The notes under the pieces: model-generated
What the model saw: only the letters and a program-made list of their open reading frames with translations
Databases searched by the model: none
What the model was told of the DNA's origin: nothing
Shown: piece by piece, positions 1 to 64,000 of the stretch
Layout: each line of letters begins with the position of its first letter
Numbering within the stretch: position 1 is the first letter of the stretch
Assembly: GCA_030693205.1 (NCBI GenBank)
Contig: JAUYBG010000006.1
Coordinates: 68,015-132,014 of the forward strand
DNA from: a bacterium
Lineage (GTDB): Bacteria > Patescibacteriota > Minisyncoccia > JAHIHE01
Direction: 5' to 3'
DNA length: 64,000 nt
Position numbers and translations under genes: made by a program

Positions 1-119
1 GCTTGATCAATTTCAATATTTTCCGGTTTTACGGATAAAACCGGACGGGAAATGATTTCGAACGATATCCCGAAAAAAACCAATGGCACGCTCACTAAAA
101 CAGCGATTTTATTTTTCAT
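1..119 (-). CDS. hypothetical secreted protein, N-terminal part only; the gene runs off the window start
   Basis: Minus-strand ATG at 117-119; translation MKNKIAVLVSVPLVFFGISFEII... is signal-peptide-like; frame stays open to position 1. Confidence 0.3.
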   Translation of the reverse strand, partial: MKNKIAVLVSVPLVFFGISFEIISRPVLSVKPENIEIDQ

Positions 120-124
120 ATTGA

Positions 125-655
125 TTATGCTTTTTCAATTTCTTTTTTTAATTCTTCGTATCGGGGCAATTCCTCTATGCGAGCGAAATTCAGTTTCTTT
201 AAAAAATCAAAGCTTATCTTATAATGCCAGCTTCTTGAATCATTGGGATTCTCAATCCTGTCAATTAACCCCCTAAGCAATAAATACCTCAAAGTAAAAG
301 TGCAGTTTACCCCCCTGATCTGCTCCACTTCCATTCGGCTCAAAGGTCCGCGATAAGCGACTATCGCCAAAGTTTCAAGCGACGCCCGAGTCAATCCTTG
401 CTCCAGTTCATTTTTCAAGAAATCATTGATATATTCCGCATTTTCTGAATTAGTCGCCAGCTGGACTTCCTCGTCTTTTTCAATAATTCTAATGCCGCGA
501 TGGCTTGAAGCAAGATCTTGTTTCAAGCTCTCAATTCCTTTTTTTATTTCTCCGCTGCCGAGCTTGGCGATAGCGGCGATTTTTTTTATCTTAATCGGCT
601 CTCCGGAAACAAACAAAATGCTTTCAATAATTGATTTTATTTTTTCATTTTCCAT
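125..655 (-). CDS. scpB: segregation and condensation protein B
   Basis: 176-aa ORF with the ScpB winged-helix signature (ESILFVSGEPI, LETLAIVAYRGPLSRMEVEQIRGVN); immediately downstream of scpA. Confidence 0.85.
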   Translation of the reverse strand: MENEKIKSIIESILFVSGEPIKIKKIAAIAKLGSGEIKKGIESLKQDLASSHRGIRIIEKDEEVQLATNSENAEYINDFLKNELEQGLTRASLETLAIVAYRGPLSRMEVEQIRGVNCTFTLRYLLLRGLIDRIENPNDSRSWHYKISFDFLKKLNFARIEELPRYEELKKEIEKA

Positions 656-701
656 AAAAATAACTCCTAATTTATTATACTTAATGCATTACTATGTTTA
701 A

Positions 702-1415
702 CTATACCGCAATTTCTTTCTTGCTGATCATTATCTCTCCAAATATTTCTTTCTGTTCAACATTAATTATTTTCGCCTTAAAAAGCTCCAAAATCGCCAA
801 AAAGGTCACGATAATCTCTGTTTTGTTTTTCGCGCTTGCGGTAAGCGTTTTGAAACTCATTTCGATCCTCTGCTGCAAAGACGACTTTAATTCAATTATC
901 TTTTGTTCAAGAGTAATTACTTCCTTTACCCGTTCTTCAACCAGCTTTTCCGCTTTGGGCATTTCCGCCAAAATCCGGCTCATTGTTTTTTCGAGTATTG
1001 CCGCATCAATATCCGGCGGAGGGAAAAAACCCTGTTTCACTCCTTCGAAACCCTTGCGGCTAAAAGAAAATTGGCGTTTGTCAAATTCCAAGCCAAGCAA
1101 TTGTGAGACTTCCTTGAATTTTTTATATAAAGCCAGTCTCGCTTCAAGATCCGCAATAGAATCCTCTTCTTCCGGCGTCAATTCCAATATCGGCAACAAC
1201 GCTTTTGATTTGATCAAAATCAATCTCGCGGCCACAACCAAAAAATCTGAAAGATTATCGGACGAAATATCCAAATTCCCTTTAAGATGCCCGAGATAAC
1301 TATTGGTAACTTTTGCCAGCGATATCAATGTAATTTCCAATTTTTCCTTTTGGATCAATTCCAGAAGCAAATCCAACGGGCCTTCAAATTGTTCAAGTTT
1401 TACTGTAAATGGCAT
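702..1415 (-). CDS. scpA: segregation and condensation protein A
   Basis: ScpA N-terminal motif (FEGPLDLLLELIQKEKLEI). The track ORF extends to 1469, but the likely start is the internal Met (MPFTVKLEQ...) at 1415. Confidence 0.85.
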   Translation of the reverse strand: MPFTVKLEQFEGPLDLLLELIQKEKLEITLISLAKVTNSYLGHLKGNLDISSDNLSDFLVVAARLILIKSKALLPILELTPEEEDSIADLEARLALYKKFKEVSQLLGLEFDKRQFSFSRKGFEGVKQGFFPPPDIDAAILEKTMSRILAEMPKAEKLVEERVKEVITLEQKIIELKSSLQQRIEMSFKTLTASAKNKTEIIVTFLAILELFKAKIINVEQKEIFGEIMISKKEIAV

Positions 1416-1497
1416 ATTGCAGAGATTTAAGATTAAAGATTTATGATTTAAGAATAAATTCAAACCCATTCGTAAATCTTAAATCGTACATCGTAAA

Positions 1498-2034
1498 TCA
1501 TTTTTTTGTCTTTGAAAAACTACCTTTGATCATATTCTCAATCTTTTCAATCTGGCTACCAGCTATTCTAATCGACTCTTCAAATCCGCCCGCGTTAATC
1601 ACCAATTTTTTTACTTTCAATAATGATCTATCGATAAATGCCGGCAATTTAAACAAGCTTCCGAAAGGCGGAACTGTCCCGCCTTTTTTAATTTTAATTA
1701 TATTTTTTTTGATTATCGCCTCAGCTGCAAAATCAATTTCTTTAACCGCTTTAAAAACTTTCTTTTCCGTTTTAGCTGTTTTCTTCAGCCAATCATTATA
1801 CAACTTCTTGAATTTTTCCTTGTCAAAATTCTTATCCGCCGGAATCGAAGCGATCACATATTGCGCGAATTTACCTGCACCTAATTTCAACGCCACGGTT
1901 TTCGCCACTTCCTTTGGTTTGATCTTTAGCGTATTAGCCTTATCCAAAGCCGTGTAAACCGTCTTATGCTTTATAAGCTCGTATTTTACTTTCGCATTTT
2001 TCAATAATTTTTCGAGGTTTTTTAAAATAGCCAT
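1498..2034 (-). CDS. YbaK/ProX-type aminoacyl-tRNA deacylase
   Basis: 178 aa, Lys-rich YbaK-like fold signature (GGTVPPFG, INAGG). Confidence 0.55.
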   Translation of the reverse strand: MAILKNLEKLLKNAKVKYELIKHKTVYTALDKANTLKIKPKEVAKTVALKLGAGKFAQYVIASIPADKNFDKEKFKKLYNDWLKKTAKTEKKVFKAVKEIDFAAEAIIKKNIIKIKKGGTVPPFGSLFKLPAFIDRSLLKVKKLVINAGGFEESIRIAGSQIEKIENMIKGSFSKTKK

Positions 2035-2132
2035 AAGTTTATTTCTCCTTGTTCTAATTAACTGTCATTCTGAACTTGTTTCAGAATCTTTAAAAAATTT
2101 TAGATGCTGAAATAAATTCAGCATGACACTTT

Positions 2133-2852
2133 TTATCTACAATCGTTTATCACTTTTTCCACATTAAATATAGCCTCTTTATCCGATTTTTGAACCTTAA
2201 CAATATGAAACGGGCTTGTAAGCGCTTGGGTTACCGCGCATCCGCGCCCGGGAGAATTTTCAAGCACTGAAACTTCAATTGTATTTCCTTTTTCCGCGAT
2301 CATATTGATTTCTGTGCCATATCCGCCGGTGGATTTTCCGCCCTGGAATACGGCAATGATCATATCTTTATCAAAATCTATCGGCGCCGGTAATTCCGCG
2401 TTGGTTTTTTGCAAAATCGGCATCCATTCGGATTTGCTTTTTATCACATAATTGCCTTGCCCTGTTGGATTGCCGTTTAAGCCCTTTATTATTGTTTTAA
2501 ACTTCAATTCGTTTCCCGGCATCGCATTGGCTTCGCAAGTATTCCGGCATTCTTCCAAACTGCCAAAAGGAAGTTTATCTATGCATCCGGCGCCATTTAC
2601 AACAACACATTTTCCTTCAATCGAATCAAACTCAAATCCTATTGCCGAACAAATATCGCTAACTTTAGCTTTCTGGCTGCACGGCGAATTAACTGATTTT
2701 ATTTTTGAATCAACTGCGGGGTTTACCGCAACCGGCAAATTACTTTTCCCTTTCTTTTCAAAAGCCAAAATAAATCCCAGTACGGCGCTAATGCTTAGAA
2801 TGATCATCAGAAGTAAATATATTCGAGCTGGCGATATTTTTCGTGCAAACAT
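2133..2852 (-). CDS. membrane-anchored protein with a Kunitz/BPTI-like six-Cys domain fused to a PrcB-C-like domain
   Basis: N-terminal TM helix, then C-x9-C-x13-C-x7-C-x11-C-x3-C with a Kunitz-like ...GKCvvvnGAGC...FgsleeCrntC block. C-terminal half resembles the PrcB_C family (AVFQGGKSTGGYGTEI ... VTQALTSPFHIVKV). Confidence 0.5.
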   Translation of the reverse strand: MFARKISPARIYLLLMIILSISAVLGFILAFEKKGKSNLPVAVNPAVDSKIKSVNSPCSQKAKVSDICSAIGFEFDSIEGKCVVVNGAGCIDKLPFGSLEECRNTCEANAMPGNELKFKTIIKGLNGNPTGQGNYVIKSKSEWMPILQKTNAELPAPIDFDKDMIIAVFQGGKSTGGYGTEINMIAEKGNTIEVSVLENSPGRGCAVTQALTSPFHIVKVQKSDKEAIFNVEKVINDCR

Positions 2853-2880
2853 ATTTTAAAATTTTTTAATGATTATGAAA

Positions 2881-4254
2881 TTATTTTTTTTCTTCCTTGA
2901 TAATCTTTTCTTTATGTAATAACAAATCGATCCGCTTCATATCGCGCGGAAAAAGAGTCGCTTCTTTCACATTCGCCAGTCCAAGAAGTTTCGCGGTTAA
3001 GCGCTCCAAGCCAAGCGCTAATCCGCCTTCCGGCGGCATGCCGTATTGAAAAGCCATCAGATAGAACTTAAAATTATCCGGATCAATTCCCCGGCTTTTT
3101 ATGCTTTGCACCAATTGATCGTAATTATTGATGCGCTGACCGCCGGTAGTGATCTCCGCGCCGCGAAACAGCAAATCAAAGCTCTTGGTGTAAGCCGCGT
3201 CTTTCTCGTCCGGCATCGTGTACCACGGCCTCTTCTTGGTCGGATAATGAGTGACAAACAAAAACTCCGAACCGAATTCTTTCTCGGCATATTCCGAAAG
3301 TATGCGCTCTTCTTCCGGTTCCAAGTCAAGATCGTCGGTTTTTTTACCGGAAATTTTTCTGGCGATTTTTTTAGCTTCCGGAAAAGTAATCGCGAGAATA
3401 TCGCCTATTGCTTTAGGCAATGCCACTCCAAGCGTCTCAAATTCACTTCGGCAATTAGCGCTCAGATGCGCAAATAAAAACTTAAGCCATTCAGTTTCAA
3501 TTTTCATCAAATCCGTATGATCTTTAATAAAACCCATTTCAATATCCAAACTAGTGTATTCGTTCAAATGCCTCGTGGTATCGTGCGGCTCGGCCCGATA
3601 AACATTGCCAATCGTAAAAACGCGCTCAAATACCCCCACCATGATCTGCTTATAAAATTGCGGGCTTTGCGCCAAATACGCCTTGCTTTCAAAATATTCG
3701 ATCGGAAAAACCTCGCTTCCGCCTTCGGTTGCTTCCGCCACTATTTTTGGCGCCTGAATTTCCGTAAATCCATTTTTTGAAAAAAAATCATGGAAAGTTT
3801 TTATAATCTCGGCCTGTACTTTAAAAATCGCCCGCACTCTGGCGTGCTTAAGGGTTAAAGGCCTCATATCCAAAAGTGTTTCAAGTCCCATATCAAGTTT
3901 CTCCGCGCCAAGATCAATAGGCAAAGGCTGCGCGGAGTTCAATACTACTAACTCTTCCGCCAGCATTTCCACTTTCCCGGTCGGAATTTTTTCATTGATC
4001 ATATTTTTCGGCCGTTCATTGATTGTGCCTGTGATCTGTACCACGTATTCGGCTCGCAAGGTTTCAGCGAGCTTTTGAAATTCCGGATTTTTCTTATTCG
4101 GCACAAAAACCACCTGGATAATTCCGGTGCGATCACGAAGATCGATAAAAATTATTTTGCCGTGATCCCGCCTGACATTCACCCAGCCGGCAAGCATCAC
4201 TTTTTGACCAATATTTTTTGGAGTATCTATGGTTAAAATTCGTTCCATATGCAT
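2881..4254 (-). CDS. aspS: aspartyl-tRNA synthetase (archaeal/eukaryal type 2)
   Basis: OB-fold N-terminus (KVMLAGWVNVRRDHGKIIFIDLRD) and class II core motifs (FRAE, GGSEV, GLERL). The track start at 4311 is probably upstream of the true start (MHMERILT, 4254/4248). Confidence 0.85.
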   Translation of the reverse strand: MHMERILTIDTPKNIGQKVMLAGWVNVRRDHGKIIFIDLRDRTGIIQVVFVPNKKNPEFQKLAETLRAEYVVQITGTINERPKNMINEKIPTGKVEMLAEELVVLNSAQPLPIDLGAEKLDMGLETLLDMRPLTLKHARVRAIFKVQAEIIKTFHDFFSKNGFTEIQAPKIVAEATEGGSEVFPIEYFESKAYLAQSPQFYKQIMVGVFERVFTIGNVYRAEPHDTTRHLNEYTSLDIEMGFIKDHTDLMKIETEWLKFLFAHLSANCRSEFETLGVALPKAIGDILAITFPEAKKIARKISGKKTDDLDLEPEEERILSEYAEKEFGSEFLFVTHYPTKKRPWYTMPDEKDAAYTKSFDLLFRGAEITTGGQRINNYDQLVQSIKSRGIDPDNFKFYLMAFQYGMPPEGGLALGLERLTAKLLGLANVKEATLFPRDMKRIDLLLHKEKIIKEEKK

Positions 4255-4417
4255 AGTATTAGGTATTATTAAGTATAAATCTATAAGATATAAAAATCTA
4301 AAAACAGCCAAAATTCGTCATTTCTTATAATTCATTCTAGCAAATCTTTTACTTTTTGGCAAAGAAAAAACAGCCCTTTGGCTGCAACGCAAAAAATCAA
4401 AGATATTAAGTCCGGCT

Positions 4418-4744
4418 CTAGTCGTTTTCCTCTTTATTACCGCCGTTTCCTTCTTCCTCTTCCTCTGCGCCTTCTTCCGAAGCAACGCCATCAAGCTGTT
4501 CGCGCTCTTTTTGTAAAATATCTTCCCACTCCTTATCATCCTGATTGGTCAGGGCGCGCACTTTTGATTTAAAGCTTTTATTGAATTCCACGACCATTTT
4601 CGGATTGCCAAAAAAGATCCTGTTCAATACGCCAATCGCTTCTTCGGGCAAAGTCGGCAAAACAACCAAAATATCATTTTGGTCCTGCACCGGAATATTC
4701 GACTCCGTAATTATTTTTTGAAACTCATCAAGCACTTGAGACAT
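4418..4744 (-). CDS. hypothetical small protein with a poly-acidic C-terminal tail
   Basis: Likely the real gene within the 199-aa track ORF, starting at MSQVLDEF... The N-terminal 90 aa of the track ORF is K/R-rich AT-derived junk. Confidence 0.4.
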   Translation of the reverse strand: MSQVLDEFQKIITESNIPVQDQNDILVVLPTLPEEAIGVLNRIFFGNPKMVVEFNKSFKSKVRALTNQDDKEWEDILQKEREQLDGVASEEGAEEEEEGNGGNKEEND

Positions 4745-4754
4745 AAAAAACATT

Positions 4755-4961
4755 TTAAGTATTTTCCGCTTTTTCTTTTTTAGATTCAACAAAATACTTT
4801 GCCAGTTCGGTAGCATTATCGCACAAAGTCTTCCAGTCTTCAACCGCTTGCCTTTTTTCTTTAGCCAAAGCCATCGCGCCTTCATTTCCAAGACTACCGG
4901 TTTTAATTTCCGCCTCGGCTTTGATAAAGTCCTCCCTGTTTCCTGGTCCTTCTCCAAACAT
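4755..4961 (-). CDS. hypothetical small helical protein
   Basis: 68-aa ORF in a different frame, directly upstream of the 4418-4744 gene; balanced composition. Confidence 0.3.
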   Translation of the reverse strand: MFGEGPGNREDFIKAEAEIKTGSLGNEGAMALAKEKRQAVEDWKTLCDNATELAKYFVESKKEKAENT

Positions 4962-5045
4962 AATTTTATAAAAATTAATATTTTATTAATTCTCCTTGAT
5001 TTTACTTCATTATACACAAAATTTATAATTTGTCAACCCCGTTAG

Positions 5046-5156
5046 AAATTTAAACCAGAACTTTCAAAAATCTAGATCGTCAAGCGAAGCGGCTTCGCCT
5101 TACAACCAGATTTAATGATGAGAGTAATTTAAAAAATTCTAACGGGGTCAAACCCC
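5046..5156. repeat. structured intergenic element bounded by ~15-bp inverted repeats
   Basis: accccgttagaaattt (5047-5062) versus aaattctaacggggt (5134-5148); internal hairpins gcgaagcggcttcgc and ggggtcaaacccc. Confidence 0.4.
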
Positions 5157-5645
5157 TTATATGGTTTTTTCTTCTAAAAATTCGTTCGCTTTTTGCAGTA
5201 TTTTTTGCGACTTAAGAAAAGTGAGCTCGCTGATAGCTTTGTTAAAATCCAGCCATTTGTATCCGATATGTTCGTCGGAAATTTTAACCTGATGCACTTT
5301 GGTTTCCGCCAAAAAAAGCACCGCGGTTTTATTGCTCATCAGTGTTTTTTTGCCGACTTTTTTCCGATAGAACCAGGAAATGGCAAATCGAAACTCGGGA
5401 ATAAAATTTATTTTTTTAATTCCCGTTTCTTCCCGGATCTCGCGCCGCGCGGTTTCCTGCTCCGTTTCTCCGCGTTCAATATGGCCTCGGGGAAAATCCC
5501 AGTGCCCGGATTCGTAATGAAGAAGCAAGTATCTGATTTTTTTTCTTGCTCGAGTCGATTCGCTCGAGTCGAAGCGGGCCTCGCCGTTTTTAGGCGGGCC
5601 GGCTCGGCGGAAAATTATCGCCCCGGCTGATTTTTCTCGTATCAT
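5157..5645 (-). CDS. Nudix hydrolase
   Basis: Nudix box GHIERGETEQETARREIREETG. Confidence 0.8.
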   Translation of the reverse strand: MIREKSAGAIIFRRAGPPKNGEARFDSSESTRARKKIRYLLLHYESGHWDFPRGHIERGETEQETARREIREETGIKKINFIPEFRFAISWFYRKKVGKKTLMSNKTAVLFLAETKVHQVKISDEHIGYKWLDFNKAISELTFLKSQKILQKANEFLEEKTI

Positions 5646-5746
5646 AATAAAAACTCTAATCTTAACTTTAATTTAATCCTACCTTTTTCCCTCTAAAAAA
5701 TCAAGAAAAAAAGCTACTGTTTGGCGCACAGTAGCAAGCACGGTTT

Positions 5747-5941
5747 TTATGGAGGGCCTTTTGACACTTCGTGTTTTTCACGCAATATGCGGAATTTTTC
5801 CTCAGAAAACTCTTTTATACATTTATTGCATTGAAACGGCGCTCCTTTTACGCCTGAAGGGTTCTTGATTATTATCCCTCCGTGGCATTTATCGCTGTCA
5901 CAAGGCACACCTGTGACGGCTTGTTCCGCCGGAACAAACAT
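5747..5941 (-). CDS. small Cys-containing (zinc-ribbon-like) protein
   Basis: Start taken at MFVPAEQ; motifs PCDSDKCHGG and FQCNKC. Confidence 0.35.
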   Translation of the reverse strand: MFVPAEQAVTGVPCDSDKCHGGIIIKNPSGVKGAPFQCNKCIKEFSEEKFRILREKHEVSKGPP

Positions 5942-6111
5942 ACTTATTATTAACACTTGATTCACCTCTGAATATATTATAATAAAAAGTTCATAAAAAA
6001 TCAACCCCACTATATATTATTGCAAAGCCATAGATTTAAAAAAAATAAACCATTAAAAAGCGGCTCGATATCATCTCGCCGCTTGCCAATATGATTTTTA
6101 TTCCAATTTTT

Positions 6112-7851
6112 TTACATTCTCTCTAGCGTCTCGATCCCGAGCAATTTCAATCCGTTTTTTATCACGATCGCCGCGCCCGAAACCAACCCAAGCCGCGCCG
6201 CGCGCAGGTCTTTCTCAACAGTCAACACCTGGACATTTTCATAAAACGCGTTAAAATTATTCGCCAGTTTATAGATATAATCGGCTAAGATGTTCGGCAT
6301 ACGTTCCTCGCCCGCCCGCTCAATGATTTCATCAAAAATAGCCAATTGCCGCAACACTGCCGACTCGCGAGTATCTTTTAATAACTCCGGCTTGAATTTA
6401 AAAGTTTTGGCTGTTTTCGCTTTTCTCAAAATGCTTTTTATGCGCGCGTAAGTGTACTGCAAATACGGCGCCGAATTTCCCCGCAAATCAAGCATTTTAT
6501 CCCAGTTAAAACTAATGTCAGTCAGGCGATTCTGCGACAGGTCATTGTATTTTATCGCGCCGATCCCGACCGCTTTGGCAATTTTTTTCTTTTCCGCGTC
6601 AGGCAATTTCGGATTTTTTTCTTCCACGATCTTCCTGGCGCGGCCGATCGCCTCGCCAAGCACTTCTTCCAAAAGGATCACTTTTCCCTCGCGAGTGGAA
6701 AATTTCTTTCCATCGGCGCCCAGCACCATGCCAAATTTCACGTGTTCCGCCATCCCCGGTTTTATATAGCCCATAAGTTCCCCTGCTTTTAAAAGCTGCT
6801 GGAAATGTCCGGCTTGTTCGTTCGCGACGACATAAATGATCTTTTCCGCTTTCCATTTTTCCACCCGATATTTCATTGCCGCCAGATCTGTCGTCCCGTA
6901 AAGCGTGGCGCCATCGGTTTTCCGGATCATAAGCGGCGGCAGATTGTACTTATCCAGCGGAATGATCACCGCGCCTTGCGAGTGAATCGCGATATTTCTT
7001 TTTTCCAAAGCTTCGGAAATAATGTCATTGAGCATTGGCTGATAAAAACTTTCGCCCAGAGTATGATCAATTTTTACGCCAAGAATTTTATAGATCTTAT
7101 TGAACTCTTTCAAGCTTTCGCGGACAAAATATTTCCAGATCTTCACGCTTTCTCTGTCTCCTTCCTGGAATTTCTTGGTTTCCGCTCTCGCGTAATCGTT
7201 TAATTCCTCGTCTTCTTTCGCCCGCGCGTTAAAATCCACGTAAAGCCGGTTCATTTCTTTGGCAAAATTTTCCTTTAACGCTTTTTTATCCGCAAAATTT
7301 TTATACGCATAGATAAGCTTTCCGAAATGCGTGCCCCAATCGCCGATATGATTAACGCCTTTGACTTTGTATCCTTCCAGTGCATAAATATTATAGATCG
7401 CCTGTCCGATGATCGTTGACCGCAAGTGGCCCACGTGCATTCTTTTGGCAATATTGGGCTGTGAATAATCTATCACAACGACTTTTCCTTTGCCTATTTT
7501 TGCGCTTCCATATTTATCTTTTTGTTTTAAAATCACATTCAAGTTTTTCTCGGCGATTTCCGGCTTCAAATAAAAATTCATAAAACCCGGCTGTACAGCT
7601 TCAATTTTCTCAATAATCCCTTTTCCTAGTTTGTCATCCTGAGCTTGTCGAAGGACGACTTTCAGCTTGATGGCATTTGCAATCTCCATCGGCGGTTTTT
7701 TCAAAATTTTCGCCGCGACCAAAGCGACATTGCTCGTATAATCGCCTAATTTCGAATCAGGCGGATAAGATACGTTAAAATTGAGCATTTCGGCAATGCC
7801 CATGTCTTTCAAAGCTTTAGCAATTAGATCGTGGATTTGATGTTTATACAT
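6112..7851 (-). CDS. argS: arginyl-tRNA synthetase
   Basis: HIGH-type motif (AKRMHVGHLRSTIIG), DALR anticodon-binding C-terminus. Probable start is MYKHQIHDLIAK at 7851, not the track start at 7905. Confidence 0.9.
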   Translation of the reverse strand: MYKHQIHDLIAKALKDMGIAEMLNFNVSYPPDSKLGDYTSNVALVAAKILKKPPMEIANAIKLKVVLRQAQDDKLGKGIIEKIEAVQPGFMNFYLKPEIAEKNLNVILKQKDKYGSAKIGKGKVVVIDYSQPNIAKRMHVGHLRSTIIGQAIYNIYALEGYKVKGVNHIGDWGTHFGKLIYAYKNFADKKALKENFAKEMNRLYVDFNARAKEDEELNDYARAETKKFQEGDRESVKIWKYFVRESLKEFNKIYKILGVKIDHTLGESFYQPMLNDIISEALEKRNIAIHSQGAVIIPLDKYNLPPLMIRKTDGATLYGTTDLAAMKYRVEKWKAEKIIYVVANEQAGHFQQLLKAGELMGYIKPGMAEHVKFGMVLGADGKKFSTREGKVILLEEVLGEAIGRARKIVEEKNPKLPDAEKKKIAKAVGIGAIKYNDLSQNRLTDISFNWDKMLDLRGNSAPYLQYTYARIKSILRKAKTAKTFKFKPELLKDTRESAVLRQLAIFDEIIERAGEERMPNILADYIYKLANNFNAFYENVQVLTVEKDLRAARLGLVSGAAIVIKNGLKLLGIETLERM

Positions 7852-7957
7852 ATAACTTAAGTATATCTCAAAAGTGAAATAAAAAAAAGAGGCATTGATC
7901 CGCAATTTATGGTGAGTTTAATTTACCAAAAAATTTGGATCAGATGCCTTTGAAATT

Positions 7958-8875
7958 TTATATTGTCGTGCTGTTATCTATCGTGTTTGTTTCAGGATAG
8001 AATTTACAGAATTGATCCGTCAATGCGGCAAGGGCTTCAAAAGCATTTTTTACCGTAACAAGATCTTCGCCATCCCGGAAACGCTGCTTATCAAGATTTC
8101 CTTTTGGATCAAGCTGATCCATCAGATTATCTTTTGAAAGATCAAACTTCTTTGCTTTTATCGGCCAGATTCTTATATTTCCCGCAGTTATCTCATCAAT
8201 CATTATCAGGTCTTCTGCCGCAAAAGACGATGTGGAAATATTCTTGATTATTTGAGATTTCAATTCCACGGGCCAGCCATATTCTTGCTTCCAGTCAATC
8301 AGCTGATAGTCAAGTTCATGAAGCACTTGTTCGGCAACCAGAAAGGCTCGCTCGTTAATATTCCGCATTGCCGCAAAATGCCCTTTTTTGTCTTTTACCC
8401 TTATGAAATTTGGGTCAATCATTGGATCGTGGAAGAAATCGTCTTTGTAAAAGAATTCTGTGTAAAGATCCTTGAAATGATGGCCTTCCTTGATATTTGG
8501 ATTTCTTTCCAAAATAGAGCCCGTACCAACTCGTCTGGTGACGACTTCAAATGGCGCCTTTTGAGCCAATCGCCTTGCCAAAAATTCGGCATCGCCCACC
8601 TTGCCCATATAATGCGTAGGTATTCCCCATACATTCAGCAGACGGAAAAAGTTGTCATTTGTTCTGCAGTCTATTATTTCCTTTCCCGGTATCGTTTCCC
8701 GCGTTTCGCCGTCATGAGCGGTAATATCGGACTTAAACTGAATCGCTACCGCAATTTGACCGATATGCGGAAGTTCGTTGCCTGCACATTCAAAGACTCT
8801 TTTTGTCTTTCCTTCTATTATAAGTTTTCCTTTTTTTACTTCTCTAAATTCTCCCATTTCAACCACCTTTTCCAT
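7958..8875 (-). CDS. purC: SAICAR synthetase-like protein
   Basis: Block-wise similarity to PurC by eye (IIEGKTKRVFE; FKSDITAHDGE; PFEVVTRRVGTGS; FFHDPMIDP). Confidence 0.6.
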   Translation of the reverse strand: MEKVVEMGEFREVKKGKLIIEGKTKRVFECAGNELPHIGQIAVAIQFKSDITAHDGETRETIPGKEIIDCRTNDNFFRLLNVWGIPTHYMGKVGDAEFLARRLAQKAPFEVVTRRVGTGSILERNPNIKEGHHFKDLYTEFFYKDDFFHDPMIDPNFIRVKDKKGHFAAMRNINERAFLVAEQVLHELDYQLIDWKQEYGWPVELKSQIIKNISTSSFAAEDLIMIDEITAGNIRIWPIKAKKFDLSKDNLMDQLDPKGNLDKQRFRDGEDLVTVKNAFEALAALTDQFCKFYPETNTIDNSTTI

Positions 8876-9030
8876 TAATTTCTTTTTCCATTTTCAATCA
8901 CCTTTTCCTTTTATTCTCTGTTTTTTCAAAGAGCAAAAAATAAACAGATTATACTCTAATCCGCCTCCTTGTTAATATTAACCTTAAATGAAAATCTCTA
9001 AAATGTCAATAAAAAAAGGCGTCTATGCGC

Positions 9031-9405
9031 CTAAAATTTACGTTTGTTTTTTGATATGCTTATCAGGAAGATCATTAGATCATTGCCCGAATCAGTGATC
9101 CTATACTTATACAATTGACCGGTATCCGTGCCGATTTCCGCAATAACTTCTTCCACCCAATCTTCCTTAACAAGCCAACGGATAACTTCTTCGATTTTAA
9201 TGCTTTTATCCGTCTCAATGCCGACCGCATATCCGTTTATTGATTTTACAATCTCTTCCTTTGACCAAATTTTCTTACGATGCGAATACCATTTTTTACT
9301 CGCCAAACACCGCAAGATAATCAAATGCAGCGATTCCTGCGAAGCTTTATTAAAAAACTTATTCGATTTTTCTATCGAGGGATTAAAATTATCTTTTTCT
9401 TTCAC
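9031..9405 (-). CDS. hypothetical protein
   Basis: 124-aa ORF followed by a hairpin plus T-run (8998-9030). Confidence 0.4.
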   Translation of the reverse strand: MKEKDNFNPSIEKSNKFFNKASQESLHLIILRCLASKKWYSHRKKIWSKEEIVKSINGYAVGIETDKSIKIEEVIRWLVKEDWVEEVIAEIGTDTGQLYKYRITDSGNDLMIFLISISKNKRKF

Positions 9406-9531
9406 TTTTTTGCCTCCTATGATTTCGTAAACTCAAGCTACTATAAAAATGGAATTTTGTCAACTCTTGCTCTTGCTTTTTTTCTCAAAATGCGTATAAT
9501 ATGAAAATAGTTCCAAAGTAGTTTTTATTTT

Positions 9532-9604
9532 GGGTCGGTAGCTCAGTCGGTAGAGCAACAGCCTTTTAAGCTGATGGTCGTGGGTTCGATTCCCACCCGA
9601 CCCA
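9532..9604 (+). tRNA. tRNA-Lys (anticodon TTT)
   Basis: Cloverleaf by eye: acceptor gggtcgg/ccgaccc, anticodon loop cttttaa, T-loop ttcgatt. Close to E. coli tRNA-Lys. Confidence 0.85.
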
Positions 9605-9652
9605 CTAAAATAACGCATAACTTGTAATTAAAAACTTATAACGCTATATATT

Positions 9653-9680
9653 AAAAACCGGCAAAGCGCCGGTTTTTGTT
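9653..9680. terminator. bidirectional intrinsic terminator
   Basis: aaaaaccggcaaagcgccggtttttg, with A-run and T-run on either side. Confidence 0.5.
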
Positions 9681-9740
9681 TGAAAATTAAAGAATTGAAA
9701 ATTCATTGAAAATTTAAAATTGTGAATTGAAAATTATTCG

Positions 9741-10865
9741 TTAAAGTCCTTCCTTCCCTAATTCTTCCAATAATTCCCTTTGCTTTTTGGTCAAAGATTT
9801 CGGCGTTTTAATTTTAATTTTCACATATTGATCGCCGCGGCCATAGCTATCCATGCGCGGCATTCCTTTGCCCGTCATCCGGATAACTTTTCCCGATTCA
9901 ATGCCGGCCGGCACGGTCAAAACCGCAGTTCCTTCGATCGTCGGCACATCAATTTTTGCGCCAAGGCTAGCTTCTGAAAAATTAATTTCCGCTTCATAAA
10001 TAATATCGGCGTTCTGACGATTAAAGTTTTTATGCGGCTTAATATGAATATTGATATACAGATCCCCGCTCACTCCGCCTTTTGGTCCGGCCTCGCCGGC
10101 TCCTCGCAAAGTCAAAGTCATTCCGTCTTCCACGCCTTTGGGTATCTTTAACTTTATCGGCACGCTCTCCCGAACTCTGCCGTCGCCGCCGCAAGCTTTG
10201 CATTTTTTCTCCACCGTCTTTCCTTCCCCTCCGCAATCCGGACAGGTTGAAACCTGGGCAAAGCTTCCCAAAATTGTCCGGCGTGTCTGGCGGATCTCGC
10301 CTGTTCCTTTGCATTTTTGGCACTCCACGATTTTTGATCCGGCTTCGGCGCCGCTTCCTTTGCACGATGCGCAAACCGCTCTTTTATATAAATTTATTTC
10401 CCTTTCAATCCCGCTAAAAACTTCTTCAAGGGTCAATTCGATATCAATCGCGACGTCTTCGCCCTTCTTTGCCCTTCTTCCGCCTCGCCCGCCCCGGCTC
10501 CTGCCGCCGCCGAATATATCGGAAAAAATATCGCCGAACCCTTCCCCGCCGAATTCAAAATTTATTCCTTCGCCGCCAGCGCCGCGAAATATATCTTCAA
10601 AGCCCCCGAAACCTTGAGCCCCGCCAAATCCGCCTCCGCCTTGAGCTTGAGCTTGTTCAAATGTCTGGCCATATTGATCATACTGGCCTCTTTTTTGCTT
10701 GTCGGAAAGCACTTGATAAGCTTCGTTTATTTCTTTGAATTTTTTTTCTTCCCCGCCGGGCTTATCCGGATGATGTTTTTGCGCCAAACGCCGATAAGCG
10801 CGTTTGATCTCTTCATCCGACGCGCCTTTGCCAACTCCTAAAATTTCATAATAATCTCGAGCCAT
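9741..10865 (-). CDS. dnaJ: chaperone DnaJ
   Basis: J-domain (YYEILGV...HPDK), Gly/Phe-rich region, four CxxCxGxG zinc repeats. Start at [11 protein letters not shown]. Confidence 0.9.
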
Positions 10866-11034
10866 AATAAAAAATCTAATAAATCTATTATACACTGCTT
10901 ACACAAAATAAAAAAGACCTTGAAGTGTCTAAAATTATACTAACCCCGAAATTAGGAAGGAAGGGAATTTAATTTACAATCTTTATTAATTATTAACTTA
11001 ATTCCCGTCCTAGAATACTTGGTTTTACTTTCCG

Positions 11035-11208
11035 TTAAAAACGGATATTCACCCCTGCCTCAAAAAAGTCTGGCAAACCGTGTCCTACAAGACAAGGTTG
11101 TATTTCATTATATTCTCTTTGGCATGCTCCGCATGCTGTTTGAGAAGCTCCGATTTCTACACCACACCCACAATAAAATTTTTCTTTATTTATTACTTTT
11201 ATTTCCAT
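11035..11208 (-). CDS. small Cys-rich protein (57 aa)
   Basis: Not in the ORF track (below 60 aa). Translation MEIKVINKEKFYCGCGVEIGASQTACGACQREYNEIQPCLVGHGLPDFFEAGVNIRF; GGAGG seven nt upstream of the ATG; lies between dnaK and dnaJ. Confidence 0.45.
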   Translation of the reverse strand: MEIKVINKEKFYCGCGVEIGASQTACGACQREYNEIQPCLVGHGLPDFFEAGVNIRF

Positions 11209-11370
11209 ACTGTTCCTCCATTTAACTTTTCTCTTTCTCTTATTTTAAATGTACCAAGTATTCCTAACTCATATTATACTCAAAAAACTTGTTTTGTCAA
11301 GAAAAATCGTGTATAATTAAAAAGGTTATTACAATTATTTTGATTCGTATTTTATAATTTATTTTTTACT

Positions 11371-11550
11371 ATGAGCGACAAAAAACGTTGGAATGATCCG
11401 GCAAACGACGGACAAATAGATTATATAAAAATCGGCATAAGAATGTTCGCGCTTATAATGCTTTTGGCTTTGGCCGCTCTGATTAAAATCGCTATTGCGA
11501 ACCACTGGATAGATTCATTCAACGAAAACGCAAGAATCTTAGGACTCTAA
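11371..11550 (+). CDS. small hydrophobic peptide (59 aa), antisense-oriented between dnaK and dnaJ
   Basis: MSDKKRWNDPANDGQIDYIKIGIRMFALIMLLALAALIKIAIANHWIDSFNENARILGL; single predicted TM helix; no clear SD. Confidence 0.3.
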   Translation: MSDKKRWNDPANDGQIDYIKIGIRMFALIMLLALAALIKIAIANHWIDSFNENARILGL

Positions 11551-11637
11551 AACAACATTGAATAAAAATTTAAATCAGAATCTTCTAAATTAAAAAAAAC
11601 CGCCGAATTTCTCGGCGAGTTTTTTAATATTCATCTC

Positions 11638-13488
11638 CTATTTCTTCTTATCTTTTTCTTGAAATTCCCCCTCTACGGGGCCTTCCTTGGATTTATCATC
11701 CGCTTTTCCTTTAGGCGCTTCTCCCGCGCTTGGACCTTGCGGCTGGGCTTTATACAATTCCGCGCCTATTTTTTGCAGCGACTGGGATAATTCATCAGTA
11801 GCCTTTTTGATCGCGGCAGAATCGTCGCCGTCTTTTATTTTTTTCAAAGCGGCAATTTTTTCTTCCACTTCTTTTTTCATCGCTTCCGGCGCTTTTGCGC
11901 CCGCGTCTTTAATGGATTTTCCAGCAGTATACATCAAATTATCCGCAATATTCCGGACTTCCACCAATTCTTTTCTTTGCCGATCGGCGGCGGAGAATTT
12001 TTCCGCTTCCGCTTTCATCTTCTCAATATCTTCCTTGCTAAGTTTTGAAGAATCTTGAATGGTAATATTTTGGCTTTTACTTGTAGTTTTATCTTTCGCG
12101 GTAACCGTCAAAATTCCATTAGCATCAATGTCAAAAATCACTTCGACTTGCGGAATGCCGCGCGCTGCCGGAGGGATCCCGTCCAAAATAAATCTGCCTA
12201 ATGATTTATTATCAGAAGCCATCGGCCTCTCGCCTTGCAAAACATGGATTTCTACCGAAGTCTGATTGTCAGCCGCGGTGGAAAATACTTGCGACTTTGA
12301 AGTCGGAATAGTGGTATTGCGATTGATCAAAGGAGTAGCGACCGTGCCCATCGTCTCAATGCCAAGAGTAAGCGGAGTAACATCCAAAAGTAAAACTTCC
12401 TTCGCTTCTCCGCCCAGCACAGCGCCTTGGATCGAAGCTCCAACCGCCACGCATTCCATCGGATCCACGCCCCGCTCGATCTTTTTTCCGGCATAATCTT
12501 CCACGAATTTCTGCACGATCGGCATTCGGGTCGGCCCGCCGACCAAAATCACTTTATCGATTTGCTGAGGGGTCAATTTCGCGTCGCTAAGCGCCTGCTC
12601 CACCGGATGGCGCATTCTATCGATGATCGGCTTGATAAGAGATTCGAGCTTGGCTCGGGTAAGTTTCAAAGCTAAATGTTTCGGCCCGGCTTCATTCGCC
12701 GTAACAAACGGCAGATTAAGATCGGTTTCGAGCGTCGTGCTCAATTCAATTTTGGCTTTCTCCGCCGCTTCTCTGATCCTTTGCATCGCCATTTTATCAG
12801 CAGACAGATCAATGCCATTGTCTTTTTTAAATTCTTCAACTATAAAATCGATCAAAGCTTTGTCCATATCGGTCCCGCCCAGCTGGGTATCGCCGGAAGT
12901 GGATTCCACTTCAAAAACTCCTTCGCCAAAATCCATGATCGTCACATCAAGCGTTCCACCGCCGAGATCAAAAACCAAAATTTTCTGATCTTTGCCGACT
13001 TTATCCAATCCATAAGCCAAAGCCGCGGCCGTCGGTTCATTTATAATACGCACCACTTCCAATCCCGCGATCGCGCCTGCATCCTTAGTTGCTTGGCGCT
13101 GAGAATCATTGAAATACGCCGGCACCGTGATCACCGCTTTTTCCACTCTCTGTCCGAGATAAGCCTCCGCGTCTTTCTTGATCTTCTGCAAAATAAAAGC
13201 GGAGATCTGCTCAGGCGTATATTCTTTGCCGAATATTTTATATTTAAAATCCGTGCCCATTTTTCTTTTGGCGGCCATTACTGTTCCTTCCGGATTGGTT
13301 ACCGCCTGGCGGCGCGCCGGTTCGCCCACCAAAAGCTCGCCGGTCTTGGTAAAAGCCACCACCGACGGAAAAGCTTTTCCGCCCACAGAAGTTCCTTCAG
13401 CCGAAGGAATAATAGTCGGTTTTCCCGCTTCCATTACCGCCGCAGCCGAGTTTGAAGTTCCCAGATCGATTCCTATGATTTTTGACAT
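11638..13488 (-). CDS. dnaK: chaperone DnaK (Hsp70)
   Basis: Hsp70 signatures [27 protein letters not shown]; 616 aa. Confidence 0.95.
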
Positions 13489-13773
13489 GTATTTGAAAAT
13501 TATAAATTACTAATTTTAAATCCAAAAACAATCTTAAATATCAAATTTTAAATGTTAAAAGTTTTAGAATTAAGCATTTATCACTTGAAATTGTTTTTAA
13601 ATTTTGAATTTATTATTTTTAATTATTCTTTTATGTTGACTTCTTGTGTATTTTATTATACTATTGATTCAATAAAATTTCAAGAGGAGGTGAAGTAAAC
13701 GAACATTAAAACAATACTTAAGTGGGCAAGAAACCTTTTAGCAGCTATAAATATCTTTTTATGGCGGGATTTC

Positions 13774-13950
13774 ATGGAACTTGGCAGTAACTTCGGCTAT
13801 GATCCAAAACCACATCTTAAGGAAACAACTGTTGGCAATCTAGTTTGGCATGCAATTGTTTTTATACTAACGCCGGTTGCTTTGATAATTACTGCTTGCG
13901 CGATAATTATCAAAATTGCTTGCGCGATAAAAGATATCAAACTTGCGTAA
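13774..13950 (+). CDS. small hydrophobic peptide (58 aa), antisense-oriented between grpE and dnaK
   Basis: MELGSNFGYDPKPHLKETTVGNLVWHAIVFILTPVALIITACAIIIKIACAIKDIKLA; paralog-like to the 11371 ORF; hairpin plus T-run immediately after the stop. Confidence 0.3.
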   Translation: MELGSNFGYDPKPHLKETTVGNLVWHAIVFILTPVALIITACAIIIKIACAIKDIKLA

Positions 13951-13952
13951 TA

Positions 13953-13976
13953 GGAACTTCGGTTCCTCTTTTTTTA
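13953..13976 (+). terminator. intrinsic terminator
   Basis: ggaacttcggttcc followed by tcttttttt. Confidence 0.45.
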
Positions 13977-14110
13977 TTTCTGTCATTTCGACTATAAGGA
14001 GAAATCCCTTAGAGACGACGAATACTTACAAAATAAACTACTTATCGCATAATCATGTTTGGGGAATTCCTCTTTGCCTGCTGGCAAATTCGGAATGGCA
14101 AAAAATATAT

Positions 14111-14653
14111 TTATTTTTTTGCCACTTTCACTTTCGCCGTCCTGATCACCATTCCGTTCAGCTTATATCCTTTCTGAACTTCTTCCAAAATCTCGCCTTC
14201 CTGTTTTTTACTTTCCACTATCTCTACCGCTTCGTGAAATTCCGGATCGAATTTCTCGCCGATTGATTTAATTTCTTCCAACCCTTTGCTTTTCAACAAA
14301 CTCGCCAATTGTTCTTTTAGCTGGGTCACGCCTTTTGTCCATTCTTTATCTTTCAAGTCTTCCGGAATGTGCTTCACTGCCAAAGTAAAAGTATCAAAAA
14401 TCGGAAGCAACGCCAAAATCAATTCCTGATTGGCCGCGCCCACCAATTCCCCGAATAATTCGCTTTGCCTTTTTTTATAATTTTGAAAATCCGCCATTGC
14501 TCGCTTCCAGTGGTCATGATATTCGGCTGATTTTTTCTTTTCTTCTTCCAGCTGTTTTTTCAATAGCTCTAGTTCGTTTCCGCCTTTTTCATCCTGTTCG
14601 TCGCTTGTCGCGCCTGATTTTACCCCATCATCTTCTTTTTTAGTTGAAAACAT
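14111..14653 (-). CDS. grpE: nucleotide exchange factor GrpE
   Basis: GrpE coiled-coil and C-terminal beta domain. The track start at 14680 is a GTG; the first ATG is at 14653. Confidence 0.85.
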   Translation of the reverse strand: MFSTKKEDDGVKSGATSDEQDEKGGNELELLKKQLEEEKKKSAEYHDHWKRAMADFQNYKKRQSELFGELVGAANQELILALLPIFDTFTLAVKHIPEDLKDKEWTKGVTQLKEQLASLLKSKGLEEIKSIGEKFDPEFHEAVEIVESKKQEGEILEEVQKGYKLNGMVIRTAKVKVAKK

Positions 14654-14681
14654 AATTTTTTTATTAAGCCTCGCTGCCACT

Positions 14682-14766
14682 TGTCATTGCGAGCCCTGTA
14701 CTCAGGGCGCGGCAATCTCATTTTTCGGCTATAGATTGCTTCGTCATTTCACTCCTCGCAATGACA
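14682..14766. repeat. ~85-bp palindromic element, copy 1 (12-bp terminal inverted repeats tgtcattgcgag/ctcgcaatgaca with nested hairpins)
   Basis: Near-identical second copy at 51279-51364; both sit ~30 nt upstream of a start codon (grpE, uvrB). Confidence 0.6.
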
Positions 14767-14957
14767 AAATAACGACTTTAACAAAATTCCCTAATAATTT
14801 ATTAATCTCTAAACTGCTAATCCAATTTAACATAGTTTTTAAAAAAATTCAAGAGCTTCCCTTTAAAAAAGTAACATTGAATTATACCAATTTTTACCCA
14901 TTTGTCAAGGTTTGATTTTTGTAATATAATACAAGCAATCAGTTAAACAACTTTTTT

Positions 14958-15884
14958 ATGCTCAAAAAACTTACCGCCAAAGGATTTAATTGGATCGATA
15001 TCGACCACCCAACCGCCGAAGATATCAAACAATTAAAAAAAGAATTCGTAATTAGAGACAGTGTTCTTGAGCGTTTAGTACCCCCCATCAAAAGATCCGA
15101 GATCGAAGAGTACAAAAGCTATCTTTTTATAATCCTTCATTTTCCACTTTATAGTTCCGAAAGCCGCCAGAGCCGTTCGACAGAACTTGATATAGTAATT
15201 ACAAACGACACATTGATCACTTCTCACGACGGAAATCTCTCCGAACATAATAATTTTTTTCGTATTTGCAATAATTGCTTGAAAGACAAAAGCGCTTATC
15301 TGGGCAAAGGACATATTCATCTTTTATATCATCTGCTTGATTCTTTGATTGATGCTCAAATGCCTATGCTTAATCATATTGCCGATAATATTTATGCGAT
15401 CGAAGAAAATGTATTTAAAGGCAAAGAAAAAGAAATGCTAAGAGAGATTGCCATTGTAAAACGCGATATTATAAATTTTCGAAGAATTATCAAGCCTCAG
15501 CACGCGATTTTGGAATCATTAATGCGAAAAGCTTATCGTTTTTGCGGAATAAAAAACACTGCAAAGATCGAAAGGCACGCCCAAGAAGTTATCGGATCAA
15601 ATATCAAAATTTGGAATACGATAGAAAACCACAAAGAAATGATAGAATCTATCGAGGTAACAAACGAAAGCCTTTTGTCTTACCAGCTCAATGAAACAAT
15701 GAAAGTTCTTACCGTTGTTTCCGTGATACTGGCGCCAATGGCTTTGATCGTAAATATATGGGGAATGAATATCGGCGGACTTCCCCTTACCGAAGATCCT
15801 TTTGGCTTTTCCATAATACTGCTGGTAATGTTTTTGGCGGGCGCTCTTCTGCTGGCTTATTACAAAAATAAAAAATGGATGTAA
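14958..15884 (+). CDS. corA: CorA family magnesium/cobalt transporter
   Basis: GMN motif (WGMNIGGLP) and two C-terminal TM helices. Confidence 0.85.
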   Translation: MLKKLTAKGFNWIDIDHPTAEDIKQLKKEFVIRDSVLERLVPPIKRSEIEEYKSYLFIILHFPLYSSESRQSRSTELDIVITNDTLITSHDGNLSEHNNFFRICNNCLKDKSAYLGKGHIHLLYHLLDSLIDAQMPMLNHIADNIYAIEENVFKGKEKEMLREIAIVKRDIINFRRIIKPQHAILESLMRKAYRFCGIKNTAKIERHAQEVIGSNIKIWNTIENHKEMIESIEVTNESLLSYQLNETMKVLTVVSVILAPMALIVNIWGMNIGGLPLTEDPFGFSIILLVMFLAGALLLAYYKNKKWM

Positions 15885-15898
15885 TAAAATTTAAAATT

Positions 15899-17284
15899 AT
15901 GCTGCAACTATACAACTCGTTGACCAGAAAAAAAGAAGAATTTAAACCCATTAACCCTCCGGAAGTGGGTCTTTATACTTGTGGACCGACGGTTTATGAT
16001 TATGACCATATCGGCCACGCTTGGACATATACTACTGCCGATCTATTGCGCCGCACTCTGGAATTCAATGACTACAAAGTGCGCCAGGTAATGAATATCA
16101 CCGATGTGGGCCACCTGACCTCCGATGGCGATACCGGCGAGGACAAACTGGAAAAAGGCGCGCGCCGCGAAGGAAAAACTGTTTGGGAAGTCGCCAAATA
16201 CTACACTGATATTTTTTTAAAACATCGCAATGATTTGAATTTGCTGAAACCCAACGTAATCTGCAAAGCCACCGATCATATTCCCGAAATGATCGATCTG
16301 ATCAAAAAATTGGAAGCCAAAGGCGCGACATATGTCATAACCGACGGAGTTTATTTCGATATTTCCAAATTTCCCGCCTACGGAAAATTATCCGGCAATA
16401 CTTTGGAAAAGTTAAAAGCCGGAGCGAGAATTGAAGTTAATCCGGAGAAGAAAAATCCGGCTGATTTCGCGCTTTGGAAATTCAGTCCCGCTGATTCTAA
16501 ACGAGAAATGGAATGGGATTCGCCGTGGGGCAAAGGATTTCCCGGCTGGCATATCGAATGCTCGGCAATGAGCATGAAATACTTGGGCGAATCTTTTGAT
16601 ATCCATAGCGGCGGCGAAGACAATAAATTTCCCCACCATGAATGCGAAATCGCCCAAACCGAAACCGCAACCGGAAAAACTTTCGTGAATTACTGGTTCC
16701 ACACGAGATTCCTGATGATCAACGGGCAAAAGATGAGCAAATCCCTGAAAAATTTTTATACGCTGGATGATGTAATAAAAAAAGGCTTCTCGCCTTTGGC
16801 TATGCGTTATCTCTGCCTGACCGCGCACTACCGGACCAATCTTAATTTTACCTGGAAATCACTGGAAGCGGCTCAAACCGCCCTGAACAATTTATACGAC
16901 GCCGTCGGCCGGATGAAAATCAAAAAAAACGATTCCAAGATCAACTGCGCGAAATTCGACCGCCAATTTACCGAAGCGATCAATGACGACATTAACACTC
17001 CGAAAGCTATAGCCATAATGTGGGAACTTATGAAATCCCAATATCCGGATTCGGCCAAAAAGCAATCGCTTTTAATTATGGATAAAATTTTCGGGCTGGG
17101 CTTGGATAAGATCAAAAAGAAAAAAATAACGATCCCGCCGGAAATTAAAAAATTGGCCGAACAGCGTGAAAAAGCCCGAGAAGAAAAAAATTGGGCGCTG
17201 GCGGATCAATTGCGGGAAAAAATCGAAAAAGAAGGGTTTGCAGTGGAAGATACGGACGGGAAGACCAAGGTAAAGAATAAATAG
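15899..17284 (+). CDS. cysS: cysteinyl-tRNA synthetase
   Basis: HIGH (HIGHAWTY) and KMSKS; strong similarity to E. coli CysS from MLQLYNSLTR onward. Confidence 0.9.
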   Translation: MLQLYNSLTRKKEEFKPINPPEVGLYTCGPTVYDYDHIGHAWTYTTADLLRRTLEFNDYKVRQVMNITDVGHLTSDGDTGEDKLEKGARREGKTVWEVAKYYTDIFLKHRNDLNLLKPNVICKATDHIPEMIDLIKKLEAKGATYVITDGVYFDISKFPAYGKLSGNTLEKLKAGARIEVNPEKKNPADFALWKFSPADSKREMEWDSPWGKGFPGWHIECSAMSMKYLGESFDIHSGGEDNKFPHHECEIAQTETATGKTFVNYWFHTRFLMINGQKMSKSLKNFYTLDDVIKKGFSPLAMRYLCLTAHYRTNLNFTWKSLEAAQTALNNLYDAVGRMKIKKNDSKINCAKFDRQFTEAINDDINTPKAIAIMWELMKSQYPDSAKKQSLLIMDKIFGLGLDKIKKKKITIPPEIKKLAEQREKAREEKNWALADQLREKIEKEGFAVEDTDGKTKVKNK

Positions 17285-17383
17285 AATGTTATCAACTCGT
17301 GCATAAAAAGAGGATAAAAAACCTCTTTTTATGTATTTACACGGAATAAAAATAGTGATAGAATTTGTATACTAAATAAAAAA

Positions 17384-18844
17384 ATGGCTTTTGACAATAA
17401 AAACAAAAAAGACATTATTCCTGTTTCCGACCTCGCGGCTTTCGATCGCCTTCCGCCTCAAAATCTGGAAGCCGAGCAAGCGCTACTCGGATCTTTAATG
17501 CTGGACAAAGACGCGATCATCAAAATCGAAAATATGATCGTCCCGGATGATTTTTACAAAAACACCCACGCTAAAATATTTTCCGCTATGGTTGAACTAT
17601 ATGCCCACCAGGAACCGATCGATATGCTAAGCTTGACCAATAGGCTGGAAGAAAAAAACCAGCTGGAAGAGATCGGCGGCAGCGGATATTTGGCGAGCCT
17701 CGTCAATTCCGTGCCTTCCGCCGCCAATGTCGTCTATTACGCGAAGATCATCCAGAAAAAAGCGACTCTCCGCCGCCTGATCAATACCGCCGGACAGATA
17801 TTAACTCTGGGATACGAGGAATCGGAAGAAGTCGACAAGCTTCTCGACGATGCCGAAAAATTGATCTTTGGAATCTCGCAAAAATATTTAAGCCAAAGTT
17901 TTCTCCATGTCAAACCGATCTTGCAGGAAACTTTTGACCGGATCGACCGCTTGCACCAGAACAAAGATAAATTCCGGGGAGTCGCGACCGGTTTTCAGGA
18001 TCTGGATATGGCCTTGAACGGATTGCAAAAATCCGACCTGCTTATCATCGCCGCCCGCCCCAGCTTGGGAAAAACCTCTATTGCTTTGGATATAGCGCGC
18101 CATGTCAGCATCAGAGAAAAAAAAGGCGTGGGGATATTCTCGCTTGAAATGAGCAAAGAACAATTAGTCGACAGATTGCTTTGCTCGGAAGCCAAAGTTG
18201 ACTTACGGCGCCTCCGGAGCGGCCGACTATCCAGTGAAGGAGAAAACGATGAATTTTCAAGAATTAGCGAAGCCATGGATACTTTGTCCGGCGCCCCGAT
18301 CTATATCGATGACGCGGGATCAACCAACGTAATGGCTATGCGCACTATGGCGCGCCGGCTCCAAAACGAAACCGGAAATCTGGGATTGATAATCATCGAC
18401 TACTTGCAGCTAATGCAATCCGATCGGACGAAAAGATCGAACTACTCTGACAACCGCGTGCAAGAATTGGGCGAAATCACCCGTTCTTTGAAATCGCTGG
18501 CCAAAGAATTAAATATTCCGATTATCGCCATTTCCCAGTTATCCCGAGCCGTAGAATCGCGGGAAGGGCAAAAACCGCGCCTTTCAGACCTTAGAGAAAG
18601 CGGTACGATCGAACAAGATGCCGATGTCGTCCTGATGATCTATCGCGAAAGCCGCGTGCATGAAACCGAAGAAAACCGGAATATTGTCGATATCATAATC
18701 GCCAAGCACAGAAACGGCCCGATCGGCACGATCAAGCTATACTTCAGAAGCGAAAGGGCTTCATTCGAAAATCTTAGCCAAAAAGATTCCGTTTATCAAG
18801 ATTATATTAATTCTCAAGATTACAAAGACCTAACTACGTATTAA
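17384..18844 (+). CDS. dnaB: replicative DNA helicase DnaB
   Basis: Walker A (ARPSLGKTS), RecA-like C-terminal domain, DnaB N-terminal domain. Confidence 0.9.
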   Translation: MAFDNKNKKDIIPVSDLAAFDRLPPQNLEAEQALLGSLMLDKDAIIKIENMIVPDDFYKNTHAKIFSAMVELYAHQEPIDMLSLTNRLEEKNQLEEIGGSGYLASLVNSVPSAANVVYYAKIIQKKATLRRLINTAGQILTLGYEESEEVDKLLDDAEKLIFGISQKYLSQSFLHVKPILQETFDRIDRLHQNKDKFRGVATGFQDLDMALNGLQKSDLLIIAARPSLGKTSIALDIARHVSIREKKGVGIFSLEMSKEQLVDRLLCSEAKVDLRRLRSGRLSSEGENDEFSRISEAMDTLSGAPIYIDDAGSTNVMAMRTMARRLQNETGNLGLIIIDYLQLMQSDRTKRSNYSDNRVQELGEITRSLKSLAKELNIPIIAISQLSRAVESREGQKPRLSDLRESGTIEQDADVVLMIYRESRVHETEENRNIVDIIIAKHRNGPIGTIKLYFRSERASFENLSQKDSVYQDYINSQDYKDLTTY

Positions 18845-18848
18845 AACA

Positions 18849-19493
18849 ATGCCTGCAAAACCGATAGAAATATTATCCAAACAATTGTCAAAACTTCCCG
18901 GGATCGGCCCGAAATTCGCCGAGCGGCTGGTGTTCTTCTTAGCCAGCCAGCCCAAGGAATATTCGAGCGCTATCGCTTATGCCTTGATCGATTTCACGAA
19001 AAAAATAAAGCACTGCGCCGAATGCGGCAATATTTCCGAAGAAAATCTCTGCCTGATCTGCGCCGACCCCAAAAGAGACAAAACAAAGATCTGCGTGATC
19101 GAAAGCGCTTTGGATATTATAATCCTCGAAAAATCCGGCCAATACAAAGGGCTTTATCATGTCTTGGGCGGAGTGATCAGCCCTCACAAGCATATTATGC
19201 CGGAAAATCTGCGAATCAAACAATTGATCGCGAGAATTTCAAAACGCAATAATTCCCCTGCCTCCACCGCATCTCCCGACAAAGAAAAAAATAATCCCAA
19301 GATCCAGGAAATAATAATTGCCACCAATCCCAACACCGAAGGCGATACCACCGCGCTTTATTTGGTCCGGGTCTTATCTCCTTTGGGAGTAAAAATCACG
19401 CGCCTCGCCCGAGGCCTTCCCAGTGGAAGCGAATTGGAATATATGGATGAAGCAACTATCTCCAGCGCGCTGGCAGGAAGAAGAAATTTATAA
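18849..19493 (+). CDS. recR: recombination protein RecR
   Basis: HhH (LPGIGPKFAERL), C4 zinc finger (CAECGNISEENLCLIC), Toprim. Confidence 0.85.
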   Translation: MPAKPIEILSKQLSKLPGIGPKFAERLVFFLASQPKEYSSAIAYALIDFTKKIKHCAECGNISEENLCLICADPKRDKTKICVIESALDIIILEKSGQYKGLYHVLGGVISPHKHIMPENLRIKQLIARISKRNNSPASTASPDKEKNNPKIQEIIIATNPNTEGDTTALYLVRVLSPLGVKITRLARGLPSGSELEYMDEATISSALAGRRNL

Positions 19494-19597
19494 ACAATAG
19501 AGAAATTCTTTTTAACAAATTTATAAAAAAGTAAAATTATTGTTTTTATTCAACCATAATGCTATATTTATATAAGAAAAAATAATCTTTTCTAATT

Positions 19598-20173
19598 ATG
19601 ACGTCAATAACAATCAACCTTATTATCAAAAATCCGGGAAAATTACTTGCCGCTAAAAACGCATTTAGTAAATATGGAATTTTAATAAACCAAATTAATA
19701 AAGAATTCCCCGAAATTCAAGCGGACACAAGCTTGGAAATAGCTAAATATACAGCAATACAAGCTGCTAAAGAATTTAAAATGCCTATGATCAGAGAAGA
19801 CCACAGTATGTTTATAAACGCACTAGGCATTCCCGGTCCATACGCAAATTTTATAGAAAAACATCTGCCAGTTGAAAAATTATTGAAAATTCTTAAGACC
19901 CAAAAAGACAGAAGCGGCTATATGGAAGTTGCAACTGTTTTTGCTGAACCAAACGGCTTTACTTTAGAATATATGTACAAAGTACCTATTTATTTTGAAA
20001 ATAAAATTAATATTCCTGACCCGAAAAATGGCTGGAGCGGAATTATCAGACTCGCAAACGAAACAAGAACATTAACAGAATACCCTGAAGAAGAACGAGT
20101 GAATATATGGAATAAAAATTATATTTCTATCGCTGAATTCTTAATTAAAAATAAAGAAAAATATTTAAAATAA
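19598..20173 (+). CDS. Ham1/RdgB-like non-canonical purine NTP pyrophosphatase
   Basis: NPGKLLAAKNAF, EDHSM and ALGIPGPY blocks resemble the ITPase family. Confidence 0.55.
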   Translation: MTSITINLIIKNPGKLLAAKNAFSKYGILINQINKEFPEIQADTSLEIAKYTAIQAAKEFKMPMIREDHSMFINALGIPGPYANFIEKHLPVEKLLKILKTQKDRSGYMEVATVFAEPNGFTLEYMYKVPIYFENKINIPDPKNGWSGIIRLANETRTLTEYPEEERVNIWNKNYISIAEFLIKNKEKYLK

Positions 20174-20866
20174 TTTTAACATCTCGTTAACCCAATTATA
20201 AACACTTGGATACTTTTTCCACAAACGACTACCTTGTAAAATCAAATCTTTATGATCTGGATAACCGATATTTTTTATTTTTCCATGCAAAGAAATAAAA
20301 TCTTCAGTATCTTGGATTACAGCATTAAACACTTCTGCCATACCCCATAACTTTCCTTGTTCAGTATCCATCTTTCTAGTCTCGGGAAAGTTTTTTTGCA
20401 CAAAATCATAAAATATAAAATGGAGCATTTCGTGAAAAATAGTAAAAAGCTGAAAACTGCGATTATTATAAATAAAAACCTGAAACTCACCTGAATCAAG
20501 AAAACGAGGACAAAAATCAAATATAGAAAAATCGCCAATATATTTTTTCCTTGGCCACGGATACCCATTAAATAACTTACTTACCACTAAAAAGAAATTA
20601 TTTTGTTCTTGATTAATATATTTAATAGTATTTTCACTAAGAATTTTTATTTCTCTGTTATTAGATTTATAAAAATCTATAATGTATTTATTTAAAAATT
20701 TCTTTGGATTTTCAGCTGATTTAATTTCAATAAGTTTCGGATGATACTTCAAAGCTCTTTCCTTCCAAAAATCACACCCTCCAAAATTTGAGCTAAGGTA
20801 AAAATCCCAAGCTTTGACTTGATCTAGTTTTTGATCAAATTTTAATTTTATAATTGGTTGCTTCAT
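20165..20866 (-). CDS. HExxH-motif protein (putative zinc metallopeptidase-like) downstream of radical SAM enzyme A
   Basis: HEMLH motif (TIFHEMLHFIF); same strand, 80 nt after rSAM A. Confidence 0.45.
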   Translation of the reverse strand: MKQPIIKLKFDQKLDQVKAWDFYLSSNFGGCDFWKERALKYHPKLIEIKSAENPKKFLNKYIIDFYKSNNREIKILSENTIKYINQEQNNFFLVVSKLFNGYPWPRKKYIGDFSIFDFCPRFLDSGEFQVFIYNNRSFQLFTIFHEMLHFIFYDFVQKNFPETRKMDTEQGKLWGMAEVFNAVIQDTEDFISLHGKIKNIGYPDHKDLILQGSRLWKKYPSVYNWVNEMLKLF

Positions 20867-20947
20867 AAATAAAACCCACTATCATTCTATCTTTTTTTTA
20901 AGAAAAAATCCAGTGGGTATAAAACCTCCCTTTTTATATTTCACTAT

Positions 20948-22336
20948 TTAACTAACCTGCGCTTGCTTATAAAGATCCCAAACAAGCCATTCGAGCGTCA
21001 TTTTCGCATGTACGCAAAAGCGTTTATCGAGTGCCCAAATAGAACCCTCTTCAAGCTCTGCTTGATATGGACAGCCTCCACCACAAATACCTAAAGCAGG
21101 GCAGCTTTGACATTCCGGCATATTCAGAGGCGATCTCATACTCCATTCTCTGAAATCTTTATCATTGCTGATATTAAAGTCGTTGTCGTAGACATTTGTT
21201 GGGAAATATTTCTTTTTACCAACAAACCCATGGCAAACTCCAATATCTCCATCAGGTGCAATCACTATCTGATTGCCCCCAGTTGCTCCGCAGTCAAATG
21301 GCCAAACTGTCTTTTCGATAAAAGCATTCGCTTTTCTCATTATGCGATCTTCGTAGACGCCTCTTTTTCTAAAAACTTGAAAAGCATCAAGAATAAATTT
21401 TGCCGCTCTTTCGTTGTAACCATTATCCATTTTTCCGTCATTACTAATCAGCAGATTTAATCCTAAATTGGATATTCCGCATTCATCCAGTAAAACCCGT
21501 ATGGTAGCGTCGAAATCACGGATACTTGCCTCTGAAAGAGTGCATGACGCACCGATATTCATACCTGCTTCTTTGCAAACCTGAAAGCCTCTTTTGATGT
21601 CTTGATAAACGGGCTCTCCGCTTGCATAGATCCGGCTGGAGTTAGTTGCAAAGTCATCGCCGTCAATTGATATTGAGACCTGAACATCGTGGCTCTTAAG
21701 CATTCTGGCAATCTCGTGATTTAATAAACTTCCATTAGTCACTAGATTAAGGGTTGTTTTTTTGGGAAGCTTACCACTTTCCATGTACTTTTTAATCTTA
21801 TTTAAAAGCATCTCAAGTACTGTCCAATTCAACAAGGGCTCTCCGCCATAAAAAACAATTGTTTTTTCTAGATCAAACTGTTCAGGATCTTCTGCAATTA
21901 ATCGACAAAAGAAATCAAGTCCTTTAAAAGCTATCTCCTCTGTCATATTACCCATGGGATTATTATTTTTTACAAAACAATAACCGCAACGGAAATTACA
22001 CCTTTCTGTTAGGATGACATAGGCTAAGTGGGGATAAGGCTTGCCAAGCAAATCCATGAAATAATCAATAGCTTTTTTATCTTCTGCGGGATCCTGGATC
22101 AAAACTTTTACATTTTTAAGGGCATCAACCGCTCTTAAAAAAGTTTCTTGATCTTTTGAGCCAACAAGCGCGAGTAGGCTTTGCGAATCAGCGCCTCCCT
22201 CAAATTTCTTAATTATCGGCAGAAGCGCATCCGGAATATAAACTGGCATCATCCGAAGAGAATGATAGCAAGCTATTACAGGTTTTTGCTCAAAAAAATG
22301 AGCGTATCTTGAAAGGAAAAGGGTTGTTCTTTCCAT
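20948..22336 (-). CDS. radical SAM/SPASM peptide-modifying enzyme A with an N-terminal RRE-like domain
   Basis: CNFRCGYC (CxxxCxxC); C-terminal SPASM cysteines (CGATGGNQ...CHGF...CQSCPALGICGGGCPYQ); AGGAGG ahead of the ATG. Confidence 0.8.
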   Translation of the reverse strand: MERTTLFLSRYAHFFEQKPVIACYHSLRMMPVYIPDALLPIIKKFEGGADSQSLLALVGSKDQETFLRAVDALKNVKVLIQDPAEDKKAIDYFMDLLGKPYPHLAYVILTERCNFRCGYCFVKNNNPMGNMTEEIAFKGLDFFCRLIAEDPEQFDLEKTIVFYGGEPLLNWTVLEMLLNKIKKYMESGKLPKKTTLNLVTNGSLLNHEIARMLKSHDVQVSISIDGDDFATNSSRIYASGEPVYQDIKRGFQVCKEAGMNIGASCTLSEASIRDFDATIRVLLDECGISNLGLNLLISNDGKMDNGYNERAAKFILDAFQVFRKRGVYEDRIMRKANAFIEKTVWPFDCGATGGNQIVIAPDGDIGVCHGFVGKKKYFPTNVYDNDFNISNDKDFREWSMRSPLNMPECQSCPALGICGGGCPYQAELEEGSIWALDKRFCVHAKMTLEWLVWDLYKQAQVS

Positions 22337-22433
22337 ACATTACCTCCTTTATTTCTATATAATCTATTTTCCTTTATTCGAACAAGGAAGGAGAAACCTT
22401 TGCTTCCCCATCCCTATTCGGCCGAACAGGTTT

Positions 22434-22577
22434 TTACCATAGCGATTTATCTATGCCCTTGTTGTATCTACATGCGCACTTACACGCACATGTACCACAT
22501 TTGGCTGCATGTACAGTATTTGCAGCATTACCTAGCACCTTAGCGGCATCTACCGCTGTTGGCGAAATAACATCCAT
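22434..22577 (-). CDS. candidate precursor peptide A (47 aa, five Cys)
   Basis: Unannotated ORF MDVISPTAVDAAKVLGNAANTVHAAKCGTCACKCACRYNKGIDKSLW; AGGAGG nine nt upstream; 97 nt upstream of rSAM A. Confidence 0.55.
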   Translation of the reverse strand: MDVISPTAVDAAKVLGNAANTVHAAKCGTCACKCACRYNKGIDKSLW

Positions 22578-22595
22578 TTTTACATCCTCCTGTAT

Positions 22596-22684
22596 GTTTT
22601 AAAAGAACTCATCTGGCTAAATAGCTTCTATTTAGCCATCCTTCCTTGAGCACAACTCTAACAAATCCGGGAGTTTTGTCAATG
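22596..22684 (-). promoter_or_regulatory. conserved promoter plus 5'-UTR hairpin element, copy A
   Basis: Minus-strand TTGACA-16nt-TAGAGT, then a 10-bp-stem hairpin ggctaaatag/ctatttagcc and agatgagttcttttaaaa before the SD; copies at 29237-29322 and 31934-32019. Confidence 0.5.
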
Positions 22685-22780
22685 ACAAGTTGCCATATAA
22701 AATAATCTTACAAAAAACATTCCCGCATTTATATACAAGAATGTTTTAATAACCAGAATAAACCTCGCCGATCTTTCATT

Positions 22781-23098
22781 CTATTTTTCCACAATATCTA
22801 CGATTTTAATTTCGGTAAAAGGCTGTTTGTGCCCTTTGTGAACTCTTTGGCGTTCCTTTGCCTTGTATTTGGTCAAAGTCACTTTTGGCAATCTTCCTTG
22901 TTTCAAGACATCGCCGGTCACTTTCGCGCCTTTGATGACAGGAGTGCCAATGACCGTCTTGCCGTCATTGTTAATAAGCAAAACATTGTTAAAATCAATC
23001 TTATCGCCTTCCTTGACGCTTAATTTTTCCACTTTAATTTTATCGCCGGGAGAAACCAAATACTGCTTCGCTCCGGATTCAATCACTGCAATTTTCAT
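22781..23098 (-). CDS. rplU: 50S ribosomal protein L21
   Basis: Typical L21 sequence (MKIAVIESGAKQYLV...). Confidence 0.9.
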   Translation of the reverse strand: MKIAVIESGAKQYLVSPGDKIKVEKLSVKEGDKIDFNNVLLINNDGKTVIGTPVIKGAKVTGDVLKQGRLPKVTLTKYKAKERQRVHKGHKQPFTEIKIVDIVEK

Positions 23099-23306
23099 AT
23101 AAAAATAATTATCTGAATTAATATAATATTTACTTTAACAAATAATGGGTGGAATGTCAACCTCTTTAGTCTGTAAGCCCTCTTAATGCTTTACCCCGTC
23201 AGAAGTTGTAATCTAACCTTGCTTTTAAATGAAAACTGAAGGCGAAGCCGATTTATCTTTAAATATAAGGAAATAAATGAGATTTTCCTAAAACTTCTGA
23301 CCGGGG

Positions 23307-23336
23307 TTGACAAATCCTGAATTTCTGCTATACTTT
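23307..23336 (+). promoter_or_regulatory. sigma70-like promoter (TTGACA-17-TATACT)
   Basis: ttgacaaatcctgaatttctgctatact, a near-consensus -35/-10 pair. Confidence 0.35.
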
Positions 23337-23494
23337 AGATAATTTACTAACGCACTAGATTTACCTATGATTAGTTTCTGCAATCAAAGCAAAAAGGGTC
23401 AAATGCTCAATACCGGCTTAAAAACCGTGCAATTCCGCTACCGCGCGAACCTAGGCGACATAAAAGAGATGGCAGAAAAAATCTAATAGTGAAT

Positions 23495-23526
23495 CCGGTG
23501 CGGGAGCAATTCCCGTATTTTTTTAA
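23495..23526 (+). terminator. intrinsic terminator
   Basis: cgggagcaattcccg hairpin followed by tattttttt. Confidence 0.45.
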
Positions 23527-23747
23527 AAAAGGAGGGGATGTCGTTCTTTTACAATTTAAATAATTTTCTTCAGGGCAGAAATTTGATTGCACAAAAATGT
23601 AATCAATAACTGTCTTGAAGATACAAAAATCTCGAAGCAGAATGAAAATCACGAATAGGATAGAATGGGAATGTACAGAATACGAATACTTCATCTGGAA
23701 GTAAAACAGAACCGAAATAAAATAAAGCCCCTTAGGGCAGGATAAAA

Positions 23748-24536
23748 GTGATTGAAATGGTAATCAAGAAAGAAGGCAATGGCGAAGTAGGAAAAATTGA
23801 ACAGATTAAACTGCCAAAGTGGCTCGAAGAACTGATAACGAAAAAATGGTTTCTGTATCTGTTTGCCGCTGTAGTGCTTGTGATGGTTATCGGATTCTCA
23901 TTGCCGGCAAGTACGCGAGACAATATTGCAAATGCAATATTTGCTAAAACTGCAACTGATGGTTCGCTCTCGTCTGGCGGCAGTTCGTCTGGCGGCGGAA
24001 TGATGGGTAATAGTCAACCTGTAGTCGGAACGGCAACTCCAACCCCGACAGAGGGGAAGGAGAAGAATCAGATCAGTGCGGATCGTAATGACCCGATTCT
24101 TGCGCAAAGAATTAACCGTCTGGAAATAGGCGGAAAATCTTTAATGCCAATTGGCAATCTTCCGCAAGAGATAAGAATTGGAAAATCAAATCTCTATATT
24201 ACAAGCATGATTGTCAATAATAAAGTTAGCGGCTATTTAGAAAATCGTGGCGCCAATAATATAAATATAATAGGTGAAAAAAAATTCACTTTCATAACGA
24301 AAGATTATCTATATTTAACGGAATTACCTATAATTTATATAAACGGCCAAAGTAGCTCAAGCGCTTCCACCTTTTTGAAAGCTGGAGAAAAAAAATCATT
24401 CCAGACAATTGATACGCAAAACATAAACGAATATCAAAAGCTTGGAGGATTAAAAGACGATCTCTTAAAAATAAACAATTTAGTAAAACAATCCGCTTAT
24501 ATACAAATAAGCGAATTCAGCACTTCAGATGCATAA
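23748..24536 (+). CDS. hypothetical membrane-anchored protein
   Basis: 262 aa, N-terminal TM helix, Gly/Ser-rich linker. Confidence 0.5.
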   Translation: MIEMVIKKEGNGEVGKIEQIKLPKWLEELITKKWFLYLFAAVVLVMVIGFSLPASTRDNIANAIFAKTATDGSLSSGGSSSGGGMMGNSQPVVGTATPTPTEGKEKNQISADRNDPILAQRINRLEIGGKSLMPIGNLPQEIRIGKSNLYITSMIVNNKVSGYLENRGANNINIIGEKKFTFITKDYLYLTELPIIYINGQSSSSASTFLKAGEKKSFQTIDTQNINEYQKLGGLKDDLLKINNLVKQSAYIQISEFSTSDA

Positions 24537-24562
24537 GTAAGTATATGCATCTTTTTTATTTT

Positions 24563-25984
24563 TTATGGATTAACGTTGATCTGAACTCTATCCATAATAG
24601 GACCGTAACAACCATTCTTACTAGTTATTCTTAACCACCCCTCATACTTACCAGCTGCCGCATATGTCGTCGATGTCATACCTCCAGTATATGTTACATC
24701 AAATAATGCATTACCGAGAACACCTAAAACACCAAGTAATAAATCACAATTCGTTGTTTCACTTTTTGCATAATCTGATGTCCATCCTAACCATGGGGTA
24801 GTATAATCGATCTCATATCTATCTACCCCGTTATCAAAACCCGGACCATCACTGAGAACATCGGTTTTTAAATTTGGATAAGCATAGTCCGCTGAATAAG
24901 TTCTTCCATCGAAATAAACAGTTTCACCCACTTTAACGCTTACTTGTTTTCCCATAGGCATAAAAGTTGTCCCTACCCTTAAATCCGCTTTCATACAATG
25001 ATACAACCCATCGCTTGCCCAAGACGGATTTGAACAAATATCTTTGCAGGCAAGCTTTCCCGAAACAAAAATTTTCGCCGGATGTCGCGGGTAATCGGTT
25101 GCGATGCAGGCAGGAACTCCGGTAGCGGTAAAATTTACTACATTACTGGCAATAAAAGTTGAGCTGGAATACGGATCAGTTTCCGGAAAAATCGCCTGAA
25201 GTTTTACATCATCGGCACAAAATGTAGGAAGCGTAGACAAAATAGAAAAAATACCGCTAGCGTTCGTTTGTATTTGAGTATATCTCATTCCATCAATTCC
25301 TGCCCCATCATTAATAACATATACTCTTATATTGGTGTTAACCACGGGATTACCGCTTGCATCAGTAAGCTTCCCTGCCAGAGTTACAGAAGCGCCAACA
25401 GCCGCGGATGCTCCGTCTGCGGGAGAGGTTAAAGTGATTTTAGCGGGAGCATTAGGACTGACAAAAACATCTGCTTCCATATTATCTATGCAATGGCACG
25501 GCGCATTAACTGTTCCATTTCCCAATGAACCGGGTCCATCGCACATCTCAAGCGGATCGCTTGCCGTCGGACTATAACCTACCGCACTCCACGGCATCGC
25601 CGGATTTTTAAGCACTAGAATATCGGGGTTGATCGTGTTAATAATCACCCAAGAAGAAATGGCCAGAAGAAGGCCGATAATTGCCGAATTAATCGTGTGT
25701 TTGGCATCTTCGATGGCTGAAGGATTGCCGGCGGAAGTCAGATATCTTGCGCCCCCGATGACGATCGCGCCCATCGCCACAATACCGACTACGGAAATAA
25801 GAAAAGTATAAAGCCCGGAAAGATAGACTTGAACTTTTGCGCCGGGTGGAATGCCGGGAATAGTGACCAAAGCGTTATAAGTTGTCTGAGCTAAAGCGGA
25901 ATTCGAATAAAAAAATAAGCTTAGTAAAAATATAATGCTAGCTAAAACTATTTTTTTGTTTTTGCTAAAAATTTTTAAAATCAT
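24563..25984 (-). CDS. large secreted/membrane protein with an N-terminal TrbC/VirB2-like (T4SS pilin-like) domain
   Basis: Signal peptide; YLSGLYTFLISVVGIVAMGAIVIGGARYLTSAGNPSAIEDAKHTINSAIIGLLLAISSWVI pattern typical of CPR pilin-like proteins; large extracellular C-terminus. Confidence 0.45.
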   Translation of the reverse strand: MILKIFSKNKKIVLASIIFLLSLFFYSNSALAQTTYNALVTIPGIPPGAKVQVYLSGLYTFLISVVGIVAMGAIVIGGARYLTSAGNPSAIEDAKHTINSAIIGLLLAISSWVIINTINPDILVLKNPAMPWSAVGYSPTASDPLEMCDGPGSLGNGTVNAPCHCIDNMEADVFVSPNAPAKITLTSPADGASAAVGASVTLAGKLTDASGNPVVNTNIRVYVINDGAGIDGMRYTQIQTNASGIFSILSTLPTFCADDVKLQAIFPETDPYSSSTFIASNVVNFTATGVPACIATDYPRHPAKIFVSGKLACKDICSNPSWASDGLYHCMKADLRVGTTFMPMGKQVSVKVGETVYFDGRTYSADYAYPNLKTDVLSDGPGFDNGVDRYEIDYTTPWLGWTSDYAKSETTNCDLLLGVLGVLGNALFDVTYTGGMTSTTYAAAGKYEGWLRITSKNGCYGPIMDRVQINVNP

Positions 25985-26014
25985 ATTGTTTTAAAGAAAT
26001 TATCTATACCGTTA

Positions 26015-26172
26015 TTATACAATTATTGGGGTTTTTAGACAAGCGTGAACTATATATTTTCCCAAATTTTATCTTTATCTTTATCTTCCTGCCGCACCGG
26101 CAAAATTACGGTAAAAGTCGAGCCTTTACCTTCCCCTTCCGAGATTACCTTAATTTTTCCGTGACAGTACTT
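26015..26172 (-). pseudogene. histidine kinase 3'-end fragment, copy 1
   Basis: DNA-level homology to the last ~50 codons of the HK gene at 32065-34050 (cctgccgcaccggcaaaattacggtaaaagtcgagcc...); the +strand track ORF 26026-26220 is a wrong-strand artefact. Confidence 0.5.
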
Positions 26173-26850
26173 TTATTTTTTCTTTCCAATAATAATTACT
26201 CGCCGACTATTAATATTTAATTTCTCCATATCATAATTTCCATATACTGAAGATATGAATAAGTTATTATCGTTAAACTTTCTTTTAAGTTCTGGAAAAG
26301 TATAATACCTTACTCCTTTATTACTATGATCTTTGTCTACGACAAGCTCCATCTTGGTAAAATCAAATTTATATGGAGCTTTCGGATTTTCTCTTAAATA
26401 GCCGATAACCCTAAATACATTATCGCAGTCCAGTAAAAACATTCCATTCTTTTCCATTATTTTAGTAATATTTTTCAATGTTTCGTCAGGCTCAATCATT
26501 CTAAGATCAGAAAAAAATAAGAATATTTTATTATACTTTTTTTTAAGATCTAATTTATGAATATCCTGTGTAAAAAAATTTATCTCTAAATTTTCTTGTT
26601 TGGCGTGCTTTTTGGCAACCTCGATCAAATAATCGGAAAAATCCAAACCATCAATATTATATCCTCTTTTTTTAAGCTCAATAGTATGCCGTCCGTTACC
26701 GCAAGCAACATCTAATATCTTGTCTCTCTTTTTTAATTTTAAGGATTTAATAAGAAAATCAACGTCTTTTTGCAGCTGTTCCGGGGAAAAATATTCTTTA
26801 TGCTCTTCTAGATAAGAACCTTTTGGACCATAATACCGTTTTAGACTCAT
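26173..26850 (-). CDS. class I SAM-dependent methyltransferase
   Basis: Motif I (ILDVACGNGRH) and post-I acidic residue. Confidence 0.8.
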   Translation of the reverse strand: MSLKRYYGPKGSYLEEHKEYFSPEQLQKDVDFLIKSLKLKKRDKILDVACGNGRHTIELKKRGYNIDGLDFSDYLIEVAKKHAKQENLEINFFTQDIHKLDLKKKYNKIFLFFSDLRMIEPDETLKNITKIMEKNGMFLLDCDNVFRVIGYLRENPKAPYKFDFTKMELVVDKDHSNKGVRYYTFPELKRKFNDNNLFISSVYGNYDMEKLNINSRRVIIIGKKK

Positions 26851-26864
26851 AATTTTATTTATAA

Positions 26865-27608
26865 TTATATTTTTACTCCAACAATAATCATTCTCTTGCT
26901 GTTAAAATCAAAATTCTCTCCTTCATAAGATCCATAAACTTTTTTTATCCTTAAACCATTTTCTTCTAAGATTTTTTTAATTTCTGGAAAAGAATACAGT
27001 CTTAAAATATATTCGGATTTTTTTTGTTTTCCTTTTTCTGTAATTTTTAGTTTTACATGGTCTTGGAAAGTAATTGGATTAAAAGCATGATTTTCCAAAA
27101 TATTTTTTTTACCATTTTTGTATTTAAAAACACTTTTAAAATGAGATAAAAAATAACAAATATTCCGAGTGTCAATTATAAATTTCCCTTTACGATTTAA
27201 TGATTTAGAAATATTTTCAATAATTTTTCTGTTGTCGCTATCGCTAAAATATCCGAATGAAGTAAAAAGATTAAGAATAACATCAAATCTTTTTTTAAAT
27301 AAAAACTTACAAATATCCCCATAAATAAAATCTGCTTTAACGCCTTTTTCTTTGGCAATATTTTTTCCAACTCTTAAAAAAGGTTTTGAATAATCAATGC
27401 CCACCACATTATATCCTCTTTCTGCTAATCCAATCATATGTCTGCCCCAGCCACAACATAAATCTAAAATTTTGTCTTCTTTTTTTAATCTTAAAATATT
27501 AATGATAAAATCAATTTCTTTTTTGGTTCTCTTGTCGTCAAAAAGAAAATAATAAAGCTCTAAATAATCTTTATTAAAATAGTATTTCCACCAATTATTT
27601 TTAATCAT
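26865..27608 (-). CDS. class I SAM-dependent methyltransferase, paralog of 26173-26850
   Basis: ILDLCCGWGRHMIGLAERGYNVVGIDYS. Confidence 0.8.
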   Translation of the reverse strand: MIKNNWWKYYFNKDYLELYYFLFDDKRTKKEIDFIINILRLKKEDKILDLCCGWGRHMIGLAERGYNVVGIDYSKPFLRVGKNIAKEKGVKADFIYGDICKFLFKKRFDVILNLFTSFGYFSDSDNRKIIENISKSLNRKGKFIIDTRNICYFLSHFKSVFKYKNGKKNILENHAFNPITFQDHVKLKITEKGKQKKSEYILRLYSFPEIKKILEENGLRIKKVYGSYEGENFDFNSKRMIIVGVKI

Positions 27609-27681
27609 TTTATTTTTTTATTTATTAAACCTTTGGTTTATTTTAGTATAGCATAAATAAAAATTTTATCAATATAAAAAT

Positions 27682-27707
27682 AACTGTAAAATTTGAATTT
27701 TACAGTT
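27682..27707 (-). terminator. hairpin plus T-rich tract at the stop of rSAM B
   Basis: aactgtaaaat/attttacagtt perfect inverted repeat. Confidence 0.35.
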
Positions 27708-29025
27708 ATAAACTTTTTAAATTCCAGCAAGTCTGATCGGCATGAACATCATCGCCAAATTTTGACATAGATATTCCCTTGCATCCTCCATTGCACGACA
27801 AAGAAAATTTACATACTAGACATTCTTGTACTATATCCATCGAAAACGGATTTGTTTTTTCCCAAATCGAACGGATATTATTATTCGTCAAATTTCCTAA
27901 AACCGGAAGTCGCGAATGTGGACAAGGAGTAATTTTTCCGTCGAAAGTTATATTACAAATACTTCTTCCTGCTTCACATCCTCTTATTGCTTTTATAGAT
28001 TGATCTATAAGAAAAGGAAAAAATACCAATTTCTCGTAAGAAATCATTTTGGGGTATTTTTTTTCTAACAAAACCAATGTTTCGGTCGCGATTCTGAGTT
28101 GGTCGCTTGTTAATTTAGAAAGAGAATTTGCTCTTCCTTCTTGCATACATCTAAAAGCAATAAACCAGTCTATTCCTAAATCATAAACAGCTAAAAATGT
28201 TTCTTCTATTTTATCAAAGTTTAGATTATTAACCGTCATTGCGCAGCGAACATTCATTCCCTGATTTTTAAGAATCGTAATCGCTCTAATGGCTTTTTCG
28301 TATACTCCTTTTCCTCGAATAAAATCGTGTATCGTTTCTGGACCATCAATGCTTACTTGAATTACCGATAAACCTGTTCTCGATAGTTTTGCCGCTCTTC
28401 TTTTAGTTACCAATATTCCATTGGTGCTAAGCGAAACGCTGACACCTTCTTTCGTTGCTCTTTCGATTATTTCATCAAGGCAACAGACAAGCAATGGCTC
28501 TCCGCCACCAAGACCAAGATAGAATATTCCATTATCCAATAGCTGCTTTTCTATCGCAAATATTTGCTCTGCAGATAAAGCATTTTTTGTTAAACCAGAT
28601 CCTGTATAGCAATGCTTGCATCTTAAATTACAAAGATCAGTTAATTCCCAAAAAACTATTGAAGGGAATTTTAATTTGGGAAATACAATAGGTTTATCGT
28701 CTGTATTATTGGAAAATTTTTTAGTTGATAATATTATGCGTCTATTACAGCTATCAAATAAACCAATTTCTCCAATCTGATTTACGAAAGCAATAATTGT
28801 TTCATCGTTTATATTTTTATGCCTTCTTTTTATTTCCTGAACAATGTCACTAAGACTGATTTCTCCTGTGCATAATTCTATAATTTCTATTCCAATTTTA
28901 TTTACCCGAAAACATATTTGATCAGTTTCTATGGCTAGCTCTACTGGCGGTTTAACTAATCCACCAAAATTTTCTCTGCGATGGCGTACCCCTTTTGTCA
29001 AGTGTGGCTTAAAATCTTGTTCCAT
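27706..29025 (-). CDS. radical SAM/SPASM enzyme B with an N-terminal PqqD-like RiPP recognition element
   Basis: N-terminus (VNKIGIEIIELCTGEISLSDIVQEI) is PqqD-like; CNLRCKHC; SPASM C-terminus (CLVCKFSLSCNGGCKG). Confidence 0.8.
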   Translation of the reverse strand: MEQDFKPHLTKGVRHRRENFGGLVKPPVELAIETDQICFRVNKIGIEIIELCTGEISLSDIVQEIKRRHKNINDETIIAFVNQIGEIGLFDSCNRRIILSTKKFSNNTDDKPIVFPKLKFPSIVFWELTDLCNLRCKHCYTGSGLTKNALSAEQIFAIEKQLLDNGIFYLGLGGGEPLLVCCLDEIIERATKEGVSVSLSTNGILVTKRRAAKLSRTGLSVIQVSIDGPETIHDFIRGKGVYEKAIRAITILKNQGMNVRCAMTVNNLNFDKIEETFLAVYDLGIDWFIAFRCMQEGRANSLSKLTSDQLRIATETLVLLEKKYPKMISYEKLVFFPFLIDQSIKAIRGCEAGRSICNITFDGKITPCPHSRLPVLGNLTNNNIRSIWEKTNPFSMDIVQECLVCKFSLSCNGGCKGISMSKFGDDVHADQTCWNLKSL

Positions 29026-29111
29026 TATTAACCTCCATATAATTCAATTTCTTGTCTAAATAAAATATTTGGAATTATTGCCTTTTAAAAAACAATAATT
29101 CCAAAACCCGT

Positions 29112-29219
29112 CTAATCTCCGGCATAAGTTGGGAGCATTACGCATCCTGTAGATATCCTTTCTATTACTGGACTTTCTTGCTCCGAATCTTTCTCTGTCT
29201 TAGAATTTTCTAAACCCAT
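29112..29219 (-). CDS. candidate precursor peptide B (35 aa)
   Basis: MGLENSKTEKDSEQESPVIERISTGCVMLPTYAGD; gaggaggtgaaaaaATG; hairpin ggaattattg/caataattcc between it and rSAM B. Confidence 0.5.
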   Translation of the reverse strand: MGLENSKTEKDSEQESPVIERISTGCVMLPTYAGD

Positions 29220-29236
29220 TTTTTCACCTCCTCAAA

Positions 29237-29322
29237 TTTTAAAAGAACTCATCTGGCTAAATAGTTTCTATTTAGCCATCCTTCCTTGCGTATAACCCTA
29301 GCAAATCCAGGGGTTTTGTCAA
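29237..29322 (-). promoter_or_regulatory. conserved promoter plus 5'-UTR hairpin element, copy B
   Basis: TTGACA-16nt-TAGGGT and the same hairpin, with loop tttc instead of gctt. Confidence 0.5.
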
Positions 29323-29334
29323 ATACTGACTCCC

Positions 29335-29580
29335 GCTGATTACTTATATTGGGGTTTTTAGACAAGCACGAACTATATATATTCCCAAATTTTATCTTTA
29401 TCTTCCTGCCGCACCGGCAAAATTACGGTAAAAGTCGAGCCCGCGCCTTCCCCTTCCGAGACCACCTTAATTTTTCCGCCATGCTTGGCTATGATCTGCT
29501 TGGCGATAAAAAGTCCCAGGCCGGAACCGTTCGGATTGATATAATTGGATTTTTTCCCGCGTGAAAATTTTTGAAAAATC
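29335..29580 (-). pseudogene. histidine kinase 3'-end fragment, copy 2
   Basis: ~240 bp homologous to the last ~75 codons of HK 32065-34050 (ATP-lid to C-terminus), with the stop region mutated. Confidence 0.55.
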
Positions 29581-30332
29581 TATTTTAGACCACCTTTCCA
29601 TTCCTTTTCTAATTCTTCGATCGATTTTTCGAAACCATTTTCAATAATTTTTAAATTTTCCTCGGAATTATTTAATCGCGACAATCTTTGGTAAGTTTTT
29701 TTAAACTTATCCCATCCGTAAGTATTGATTAAAAATCTGACAAAAGAGCCAACTTCCGGATAAATTATTTTAGAATCAACCTTTTCCCAATTTTTATTAT
29801 CAATTAAGTTTTTGATAGAATACAGTTTTTTCTGACTCAATAACTCTTTGGAAATTATATCAATATCCTTACCGAATAAATTTCCTTCCATAAACTGAGC
29901 TAATCCCTCGCAAAACAAATATATCGATAACCCAAGGGATAAAGACAAAAAATGAGTATCTTCATGCTCGCCGATAAACTGGCATTTATCATTATAAATC
30001 GTATGAATTTCAAATTTGTTTGTTTTTGGTTCGCTATTAACTAATTCAAAATCTCCCCAAATCACATTACCAGGGCTGTCATCGCCCATTAAAGATGCTT
30101 TGCTTTTTAAGGACGGATAAATATAATAATGAATAATTTGCTTATTTTTTAAATCAAGAAACGATAAAATTTTATTGTGATGTTTTTCTTTTAGCTTAAT
30201 AATTTTATAAATATCATTTTCAGCTAAAGAATTTTTGAGATAGTAAAAAACATAATGGTTGCTTTTTTGTTTAATCCATTTTTGCCTCAAATAATCGTTT
30301 TTATACCACGGAATTTCTTGTTTTATTTTCAT
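29580..30332 (-). CDS. HExxH-motif protein downstream of radical SAM enzyme C
   Basis: IGEHEDTHF motif; 250 aa; directly after rSAM C. Confidence 0.45.
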   Translation of the reverse strand: MKIKQEIPWYKNDYLRQKWIKQKSNHYVFYYLKNSLAENDIYKIIKLKEKHHNKILSFLDLKNKQIIHYYIYPSLKSKASLMGDDSPGNVIWGDFELVNSEPKTNKFEIHTIYNDKCQFIGEHEDTHFLSLSLGLSIYLFCEGLAQFMEGNLFGKDIDIISKELLSQKKLYSIKNLIDNKNWEKVDSKIIYPEVGSFVRFLINTYGWDKFKKTYQRLSRLNNSEENLKIIENGFEKSIEELEKEWKGGLK

Positions 30333-30406
30333 ATTGATATATTAGCTTAAATATTATACCAAACAATAAAAAAATTAGCCATTATTGTGTTTAAATGGCT
30401 ATAGCT

Positions 30407-31909
30407 TTATTCAAAGTTTAATTTTACTAATCCCTTATTTATTTTTTCCACAAGTTCACGCCTGCAATATGGTTCTAATAGACTACCTATTGTTACATAG
30501 GCATCAAACCGACATCCTCCGCCACAAATAGGAACGAACGGGCAATCTTCTGAAAGACATTTATCCAGATAGCTAAAATCCATAAATTTTGCATCATCGG
30601 TATTAGCCGTTGAATCTATGTTTCCAAAAGAAAATCCATCTCTTCCTACTGTGCTTATGCATTTAAGCAATGCTCCGTCTGGCTCTATTGTAGCCGAATT
30701 TATAGCTCTCGCGGTACACCAAGGACCGACTAAATATTCTTGAGGAATTACAAATCCTCTTTTCTTTGCTTCCTTGCAAAGCCACAGATATTTATCAGCG
30801 CTCTCGCTAAAACTTAATCCAAATTCATTAAGGTAAGAGTCCGGCGCTCGCTTGCCCATATCTCCGCAAATAGTTGGAGCCACTATACCAAAAGAGAATT
30901 CTATTTTATCCTGCAGTTTATTTTCTGCCAAAAAATCAAACAGCTGCGGTATTAAATCAACATTCTGCCGGTCAAAATTGACTCTAAGGTGAATTTTTTT
31001 AACAAAACCTTGATTTATAGAACTCAAGATATTTTTTGAAATTTTATCAAATGTACCCTTGCCGTCTTTTCTGAACCTTCTTAAGTCGTGTACTTTTCCG
31101 TATCCATCAAGAGTTATCTGAACTCTATCAAGGTTGCATCCGTTTAAGAAAGAGGCAATTTCTTTATCAAAAAATTCACCATTTGTCATTATGCCGAGTT
31201 CAAGTGCTAAGTTTTTTTGCTTGGCTATCGTGTGCAGTTTTGGCAAAATAAATCTGATTGTCTTTTTATTCAATAACGGCTCGCCCCCGTACAGAACTAC
31301 TCTTAGCTTATTGCAACCAGCATGGTTACCTAGATAAGCATCACACCAATTCACTATTTCATCGGCTATTTGAATTGACATTGATTTATGTTTTTCTATT
31401 CCTCTCTCGAAACAGTAAGGGCAGGCCAGCTGGCAATTTCTAGTAAGGACAAGATATATTCCGAAAGTTTTATCATCCAATCTGGCCTTATGGAATAGCT
31501 CTTTGTATTTTAGCTTTTCGTTTAATTCCGCAGGAACGAGCATTTCCATTTTTACGAGCTCATTTATGTAATCGCCTAAATACGAACCAGTAATATTAGA
31601 TTGTCCATTGTTTGTAATTTCATCGATTTCTCTTTTTAGCCGTCCGGTTAATCTTACTGTGCTTGTAGTCAGCGTATTTCTAGCGATGATTTTATCGCTG
31701 TTTTCATATTCAATCCAAAACACAAATCGAGACCATTTCAGTTTCACATCGTTCACCTCTTTGTCATTGATATATTTTTGGGGAAGTTTTATTAAACCTC
31801 CCCCTTTGCTTATGCGGTTAATAACCGCAGCCATCTTTACCCATATCGCCGGTACGGGTTCCGGAATCAGTGCCTTTTTGGAGCACTTCAAAATCTTGGT
31901 TGCCGTCAT
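30407..31909 (-). CDS. radical SAM/SPASM enzyme C
   Basis: CQLACPYC; SPASM (CLSEDCPFVPICGGGCRFD). The track start (31909) overlaps candidate precursor C; the true start may be M26 (31834) or similar. Confidence 0.75.
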   Translation of the reverse strand: MTATKILKCSKKALIPEPVPAIWVKMAAVINRISKGGGLIKLPQKYINDKEVNDVKLKWSRFVFWIEYENSDKIIARNTLTTSTVRLTGRLKREIDEITNNGQSNITGSYLGDYINELVKMEMLVPAELNEKLKYKELFHKARLDDKTFGIYLVLTRNCQLACPYCFERGIEKHKSMSIQIADEIVNWCDAYLGNHAGCNKLRVVLYGGEPLLNKKTIRFILPKLHTIAKQKNLALELGIMTNGEFFDKEIASFLNGCNLDRVQITLDGYGKVHDLRRFRKDGKGTFDKISKNILSSINQGFVKKIHLRVNFDRQNVDLIPQLFDFLAENKLQDKIEFSFGIVAPTICGDMGKRAPDSYLNEFGLSFSESADKYLWLCKEAKKRGFVIPQEYLVGPWCTARAINSATIEPDGALLKCISTVGRDGFSFGNIDSTANTDDAKFMDFSYLDKCLSEDCPFVPICGGGCRFDAYVTIGSLLEPYCRRELVEKINKGLVKLNFE

Positions 31910-31916
31910 TGCTCAT
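31818..31916 (-). CDS. candidate precursor peptide C (32 aa)
   Basis: MSNDGNQDFEVLQKGTDSGTRTGDMGKDGCGY; the same gaggaggtgaaaaaATG context as precursor B. Confidence 0.45.
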   Translation of the reverse strand: MSNDGNQDFEVLQKGTDSGTRTGDMGKDGCGY

Positions 31917-31933
31917 TTTTTCACCTCCTCAAA

Positions 31934-32019
31934 TTTTAAAAGAACTCATCTGACTAAATAGCTTCTATTTGGTCATCCTTCCTTACAATAACCTTAACAA
32001 ATCTCAATAATTTGTCAAT
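31934..32019 (-). promoter_or_regulatory. conserved promoter plus 5'-UTR hairpin element, copy C
   Basis: TTGACA-16nt-TAAGGT; hairpin gaccaaatag/ctatttagtc (one mismatch). Confidence 0.5.
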
Positions 32020-32064
32020 CTTTAGCTTTAATGTACAAGTTATAGATTTTGCAAGTTTTATCCC

Positions 32065-34050
32065 CTATCTTCCCTGCCGCACCGGCAAAGACACGATAAA
32101 AGTCGAACCTTTGCCTTCCCCCTCCGAGATTACTTTGATTTTTCCGTGATGCTTAGCTATGATCTGCTTGGCGATAAAAAGTCCCAGGCCGGAACCGTTC
32201 GGATTGATATAATTGGATTTTTTCCCGCGGGAAAATTTCTGAAAAAGAATTTTTTTATCATCCCCGCTCAAGCCTATGCCCGTATCAGTAAAATAAATAT
32301 TCACGTTATCTTTCTCCCGCTTAACTTCAATAATCAATCCGCCTTTTTCGGTATATTTTTCTGCGTTATCTATTAAGTTCATAAAAACATTGTGAAGAAG
32401 CTTTTCGTCAGCTTCGATCTTCGGAATCTTCTGGGAAGATCTTTTGTATTTCAAATATAAATTCTTTTTTTTGAAATTAAGATTAAGCATTTCGATATTT
32501 TCCTGAAGCATCTTCCGTATATCAATTGGCTGAAAATTCAATTTTAACTCCCCTTCGCTTTCCGTCGCTGTCACCATATCGTTGACGATATTGTTAAGAC
32601 GCTCTGTATTATCCACGATTCTCGCTTTTACTTCCAACTTTTTTTCCGGAGTAGCTTTGTCAAAATCCTTGGCATTCCACATTGAAATAAATCCCCGCAT
32701 TACAGTCAAGGGAGTCCTAAGCTGGTGAGAGACGATATGTAAAAAATCACTCTTCACATCCAATGCGTTTTTAAGCTTGTCTTTGGCTATAGTAAGCTCT
32801 TCGATATTTTTATTCAAATTTTGATAAAATTGAAGGTTATCCATAACTACGCTTACATGCTGGGTAAAAGCATTGATTAGATCTAAATCTCTCGGGCTGA
32901 CTTCCGTAATTTCTTTGGTAAAAATAAAAATCAAAGCTCCTTTTTTCTCGCCTCTGATTGTCATTGGAACCGATGCGAATGTTTTTCCGCCAAGTTTCTC
33001 TTGTATCAATAGGGACGTGGGCTTATCCAACGGCGGACAAATAAAATCCGCTATGTTCGACCCTTTTTCAATTTCGTTATTGAGAATACTTTTGATAACC
33101 AGACCGCAATTTTTAGAATTTTTGCTATCAACAATCAAGCTGTAATCGCTTAATTCAGGCTTAGATAATAAACACCTTGCTTGCCTCATTTTATCTGATT
33201 CTGTGGTAATATAAGCGCAAGCTTTTCCACTATCTTCATCGTAGCGAATTAAAAATGTTCCCATAATACCAAGATGCCCGAGTTTTGCCGGCACAGCATC
33301 CATAATATTCTGCACGCTTTTTTCAATTTCCACTCCCAAAGAAACCATTTTGTTTAAAGACAGAAGGGATTCCAAATCCTGCGTTTTTTCCTCAAGATTT
33401 TTTAATTGATTTCTAATTTGTTCGTATTGACGAATATTATTGATTGCAATAGCCACTTGATCAGAAAAAGTTTTAAGCATTTCCTGCTCTTCTTGAGAAA
33501 ATTCTTTTCTGGTTGAGGTAAAGAATACTACTCCCAAAATTTTGTCTAAAAATATAACAGGAAGAGAAATACAAAGATTCATGCCCATAAATTTCTGCAT
33601 AGTATCAGCCAATGATGCATTTACAGCGGGACTGATAAATTCACTCATATGTGCCCCTACATGAATTTTTCTTGTAAGGTAAGTTTGTACGGTTAAATTA
33701 TCATCAAGATTTAATGGGTAAGTGTGTTCTTTGAATGGCTTATTCAGCCATCCGACAACTTTTTGGCCTAAATATGATTGCGTATAAGACCAAGGTATAA
33801 GTTGCTTATTAATTTCGTCAGGTAAAAACAACACTCCTCCTATGAAATCCATCTCTTCAACCATAACGTTCACCATCTTTTGGGTCAATGCTTCATAATC
33901 TTTGATAGTAACAAGCATAGAGAATATTTTCTGCAAAGTCTTGTAGCGCATCTCTTTTGAGGTTGGTTTTTCTACAAGTCTACCTTTAAATCTATCGGTA
34001 TCAATGTTTGGGAAGATAAGCTTTCTTATTATACCTTGGATTAAGTTCAT
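32065..34050 (-). CDS. cytoplasmic sensor histidine kinase (GAF-GAF-HisKA-HATPase)
   Basis: H-box HQLRTPL; N, G1, G2 boxes (NLIDNAEKYT, DTGIGLS, GSGLGLFIAKQII); no TM segments. Confidence 0.85.
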   Translation of the reverse strand: MNLIQGIIRKLIFPNIDTDRFKGRLVEKPTSKEMRYKTLQKIFSMLVTIKDYEALTQKMVNVMVEEMDFIGGVLFLPDEINKQLIPWSYTQSYLGQKVVGWLNKPFKEHTYPLNLDDNLTVQTYLTRKIHVGAHMSEFISPAVNASLADTMQKFMGMNLCISLPVIFLDKILGVVFFTSTRKEFSQEEQEMLKTFSDQVAIAINNIRQYEQIRNQLKNLEEKTQDLESLLSLNKMVSLGVEIEKSVQNIMDAVPAKLGHLGIMGTFLIRYDEDSGKACAYITTESDKMRQARCLLSKPELSDYSLIVDSKNSKNCGLVIKSILNNEIEKGSNIADFICPPLDKPTSLLIQEKLGGKTFASVPMTIRGEKKGALIFIFTKEITEVSPRDLDLINAFTQHVSVVMDNLQFYQNLNKNIEELTIAKDKLKNALDVKSDFLHIVSHQLRTPLTVMRGFISMWNAKDFDKATPEKKLEVKARIVDNTERLNNIVNDMVTATESEGELKLNFQPIDIRKMLQENIEMLNLNFKKKNLYLKYKRSSQKIPKIEADEKLLHNVFMNLIDNAEKYTEKGGLIIEVKREKDNVNIYFTDTGIGLSGDDKKILFQKFSRGKKSNYINPNGSGLGLFIAKQIIAKHHGKIKVISEGEGKGSTFIVSLPVRQGR

Positions 34051-35000
34051 TTGTTTTTTAGGTTATCGGCTAAATCTTGATAAGCAGTTAAAATTTCCAG
34101 AGGAAAAACAGGAGAGAATACTTCTATCAAAATTTTAAGCTGAGCCCTTCTGAGATTCCCTAAATTATCTTTATAGTTTGGAAGGTGTTTTTTTGCGAGC
34201 TTTAACATATTTTTCATTTCTGTTAATTCAGGCAACTTTTGAGTATAAAAATTAAGCTCGCCTTTTTCTTGTTCTTCCTTCCAATCATGCAAATAAATTG
34301 CCGGAGCATAAGCAATTGACCATAATTCTGCTAATGTTAAATTTTCAGTAGGCTCAACGGAGAAAAAAAATTCTTGTATAGTTTTGGTAGTCATCCAATA
34401 AGGAATATCTCTGAGTTTTAAAATGTCACCAGCAACCTCTTTATCTACATACTCTACCCCAAGTTTTTTATACTCGGAAAGATAACTGTGTTGTTCGTTC
34501 TCTGTCCCTGCAAGTTGAATTAAACCTCCATACATTAATCTTTTAAGACCATTATTAAAACCTGTCACATTTTTGATTCTAGAAGCCGCTATTATATCAA
34601 CAAATTCACCTAAACCCTTCACCGAATTAACTAAAGAACGAATATCATTTCGTTTTTCTTTCATTTGCTGAGGAGTTGGAGGAAAATCAGATCTATCAAA
34701 AAAATCATCAATAAAATGTGTAGCAAACGCCAGATACGCCTTCTTACACATCTCTTCCTTGTCGTTAGAAGGAATAGCCATAATAAATGCTTGTATTTTC
34801 GAATCATTAAATCCGTGAACCGAACTTGTATGAAAAAAATCATTGAATCCAATTAATGCAACATCTCGTTTAAATTGCATTTCAGCTTTATTTACTGCTC
34901 TCATTATTTGATTCGATTCTTTCACTCTAGAGAAAAGCTTTTGTAATTTATCTATGTGTGATATTTCTATACCTTTACGAAACCCAATCATAGACTCCAT
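34047..35000 (-). CDS. hypothetical protein, stop overlaps the HK start; contains a DDxxD motif
   Basis: 317 aa; FIDDFFD motif. Confidence 0.45.
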   Translation of the reverse strand: MESMIGFRKGIEISHIDKLQKLFSRVKESNQIMRAVNKAEMQFKRDVALIGFNDFFHTSSVHGFNDSKIQAFIMAIPSNDKEEMCKKAYLAFATHFIDDFFDRSDFPPTPQQMKEKRNDIRSLVNSVKGLGEFVDIIAASRIKNVTGFNNGLKRLMYGGLIQLAGTENEQHSYLSEYKKLGVEYVDKEVAGDILKLRDIPYWMTTKTIQEFFFSVEPTENLTLAELWSIAYAPAIYLHDWKEEQEKGELNFYTQKLPELTEMKNMLKLAKKHLPNYKDNLGNLRRAQLKILIEVFSPVFPLEILTAYQDLADNLKNK

Positions 35001-35087
35001 AATATATAAAGGTCTATATTACTTTAGTAACTGACATTTGCTAGAATAGATTGTCTAGAAAATGAAAGACAAGTAATACACCTTTTT

Positions 35088-35303
35088 CTAAATAAACCCA
35101 CCTTGTTTTCCCACTTTCTCATACTCCTTCACCCATTTTTGCAACTCCGCCGGCAATTTCACGTTTTTAACTTCCTCAATTTCTTTTTCGATCCTCTTTG
35201 GGGTCAATTCTCTTAATATTCCGCAAACTACCGGATATTTTCTCTGCTCCGCCTTGGTAAAACCGTAATAATTAAGAAGCGATTGTGTTTTTTCTTTAGC
35301 CAT
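35088..35303 (-). CDS. small hypothetical protein (71 aa)
   Basis: Start at [15 protein letters not shown]; a truncated paralog lies at 37325-37447. Confidence 0.4.
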
Positions 35304-35389
35304 TTTAAAAAAATTATTAATTAAGTTCTCTTTTTCCTCCCTTGGTAAGCCGTAGCCTTGGCGCAAGGTGACTATCCTGCAAATTTTAA

Positions 35390-35728
35390 TTATTTTTCCT
35401 GCTTCTTTTTTATAACTAAATCTTTACCGTGATACAGTGCCAATATAAGCAGATAGAAAAATGCCGCGTCAAGAATAAAATACTGCCAGTTAAATTCTTT
35501 TGTACTGCCCTGTCCATAAGGACCTCTTAAAAAACCGCACGAAACTTTCCATGGCATAGGCGGATCCAACAAACTATCATCGTGTACAACAAATTTTAGC
35601 GGCCAGCCGCACGAAAGATTTTTTAAATCCGAGTGCTTAGTTACCTCAACTTTTGGATAGGTAGATACTAATGCAACTATAAAAGAAAGCGCGATAAAGA
35701 AAACTTGGACAAATATTTTTTTTCGCAT
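35390..35728 (-). CDS. small membrane protein
   Basis: 112 aa with N- and C-terminal hydrophobic helices. Confidence 0.45.
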
Positions 35729-35742
35729 ATAGGTTTATATTA

Positions 35743-37185
35743 TCAATACGTTATTCCGCATGCTTCGTTTGAGTATGCAGAACCGCCAATGTTATTTGTT
35801 GCTTTTAGGCGGTAGCAGTATTGAGTCATCGACGAAAGAGAAGAATTTATCCAATACCATTTCCCTGCTCCGGGCAAAAGTTCATCATATGCTCCGACAA
35901 GAGCCCCAAAACTGCCAAGAGATACCCAACTTCCACCTGTGCCAGTTTTTCTTTCTATCCAAATATTGGTTTCGTCATATGTATTATCGGTAAAATTCAC
36001 TTGCAAACTAGTCGCTGTTGGATTTGTAACCGATACATTACTTGGTGCATCAGGCACTTGACCATTATATGTCCATGATTGTGTTCCCGGCACAGCGGTA
36101 CTCCACGCGGGAATTAGAGTATAAATTTTATATTTCGCACTGCACCAAGTTGTGTAACAAAAACTTGGACTACGATACCCGACCTGCCCTTGAAGCTTAA
36201 ACTTGTCAGACGCATCATTTCCGTCAGCAGTACGAATATATGTGTAATAATTTGTATTTGCTTGCAAGGCATCTGCTTGAGCAGCTCCTATTGTATAAGA
36301 TAACTCATCAATTTCACAACCAATTCCTTTTGTTGGTTCCATAAATCTGGTATCAATATATGGTTTAGATGCTGCTGGCCAACTAGTAGCTGCATAAGTT
36401 GTTGTCGGGTAACACCCGGGATATGATGTGCTATTCCCGTCTAAATATGTTTTTCTGTCGTAATTATAAAGAATAATTTTATGCTCATAAGTCTGGTCGG
36501 AAGCAAAATTTATTGTATTCCATATCATATTTTGTTGCGTGTATCTTCCACCATAGGAAGAAGGATAGAAATATGAAGTACCAGAGGTTGGGAGTGACAG
36601 GTACATCGGTGTTGTCGTTAATGCTGCGGTACTTATAGTTTCACTACCTGAAAGGTACGCTTCTTTTGGAGCAGTTTTCCCGCGAGTTTGCAGAGCAATA
36701 TCATGCTGATTATTTTTGACATTGATCTTGTCTACTACAAGACCTTTTTTAATTTGATCGATACTGCTGTTCTCGCCTGTTACCGTGATTTTCGTTATTA
36801 AAATATTTTCGATATTACCAGAACTGCCGGACGATAACTGGTTAATACCTTTAACATCAGCAAGGAATGCTTTGCGGTTTTTTATATAATCTTCTTTGAT
36901 GTTTTTTTTGTTTTTAGGATCAACCACGTAAAAATCATGAACGGCTTCGTTATTAACCGTAAAGTTGCTTTCTAATATTATTTCATCAAAGAAAGTATTG
37001 TTTCCTCCTGCAAAAAGCGCATCTAGCGCAATAGGATTTTTAAGTTCAATTTGAACAGTTGAGGTGTTGTTTTTAAGCAAACCTGCATCTCCCGCTTTTG
37101 CCTGCGTTAGTTGTGAATAGTCGAAGCCGGACGCAAGCGCAGTTATTGCAAGCGCAAACACTATGACATAGTAGATATTTTTCAT
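35743..37185 (-). CDS. secreted protein with a C-terminal fibronectin-III-like domain
   Basis: Signal peptide, Asn/Thr/Ser-rich; C-terminus VSVTNPTATSLQVNF...YCYRLKATN. Confidence 0.55.
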   Translation of the reverse strand: MKNIYYVIVFALAITALASGFDYSQLTQAKAGDAGLLKNNTSTVQIELKNPIALDALFAGGNNTFFDEIILESNFTVNNEAVHDFYVVDPKNKKNIKEDYIKNRKAFLADVKGINQLSSGSSGNIENILITKITVTGENSSIDQIKKGLVVDKINVKNNQHDIALQTRGKTAPKEAYLSGSETISTAALTTTPMYLSLPTSGTSYFYPSSYGGRYTQQNMIWNTINFASDQTYEHKIILYNYDRKTYLDGNSTSYPGCYPTTTYAATSWPAASKPYIDTRFMEPTKGIGCEIDELSYTIGAAQADALQANTNYYTYIRTADGNDASDKFKLQGQVGYRSPSFCYTTWCSAKYKIYTLIPAWSTAVPGTQSWTYNGQVPDAPSNVSVTNPTATSLQVNFTDNTYDETNIWIERKTGTGGSWVSLGSFGALVGAYDELLPGAGKWYWINSSLSSMTQYCYRLKATNNIGGSAYSNEACGITY

Positions 37186-37324
37186 AAATGTGAATATTTT
37201 TAATTAATAAAAAACTTTAGTTTTGATCATATCCTAAAATAAACCCTGATGACATACGGTTAATTTTACAACATATTTTTTATTTCAGTTAAAAACTTTA
37301 ATTTTAATTTTTAACTTCCTCGAT

Positions 37325-37447
37325 TTATTTTTCAATCCTTCCCGGAATTAATTCCCCCAGAATTCCCGCCACCACCGGATATTTTTTCTGCTCCATTGCT
37401 GTAAAACCATAATAACCGAGAAGCGATTCTGTTTTTTCTTTAGCCAT
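37325..37447 (-). pseudogene. truncated duplicate of the 35088-35303 gene
   Basis: MAKEKTESLLGYYGFTAMEQKKYPVVAGILGELIPGRIEK then stop; flanking DNA also conserved. Confidence 0.4.
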
Positions 37448-37730
37448 TTTAAAAAAAATATTAATTAAACTTTTTTCTCATTTTTAATTTCCTTTTCTCG
37501 AACTTCTTTATTAACTTTATCAACATTCTGTAAAATTTTATCGTCCATTATAAATTTTTTACAAATTAATCCTTTGATTTTCATTTTTTAGATTATACCA
37601 TATTTTGCCAAAATAAACAAAATACCCGTATAACATTAACCAAAAACGGGAATATAGAATGAATTTATACGGAAATAAAAAACTCCAAGAGCAATTCCTG
37701 GATTTTTTATAAATTTAACAATTGTGAGCG

Positions 37731-37766
37731 ATAAAAAAACAGGCGAATCTTTACCTGTTTTTTATT
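37731..37766. terminator. bidirectional intrinsic terminator
   Basis: aacaggcgaatctttacctgtt flanked by A- and T-runs. Confidence 0.45.
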
Positions 37767-37775
37767 TTATTATTT

Positions 37776-38426
37776 TTATTTTTGCGAATCTAAAATTTGT
37801 TTTATTAATCTTGATTCTGTCGCTTCTAATCCCGATTGTTCATTCTCTGTCTCTATCACGACATCTCTTAATTGTTGTTTTTCAATTTTCCATTCCCCAT
37901 TAACATTTTTGAAAATAAAAACCTGAAGTATGATTCCTGGCCACCCGTCAAGTTCTTGACTAAAACTAAAATCAACAAGACTTATTATTCCAATTCTATC
38001 AAACAAATTTTTATAGATTCTTGGTAAACTAAATTTTAATGTTCCAATTGTATCGTTTACTTCTAACGGATAACGAGTAATTAGCCTCTTTGACTCTTCT
38101 TTATGCGCCTCAAATACTCCTGGTAAATATAAGTTTTTAACTTTCTCTAAGCTTTCTTCTTTTTTAGTAGAATTATATTCTTCTTGCGCTTTAATAATTT
38201 TTTCTATAATTCCATTAAACTTTTTGATTTCTTCTTCCGATATTTTAGCAGTTTCAATACCTAAGCTTTTATTATGTTTTTCTGAAGTATTAAAAACCTT
38301 AACACCAAGTATTGGTTCAAGCAATCCATAAGTATCCGAAGAAGTTTGAAGTTGTACAACAAAAAACATTAAAACGCCTACAACAAGCGCTATTCCTATA
38401 ATAATTGTAATAAGTTTTTTATTCAT
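37776..38426 (-). CDS. hypothetical membrane-anchored protein
   Basis: 216 aa with an N-terminal TM helix. Confidence 0.5.
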   Translation of the reverse strand: MNKKLITIIIGIALVVGVLMFFVVQLQTSSDTYGLLEPILGVKVFNTSEKHNKSLGIETAKISEEEIKKFNGIIEKIIKAQEEYNSTKKEESLEKVKNLYLPGVFEAHKEESKRLITRYPLEVNDTIGTLKFSLPRIYKNLFDRIGIISLVDFSFSQELDGWPGIILQVFIFKNVNGEWKIEKQQLRDVVIETENEQSGLEATESRLIKQILDSQK

Positions 38427-38540
38427 AGTATTTTTTTAATTTTTATAATTTAAGTTTATCCTATAAATGGTAAAAAGTAAATCTTTAGAAGATAATACGA
38501 TGATTATCCCCTAAAGATTGTTTAATCGCTTGCTCTTTGT

Positions 38541-38960
38541 TTAATCGAACAGGTAAAAGATCGGCTCCATCTTTTTATCCATTTCGATATCCATCGGATC
38601 GGCTATTTCCCATGTCCAGCGCCACGATCCGCTTCTTGGAACCAAAACATTGGGCGCCATTCTTATTGCTGCATGGCCCCTAATTTCTGCCATTATCGAA
38701 TTCTTGTCCCTGACAATGGTCATTCCTTGCTGTTTTGCTACTTGCAGAACTACATCTGCTGCATATTGTGGGAAATAATACATTTGCCATGCATCAGAGT
38801 AGGTATAGGAACATAATTGTATAACTTGTGTTCCTGAGCCCCAGCCATTGCAAGGATTACTTGCACTTCTTGGACCGATTGAATATGCTGATGCATTTGG
38901 TATCATGGCAAACATTGCCACTATCAGCAGTGCGATGACTGCTAAACTCATTTTCTTCAT
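38541..38960 (-). CDS. small secreted protein
   Basis: Signal peptide MKKMSLAVIALLIVAMFAMIPNASA; upstream region duplicated ahead of the M23 gene at 40011. Confidence 0.5.
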   Translation of the reverse strand: MKKMSLAVIALLIVAMFAMIPNASAYSIGPRSASNPCNGWGSGTQVIQLCSYTYSDAWQMYYFPQYAADVVLQVAKQQGMTIVRDKNSIMAEIRGHAAIRMAPNVLVPRSGSWRWTWEIADPMDIEMDKKMEPIFYLFD

Positions 38961-39123
38961 TTCTGATCACTTCTTGATTTATTTTCGTTTTTCGTTTTTC
39001 TGCTTTTAATTTCCCCAGTCTTCTTTGCGCTTTTTGCGCGTTTTTTTTGTTTTAGAGAGCTACATTTTGTTTGCCTCCAATACCACTAATACTAACAAAA
39101 AAAGCCGTTCTGTCAAACGCTTT

Positions 39124-39190
39124 TTGGGGGATAAATAATTAATAAAAAAATGGGCGGTATATCAATAATATAATTGCTCGCTCGGAAAAA
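39124..39190. repeat. conserved upstream block, copy 1 (...tgggcggtatatca...atataattgctcgctcggaaaaa)
   Basis: Shared with 40801-40876; both lie ~200-300 nt upstream of secreted-protein genes. Confidence 0.45.
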
Positions 39191-39279
39191 GCGGCAAATA
39201 AAAATTTGACCGACGACGATTTAAATGATAAACTGGAATTACTAAATAAATAAATTTTATAAAATATAGTAATAAATTT

Positions 39280-39933
39280 ATGATTATAAAAGATATTTTA
39301 AAAGAAACAATTAATAAAATACTAATTTTATCGATTGCTATTGTTGCTGTTTTTTTAAGTTACTATTTAGTAAGCAAGAATAATAATAAATTACCGCAAA
39401 AGCCAATAGTTTTTTTATCGTCAAATAATATTTGGGTTATGAATTCCGACGGAACGGACAAAAAACAATTAACAGACACGGGATATGACACGACTCCTTC
39501 TTTTAATTCCAATGAATCAAAAATTGTTTTTAGTAGAAAAGGAGAAATATTAACAATGGACTCTAGCGGAAATGATCAAATAGTTCTAGTGAATAATGAC
39601 GAATATAGTAATGGGTTTCCAGCGTGGAGTCCTAACGGTAGTAAAATAGTTTACGTAGCAGCTAAAAGTATAAAACTCATGAGCTATAACGAATGGCAAC
39701 CAATACCGTATGAGATATGGATAATGGATAGCGATGGAAATAACAAAAAAAAGATATTCGAAGATTTAAAAGACAAAAAAGATTTATCATGGAATCCTGA
39801 TGGATCAAAAATATCTTTTAAAGCTTCTATTAAAGAAATTACTCAGCCTGAAATGTATGATCTTCCTTATGAACTTTGGGAAATTAATACTGACGGTAGC
39901 GGTTTAAAACAATTAACAAAATTTGAAGAATAG
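39280..39933 (+). CDS. TolB-like beta-propeller (PD40 repeat) protein
   Basis: Repeated DGT/DGS...(I/L)...F/Y PD40-like motifs. Confidence 0.5.
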   Translation: MIIKDILKETINKILILSIAIVAVFLSYYLVSKNNNKLPQKPIVFLSSNNIWVMNSDGTDKKQLTDTGYDTTPSFNSNESKIVFSRKGEILTMDSSGNDQIVLVNNDEYSNGFPAWSPNGSKIVYVAAKSIKLMSYNEWQPIPYEIWIMDSDGNNKKKIFEDLKDKKDLSWNPDGSKISFKASIKEITQPEMYDLPYELWEINTDGSGLKQLTKFEE

Positions 39934-40010
39934 CCGAGTGTGGTAACTAAAAATTAAATAAAAAAATGGAGCAGTTGTTTATTACTGCTCCTTGTATATT
40001 TCTCTGTATT

Positions 40011-40580
40011 TTACCAGAGATCACTTCCTCCTGTTTGTGGGGCATAGCCGAATCTGATGTATTCTCTGGGATTACGGAAAGTCCCATACCTGCTATTTTC
40101 ATTGAGTTCAAAATGCAAATGCAGTCCAGTAACGCCTACTGTGTTTCCAGTATTACCTACTGTTCCGATTTGCGTTCCAGCGTAGATCGTATTTCCCACG
40201 TTAACATTTACAGTATTTAGGTGGTAATATTTTGTCCATTCTTCCGTTGGACAATAATTTCTATATTTGTTTGAGTCACCTGGATTATGTTGGATAATAA
40301 CATAGTTTCCAGCTCCATATGCGCCTGTGTCGTATCTGTAAGATCCTGTTCTAATCTCTTTCACAACGCCTGTTGAGGGAGCATATACCGGAGTGTCTAG
40401 TGGTGCATATATATCTATACCTGTGTGAGCATCACCATACTCTTGTGTTATTACTGCGCTTGATGCGGTTATTGGCTTTACCATTGTTTGTCCGAATGAT
40501 CCCATAACTGGCTGTATTGCCAGAAGCCCTATCGCAGCTAGCATTATTATTGCTAGCAATCCAAATCTGATTTTCCTCAT
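40011..40580 (-). CDS. secreted M23 family peptidase
   Basis: HTGIDI, GNYVIIQH, GNTGNTVGVTGLHLHFE. Start at MRKIRFGLLAII, since the track N-terminus is implausible. Confidence 0.75.
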   Translation of the reverse strand: MRKIRFGLLAIIMLAAIGLLAIQPVMGSFGQTMVKPITASSAVITQEYGDAHTGIDIYAPLDTPVYAPSTGVVKEIRTGSYRYDTGAYGAGNYVIIQHNPGDSNKYRNYCPTEEWTKYYHLNTVNVNVGNTIYAGTQIGTVGNTGNTVGVTGLHLHFELNENSRYGTFRNPREYIRFGYAPQTGGSDLW

Positions 40581-40800
40581 TTCTACCACTTCTTGTTTTA
40601 TTTTCTTTTTTTGTTTTTCTGCGTTCAAATTACTTAATCGTCTATGCGTTTTTTGCGCTTTTTTATTTCTAGTGTGCTCGCCTCGTATTTATTACGGGCT
40701 ATTTTTAAAATTCCTCCATTTTTATCATCCTTCACCCCTTGAGGTTAAAATGATACTTCTAATGATACAAAAAAAAAGGCCATTTCGTCAATGTCCAAAT

Positions 40801-40876
40801 TGGGGATAACTTCCCAATAAATTTATTAAAAAATTGTGGGCGGTATATCAGCGATATAATTGCTCGCTCGGAAAAA
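40801..40876. repeat. conserved upstream block, copy 2
   Basis: See 39124-39190. Confidence 0.45.
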
Positions 40877-40995
40877 ATAAAAGTAAACTTTTGCTTTTTC
40901 CTCGTTTCACAATTATAGGACTTGAACCCCGATACCATTTGCCTTCGGCAAAGCTACGGGGCAGGCCTATGACCTTTTGTTGTTTCACACATCGG

Positions 40996-41069
40996 TGGGC
41001 ATATCTGGACTCGAACCAGAGACCTCGTCGATGTGAACGACGCGCTCTAACCAACTGAGCTATATGCCC
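40996..41069 (-). tRNA. tRNA-Val (anticodon CAC)
   Basis: Minus-strand cloverleaf gggcatatagctcagttggttagagcgcgtcgttcacatcgacgaggtctctggttcgagtccagatatgccca. Confidence 0.8.
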
Positions 41070-41075
41070 TTGCCT

Positions 41076-41669
41076 TTATTCGTCCCGCCTGTCTTTTTCT
41101 TCCAGCTTCATCTTATTGACGATTACCATATTGGGCTCTTCCAGCATCGCCATAATAAATTTATCATAAAGATCAAACCGATAAAGAAACTCTTTGCTGT
41201 CCATCAGGGTAAAATTCACTTCCTGCCCGATCTCCGCTTCCAAATTCTCGACGATTTTTTTAAACCGAGTTTTGTTCAGCTTGTCGCTTACCGCCAAAAG
41301 ATCCACCGATCCTTTTTGATTTCCCAGCAATACGCCCCCCACGGCGGCAAACCGGATCTCGCTGATCTTCTTGATCACGCCGGAGACGGAACTATTCGCC
41401 ATCGGCGTTTCTTTTAAAATCAATCTTTTAACTTCAAGGAGATAGGAGAATTTGGGATTAAGCTGATATTTTTTGGCTCCTTTTGTGTTTTTGGAAATTA
41501 TAAACTTCACCCTTGAAAGCCGGCGCAAAAAAATGGAAATGGTTTTTACTCTCCCTTTTACTTTTTCCCCGATTTCCGCTTGAGTAAAAATGTTTTCGGG
41601 ATTCTGGATAAATAATTTCAAAATCCTGATAAAAAACTTTGAACCAAAAAAAATTTCTAAATTCGACAT
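41076..41669 (-). CDS. hypothetical protein (possible wHTH plus nucleotidyltransferase-like)
   Basis: 197-aa ORF. Confidence 0.4.
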   Translation of the reverse strand: MSNLEIFFGSKFFIRILKLFIQNPENIFTQAEIGEKVKGRVKTISIFLRRLSRVKFIISKNTKGAKKYQLNPKFSYLLEVKRLILKETPMANSSVSGVIKKISEIRFAAVGGVLLGNQKGSVDLLAVSDKLNKTRFKKIVENLEAEIGQEVNFTLMDSKEFLYRFDLYDKFIMAMLEEPNMVIVNKMKLEEKDRRDE

Positions 41670-41802
41670 AAATTAATGATTATAAACTCGCCCTTAAAAT
41701 TAAAAAAACGCGAGATTACGCTAAAAACATAGCCGTGTTTGCTTAATAGCCCCAAAAACTGTATAATAATGTATGATGTTATTATATTAGCAATAACGCC
41801 TT

Positions 41803-44076
41803 ATGTCAAATATAGAAATCAAAACCGTAGAGCTGACTATCGCGCCAAAGAACGAAAGATCCAGGGCTTTTTTGGATACCTGCGTTTTTGAACCGGAAAA
41901 TATCGAAGAACAAAACCTGGGCAATCTATATATTACCGGCGAAATCGCTAAAATCCCTTCAAACTCGGAATATCTTATAAACCTCCTGGTTTCCACGATA
42001 AGAAAAGAATATTATTCCAATACCAGCCGCTCTCCTATCGAAAGCCTGGAGCAAAGCTTGAGCAAGACGAACGAAGTGCTGGCGGATTTTGCCGAACAAG
42101 GCAATATTGAATGGATCGGCAATTTGCACATAGTCATTGCCGTATTGAAAAACGACACTCTCTATTTCAGCCAGACGGGACTCGCGCAAACTTTTCTTCT
42201 TCGAGACAAAAATGTGATCAATATCGGACTGGATCTGGTCAGCGATCCGAAACCCCATCCGCTTAAAACTTTTTCCAATATTGCCAGCGGACAGATCAGC
42301 GAAGGCGATAAAATAGTATTGGCCACGTCGGAGTTCAAAAATATCGCCACCGAACTGAAGATCAGAAAAATTTTCGGCGAAGGAGTGAATGAATTTTTTG
42401 AAGAAAAAATAGAATCCAATCTGGGTAAAAATATAAACGTCGCGATAATATTTCTGGAAGTCAAAAAAAAGGCGTCTTCGACGGGCATCAATTTCATAAA
42501 AATACTAACGGAACCGAATCTCGAAAATCTGGGAATAAACCCGAGGCAGGAATTGGATCTCCGCGAGACGCAAAAATTCTCTCCGAAATTCCCGGGAGAC
42601 AATGACCGGGTCGAAGAAGTGATCAACGAGCTGAACTTGCAAGAAATGGAAATGCCGGTAAGCCAGAAGATCAGAAGGGCGGCAAAAACGGTCAAGTTCG
42701 TCGTTGAAAGTATCAAAAAAATAATCATTTTTTTCTACTTTCTTGTTCGAAAAATTATAATTTACATTTATTCTTTCTTGGGGCCGAAAATAAGCGCCTT
42801 GATAAATTATCTTTTAACGAAAATCGGTAATTTCATCAGGTCTGTTTCCTTATTCGCAGCGATCATCGAAACAATAGGAAGCGTGTCGGATACCGCCAGA
42901 GAAAAAATCAGCAGCGCCACTCCCCGATATATCAAGAACCTCTCTCTTAGAAATAAAATAATAATTACCGCCGCCCTAATCATCGTGGCCGGGGCCGTTT
43001 TTAGCGTTTCTCTTTATAACGATAAGAAAAAAGAAGAAAATAATATCCGCACTTTTTCCGCGCTTCTTGAAACTGCCAAAAAAGCCCAGAAAGACGCTGA
43101 AATTGCCCAAGCGAATGAAATTTACCAGGGAAAAGATAAAACTATCGGCTTTGTCAGAACCGCTTTATCCACTTCCGAAAAAATCATCCAGTCGGGTTAT
43201 TTTGTAAATGAAGCGCGAGCGATAAAAGAAAACGCGCTGAAACAAATGGATAAAGCGGAAGGGATCACCAGGCTGAACGGCATCTCTAAAATTTTTGATT
43301 TTGCCGCCCGTTCCAAAAATATCCGCACTGACGGCCTTGTTTGGCTCGGGAAAAAATTATATTCATTCAATTCCGCCAACAACGCTATCTATAAATACGA
43401 CCTCGCTCTGAAAACCGGCGAGATCATGGCGGTAAATTCCAAAGACATCGGGCATCTTAAGATCTCTATAATAGCCAATGCTGAAATAGTTTTCTTCACC
43501 GATCTGCCGGGAACCGCCTCTTACGAACCTTCAAAAAGCGATATTAAAAAATTATCAATTAAGTTCGCCGAAAAAGAAAGCGATATAGCCGGCATTGCGT
43601 TTTATAAACAAAACTCCAGCCTTTACGCCCTTAGCAAAAACGATAATGAAATTTACAGGCACCGCTCGATTGCCGCGGGCTTTACGATTGGAGAAAAATG
43701 GACGAAAGGAACGGAAAAAAATCCACTGCTTATCAATCCGGTATCCCTGGCGATAGATGGCGATATCTATGTCCTGCAAAACAACAATATCGATCCGATC
43801 GTAAGATTGACCAAAGGATCAAAAAATGATTTTTCAACTCCCGACCTTTTCATACCGCTCAATGAAGCTACGAAAATAGCCACGGAAATCGGAGCAATGA
43901 ATCTTTATATACTCGATCCGAAAAATAAGCGGGTGGTGGTGATCGCCAAAACCGGAAAAGTGGTAAAACAATTTGTCAGCGATAAATTCGACAATTTAAC
44001 CGATATCGCGATCAGCCCGGCGGAAAAAGATATCTATGTCCTGAACGGCACTTCGGTGTATGAAATCGCGCTATAA
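41803..44076 (+). CDS. large membrane protein with an N-terminal PP2C-like region and C-terminal beta-propeller-like repeats
   Basis: 757 aa; NLHIVIAVLKNDTLYFSQTGLAQTFLLRD and GDKIVLATSEF resemble PP2C blocks (weak); TM helices mid-protein. Confidence 0.45.
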   Translation: MSNIEIKTVELTIAPKNERSRAFLDTCVFEPENIEEQNLGNLYITGEIAKIPSNSEYLINLLVSTIRKEYYSNTSRSPIESLEQSLSKTNEVLADFAEQGNIEWIGNLHIVIAVLKNDTLYFSQTGLAQTFLLRDKNVINIGLDLVSDPKPHPLKTFSNIASGQISEGDKIVLATSEFKNIATELKIRKIFGEGVNEFFEEKIESNLGKNINVAIIFLEVKKKASSTGINFIKILTEPNLENLGINPRQELDLRETQKFSPKFPGDNDRVEEVINELNLQEMEMPVSQKIRRAAKTVKFVVESIKKIIIFFYFLVRKIIIYIYSFLGPKISALINYLLTKIGNFIRSVSLFAAIIETIGSVSDTAREKISSATPRYIKNLSLRNKIIITAALIIVAGAVFSVSLYNDKKKEENNIRTFSALLETAKKAQKDAEIAQANEIYQGKDKTIGFVRTALSTSEKIIQSGYFVNEARAIKENALKQMDKAEGITRLNGISKIFDFAARSKNIRTDGLVWLGKKLYSFNSANNAIYKYDLALKTGEIMAVNSKDIGHLKISIIANAEIVFFTDLPGTASYEPSKSDIKKLSIKFAEKESDIAGIAFYKQNSSLYALSKNDNEIYRHRSIAAGFTIGEKWTKGTEKNPLLINPVSLAIDGDIYVLQNNNIDPIVRLTKGSKNDFSTPDLFIPLNEATKIATEIGAMNLYILDPKNKRVVVIAKTGKVVKQFVSDKFDNLTDIAISPAEKDIYVLNGTSVYEIAL

Positions 44077-44100
44077 TCAAAATTAAATTTTTTAATAAAA

Positions 44101-44140
44101 AATAACCGGAATTTAGACTCACTAAATCCGGTTTTATTTA
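44101..44140. terminator. bidirectional terminator
   Basis: ccggaatttagactcactaaatccgg followed by tttt. Confidence 0.45.
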
Positions 44141-44200
44141 TGTTTAATTTTATTAATTGCTTTTCTATTTTTCACCTTCGTGAATTTCTAACTTTGCCAT

Positions 44201-46081
44201 TTAGCCAGTATATGGATTCATCAGCGGGTATCTGTCTCTATTGCTGCCTCCGGGTATTGGATACGGGATATCACCTATGCCGTCGCCATTCAAGTCTATG
44301 CCTGTGTAGTCTGAATAATAGTTGCCTACAGTGCCATTGTCCCACTGATTGCTGCCTGTGTCGTAACAATTGAGACTATTGTTAACAAGATTATTTTGGT
44401 AAACTTTGTTGTAGACAGAAGCTTCCAAAACGATCCCATAGCTGTTATTCGAGGCGCTGTTGCCATTCAATGTGTTGTTATTGCTGGACTGCCACAGATA
44501 GATGCCGTTACGATAGTTGTTTGATACATTGTTGCCAGTCAGAGTGTTGTTGTTGGAAGAGTGCAGGAATATACCATCAAAATTATTCGAGCTGACATTG
44601 TTGTCAATCAGAGTATTGTTATTGTTTCCGTCTTCCGTCAGAATACCGTGGGCATTGTTCGCGCTAATATTGTTGCCAATTAGCATATTATTGCTGGAAG
44701 ATACCATACTGATACCGAAGTAATTATTCGAGGCTTTGTTGTTTATCAGCGTATTATTATTGGTATAATACAGAGATATGCCGAAGTAGGCATTAAGGTT
44801 GGCTTCATTATCGCTTAATCTGTTGTTATCAGAAGTAACCCTAATTCCTATATTAGCCTTGATCATTTTAAAGCCTTTCAGAGTGATTCCATCGGCAGAA
44901 AGCGTAATCGCGCTTCCGTTACTATTGGCATCTATGACAGGATTTCCAATTCCTTTCAGTATTAACTGCTTATTTACATTTACGTTTTCATAATACGTGC
45001 CGCTGTAAACATCAATCTCGTCTCCAATACTTGCATCGTTGATGGCTACCTGAATACTTGTGTAGTCAGTATTTTTATTGACATTATGCACAGGTCCGGT
45101 GGGTGCTGGTGTTGGCGTGGGTGTTGGGGTCGGTGTTGGAGGCGGTGCTGGCGCGCTGATAGTAAAATATCCATCGCTAGCATCGGTACGTTTTGAGTTC
45201 TCCATACTGGTAACAACTATCCTGTAGTCTGTTCCTGTCTCATGAGTGGCAGGAATAGTCCAAAGATACGAGCCATCGCCGTTATAGTCTGTCGGGACAA
45301 AAAAGGCAATGAGTTCGGTGAACAAGGAAGAAGAACCTTTTTGAAGTTCAATTTTTACCGAAGTTGTCTGCTTTCCTGTATACTTCCACTGGATCTTTTG
45401 CTCGCTTCCAGCTGGCCAGTTTTCTCCGCCGTTGGGAGAGAGAACTGTGAGTTTTTGTTTTGGTGGAATTGGTGGTAATAGGTGTTCATTAATAAACGCT
45501 GATGGATTATACCATGTATCAACCTGTTGTTCATGAGTAAATTTTTTACATGGTTGCGAGTACCCTACATATGGCCAATTACCGCAAACATTAGCATTTA
45601 TAGAATCTAATCCCTTGCGGATACCAAAATGTAAGTGTGTAAATAACCACCCACCATTTTCTGAACTATTTCCAATATATCCAATTATTTGTCCTTTACT
45701 TACAGAATCTTTATTGCTTACATTAAGACCTTTACCTAAATGGCCATAGAGAGTAGTTACGTCACTATTTGGGTGTTTGATTATAACTACATTTCCATAC
45801 CCTTTCTTTGGACCGGCAAATATGACAATACCATCGGAAGCGGCTTTAACTTGTATAAGTGGATCTGCGGGTATGTCTACGCCCAAATGGTAACCGCTAG
45901 ATCCATTTCCATCCCAGTTATTTATCCACCAGTTTAAACCAAAGCCACGTGATTCGTTCCACGGTATATCAAGTGGATATTGAAAGGTGTTATTTGCTGC
46001 CATTGCTATGCTGGAAAATAGTATTACTATTATTCCAGATACAAGCACTGCACTTACTGTATTTCTAATTTTTTCTTTCAT
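44201..46081 (-). CDS. secreted M23 peptidase, Pro/Thr linker, right-handed beta-helix repeat domain
   Basis: YHLGVDI, GYGNVVIIKH, FTHLHFG; PTPTPTPTP linker; tandem NN..L..N.(A/S).NN..GI repeats. Confidence 0.75.
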   Translation of the reverse strand: MKEKIRNTVSAVLVSGIIVILFSSIAMAANNTFQYPLDIPWNESRGFGLNWWINNWDGNGSSGYHLGVDIPADPLIQVKAASDGIVIFAGPKKGYGNVVIIKHPNSDVTTLYGHLGKGLNVSNKDSVSKGQIIGYIGNSSENGGWLFTHLHFGIRKGLDSINANVCGNWPYVGYSQPCKKFTHEQQVDTWYNPSAFINEHLLPPIPPKQKLTVLSPNGGENWPAGSEQKIQWKYTGKQTTSVKIELQKGSSSLFTELIAFFVPTDYNGDGSYLWTIPATHETGTDYRIVVTSMENSKRTDASDGYFTISAPAPPPTPTPTPTPTPAPTGPVHNVNKNTDYTSIQVAINDASIGDEIDVYSGTYYENVNVNKQLILKGIGNPVIDANSNGSAITLSADGITLKGFKMIKANIGIRVTSDNNRLSDNEANLNAYFGISLYYTNNNTLINNKASNNYFGISMVSSSNNMLIGNNISANNAHGILTEDGNNNNTLIDNNVSSNNFDGIFLHSSNNNTLTGNNVSNNYRNGIYLWQSSNNNTLNGNSASNNSYGIVLEASVYNKVYQNNLVNNSLNCYDTGSNQWDNGTVGNYYSDYTGIDLNGDGIGDIPYPIPGGSNRDRYPLMNPYTG

Positions 46082-46346
46082 TTCTGATCACTTTTCTCCT
46101 ATATTGTTTTTTATTTCTCTATCGATACCTTGGAAATCTGTTAGATTCCTCGTTTTTTTTATTCTCAATTTTAGTGTGCATTTTAGCTCCTTTTTATCAC
46201 TTTTTGTTTAAAGTGAACCTATGTAGATTAGTATATCTTAGCTAATTTGTCAATAATTTGCACACATAGTTATTATAGCAATAGTTTGACTTAAAAGATT
46301 ATTTATGGTAATTTTATAATGTTAAAATAAATAAATTAAAATTCAT

Positions 46347-46919
46347 ATGAAATTATCTATTACTGAAAAAACTTTACTTCTAGCCGGAATAATTTTAGCT
46401 ATACTACTTTACACTGTAGCTGTATATGAAAGTGGAAAAAAGACACCTGTCAGTTTAACTCCCACTCCAAATGCTTCTTCGATATTATTAACTACTCCCG
46501 AGACTGATATATCAAACTGGAAGACTTACACCAATAATCAATATGGATTTGAAATTAATTATCCTGAGAATTTAAAAACTGAACAGCCTGTTCCTAATGT
46601 TTTTATTATCTATGCACCAAACAATATAGAATATCTACAAATTTCTAATGCTAGCGATACAATACCGCCAAGACCAGAAAACTATATTCCTAATCTTGCA
46701 AAATTTGTTGGTACAGTAAATATCGGCGATAAAAAGGCGGATAAATATTATACCAATAATCCGCAGGGCGAGGGAGGTATAATCGAAAATACTTCTTATA
46801 CAGATTACGTTGTTATTCTAGACGAAAAACGATGGGTACATATCAGTTATTTTGGTGAAAAAGAGATCGCAAATTTGTTTGAAACAATTATTTCTACTTT
46901 TAAATTTTTAAACAAATAA
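46347..46919 (+). CDS. hypothetical secreted protein, paralog of 47179-47811
   Basis: N-terminal TM/signal; shared motifs DISNWKTYTNNQYGFEINYPEN and ISTFKFLN. Confidence 0.5.
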   Translation: MKLSITEKTLLLAGIILAILLYTVAVYESGKKTPVSLTPTPNASSILLTTPETDISNWKTYTNNQYGFEINYPENLKTEQPVPNVFIIYAPNNIEYLQISNASDTIPPRPENYIPNLAKFVGTVNIGDKKADKYYTNNPQGEGGIIENTSYTDYVVILDEKRWVHISYFGEKEIANLFETIISTFKFLNK

Positions 46920-46923
46920 TAAT

Positions 46924-46957
46924 AGAAAAAACAACCTTTCGCGGGTTGTTTTTTTAA
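46924..46957. terminator. bidirectional terminator
   Basis: aaaaaacaacctttcgcgggttgttttttt. Confidence 0.45.
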
Positions 46958-47122
46958 ATTAATTTTACATTTCTGTTTGATTTATTTCATTTCTGATCAC
47001 TTTTTCTCCTGCCTTAAGGCAAATTTATTCGATTTTGAAGGTACTGTGTTATTTTTCCTCCGTTGGTAATATTAAAGGAAATGGAGTATTTGTCAAGAGT
47101 TTGTTATTGTAAAAAGCAAATT

Positions 47123-47149
47123 AAAAAGCGAGATTTTACTCGCTTTTTG
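47123..47149. terminator. terminator
   Basis: aaaagcgag...ctcgcttttt. Confidence 0.4.
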
Positions 47150-47178
47150 GAAAATTATTCTAAGTCTAAATTTTAAAT

Positions 47179-47811
47179 CTATTCTATAAATTTAAAAGTA
47201 GAGAGCATTTGATTAAAAGTATCTTCCAATAATTTTTTTTCAGAGACACCAAGAGCCAATGCATTAATACGACTAGTTATTATAAAGGAAAAGTTTTGTT
47301 TTGGGTACTCAACTGCAAAAGAAGTACCCCCCCATTTTTCATCCACTTGACGAATAAATGACAAATCATTAATCAAAACTTTTTTCTCTATTGTGTTCTT
47401 CGATTTTGGATATACTTTATAGTAATCTTCGAGTGACCCACTGCTTACTATTATTGCAATTGGATCTACTCTGCTTTCTTCTAACAAATAAACTTTATTT
47501 TTAGGGAAAAAATTAATTAGACTTATAATAGGTTTTATTGCTTCTGGATTTATTATTTTAGCTTCTTCAGCTACCCATTCAGGATTCTGAGAATATTTTA
47601 TTTCAAACCCATATTCTTCGTTCCCATAAGTCTTCCAGTCCGAAATATTAACAACAGGCGTTGGTTCTACCGTCGGTTGAACCGTACCCAGCGGATAATT
47701 TTTAAGTGGATAATAGATATAGATATTTATACACAACGCCGCAATAAGAGCAAACAAAACAATGACAAAAATTAAAAGTGATTTTGAAGATGATGATTTA
47801 TTTTCAGCCAT
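47179..47811 (-). CDS. hypothetical secreted protein, paralog of 46347-46919
   Basis: NISDWKTYGNEEYGFEIKYSQN and LSTFKFIE. Confidence 0.5.
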   Translation of the reverse strand: MAENKSSSSKSLLIFVIVLFALIAALCINIYIYYPLKNYPLGTVQPTVEPTPVVNISDWKTYGNEEYGFEIKYSQNPEWVAEEAKIINPEAIKPIISLINFFPKNKVYLLEESRVDPIAIIVSSGSLEDYYKVYPKSKNTIEKKVLINDLSFIRQVDEKWGGTSFAVEYPKQNFSFIITSRINALALGVSEKKLLEDTFNQMLSTFKFIE

Positions 47812-47883
47812 AAATTATTTTAACAATTATATTTTCATTCTAACATAAAAACGCAAAGCTTACAACCACTACGTCTAATACGC

Positions 47884-47915
47884 AAAAACTCCACAGATAA
47901 ATCTGTAGAGTTTTT
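47884..47915. terminator. terminator downstream of rplL
   Basis: aactccacagataaatctgtagagtt with flanking A/T runs. Confidence 0.45.
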
Positions 47916-47936
47916 AAGCATAAATTGCTCTTGTTC

Positions 47937-48350
47937 TTATTTTAATTCTACGGTTGCGCCAGCGGCTTCCAATTTTTTCTTGATCTCTTCAGCTTCAACT
48001 TTTGAAGCTTTTTCTTTGATCATTTTTGGAGCGGCATCAACCAGATCTTTGGCATCTTTCAAGCCCTTGCCGGTAACTTCCCTGACCACTTTGATCACGG
48101 CAATTTTTTGATCGCCAGCGGCTTTTAATTCAACATTGAATTCGGTCTTTTCTTCAGCGGCGGCAGCGCCAGCGGCGGCAGGCATTGCGCCCATCATTAC
48201 CGGAGCTTGGGCGGATACGCCGAATTTTTTCTCCAAAACTTTCACTAATTCCGCCAAATCAAGAACGCTTAACTTCTCGATTTTTTCAACCAGATCCGCG
48301 AATTTCGCCGGAACTACAACTGCTTCTTCTTTTTTTGTTTCTTCTGCCAT
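47937..48350 (-). CDS. rplL: 50S ribosomal protein L7/L12
   Basis: Ala-rich hinge and conserved C-terminal domain ([19 protein letters not shown]). Confidence 0.9.
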
Positions 48351-48534
48351 ATTTTTATTATTTATTTTATTAATTTATTAAAATTTATTAATTAACTTCG
48401 CTGTTCGCAATTATTTATTGCTTTTTTCGCTCTGCGTCCCGGTACCAATCCGCCATCAAGCGGATGCTACGGGACTGCTTTGATCGTTTAGTTTCTCTTC
48501 TTTATCTTATTTTTCCAAACAAGATAATTCTGTT

Positions 48535-49065
48535 TTAATTTTTTAATTCGGATTTTGCTTTTAAAACATTGATCAAACCAACTACATTTCCGTTCAACAC
48601 TCTTACAAATCCGGTCAAGGGCGAAGCAATGACATTTACCACCTGGCCTCTTAATTCCTTCTTGCCCGGCAATCCGGCCAATAGTTTAATATCGATAGCG
48701 TTAAAAATCTTCCCTTCAATAATACCCCCGACAATTTTCAGCGCCGTAACTCCGCTTTTTATCATCTGGTCGACCACTTTTAATGCTCCAGTTTCCCCTT
48801 CATAATCGAGCGCGACGCCGATCTGCCCTTCCATCTCGCTGATCTTCGTCTCAGGCAATCCGGCTTCTTTGATAGCCACGTCCAATAAAGTTTTTTTAGC
48901 CACTTTATATTCGGATTTCTCGGCTCGCAGCGCTCTTCTTAATTTTTCCGCGTTCGCCACTGTCAAACCTTTATAGCTTATAAAAACCGCCGCTTTGATC
49001 TTGGCAAGTTTTTCTTTAAGTTTTTTTACTTCATCTTCTTTTTTTTGCCGCAATAATGATGCCAT
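48535..49065 (-). CDS. rplJ: 50S ribosomal protein L10
   Basis: L10 family; immediately upstream of rplL. Confidence 0.85.
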   Translation of the reverse strand: MASLLRQKKEDEVKKLKEKLAKIKAAVFISYKGLTVANAEKLRRALRAEKSEYKVAKKTLLDVAIKEAGLPETKISEMEGQIGVALDYEGETGALKVVDQMIKSGVTALKIVGGIIEGKIFNAIDIKLLAGLPGKKELRGQVVNVIASPLTGFVRVLNGNVVGLINVLKAKSELKN

Positions 49066-49260
49066 AAATTTTATTAATTTAAATTAAAAAAATCTGTGCC
49101 GTCCACAGAATTTGTTTGAATAACTAAAATACGAATATTTCAGTTTTTTCATCCTCGACAGGTCTTATTCGGGCTTTAAAGCCATTCGCCTGTTGTCTGT
49201 GGATAACTTTATTTTTGATAAATTAAGTATACTACTATATAAAATTATGTCAAGCCTTAT
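49066..49260 (-). promoter_or_regulatory. rplJ promoter and structured leader (candidate L10 autoregulatory leader)
   Basis: Minus-strand TTGACA-16-TATACT at ~49230-49258; leader hairpin tctgtgccgtccacaga. Confidence 0.35.
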
Positions 49261-49280
49261 GTGATTTTTCGCCTGCAATA

Positions 49281-51245
49281 TCAACTTTTCAGCTGTAATC
49301 TCTTTAACTGCATAATCTCATCCCGAATCAGCGCCGCTTTTTCAAACTCGAGATCTTTCGCCGCCTCGCGCATTTCTTTTTCTTTTATCTTCACATATCC
49401 GTCAATGTCTTCCAAATGCTCGATATTAATGAATTCCGGCGCGACCTCCGGCTTTAACTCGTGATCAATGATCGATTTGATGGATTTTTCGACCGAAGCC
49501 GGAGTGATATGGTGCGCCGTATTATATTCTTTCTGGATCTCGCGCCGGCGATTAGTTTCACTGATCGCCCGCTTCATCGAACCGGTAACTCGATCCGCGT
49601 AAAGAACTACTCGTCCCCGGATATGGCGCGCCGCGCGGCCCATCGTCTGGATAAGCGAAGTTTCCGAACGCAAAAATCCTTCCTTGTCCGCGTCCAAGAT
49701 CCCGATCAATGACACTTCGGGCAGATCAAGGCCTTCCCGCAAAAGATTAACACCCACCAAAACATCGAATTTTCCTTTTCGCAGATCCTCCAGGATCACT
49801 ATTCGATCAAGCGTGGAAACCTCGGAATGCAAATATCTGGATTTTATTCCAAGCTCGACAAGATGCTCGGTCAGATCTTCGCTCATCCGCTTGGTCAGAG
49901 TCGTCACTAAAACTCTTTCTTTGCGCGCCACCACTTTTTCAATTTCTTTTAGCAGATCTTTTATTTGGCCTTGTGCCGGACGGATGACAACTTCCGGATC
50001 AATTAATCCGGTAGGCCGGATGATCTGTTCCACGACTTGAGTGGAATTTTTCAGCTCGTATTTTCCGGGAGTCGCGGTCGTATAAATCGCCTGATTGACC
50101 TTGCTTTCAAATTCAGCAAATCTCAACGGGCGATTATCGATCGCCGAAGGCAGCCGAAATCCATATTCCACCAAATTAGTTTTCCGCGATCTATCGCCTT
50201 CATACATGCCTCCCAGCTGGGGAATCGTAATGTGCGATTCATCGATCACAATCAATAGATCCTTAGGAAAATAATCCATCAGCGTATAAGGCGCCTCGCC
50301 TGCCGCGCGGCCGGTCAGAAACCGCGAATAATTTTCAATGCCGTTGCAATAGCCGATCTGGCGCATCATTTCCAAGTCATAGCGAGTCCGGCGCCGCAAT
50401 CTTTCCTCTTCCAAAAATTTATTATGTTTTTTAAAATAACCGAGGCGATCTTCCAGCTCGCTTTCAATTTTATCAAGCGCCTCTCCCATTATCGGTTCCG
50501 GCACGACAAAATGCTTGGCCGGAAAAATATCAACGTGCTTTGGGTTTTGAATAATATTCCGGTTTAATTCATTGAGGATCTGGATTTTTTTTATTCGATC
50601 GCCGTCAAGCTCAATATGAATTATCCAATCATCCGACGGCGGCATAATCTCGATAATATTGCCTTGGGCGCGAAACACGCTCCGCTTCAAAACCACGGAG
50701 CGGACATAATGCAATTTTACGAGATTCTCAATAATATCATCTCGCCCGATGATCTGTCCGACCGCAAACTGCGTCACAAAATCCTTATAGCTCCCGGGCG
50801 AACCTAAACCGTAAATACAAGAAACCGTGGCGCAAATTATCACGTCGCGGCGGCTCATCAACGCTGAAGTGGCGCGATGGCGCAATCGGTCAATTTCTTT
50901 GTTTATCTCCGCTTCTTTTTCAATATATGTGTCACTGGAAGCAATATACGCCTCCGGCTGATAATAATCGTAATAACTGACAAAATATTCCACGGCATTA
51001 GCCGGAAAAAATTCGCGAAACTCGCTAGTCAACTGGGCGGCCAAAGTCTTATTCGGCGCGATCACGAGCGTCGGTCGCTGAACGGCCGCAATTACATTGG
51101 CAACAGTAAAAGTCTTGCCTGAACCGGTCACACCCAATAATGTCTGATGCCGATATTTTTTCTTCACCCCATCAATAAGCTGTTTTATTGCCTTAGGCTG
51201 ATCACCCTTGGGTTTGAATTTGGATTGTATTTTAAATTTATGCAT
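49281..51245 (-). CDS. uvrB: excinuclease ABC subunit B
   Basis: Walker A (GVTGSGKT), helicase motifs, UvrB C-terminal domain. Confidence 0.95.
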   Translation of the reverse strand: MHKFKIQSKFKPKGDQPKAIKQLIDGVKKKYRHQTLLGVTGSGKTFTVANVIAAVQRPTLVIAPNKTLAAQLTSEFREFFPANAVEYFVSYYDYYQPEAYIASSDTYIEKEAEINKEIDRLRHRATSALMSRRDVIICATVSCIYGLGSPGSYKDFVTQFAVGQIIGRDDIIENLVKLHYVRSVVLKRSVFRAQGNIIEIMPPSDDWIIHIELDGDRIKKIQILNELNRNIIQNPKHVDIFPAKHFVVPEPIMGEALDKIESELEDRLGYFKKHNKFLEEERLRRRTRYDLEMMRQIGYCNGIENYSRFLTGRAAGEAPYTLMDYFPKDLLIVIDESHITIPQLGGMYEGDRSRKTNLVEYGFRLPSAIDNRPLRFAEFESKVNQAIYTTATPGKYELKNSTQVVEQIIRPTGLIDPEVVIRPAQGQIKDLLKEIEKVVARKERVLVTTLTKRMSEDLTEHLVELGIKSRYLHSEVSTLDRIVILEDLRKGKFDVLVGVNLLREGLDLPEVSLIGILDADKEGFLRSETSLIQTMGRAARHIRGRVVLYADRVTGSMKRAISETNRRREIQKEYNTAHHITPASVEKSIKSIIDHELKPEVAPEFINIEHLEDIDGYVKIKEKEMREAAKDLEFEKAALIRDEIMQLKRLQLKS

Positions 51246-51278
51246 AATATTCTCTGTTATTGCAAATTCGCTTTTTTT

Positions 51279-51364
51279 CTGTCATTGCAAGCCCTGTATT
51301 CAGGGCGAAGCAATCTCAAAACTCGACTATAGATTGCTTCGTCGCTTCGGCTCCTCGCAATGAC
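51279..51364. repeat. ~85-bp palindromic element, copy 2
   Basis: tgtcattgcaag...ctcgcaatgaca; ~34 nt upstream of the uvrB start; see 14682-14766. Confidence 0.6.
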
Positions 51365-51428
51365 AAATGAAAGTATTTACTAGTTTTATTGTAGCATTTT
51401 GGCGAACTTTGGCAAAAAAAGAAGGGGT

Positions 51429-51584
51429 TTAATGTCCCCTGTCAAAATCGCTGCTTGGTATTATCGGTTTCGCTTTTTTTCTATTCATTCTGCTAACAAA
51501 TATACAGAGTAATATTATAGCCACAATGGTCAATATTGCGATTATAATAACGGCTATTAAAATTAATGATGCATCTACTGTCAT
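51429..51584 (-). CDS. small membrane protein (51 aa)
   Basis: Not in the track; MTVDASLILIAVIIIAILTIVAIILLCIFVSRMNRKKAKPIIPSSDFDRGH; AAGGAGG six nt upstream. Confidence 0.4.
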   Translation of the reverse strand: MTVDASLILIAVIIIAILTIVAIILLCIFVSRMNRKKAKPIIPSSDFDRGH

Positions 51585-51628
51585 TTTTTCCTCCTTATCC
51601 CAAATCCTAAACCAAAATCAACCGAAAG

Positions 51629-52195
51629 TCAACACCCTAAACTATGCCGCCTTAATTCTTTCCTAATTCGCAAATAATCCGGAATTGTTTTCGCGACTAA
51701 ATTCCAAAAATTTTTCGAATGATTCATTTCTCCCAAATGGCATAATTCATGCACCACGACATAATCAACTATGTGTTCGGGAAGAAACGCCAGCTTAAAA
51801 TTAAAATTAAGATTTTTCCTTCTTGAACAGCTTCCCCAGCAAGTTTGCTGGCTTTTTACCCGAATTTTATTAAAAGCAAAATTATAAATATTATTATAAT
51901 ATTCCAAACGCTTTCGCACCATCTCCAAGGCTGTCTGGCGATGGGTCAGATAAGCATGCCTTTCGTTTGGAAAAGATAAAGGTTTTTTAAAATCCTTAAA
52001 CTCGGCGGTTTTTTCCAAAATCCAACCCGCTTTCTCGCGCATAAATCTTTCCAGATCTGATTCTCTGAATTTGCGCGGCACAGTCACCACAAATCTCCCG
52101 CCGCCATAGATCGCGAATCTTATTCTTCTCGCGCGAACGCTTATTTTTAAAATATACTCTATCTTTTCGCCGCGAAGTTCAATATATTTTTTCAT
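51629..52195 (-). CDS. DUF45/YgjP-like (WLM-type) metal-dependent hydrolase
   Basis: HELCHLGEMNHS HExxH motif; start at MKKYIELRG, since the track N-terminus is junk. Confidence 0.55.
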   Translation of the reverse strand: MKKYIELRGEKIEYILKISVRARRIRFAIYGGGRFVVTVPRKFRESDLERFMREKAGWILEKTAEFKDFKKPLSFPNERHAYLTHRQTALEMVRKRLEYYNNIYNFAFNKIRVKSQQTCWGSCSRRKNLNFNFKLAFLPEHIVDYVVVHELCHLGEMNHSKNFWNLVAKTIPDYLRIRKELRRHSLGC

Positions 52196-52304
52196 AAAAA
52201 TATATCCGATAACAGTTCTCGGAAAAAATATTATTTTCTCCCTAAACTTCAAAAATCTTAAATTTAATTTTTTACTACAAAAGATAATATTTACGTAACA
52301 CTTA

Positions 52305-52862
52305 TTACTTTCGTAAAAATAATGCAAATATAGAAATAATAATAGCAGCAATTGATAGTAATGTAGCAAAAGGATTTTTTTTAGCATCCTCTAAAAAATA
52401 TATCCAACCACTCTTTCCTTTGGTTGTCAATATAATGCTTTCGGAAGTAAAGCTAACACCTTCATCATAATCAGGTCCATATTTACTATCTGCGTAAGCG
52501 TATTTAATAGCTTCTTGTGTACTTATCATTAAAAAACCATCCATTTCCATTCTTTTTAATTCCGCTCTTATACTATTACTTAGGATTACAGGAGTTTGAC
52601 CTCTATGTTTAAGCAATGGATATTTTTCATTATAACGCCTTGTAATTAGTCTATAATTTGGAAAATCAAGATATTCTTCAACTGAATAATCACATAGCAG
52701 ATCTCCAAAATTATCGGCATAAGAGTTTTGAAAACCACTTTCTTCTTCAAAATGTCTTAACAGTTTTATAAGATTTTCTCTCATGCCGCATGAAACAGTC
52801 AACGATCCCTTTATTGTTTTTACACTATCGGAAAATAAATTTTTTAAGAAAAATAATCTCAT
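52305..52862 (-). CDS. hypothetical protein with a C-terminal TM helix
   Basis: 185-aa ORF. Confidence 0.4.
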   Translation of the reverse strand: MRLFFLKNLFSDSVKTIKGSLTVSCGMRENLIKLLRHFEEESGFQNSYADNFGDLLCDYSVEEYLDFPNYRLITRRYNEKYPLLKHRGQTPVILSNSIRAELKRMEMDGFLMISTQEAIKYAYADSKYGPDYDEGVSFTSESIILTTKGKSGWIYFLEDAKKNPFATLLSIAAIIISIFALFLRK

Positions 52863-52888
52863 ATTTTTATCTCCTAATCTTCAAAAAT

Positions 52889-53770
52889 TTAATTTTCCTC
52901 TTTCAATTTCTTAACCGCTTTGGGTAATTTTTTGTCTTCCGACTTTAATTTTCGCTCAAGTTTTTTTGTATCCTCTTCCGGCGGCAAAGCTTCCGGACGA
53001 ATACCGCTTTTAACAAGCATATCCCGCATATTTTTATTATTCTTTACATGCTCCGAAGTAATTGGCGTTTCGCCTTTAAGCGCTTGGTCTTTCTTTAAAT
53101 TAAAACTGGTAATTTCAGTAGCCAGATCTTTAGCTTTTATAGTAACGCTCGGCAAAAAATCCGCCAGCGGCCGTTTATCCGGTATGCCGAGTTTCTTTTT
53201 CATCTCTTGAGTATTGTATCCGCCAAACAAAGCTTGATCGCCTTTGCTGCGAATTCTAGCAAATCCTTGGCCGTCAACACCACGCTCAAATAAAACCCCA
53301 GAAAGTTCCTTTTCAGAAATTGAAAGTTTCTCTCTGGCGTGCACTCGCTCCCATTGCGCCAAACGCTGTTCCACGATTTCCTGTTTTCTGGTTTGGACGG
53401 CAAAATAAGTCATAGCAAAAGCAATCTCATCTTTTCGTGGATCACCATTCTGAGCTATAAGATAACAGGCGTAGCGAGTTAACATAATATCGGCTATTTC
53501 TTTGCTAGCTCCTTTAGGCATCGGTATCGTTTTGCCGGCGTCGGCAAAATGATCGGAAACCTTTTGCTTAGCGGTTTCACAAGCTGTTTTTGCTTTATTG
53601 ATAACATTTTCAAAATTGCTCCATTTGTCATAACCCAATAATCCTTGCAGTTCACGAGCATACCAAAACTCCACCCCGTCTTTTTCATGAGCGCAATCTT
53701 CAAAATTTTTATGCAACCTAACAATTAGTTGTTTTTCCATGACTCTATGATGATTTTTTGTTAAAAACAA
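52889..53770 (-). CDS. dinD: DNA damage-inducible protein D-like
   Basis: Strong block similarity to E. coli DinD by eye (GVEFWYARELQGLLGYDKWSNF...KAKTACE; LTRYACYLIAQNGDPRK; TYFAVQTRKQE). Confidence 0.7.
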   Translation of the reverse strand: MFLTKNHHRVMEKQLIVRLHKNFEDCAHEKDGVEFWYARELQGLLGYDKWSNFENVINKAKTACETAKQKVSDHFADAGKTIPMPKGASKEIADIMLTRYACYLIAQNGDPRKDEIAFAMTYFAVQTRKQEIVEQRLAQWERVHAREKLSISEKELSGVLFERGVDGQGFARIRSKGDQALFGGYNTQEMKKKLGIPDKRPLADFLPSVTIKAKDLATEITSFNLKKDQALKGETPITSEHVKNNKNMRDMLVKSGIRPEALPPEEDTKKLERKLKSEDKKLPKAVKKLKEEN

Positions 53771-53797
53771 AATCCCTTCTTTAATATTTTCAAAAAA

Positions 53798-55873
<2,076 letters not shown>

Positions 55874-57541
55874 TTAATGTTTTAACTTATACTTATAATC
55901 TTCGTAATTTCCAAGATATTTCTTGACTTCGTTGTTCCCGACCTCCCAAATGATATTAACGACTTTATTCAGAACATGCCTGTCATGAGAAACCATAATG
56001 ATCGGACCTTTAAAATTTTTCAGAACCTCCGCCACCGCGTCTTTGCTGGCCAGGTCCAAATGATTGGTCGGTTCATCAAGCAAAAGAATATTGGAATTAT
56101 TCAGGATCAATTCGGCAATTGCCACTCTGGCCCGCTCGCCTCCGCTCAAAGCCCCAACCAGTTTAAAAGCATCTTCCCCGGAAAAAAGCAAAGAACCAAG
56201 AATACTCCGGATCGCCCCATCGGCGACTTCGGTTTTCGACCGCACTTCATCCAAAATATTCTTATCAGGATCAAGCTCTTCGTGCGCTTGAGCATAGTAA
56301 CCTATTTTAGTATTTCCAAAAAACTTTATTTTTCCTTCCAGGGCTTTTTCTTTATAAACCAGCGTTTTCAGAAGCGTCGATTTTCCCGCGCCGTTCGGCC
56401 CGATTATACCAATCTTATCGTTCTTTTCAACCTCCCAAACTCCTTCCATTGTCAATAATGGCATATCTTTTGCCCCAACCATCAGATCTTCAATTTCCAA
56501 AACTTTTGCCGGCAATCCTTCCGAATCTTTCAGCTTGACTTTAATTTTTTTCTTCGCCGTTTCGGGATCTTCTATTTTTTCCATCTTATCAAGTAATTTA
56601 ATCCTGCTGTGCACTTGCCTTGTTTTTGTAGCTTTATATCTGAATCGCTCAATAAATTCTGACTGCTGAGATAAATATTTTTCTTGCCTCTTAAAAGCTT
56701 CCTCTTGTTTCTTGAGATTTTCCGCTTTCTGAATCAGATACTCCGAATAATTACAGAAATATTTTTCAATTCCGGTTTTATTAAGCTCATAGGTCTTGTC
56801 GCATATCTTATCCAAGAACTGATGATCATGGGAAACTACGATCAGCGCCATCTGCCATTCAGCTAAAAAACTTTCCAGCCATTCGATTGTTTCCAAATCA
56901 AGATGATTGGTCGGTTCGTCCAAAATCAGGATATTCGGCCGGCATAAAATAATTTTTGCCAATGCCAGGCGAGTGCGTTCTCCGCCGCTTAGAGATTTAA
57001 CTTTTCTTTTCCAGTCTTTTTCAGGAAAATTGAATTTTTTCAAGGTTTCTTCCACCTGCCTTTCATATTCATAACCCTTGCTCGATTCGTATAAATGGCT
57101 CACTGCGCCATACTCGGCAACTTTTGCTTTCAAATCTTTTCTTTTCGTGTTCGCGATCAGCGCTTCGTATTCTTTCTTTTTATTTATCAGATCGCAAATC
57201 TTGGAATCGGCGGTTTTTGCTTCTTTCAATATTTCATTATCCAAAGAATCCCAGTGCGTTTCTTGCGGCAAATAGCCAAAACGAATATCTCGATATCTGG
57301 CAACAGACCCGCTATCCGGCTGGAACAATCCGATGATTATTTTAAGCAAAGTGCTTTTTCCCGCGCCATTCGGACCGATTATCGCAATCCTATCTCCGCT
57401 ATTCACCACCATCTCGACATCGGAAAAAACTTCCTGTCCCAAAAACTTCATTGAGATGTCGTTCAATATCACCAATGGTTCATCAATATATTCATAATTA
57501 ACTTCAATATCACTTTTCAACATAAATAAAAAATTAACCAA
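55874..57541 (-). CDS. ABC-F family ATPase (tandem ABC domains, no TM)
   Basis: Two Walker A (GPNGAGKST twice) and two LSGGE signatures. Confidence 0.8.
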   Translation of the reverse strand: MVNFLFMLKSDIEVNYEYIDEPLVILNDISMKFLGQEVFSDVEMVVNSGDRIAIIGPNGAGKSTLLKIIIGLFQPDSGSVARYRDIRFGYLPQETHWDSLDNEILKEAKTADSKICDLINKKKEYEALIANTKRKDLKAKVAEYGAVSHLYESSKGYEYERQVEETLKKFNFPEKDWKRKVKSLSGGERTRLALAKIILCRPNILILDEPTNHLDLETIEWLESFLAEWQMALIVVSHDHQFLDKICDKTYELNKTGIEKYFCNYSEYLIQKAENLKKQEEAFKRQEKYLSQQSEFIERFRYKATKTRQVHSRIKLLDKMEKIEDPETAKKKIKVKLKDSEGLPAKVLEIEDLMVGAKDMPLLTMEGVWEVEKNDKIGIIGPNGAGKSTLLKTLVYKEKALEGKIKFFGNTKIGYYAQAHEELDPDKNILDEVRSKTEVADGAIRSILGSLLFSGEDAFKLVGALSGGERARVAIAELILNNSNILLLDEPTNHLDLASKDAVAEVLKNFKGPIIMVSHDRHVLNKVVNIIWEVGNNEVKKYLGNYEDYKYKLKH

Positions 57542-57639
57542 ATAAAAAATTACCGCGCAACTATCGCTTTCTTATCTCTATCAACCCTCGAGACAATCAG
57601 TTAAAATTTTATAATATTGTCTAAAAGTCATATTCGCTC

Positions 57640-60153
57640 TTATACTCTCAGGCTTACGCCGAGTTTATTTTTTAATTCCGCGATTATTTTATCCATAACT
57701 TTCTTTACTTCTTCGTCTTTCAGGGTTTTTTCCGGCGACTGAAAAACAATATGGAAAGCCAGACTTCTCTTGCCGGCTAAATTATCGGTAATAATGTTTT
57801 TTCCTTCGTAAATATCGAACAATTCAATATTCCTGACCAATCCGCTTCCCGCGCCATAAACCGCTTTTTCGATCTGACTCCATAAAATGTTTTTCGGCGC
57901 CAATACGGCAATATCCAGCTTAACGCCCGGAAATTTAGAAAATTTCTTATAAGTAATTTTTTCGGCGGCGGCGATCGCCGCGATCTTTTTAAAATCCAGA
58001 TTGAACAATCCGACTCTTCCTTCGATTTTAAAATTTTCTCTTATTCTCGGATCTATTTCGCCCATAATACCGACAACGCTCCCGTTAACTGATAAAAATG
58101 CAGTCCGTCCCAAATGCCAAACCGGCATATGCGCGCATTGCTCCGAGACAGAAGAATATACGGCGTTTTTTATTCCCAAAAAATTCAATAGCAATTCCAC
58201 TGTTTCTTTTGTTTGATAGAACAGCTCTTTGGAATTTTTATCATAAATTACCCCGGTCAGCATAAATTTTTCGTCAACGCCGCTCGCGCCCGGCGCAAAC
58301 GATCCATCAAGAGCGCAAGTATTATTGCCCATATAATTTCGATAATAAACTTTTCCCAGTTCAAAAATTTTTATTTTTTCATCCGCCAAAGTCCGGCTAT
58401 TATCCGATATATTATTCAGGACGGAGGGAATCAGGCTCAAGCGTAAATATTTATGCTCCGGATTAAGAGGGTTGGCCAGCTCCAAATGATGCTTACTGCC
58501 CGTACCCGCGTTGGATAGATCTTTTTCTCCGATAAATGAATCGTTATATGTTTCGGTAAAACCATTGGCGATCAGCGCGTTTTTCATCTTGTTCCGATAG
58601 CTTACGGCCAAATTTATTTCCGGCAAAAATAAATCCACTTTCGGCGGCGCCGGAACAATCTTCTGGTAGCCATAGATCCTGCCTATCTCGCGAATTACTT
58701 CTATCGGCCCCGTAATATCCAATCTTCTAGTCGGCACGATAATTTCCAAAGTTTCTTTTTTAATTTTTCGCGCTTTTAATCCCAGATCATTTAAAATTTT
58801 GATAATGTTTTCCGCGGGAATTTTAACGCCCAAAAGTTTCTCCACCGCGAGTAGCTCAAGCTTTATTTTTATCGGCCTGGTTTTCGCGTGATAAGCATCG
58901 ATCACGCCGCGCATAACCTCGCCGCCGGAAATTTCCTGGATCAATTCAGCTGCTCTGTTTAACGCTATCAATGTCAAATTCCTGTCCATTTCCCGCTCAA
59001 AACGATAAGAAGAATCTGAAACTAACCCTAAGGATCTCGAAGATTGCCGAATATTCACAGGATCAAAACTCGCCGCTTCGATCACAATATTTTTTGTTTT
59101 ATTTGTTACACTGGAATATTCCCCGCCCATAATTCCGGCAATAGCCAGCGGTTTTTTAATATCGGCAATAACCAGATTGTTCTCGTTCAATATATATTCT
59201 TTTCCGTCCAGTGCCGATATTTTCTCGCCTTTTTTCGCCTTCCGCACAATGATTTTTTTCGATTCAATTTTGTCAAAATCAAATATATGCAAAGGTTGCC
59301 CTGTTTCCAGCATCACCAAATTGGCGATATCCACCAAATTATTGATTGGCCTGATGGATGACAATTTCAGCTTATTTTGGATCCAAAGCGGCGCGGGCGC
59401 CACCAATACATTTTTAATCACTCTGGCTGAATAGCGGCGGCATAATTTTTTATCCTGTATATTCACGTCAATTATTTTTTTTACGCTTTCTTTTTTATTT
59501 TCCGCGAATTCACTCTTAGCGCCATCATAGATCCCTTTTTTCGTCTTCCTGGCAAGCACAGCCGCAATTTCCTGAGCGATGCCCCAATAACTCAAAGCAT
59601 CATGAGCTCTGTCAGGCAAAATATTCAGATCTATAAGCGTATCTTCTAAATTCAAAAAACGAGCAACGGACATTCCGATCTTAGCCTCCTCCGGCCCGCC
59701 TACCGGCGAGGCAGGCCCGCCTAGACTCGCGCTAGTCGAGGCAGGCAAAACAAAAATTCCCGCGTGATTAACGCCCAGACCTAACTCGTCCTCCGCGCAG
59801 ATCATACCATAAGATTTTACTCCCCTCACCTCCCGCTCTTCAATTTTTATGCCATTGGGGAGTTCCGCGCCAACTAATGCCACGGCTACTTTTTGCCCTG
59901 CCGCCACATTGGGAGCGCCGCAGACTATCTCTAAAACTTTCTTGCCCGTGTTTACCGTTGCAACCGTCAATCTATCGGCATTAGGGTGTTTTTTGATTTC
60001 TAAGACCTTGCCAACAATAACCTTTTCCAGACCTTTATCCATCTTTTCAACCCCTTCCGCTTCAAAAGAATGCATTGTCAAAACTTCAGCCAGTTTTTCC
60101 GGCGATTCTTTGATGTCAACGTATTCTTTCAGCCAATTATAGGAAAATTTCAT
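57640..60153 (-). CDS. pheT: phenylalanyl-tRNA synthetase beta subunit
   Basis: tRNA-binding N-terminus, B3/4 and B5 domains; 837 aa. Confidence 0.9.
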   Translation of the reverse strand: MKFSYNWLKEYVDIKESPEKLAEVLTMHSFEAEGVEKMDKGLEKVIVGKVLEIKKHPNADRLTVATVNTGKKVLEIVCGAPNVAAGQKVAVALVGAELPNGIKIEEREVRGVKSYGMICAEDELGLGVNHAGIFVLPASTSASLGGPASPVGGPEEAKIGMSVARFLNLEDTLIDLNILPDRAHDALSYWGIAQEIAAVLARKTKKGIYDGAKSEFAENKKESVKKIIDVNIQDKKLCRRYSARVIKNVLVAPAPLWIQNKLKLSSIRPINNLVDIANLVMLETGQPLHIFDFDKIESKKIIVRKAKKGEKISALDGKEYILNENNLVIADIKKPLAIAGIMGGEYSSVTNKTKNIVIEAASFDPVNIRQSSRSLGLVSDSSYRFEREMDRNLTLIALNRAAELIQEISGGEVMRGVIDAYHAKTRPIKIKLELLAVEKLLGVKIPAENIIKILNDLGLKARKIKKETLEIIVPTRRLDITGPIEVIREIGRIYGYQKIVPAPPKVDLFLPEINLAVSYRNKMKNALIANGFTETYNDSFIGEKDLSNAGTGSKHHLELANPLNPEHKYLRLSLIPSVLNNISDNSRTLADEKIKIFELGKVYYRNYMGNNTCALDGSFAPGASGVDEKFMLTGVIYDKNSKELFYQTKETVELLLNFLGIKNAVYSSVSEQCAHMPVWHLGRTAFLSVNGSVVGIMGEIDPRIRENFKIEGRVGLFNLDFKKIAAIAAAEKITYKKFSKFPGVKLDIAVLAPKNILWSQIEKAVYGAGSGLVRNIELFDIYEGKNIITDNLAGKRSLAFHIVFQSPEKTLKDEEVKKVMDKIIAELKNKLGVSLRV

Positions 60154-60177
60154 AGATCTTAATATTTTAACTCTTCT

Positions 60178-60347
60178 GTTAAAGCAATGTTTAAATTTTA
60201 TTTAAAGCTCATTTTAGCGACTCAAATAAACAAGTATTTTTATTTATTCTTTTGAAGAGCTAAAATTAGAGCGAGGTGTGACTAAGCTTTTTAAAAAATA
60301 TGGTACCGTCCGAGCGTCTTTAAATAAAATTTAAACATTGCTTTAAC
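60178..60347. repeat. 30-bp perfect inverted repeat pair (60178-60207 / 60318-60347) enclosing 110 bp in the pheS-pheT spacer
   Basis: gttaaagcaatgtttaaattttatttaaag and its exact reverse complement; nested imperfect palindrome inside. Confidence 0.6.
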
Positions 60348-60364
60348 TTTATTTTAGCTACTAA

Positions 60365-61438
60365 CTAAAACTGTTTCAAAAATCTCAAATCGCCGCTGTG
60401 AAATAATCTAATGTCATCAATGCCATGCAGCATCATCGGAAACCGATCCAAACCAAAACCAAAAGCAAACCCTTGATATTTATTTTTCGGATATCCGGCG
60501 GCGGTAAAAACTTTTTGATTGACCATTCCCGCGCCAAAAATCTCAAGCCATCCGGTTCCTTTGCAAAGCCGGCAGCCTTTTCCCTGGCAGATCATGCAAC
60601 TGACATCTCCTTCCAGTCCGGGCTCGACAAAAGGAAAATAGCTCGGCCGTAATCTTATTTTCACATCAGCCTCAAAAAAATTACTAAAGAATGTTTCAAA
60701 AACACTTTTAATATTGGCTATATTTATATCCTCTCCCACCATCAATCCTTCCAGCTGAAAAAAAGTCGATGCGTGCCGCGCGTCTGTCGCTTCATGGCGG
60801 AAAACCCTGCCTGGAACAATAATCCTGAAAGGCGGTTTATTTTTTTGCATATATCTTACTTGCATCGGCGAAGTATGAGTCCGCATCAATAATCTTTCTG
60901 ATTTGTTTGGGATTTGGGATTTGGGATTTGGGATTTCATGGTTGCCGCGCAACCAGAACGTATCCCACATATCCCTCGCCGGATGGCTGGCAGGAATATT
61001 CAACGCGTCAAAATTGTAAAACTCGGTTTCTATCTCCGGACCCTCCACGATCTCAAAACCGAGAAAAGAAAATATTTTTTCCGCTTTTTTTAAAGTTTGA
61101 GTGATCGGGTGCAAATGCCCGGCAGAAATTTTATTTACCGAAGCGGTTACGTCAAGCTTTTCGCTTTCAAGTATTTTCCCGTATTTGAGATTTTCCAAAT
61201 ATTTTTTCTTTTCATTCATCTGTTTCTCTAATATCAACCTGATCTCATTAGCAAGCTTGCCGATGTTTTTTCTGTCGCTCAGCGGATATTTTTCGAGACT
61301 TCTGAGAATATGCGTCAAATCACCATTGCGGCCCAAATACTTAACCCGCAGATTTTCCAATCCGTTTATTTCCTGCGCTTTGGAAATTTCTTCCAAGGCG
61401 AATGATTTAATTTTTTCGATTTCTTCTATTATACTCAT
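60365..61438 (-). CDS. pheS: phenylalanyl-tRNA synthetase alpha subunit
   Basis: Class II motifs (FRHEATDARH, GFAFGFGLDR). Confidence 0.9.
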   Translation of the reverse strand: MSIIEEIEKIKSFALEEISKAQEINGLENLRVKYLGRNGDLTHILRSLEKYPLSDRKNIGKLANEIRLILEKQMNEKKKYLENLKYGKILESEKLDVTASVNKISAGHLHPITQTLKKAEKIFSFLGFEIVEGPEIETEFYNFDALNIPASHPARDMWDTFWLRGNHEIPNPKSQIPNKSERLLMRTHTSPMQVRYMQKNKPPFRIIVPGRVFRHEATDARHASTFFQLEGLMVGEDINIANIKSVFETFFSNFFEADVKIRLRPSYFPFVEPGLEGDVSCMICQGKGCRLCKGTGWLEIFGAGMVNQKVFTAAGYPKNKYQGFAFGFGLDRFPMMLHGIDDIRLFHSGDLRFLKQF

Positions 61439-61808
61439 GATTGGAGCTTAAATAATATGCTTCGATAAATATTACGAAAATGATCAATAAAATCACGTTA
61501 ACCAAGTTCAGCATCTGCAGACTTTTAAGAATTAGCAGGGTATCGATCGCCAGCGCGAAAATGATCGCCTGGCGCACCGAATTGGATAGAACATTAAAAG
61601 GCATTTTTTGGGGAGAAAAAATAGTTCTGGAATAAAAACCGATCAAAACTAAAAATCCGGAAAGCCACAAAAAAAGACTGAAATAAAAAAGAAATAAACC
61701 GCCTATCCCGGCGCCGGCCGGATCGCTGAGCGCGATCACCGCGAACCAGGCTATAAAACAAATTAAAGTTGAAATCGCTATTCCAACCAAAAAACTCCGA
61801 ATAGTCAT
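61407..61808 (-). CDS. small multi-TM membrane protein
   Basis: 133 aa, three or four hydrophobic helices. Confidence 0.4.
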   Translation of the reverse strand: MTIRSFLVGIAISTLICFIAWFAVIALSDPAGAGIGGLFLFYFSLFLWLSGFLVLIGFYSRTIFSPQKMPFNVLSNSVRQAIIFALAIDTLLILKSLQMLNLVNVILLIIFVIFIEAYYLSSNHEYNRRNRKN

Positions 61809-61991
61809 AAAAATAGCCTAAACTAATGGTCAAAAATTCTTTTTTAAATAAACGTTTCTTTTTATATGAATAAAAAGACAGCCTTTTACTTACTTATATT
61901 TTACACTATTTTTCATCAAAAGGCAAGGGAAAATACTTGCAAATACTTGCCAAAAATCCATTTAAACTGTATACTTTTAGAGTGTTTTTAT

Positions 61992-62063
61992 CGCGGGGTA
62001 GAGCAGCGGCAGCTCGCAAGGCCCATAACCTTGAGGACGCTGGTTCGAATCCAGCCCCCGCAA
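61992..62063 (+). tRNA. tRNA-Met (CAT), initiator-like
   Basis: Acceptor cgcgggg/ccccgca with a C1xA72 mismatch; anticodon loop cccataa; T-loop ttcgaat. Confidence 0.75.
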
Positions 62064-62152
62064 CTATCAAACCCATAACTCATAACATATAACTAATAAC
62101 GATAAAAAATTTTTTGTTATAAGTTATGGGTTATTGATTATGAATTGATTAG

Positions 62153-62226
62153 GCCGGGATAGCTCAGCCGGTTAGAGCGTGGGACTCATAAGCCCAAGGT
62201 CGAGAGTTCGATTCTCTCTCCCGGCA
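62153..62226 (+). tRNA. tRNA with CAT anticodon (elongator Met or Ile2/lysidine type)
   Basis: Acceptor gccggga/tcccggc; loop ctcataa. Confidence 0.7.
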
Positions 62227-62275
62227 CAAAAATCATTGATTTGAAATTTTAAAACCTGATTATTCCGCGCAAGGC

Positions 62276-62350
62276 GGACCGTTGGTGTAGCCCGGTTAAC
62301 ACGTCTCCCTGTCACGGAGAAGACCGCGGGTTCAAATCCCGCACGGTCCG
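62276..62350 (+). tRNA. tRNA-Asp (GTC)
   Basis: Acceptor ggaccgt/acggtcc, discriminator G, loop ctgtcac. Confidence 0.8.
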
Positions 62351-62436
62351 CTTTGATTGGAATGAAAAATTTATTGAATTTTATAAATCATAATAAAAAG
62401 CGCTTTTGGCGCTTTTTATTATTTGCGAAAATATTC

Positions 62437-63006
62437 CTACATAACTTCCAGGTCTTCCATCGCCCTCTCGAAAGCGGCAACCGCTTTTTTCGCTTCTCCT
62501 TCGGAAAGCTTGAAATTTACATCATGCGACAAAGAATTTCTCACTCGATGCGCGTTCCAGACATCGTTTATATTTTGAATTTCGCTCGGATGAACCTGAT
62601 TTAATCTCTCGTTAAAAGTTTCTCCGCTATAACCCAGACGCCTTAACACTTCGTCAAAAAACTTATCAGCCTCGATAACCGCCAAACGCCAGCTCGATTC
62701 CTGCCCCGCTTGAACTAATTTAGCGATTTCACTCCAGCCGCTAATTGTAATTTTTCTTTCTTCGCCTTTTCCTTGGCCTATGATATTCTCGATGCCTGCC
62801 TTGACTTCCAAGGCGGTTTTTTTAGGCCTGGCGGCGGATACGATCAAAATGATCGCCACCAGCAAAACAAAGCTATAAATAATTAAAATGATTTTAAAAA
62901 AATAATAAACCTTCAAAGCAAAAGGGGATGTTTGCAAAGATGAAACCATGTTTGTCGCGGAAGCAAAATCGTTGGCGGTAATAGCGGCTACTTGTAGTAA
63001 AAACAT
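62437..63006 (-). CDS. hypothetical membrane-anchored protein
   Basis: 189 aa, TM helix near the N-terminus. Confidence 0.45.
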   Translation of the reverse strand: MFLLQVAAITANDFASATNMVSSLQTSPFALKVYYFFKIILIIYSFVLLVAIILIVSAARPKKTALEVKAGIENIIGQGKGEERKITISGWSEIAKLVQAGQESSWRLAVIEADKFFDEVLRRLGYSGETFNERLNQVHPSEIQNINDVWNAHRVRNSLSHDVNFKLSEGEAKKAVAAFERAMEDLEVM

Positions 63007-63041
63007 ATATTGTAAATTAAACTAATTATTGGTTGATCTAA

Positions 63042-64000
63042 TTATTTTAATTTCGGCCTCGCTTTATGCCAGTCCGTCGCTTTTTCGTAAATATTAGCCA
63101 CCGATAAGACAGTTTGCTCATCAAAGCCTTTTCCGATTATCTGCATGCCGATCGGCATAGGAATATCCCCGTCCTTAGGCTTGGCAAAACCGCAAGGAAT
63201 GGAAATTGCCGGAAGGCCGGCCAGCGACACCGCGCTGACAAAAATATCTTCCAAATACATCTCCAGAGGAGTAGCTCTTGAGCCGATCTTGAAAGCCACA
63301 TGAGGCGCGGTTGGGGTTATCAGGCAATCAACTTCTTTAAAAGCCTCATCAAAATCTTTTTTGATCAAAGTCCTGACTTTTTGCGCTTTTAAATAATACG
63401 CATCGTAATAACCGGCGGAAAGCGTATAGGTTCCCAGCATTATTCTTCTTTTGGCTTCATCGCCAAACCCATATCGCCGGCTTTTTAAATAAACTTCCCA
63501 AAGATTTTTTATTTCCGAGCTATACTTGCCGTCGTTCTCCACCGAGTAACCATACCTTATCCCGTCAAAACGCGCCAAATTCGAGCTAACTTCGGCGGGA
63601 GTGATAATATAATAAACCGGAACAGCATATTTTGTATTGGGCAAACTGACAGGAATTGCCTTTGCGCCTTTTTCTTCCAAAAGCGCGATGGCTTCCCTAA
63701 CCGCTTTCAAAACTTCCGGATCTAATCCTTCGGCAAAATACTCATCGGGCACGCCGATCTTCAAGCCGTTAATATTTTCCTTATCCAAATATTTTACATA
63801 ATCAAACACCGCGATATTCGGCGTTGTCAGGTCTTTTTTATCCTGACCCGCCAAACGTTCCAAAACTATCGCCGCGTCTTTTACTGTCTTAGTGATAATT
63901 CCCGGGCAATCGGTGGATGAAGTCATGCTAATCAAGCCATAACGGGATATTCGGCCATAACTGGGCTTTAATCCGACCACGCCGCAAAATGACGCCGGAC
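63042..64000 (-). CDS. gatA: Glu-tRNA(Gln) amidotransferase subunit A (C-terminal part; the gene continues past the window end)
   Basis: Amidase-signature C-terminal region; no start codon within the window. Confidence 0.75.
   Translation of the reverse strand, partial: PASFCGVVGLKPSYGRISRYGLISMTSSTDCPGIITKTVKDAAIVLERLAGQDKKDLTTPNIAVFDYVKYLDKENINGLKIGVPDEYFAEGLDPEVLKAVREAIALLEEKGAKAIPVSLPNTKYAVPVYYIITPAEVSSNLARFDGIRYGYSVENDGKYSSEIKNLWEVYLKSRRYGFGDEAKRRIMLGTYTLSAGYYDAYYLKAQKVRTLIKKDFDEAFKEVDCLITPTAPHVAFKIGSRATPLEMYLEDIFVSAVSLAGLPAISIPCGFAKPKDGDIPMPIGMQIIGKGFDEQTVLSVANIYEKATDWHKARPKLK

What the first reader, a model, noticed from the sequence alone, without database searches (positions are those of the whole stretch)
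31818..31916. 32-aa precursor-like ORF overlapping the annotated start of rSAM C; the ORF-track start of the enzyme is probably wrong
MSNDGNQDFEVLQKGTDSGTRTGDMGKDGCGY is preceded by exactly the same gaggaggtgaaaaaATG context as precursor B and by the conserved promoter/UTR element. It is in a different frame from the rSAM C track start (31909) and overlaps it. The enzyme most likely begins at an internal Met (for example 31834), with a 17-nt overlap. Like precursor B it has a single Cys in a Gly-rich C-terminus (DGCGY), with Asp two residues upstream, which is reminiscent of Cys-Asp ranthionine-type or single thioether links.
Basis: partly seen in the sequence, partly recalled or inferred. Interest (0 to 1): 0.65.

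Follow-up and report, generated by a model that had tools for sequence, protein, structure and literature searches.

The report
Hidden precursor peptide before radical-SAM enzyme
A real 32-codon gene for a small peptide (ending ...KDGCGY) lies in front of a radical-SAM enzyme gene whose start had been drawn 54 codons too far upstream and so covered it; peptide, enzyme and a zinc peptidase form a conserved, so far unnamed three-gene peptide-modification cassette of Patescibacteria.

Summary
On the minus strand, 31916..31818 encodes MSNDGNQDFEVLQKGTDSGTRTGDMGKDGCGY. It follows the same 17-nt RBS/ATG context as precursor B and one of three copies of a promoter plus 50-nt leader.

The peptide gene is real. 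Homologous peptides sit directly upstream of homologous enzymes (32-83% identity) in more than 20 independent loci. A profile search found 37 called peptides, all "hypothetical". D-x-C is invariant, L and G lie at fixed leader positions, and substitutions are biased to third codon positions.

The track start of rSAM C (31909) is wrong, and so is NCBI's 494-aa call. Homologues start M-K-L-K-W-S, which is GTG 31747 behind GAGGTG. That gives a 446-aa enzyme and a 70-nt spacer with a conserved hairpin, with no overlap.

The enzyme is a CteB-like rSAM/SPASM maturase that falls below every NCBIfam family cut-off. A 250-aa HExxH gluzincin peptidase always follows it.

My best reading is a new precursor/maturase family within the known rSAM RiPP class. 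The chemistry is untested; a Cys30 thioether, possibly to Asp28, is inferred.

The shared 5' leader folds as a covarying, k-turn-like hairpin with no Rfam match.

The parts
32013..32018 (-). -35 box TTGACA of the precursor promoter
   Evidence: Sequence read. The box is conserved in all three copies in the window and in 9 further loci at a fixed distance from the leader. The consensus scanner did not list it because the -10 is weak.
31991..31996 (-). -10 box TAAGGT (TAnnnT) with TGt directly upstream (extended -10); 16-nt spacer
   Evidence: The paralogous copies have TAGAGT and TAGGGT at the same place. Promoter function is inferred and not shown.
31939..31984 (-). 5' leader hairpin with k-turn-like internal loop. 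Layout: AAGGAA-G-GA-[TGACCAAATAG aag CTATTTAGTCA]-GAT-GA-G-TTCTTT. It starts 34 nt after the start of the -35 box, close to the predicted 5' end of the mRNA.
   Evidence: The same architecture, with different and compensating stems, is found in 12 instances of 9 or more sequence types. There is no Rfam match.
31922..31930 (-). Shine-Dalgarno GAGGAGGTG, 5 nt before the ATG
   Evidence: It is identical in front of precursor B.
31818..31916 (-). Precursor peptide gene, 32 aa plus stop: MSNDGNQDFEVLQKGTDSGTRTGDMGKDGCGY. The leader motif is FEVLxKG and the invariant core is D28-G-C30.
   Evidence: Syntenic homologues; profile hits with E values of 3e-13 to 1e-6 against 5.8 billion proteins; differences at codon positions 1/2/3 of 203/100/576.
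31780..31803 (-). Stable hairpin GGGGAGGTTT-aata-AAACTTCCCC between the precursor and enzyme genes, probably a processing, stability or attenuation element. Here it is followed by an A-run rather than a T-run.
   Evidence: Folding gives -24 kcal/mol with z = -4.35 for the 83-nt spacer. A hairpin sits at the same place in L161, L163, L164, L165 and L168; in L165 and L168 it is followed by a T-run.
31754..31759 (-). Shine-Dalgarno GAGGTG of the enzyme gene, 6 nt before GTG 31747
   Evidence: The same AGAGGTGA context precedes the start in L161 and L164.
30407..31747 (-). Radical SAM/SPASM peptide maturase ('rSAM C') with corrected start: 446 aa beginning (V->M)KLKWSRFVFW
   Evidence: N-termini of homologues. 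CefB and FlmE/OhkG profiles begin at residue 3. CX3CX2C (C105, C109, C112) and seven SPASM cysteines are invariant. The AF2 model has pLDDT 88 and its best fold match is CteB, E = 1e-21.
29580..30332 (-). 250-aa HExxH (HEDTH...E) gluzincin-type metallopeptidase, the candidate leader peptidase
   Evidence: It lies directly downstream of the enzyme in every locus that has the precursor. H123, E124, H127 and E142 are invariant. The AF2 model has pLDDT 95.7, and its fold matches the catalytic domains of M9 collagenase and M1 aminopeptidases. Pfam Peptidase_MA_2 scores 30.5 bits against a cut-off of 32.4.

Best explanation
The ORF 31916..31818 (minus strand) is a genuine gene for a ribosomally made precursor peptide. 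It is the first gene of a three-gene cassette: precursor, then radical SAM/SPASM maturase (true start GTG 31747, 446 aa), then a gluzincin metallopeptidase (30332..29580).

Shown:
- The gene is conserved at the protein level.
- The three-gene order is strict.
- The enzyme start is corrected.
- The enzyme has the CteB-type architecture: an N-terminal domain, a CX3CX2C core and a seven-Cys SPASM domain.
- The peptidase has an intact HExxH...E site.

Inferred mechanism:
- The conserved leader segment ([FL]-[EQ]-[VI]-L-x-x-G, with L and G nearly invariant) docks on the N-terminal recognition domain of the enzyme.
- The enzyme uses a 5'-deoxyadenosyl radical and its auxiliary clusters to modify the invariant D-x-C core near the C-terminus. 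The most likely product is a thioether from Cys30 to a neighbouring carbon, with Asp28 as the best candidate.
- The peptidase then removes the leader.

Transcription starts at a TTGACA/extended -10 promoter. The mRNA begins with a conserved k-turn-like hairpin that is shared with two unrelated rSAM peptide clusters in the window, which suggests common control. A hairpin after the precursor gene probably sets the precursor-to-enzyme ratio.
For: Gene reality:
- Identical RBS context and leader as the paralogous clusters.
- Homologous peptides lie directly upstream of enzymes of 32-83% identity in L001, L003-L006, L008, L009, L081, L084, L086-L090, L100 and L161-L169.
- A profile search found 37 called peptides with E values down to 3e-13.
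- D and C are invariant, and L and G are nearly invariant at fixed spacing.
- Differences are biased to the third codon position, 203/100/576.
- The differences from L161 in the C-terminal 17 codons are all synonymous (read).

Enzyme start.

Enzyme class:
- Pfam Radical_SAM, E = 4.5e-16.
- Best NCBIfam hits are all Cys-peptide maturases: CefB, geopeptide, TIGR04463, Clo7bot and PapB.
- The closest solved structure is the thioether synthase CteB, by sequence (E = 2e-18) and by fold (E = 1e-21 over the whole length).
- The cysteines are invariant.

Peptidase.

Regulatory RNA.
Against: - No expression, mass-spectrometry or activity data exist, so every mechanistic step is inferred.
- The Pfam SPASM and PqqD models do not hit this enzyme. 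The SPASM assignment rests on the Cys pattern and the fold.
- The window peptide has a single Cys. Known CteB/PapB-type substrates have several Cys, and in PapB and QhpD substrates the acceptor lies C-terminal to the Cys, whereas here Asp is 2 residues N-terminal. An upstream acceptor has a precedent in NxxC peptides, from my own knowledge.
- There is no exporter or immunity gene in the conserved cassette.
- Four relatives (L007, L082, L083, L085) have no small ORF next to the enzyme; a larger gene ends there instead.
- One called peptide has Tyr in place of the Cys (P0152).
- The precursor in L163 is frameshifted in an A-run.
- A terminator-like hairpin and a TGnTATAAT box between the enzyme and peptidase genes suggest the peptidase may be transcribed separately.
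Confidence: 0.8

Rival explanations
1. The cassette makes a small redox cofactor or other intracellular small molecule from the peptide C-terminus, as mycofactocin (MftA ...CGVY) and PQQ are made, rather than a secreted bioactive peptide.
For: - The C-terminal ...[KQL]DGCGY-stop is kept even where the enzymes are only 32-35% identical (L086, L089, L100).
- The resemblance to the MftA C-terminus IDGMCGVY is from my own knowledge.
- The conserved unit has no transporter or immunity gene.
- The peptidase has no visible signal peptide (sequence).
- The hosts are genome-reduced Patescibacteria.
Against: - The MftC model TIGR03962 is not among the 25 best families for this enzyme. All of those 25 score 49 bits or more, and the MftC cut-off is 265. 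It is rSAM B that hits the MftC model.
- There are no homologues of MftB, MftD, MftE or MftF in the cassette.
- Several family members do not end in GY...KDSCCISRA...KDGCCHAYRVSK...KDSCCGSRY. The C-terminal Tyr is therefore not universal, while D-x-C is.
Confidence: 0.15
2. The enzyme does modify this peptide, but the chemistry is not a Cys thioether. Alternatives are a C-C or C-O cross-link to Tyr32 or Lys27, epimerisation, or oxidation of Cys to a formylglycine-like residue.
For: - The SPASM maturases nearest in fold also include non-thioether enzymes: TigE, anSME, SuiB and ChlB.
- The enzyme is below every NCBIfam family cut-off, so its function cannot be transferred from a named family.
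- K-D-G-C-G-Y resembles the streptide K-G-D-G-W core (my own knowledge).
Against: - Lys27 is replaced by Leu or Gln, and Tyr is absent, in some members. Cys and Asp are invariant in the 14-sequence alignment.
- The nearest families and the nearest structure are Cys-dependent thioether synthases.
Confidence: 0.3
3. The small ORF is a chance ORF or a purely regulatory leader peptide, and the enzyme really carries the long N-terminal extension (500 or 494 aa) as in the ORF track and the NCBI annotation.
For: The frame is open from 31909. NCBI annotates a 494-aa protein (P0001). One homologue is annotated at 482 aa (P0038).
Against: - The extension is not conserved in any homologue.
- In most loci the in-frame open stretch upstream of the conserved start is only 5-26 codons.
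- The extension of P0038 is the out-of-frame reading of that genome's own precursor gene.
- The small ORF is conserved as protein, with third-position bias.
Confidence: 0.02

Closest known systems
Ranthipeptide/SCIFF systems: CteB (PDB 5WGG/5WHY) and PapB-type rSAM/SPASM thioether synthases
   Same: - A small precursor gene lies immediately upstream of a rSAM/SPASM maturase of about 450 aa.
- The enzyme has an N-terminal recognition domain, a CX3CX2C core and a seven-Cys SPASM domain.
- CteB is the best match by sequence and by fold.
- A Cys in the core is essential by conservation.
   Different: - The enzyme scores 93 bits on the SCIFF maturase model (cut-off 425) and 124 bits on PapB (cut-off 340).
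- The precursor has one Cys, or two in close relatives, rather than six.
- There is no CX3D repeat; the conserved acid lies 2 residues upstream of the Cys.
- A dedicated gluzincin peptidase is part of the cassette.
NCBIfam Cys-peptide maturase families: CefB (NF038107), geopeptide maturase (TIGR04280), TIGR04463 and Clo7bot (TIGR04334)
   Same: These are the best-scoring profiles, at 144-202 bits and nearly full length. Profile position 1 aligns to residue 3 of the corrected protein.
   Different: All scores are far below the family cut-offs of 400-600 bits. The cognate precursors of those families are Cys-rich repeats and unrelated to ...KDGCGY. No NCBIfam or Pfam model matches the peptide.
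Mycofactocin (MftA/MftC)
   Same: A short peptide whose conserved part is the extreme C-terminus with Cys-Gly-(Val)-Tyr, modified by a rSAM/SPASM enzyme and processed by a peptidase.
   Different: The enzyme belongs to a different subfamily. There is no Val-Tyr, no MftB chaperone gene and no MftD/E/F genes. Some members lack the terminal Tyr.
Kink-turn RNA motifs (box C/D-like; bound by L7Ae, YbxF or YlxQ)
   Same: The leader has the k-turn layout: helix, 3-nt bulge ([GA]AU), tandem G.A/A.G, then a second helix. The bulged strand reads RAUGAG, like box C RUGAUGA.
   Different: It sits at the 5' end of mRNAs for peptide precursors in Patescibacteria. No binding protein is identified, kinking is not shown, and there is no Rfam family. 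A loosely defined k-turn pattern occurs 133 times in 1.1 Mb by chance.

Membership tests
Radical SAM superfamily | CX3CX2C cluster motif and a Radical_SAM domain | tested here: met
   PF04055, E = 4.5e-16. C105, C109 and C112 (CQLACPYC) are invariant in 20 homologues.
SPASM-domain peptide maturases | C-terminal seven-Cys motif (CX9-15GX4C ... CX2-4CX5CX3C ... C) for two auxiliary [4Fe-4S] clusters | tested here: met
   C344-X13-G-X4-C363, C397-X4-C402-X5-C408-X3-C412 and C428 are all invariant. The model matches the SPASM enzymes CteB, TigE, anSME and SuiB in fold. Caveat: the Pfam SPASM HMM itself gave no hit for this enzyme.
SPASM-domain peptide maturases | N-terminal RiPP recognition element (PqqD-like winged helix) | tested here: inconclusive
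   The model has a beta/alpha domain at residues 1-95 before the core, and the Foldseek alignment to CteB spans the whole length. No PqqD Pfam hit was found, and peptide binding was not tested.
SCIFF/ranthipeptide (ScfB/CteB, TIGR03974) | Enzyme reaches the family HMM cut-off; precursor has six Cys in about 45 residues | tested here: not met
   93 bits against a cut-off of 425. The precursor has one Cys.
PapB-type ranthipeptide (NF047865) | Enzyme reaches the HMM cut-off; precursor has CX3D/E repeats | tested here: not met
   124 bits against a cut-off of 340. The only acid/Cys pair is D-G-C, with the acid upstream.
CefB Cys-every-fifth system (NF038107) | Enzyme reaches the HMM cut-off; precursor has Cys at every fifth residue | tested here: not met
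   202 bits against a cut-off of 600. The precursor is unrelated.
Mycofactocin system | MftC equivalog HMM; precursor ending in GVY; mftB/D/E/F neighbours | tested here: not met
   TIGR03962 is absent from the 25 best families for rSAM C, all of which score 49 bits or more; its cut-off is 265. The peptide ends in CGY. The neighbours are only a gluzincin peptidase and unrelated genes.
RiPP precursor gene (generic) | Short ORF adjacent to and co-oriented with its maturase, conserved across genomes, with a conserved recognition segment and a conserved modified core | tested here: met
RiPP precursor gene (generic) | The peptide is translated and post-translationally modified | not testable with these tools
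   This needs MS of the co-expressed peptide, or proteomics.
Gluzincin (clan MA(E)) metallopeptidase | HExxH plus a downstream Glu as third zinc ligand, on the thermolysin-like catalytic fold | tested here: met
   H123-E-D-T-H127 and E142 are invariant in 21 sequences. The fold matches M9 and M1 catalytic domains with E = 4e-5 to 1e-3. Pfam Peptidase_MA_2 scores 30.5 bits, just under the cut-off of 32.4.
Kink-turn RNA | C helix, 3-nt bulge, tandem sheared G.A/A.G, NC helix | tested here: inconclusive
   All 12 instances fit the sequence pattern, and both helices covary. The generic pattern is common by chance. Sheared pairs, kinking and protein binding cannot be tested here.

The most novel reading that the evidence does not exclude
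The ...[KQL]-D-[GS]-C-(G-Y) peptides, their dedicated rSAM/SPASM enzyme and the gluzincin peptidase define a new RiPP or peptide-derived cofactor class, found almost only in Patescibacteria-labelled MAGs. Its chemistry at the invariant Asp-x-Cys, and at the C-terminal Tyr in most members, has not been described. In this genome it is co-regulated with two unrelated rSAM peptide clusters through a new k-turn-type 5' leader riboregulator, possibly under the adjacent GAF histidine kinase.
Probability: 0.3. Interest if true: 0.75.

Novelty: new variant of a known kind. Interest (0 to 1): 0.55.

Why it matters
1. Annotation. The ORF track (500 aa), the NCBI record (494 aa, P0001) and at least one other public record (P0038, 482 aa) all extend the enzyme over the precursor gene in another frame. 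The substrate gene of this cassette is therefore hidden in several public genomes. The correction rule is simple: the enzyme starts at M-x-L-K-W-S.

2. Biology. The cassette is a compact, strictly conserved three-gene peptide-modification system in genome-reduced Patescibacteria, organisms with few known natural products. Its precursor family and enzyme subfamily match no NCBIfam or Pfam model, and I found no paper on it. The tiny invariant core (D-x-C near the C-terminus) makes the chemistry easy to test by heterologous expression.

3. Regulation. One promoter-plus-leader module with a covarying k-turn-like hairpin drives three unrelated rSAM peptide clusters in this window and homologous cassettes in other genomes. 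This points to a shared and so far undescribed control element.

Tried and rejected
It has no SD and is not supported by any homologue.
- The long N-terminal extension was rejected.
- NCBIfam and Pfam scans of the peptide and of four relatives or paralogues gave nothing for precursor C. Only precursor A weakly hit the FibroRumin target model.
- Rfam gave nothing real for the leader: the whole window at gathering threshold, a 401-nt E-value scan, and seven related loci.
- Literature searches found nothing on this family. Terms tried: DGCGY; radical SAM+RiPP+Patescibacteria; ranthipeptide+candidate phyla radiation; SPASM+Parcubacteria; OhkG/FlmE/CefB.
- MAFFT alignments of the leader (A5, A7) put the 5' strand out of register. 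I therefore did not build a covariance model or run the count of structure pairs, and I parsed the structure by script instead.
- A generic k-turn pattern scan showed that the architecture alone is not statistically special: 133 hits in 1.1 Mb.
- The consensus promoter scanner did not list the TTGACA/TAAGGT promoter.
- A hammerhead-like reading of CUGAUGAG was considered and dropped: the order of elements is wrong and Rfam gives no hit.
- The first profile search failed because the first sequence was under 40 aa. It was repeated with a reordered alignment.
- A Pfam scan of ten further ORFs of the window found no response regulator and no L7Ae-type protein among them.
Full report
**1. What is in the sequence**

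The finding lies on the minus strand. Read 5'->3' on that strand, the region contains these elements:
- TTGACA at 32018-32013.
- A 16-nt spacer ending in TGt.
- TAAGGT at 31996-31991.
- A 46-nt hairpin at 31984-31939, 6 nt further on.
- The Shine-Dalgarno GAGGAGGTG at 31930-31922.
- ATG at 31916, followed by 32 codons (MSNDGNQDFEVLQKGTDSGTRTGDMGKDGCGY) and TAA ending at 31818.
- A 70-nt spacer with a strong hairpin at 31803-31780.
- GAGGTG at 31759-31754.
- GTG at 31747, from which the radical-SAM reading frame runs to 30407.

That reading frame happens to stay open upstream to ATG 31909, which gives the 500-aa "track" ORF. This ORF overlaps the small ORF by 92 nt in another frame.

**2. Is it more than chance?**

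A 32-codon ORF alone is not evidence: there are 153 ORFs of at least 25 aa in 16 kb. The context is evidence.
- The 17-mer GAGGAGGTGAAAAAATG occurs exactly twice in the window, here and before the 35-aa ORF upstream of rSAM B. The expected number is 0.03.
- A 50-nt leader occurs three times (expected 0.00), each time behind a TTGACA box and in front of a small ORF followed by a radical-SAM gene.

**3. Comparative evidence that the peptide gene is real**

Relatives of the enzyme were fetched from genome and metagenome collections and from assemblies. A homologous small ORF sits directly upstream of the enzyme gene in L001, L003-L006, L008, L009, L081, L084, L086-L090, L100 and L161-L169. The enzymes in these loci are 32-83% identical to rSAM C. 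Examples:
- MDAENFEFEVFHIGKDSGTRTGDMGKDGCGY (L161)
- MDSEDLEVLEEGSDSMTRTGNMHKDGCGY (L081)
- ...DLQILEEGTDCGTRTGNVGKDGCGY (L004-L008)
- ...VLKPGKRRIIGTTKFGKDGCGY (L089)
- ...ETGDKQFRSPARLGLDGCGY (L086)
- Variants that continue after a second Cys: ...LLHKDSCCISRA, ...SLHKDGCCHAYRVSK, ...FGKDSCCGSRY.

In the alignment only Asp28 and Cys30 are invariant, and Leu12 and Gly15 are nearly so, at fixed spacing.

A profile of these peptides found 37 called small proteins among 5.8 billion, with E values down to 3e-13. All are "hypothetical", and many come from Parcubacteria/Paceibacterota MAGs. The window's own peptide is not among them. This fits the NCBI record, which calls a 494-aa enzyme over it (P0001).

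In the last 20 codons of 11 distinct genes, differences fall 203/100/576 on codon positions 1/2/3. The differences between the window and L161 in the C-terminal 17 codons are all synonymous (read). This is purifying selection on a protein.

**4. The true start of the enzyme**

Homologues are 440-450 aa and cover 89% of the 500-aa query. In 22 of 38 full-length homologues the Trp of the conserved W-S-[RQM]-F motif is residue 5 (M-x-L-K-W-S...), and in 36 of 38 it is residue 3-9. In the window this corresponds to GTG 31747, 6 nt behind GAGGTG.

The CefB and FlmE/OhkG NCBIfam profiles begin at residue 3 of this 446-aa protein.

In most loci the in-frame open stretch upstream of this start is only 5-26 codons. 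In L161 the precursor and the enzyme are in the same frame, separated by stops. Where assemblies called the precursor, the enzyme starts 40-70 nt after its stop.

Its alternative (ATG 31834, 17-nt overlap) is not supported: the two genes do not overlap.

The same over-extension exists in public records. P0001 is annotated at 494 aa. P0038 is annotated at 482 aa, and its extra N-terminus is the out-of-frame reading of that genome's precursor gene.

**5. The enzyme**

- Pfam finds Radical_SAM.
- The best NCBIfam profiles are all Cys-peptide rSAM/SPASM maturases: CefB 202 bits, geopeptide 187, TIGR04463 183, Clo7bot 144 and PapB 124. All are far below their cut-offs.
- CX3CX2C and seven C-terminal cysteines in the SPASM pattern are invariant.
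- The nearest solved protein is the thioether synthase CteB, by sequence (E = 2e-18) and by fold (AF2 model pLDDT 88; Foldseek E = 1e-21 over the whole length). Next come TigE, anSME, ChlB and SuiB.
- Residues 1-95 form a beta/alpha domain in front of the core, in the position of CteB's peptide-recognition domain. The PqqD HMM does not detect it, so this point stays inconclusive.

**6. The third gene**

The 250-aa ORF 30332..29580 has a homologue directly downstream of the enzyme in every locus that carries the precursor, at 36-79% identity.
- HEDxH (H123, E124, H127) and E142 are invariant.
- The AF2 model (pLDDT 95.7) matches the catalytic domains of gluzincin peptidases, namely Vibrio M9 collagenase, M1 aminopeptidases and LTA4 hydrolase.
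- It has no obvious signal peptide.
- I take it to be the leader peptidase. This is inferred.
- A hairpin with a T-run and a TGgTATAAT box lie between the enzyme and peptidase genes, so the peptidase may have its own promoter.

**7. How it most likely works**

Shown: a conserved cassette of precursor, CteB-like rSAM/SPASM enzyme and gluzincin peptidase.

Inferred:
- The leader segment around F-E-V-L-x-x-G binds the N-terminal domain.
- The enzyme modifies the D-x-C core.
- The peptidase trims the leader.

The nearest enzymes make Cys thioethers, and Cys and Asp are the invariant residues. A thioether from Cys30, with Asp28 as the favoured acceptor, is therefore the best guess, at roughly 45%. 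The orientation, with the acceptor upstream of the Cys, differs from PapB and QhpD substrates. From my own knowledge it has a precedent in NxxC peptides.

Two alternatives remain open:
- Chemistry on the C-terminal Tyr. The ending CGY recalls mycofactocin's CGVY, but the enzyme is not an MftC, the partner genes are missing, and some members lack the Tyr.
- Other SPASM reactions.

No transporter is part of the conserved unit, so an intracellular, cofactor-like role cannot be excluded.

**8. The shared leader**

The three copies in the window, and the leaders of L161, L164, L084/L008, L005, L004/L006, L165 and L168, all parse into the same layout:
- a helix of 3-6 bp
- one variable pair (G.G, G.U or G-C)
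- GA
- a capped helix of 3-11 bp
- a 3-nt bulge [GA]AU
- GA
- G
- the return strand of the first helix

The hairpin starts 33-35 nt after the start of the -35 box, which is close to the predicted 5' end of the mRNA.

Both helices show compensatory changes. One pair switches between U-A and C-G. The capped helix has entirely different sequences in different genomes. Only two non-canonical cells occur.

This is the sequence signature of a kink-turn, and the bulged strand RAUGAG resembles box C. A loosely defined pattern of this kind occurs 133 times in 1.1 Mb, so the argument rests on conservation and covariation rather than on the pattern itself.

Rfam has no match.

In the window's B and C copies, the pyrimidine strand UUCUUU can alternatively pair with the precursor's SD GAGGAG. 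This would allow a translational switch, but that is speculative.

The AUG inside the motif also opens a conserved mini-ORF, MSS[FL]K.... I cannot tell whether the mini-ORF matters.

**9. Origin of the arrangement**

The last 58 codons of the GAF histidine kinase gene (32065-34050), which ends just upstream of the promoter, are repeated as a 90%-identical remnant at 29406-29579, just upstream of cluster B's promoter. A shorter remnant lies at 26089-26163. The regulatory module was therefore copied together with a piece of the kinase gene.

L161's precursor C homologue carries the RBS context of the window's precursor A, so these modules are exchanged between clusters.

**10. Comparison with known systems, and novelty**

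The system works like a rSAM/SPASM RiPP cassette of the ranthipeptide/SCIFF kind. It fails the membership tests of every named family I could test: SCIFF, PapB, CefB, geopeptide, TIGR04463, Clo7bot and mycofactocin. Its precursor matches no model, and I found no paper on it.

I rate it a new variant of a known kind: an unnamed precursor/maturase/peptidase family whose members come mostly from MAGs labelled Patescibacteria.

**11. Verdict**

The precursor and the wrong start are right, the proposed alternative start and the overlap are wrong, and the chemistry is untested.
- Interest is moderate (0.55). It combines a clean annotation correction that recurs in public records, a compact and experimentally tractable new RiPP-type family in genome-reduced bacteria, and an undescribed structured leader shared by unrelated peptide clusters.

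Noticed in passing
window 31939-31984, 29242-29287, 22602-22647 (all minus strand); L161 5775-5820; L164 565-599; L084 2735-2765; L165 2907-2935; L168 1358-1387: The 5' leader shared by the three rSAM peptide clusters folds as a two-helix hairpin whose internal loop fits the kink-turn consensus: a 3-nt bulge [GA]AU plus tandem GA/GA. The same architecture, with compensating stem changes, occurs in front of homologous precursor genes in other Patescibacteria. It always starts 33-35 nt after a TTGAC box. Rfam has no match.
   Followed up: partly
window 31946-31926 (minus strand); L004 3758-3862; L165 upstream of 3001: The AUG inside the leader's GAUGAG opens a mini-ORF, MSS[FL]K.... It has 6 codons in window B and C and 10 in A. 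In L004 and L006 it has 34 codons and ends in an ATGA overlap with the precursor start, and by my reading of the L165 sequence it has about 24 codons and ends the same way. I cannot tell whether it is conserved as RNA, as peptide or as both.
   Followed up: no
window 29406-29579 and 26089-26163 (minus strand), compared with 32065-32240: Two remnants of the 3' end of the GAF histidine kinase gene lie upstream of cluster B and of the 473-aa gene 24563-25984. They cover 58 codons at 90% identity and 25 codons at 92% identity. The promoter region was duplicated together with part of the kinase gene. The third copy lacks the TTGACA/leader module.
   Followed up: partly
window 22434-22577 (minus strand) and 20948-22336: Precursor A (47 aa, ...CGTCACKCACRY...) weakly matches the FibroRumin target model (E = 5.5e-4). 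Its enzyme scores 386.9 bits on the FibroRumin maturase model, just under the cut-off of 400. A 233-aa HExxH (HEMLH) protein follows at 20165-20866.
   Followed up: partly
window 29112-29219 (minus strand), 27706-29025, 26865-27608, 26173-26850: Cluster B consists of a 35-aa ORF (MGLENSKTEKDSEQESPVIERISTGCVMLPTYAGD), a rSAM/SPASM enzyme and two paralogous SAM methyltransferases. The enzyme has a weak N-terminal PqqD-like hit and its best profile is mycofactocin maturase (128 bits, cut-off 265). The methyltransferases' best NCBIfam hits include the daptide methyltransferase.
   Followed up: no
window 30333-30406 (minus strand): Between rSAM C and the peptidase gene lie a hairpin AGCCATT...AATGGCT followed by T7, and then TGgTATAAT. 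This looks like a terminator plus a separate promoter for the peptidase gene. No SD is visible before its ATG.
   Followed up: no
L163 about 5860-5960: The precursor gene of the 71%-identical relative is split by a frameshift in an A-run: MDRRNHRFEVLHKGKNSG | KRTGDMGKDGCGY. This may be an assembly error, a pseudogene or slippage.
   Followed up: no
L007, L082, L083, L085, upstream of the enzyme: Four relatives (41-54% identical enzymes) have no small ORF next to the enzyme. A larger gene ending ...LKSKGHY[TI]SL or ...SKGYYMPY stops just before it instead. Their substrate may be encoded elsewhere or be that larger protein.
   Followed up: no
P0001 (NCBI, 494 aa) and P0038 (482 aa): Public annotations of this enzyme and of a homologue start too far upstream and run over the precursor gene in another frame. 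The mis-annotation therefore recurs.
   Followed up: partly
L089, L086, L010, L011, L013, L019 and others: Histidine-kinase genes lie within a few kb of the enzyme in several unrelated loci (tblastn). This hints at two-component control of these cassettes. No response regulator was found among the window ORFs I scanned.
   Followed up: no
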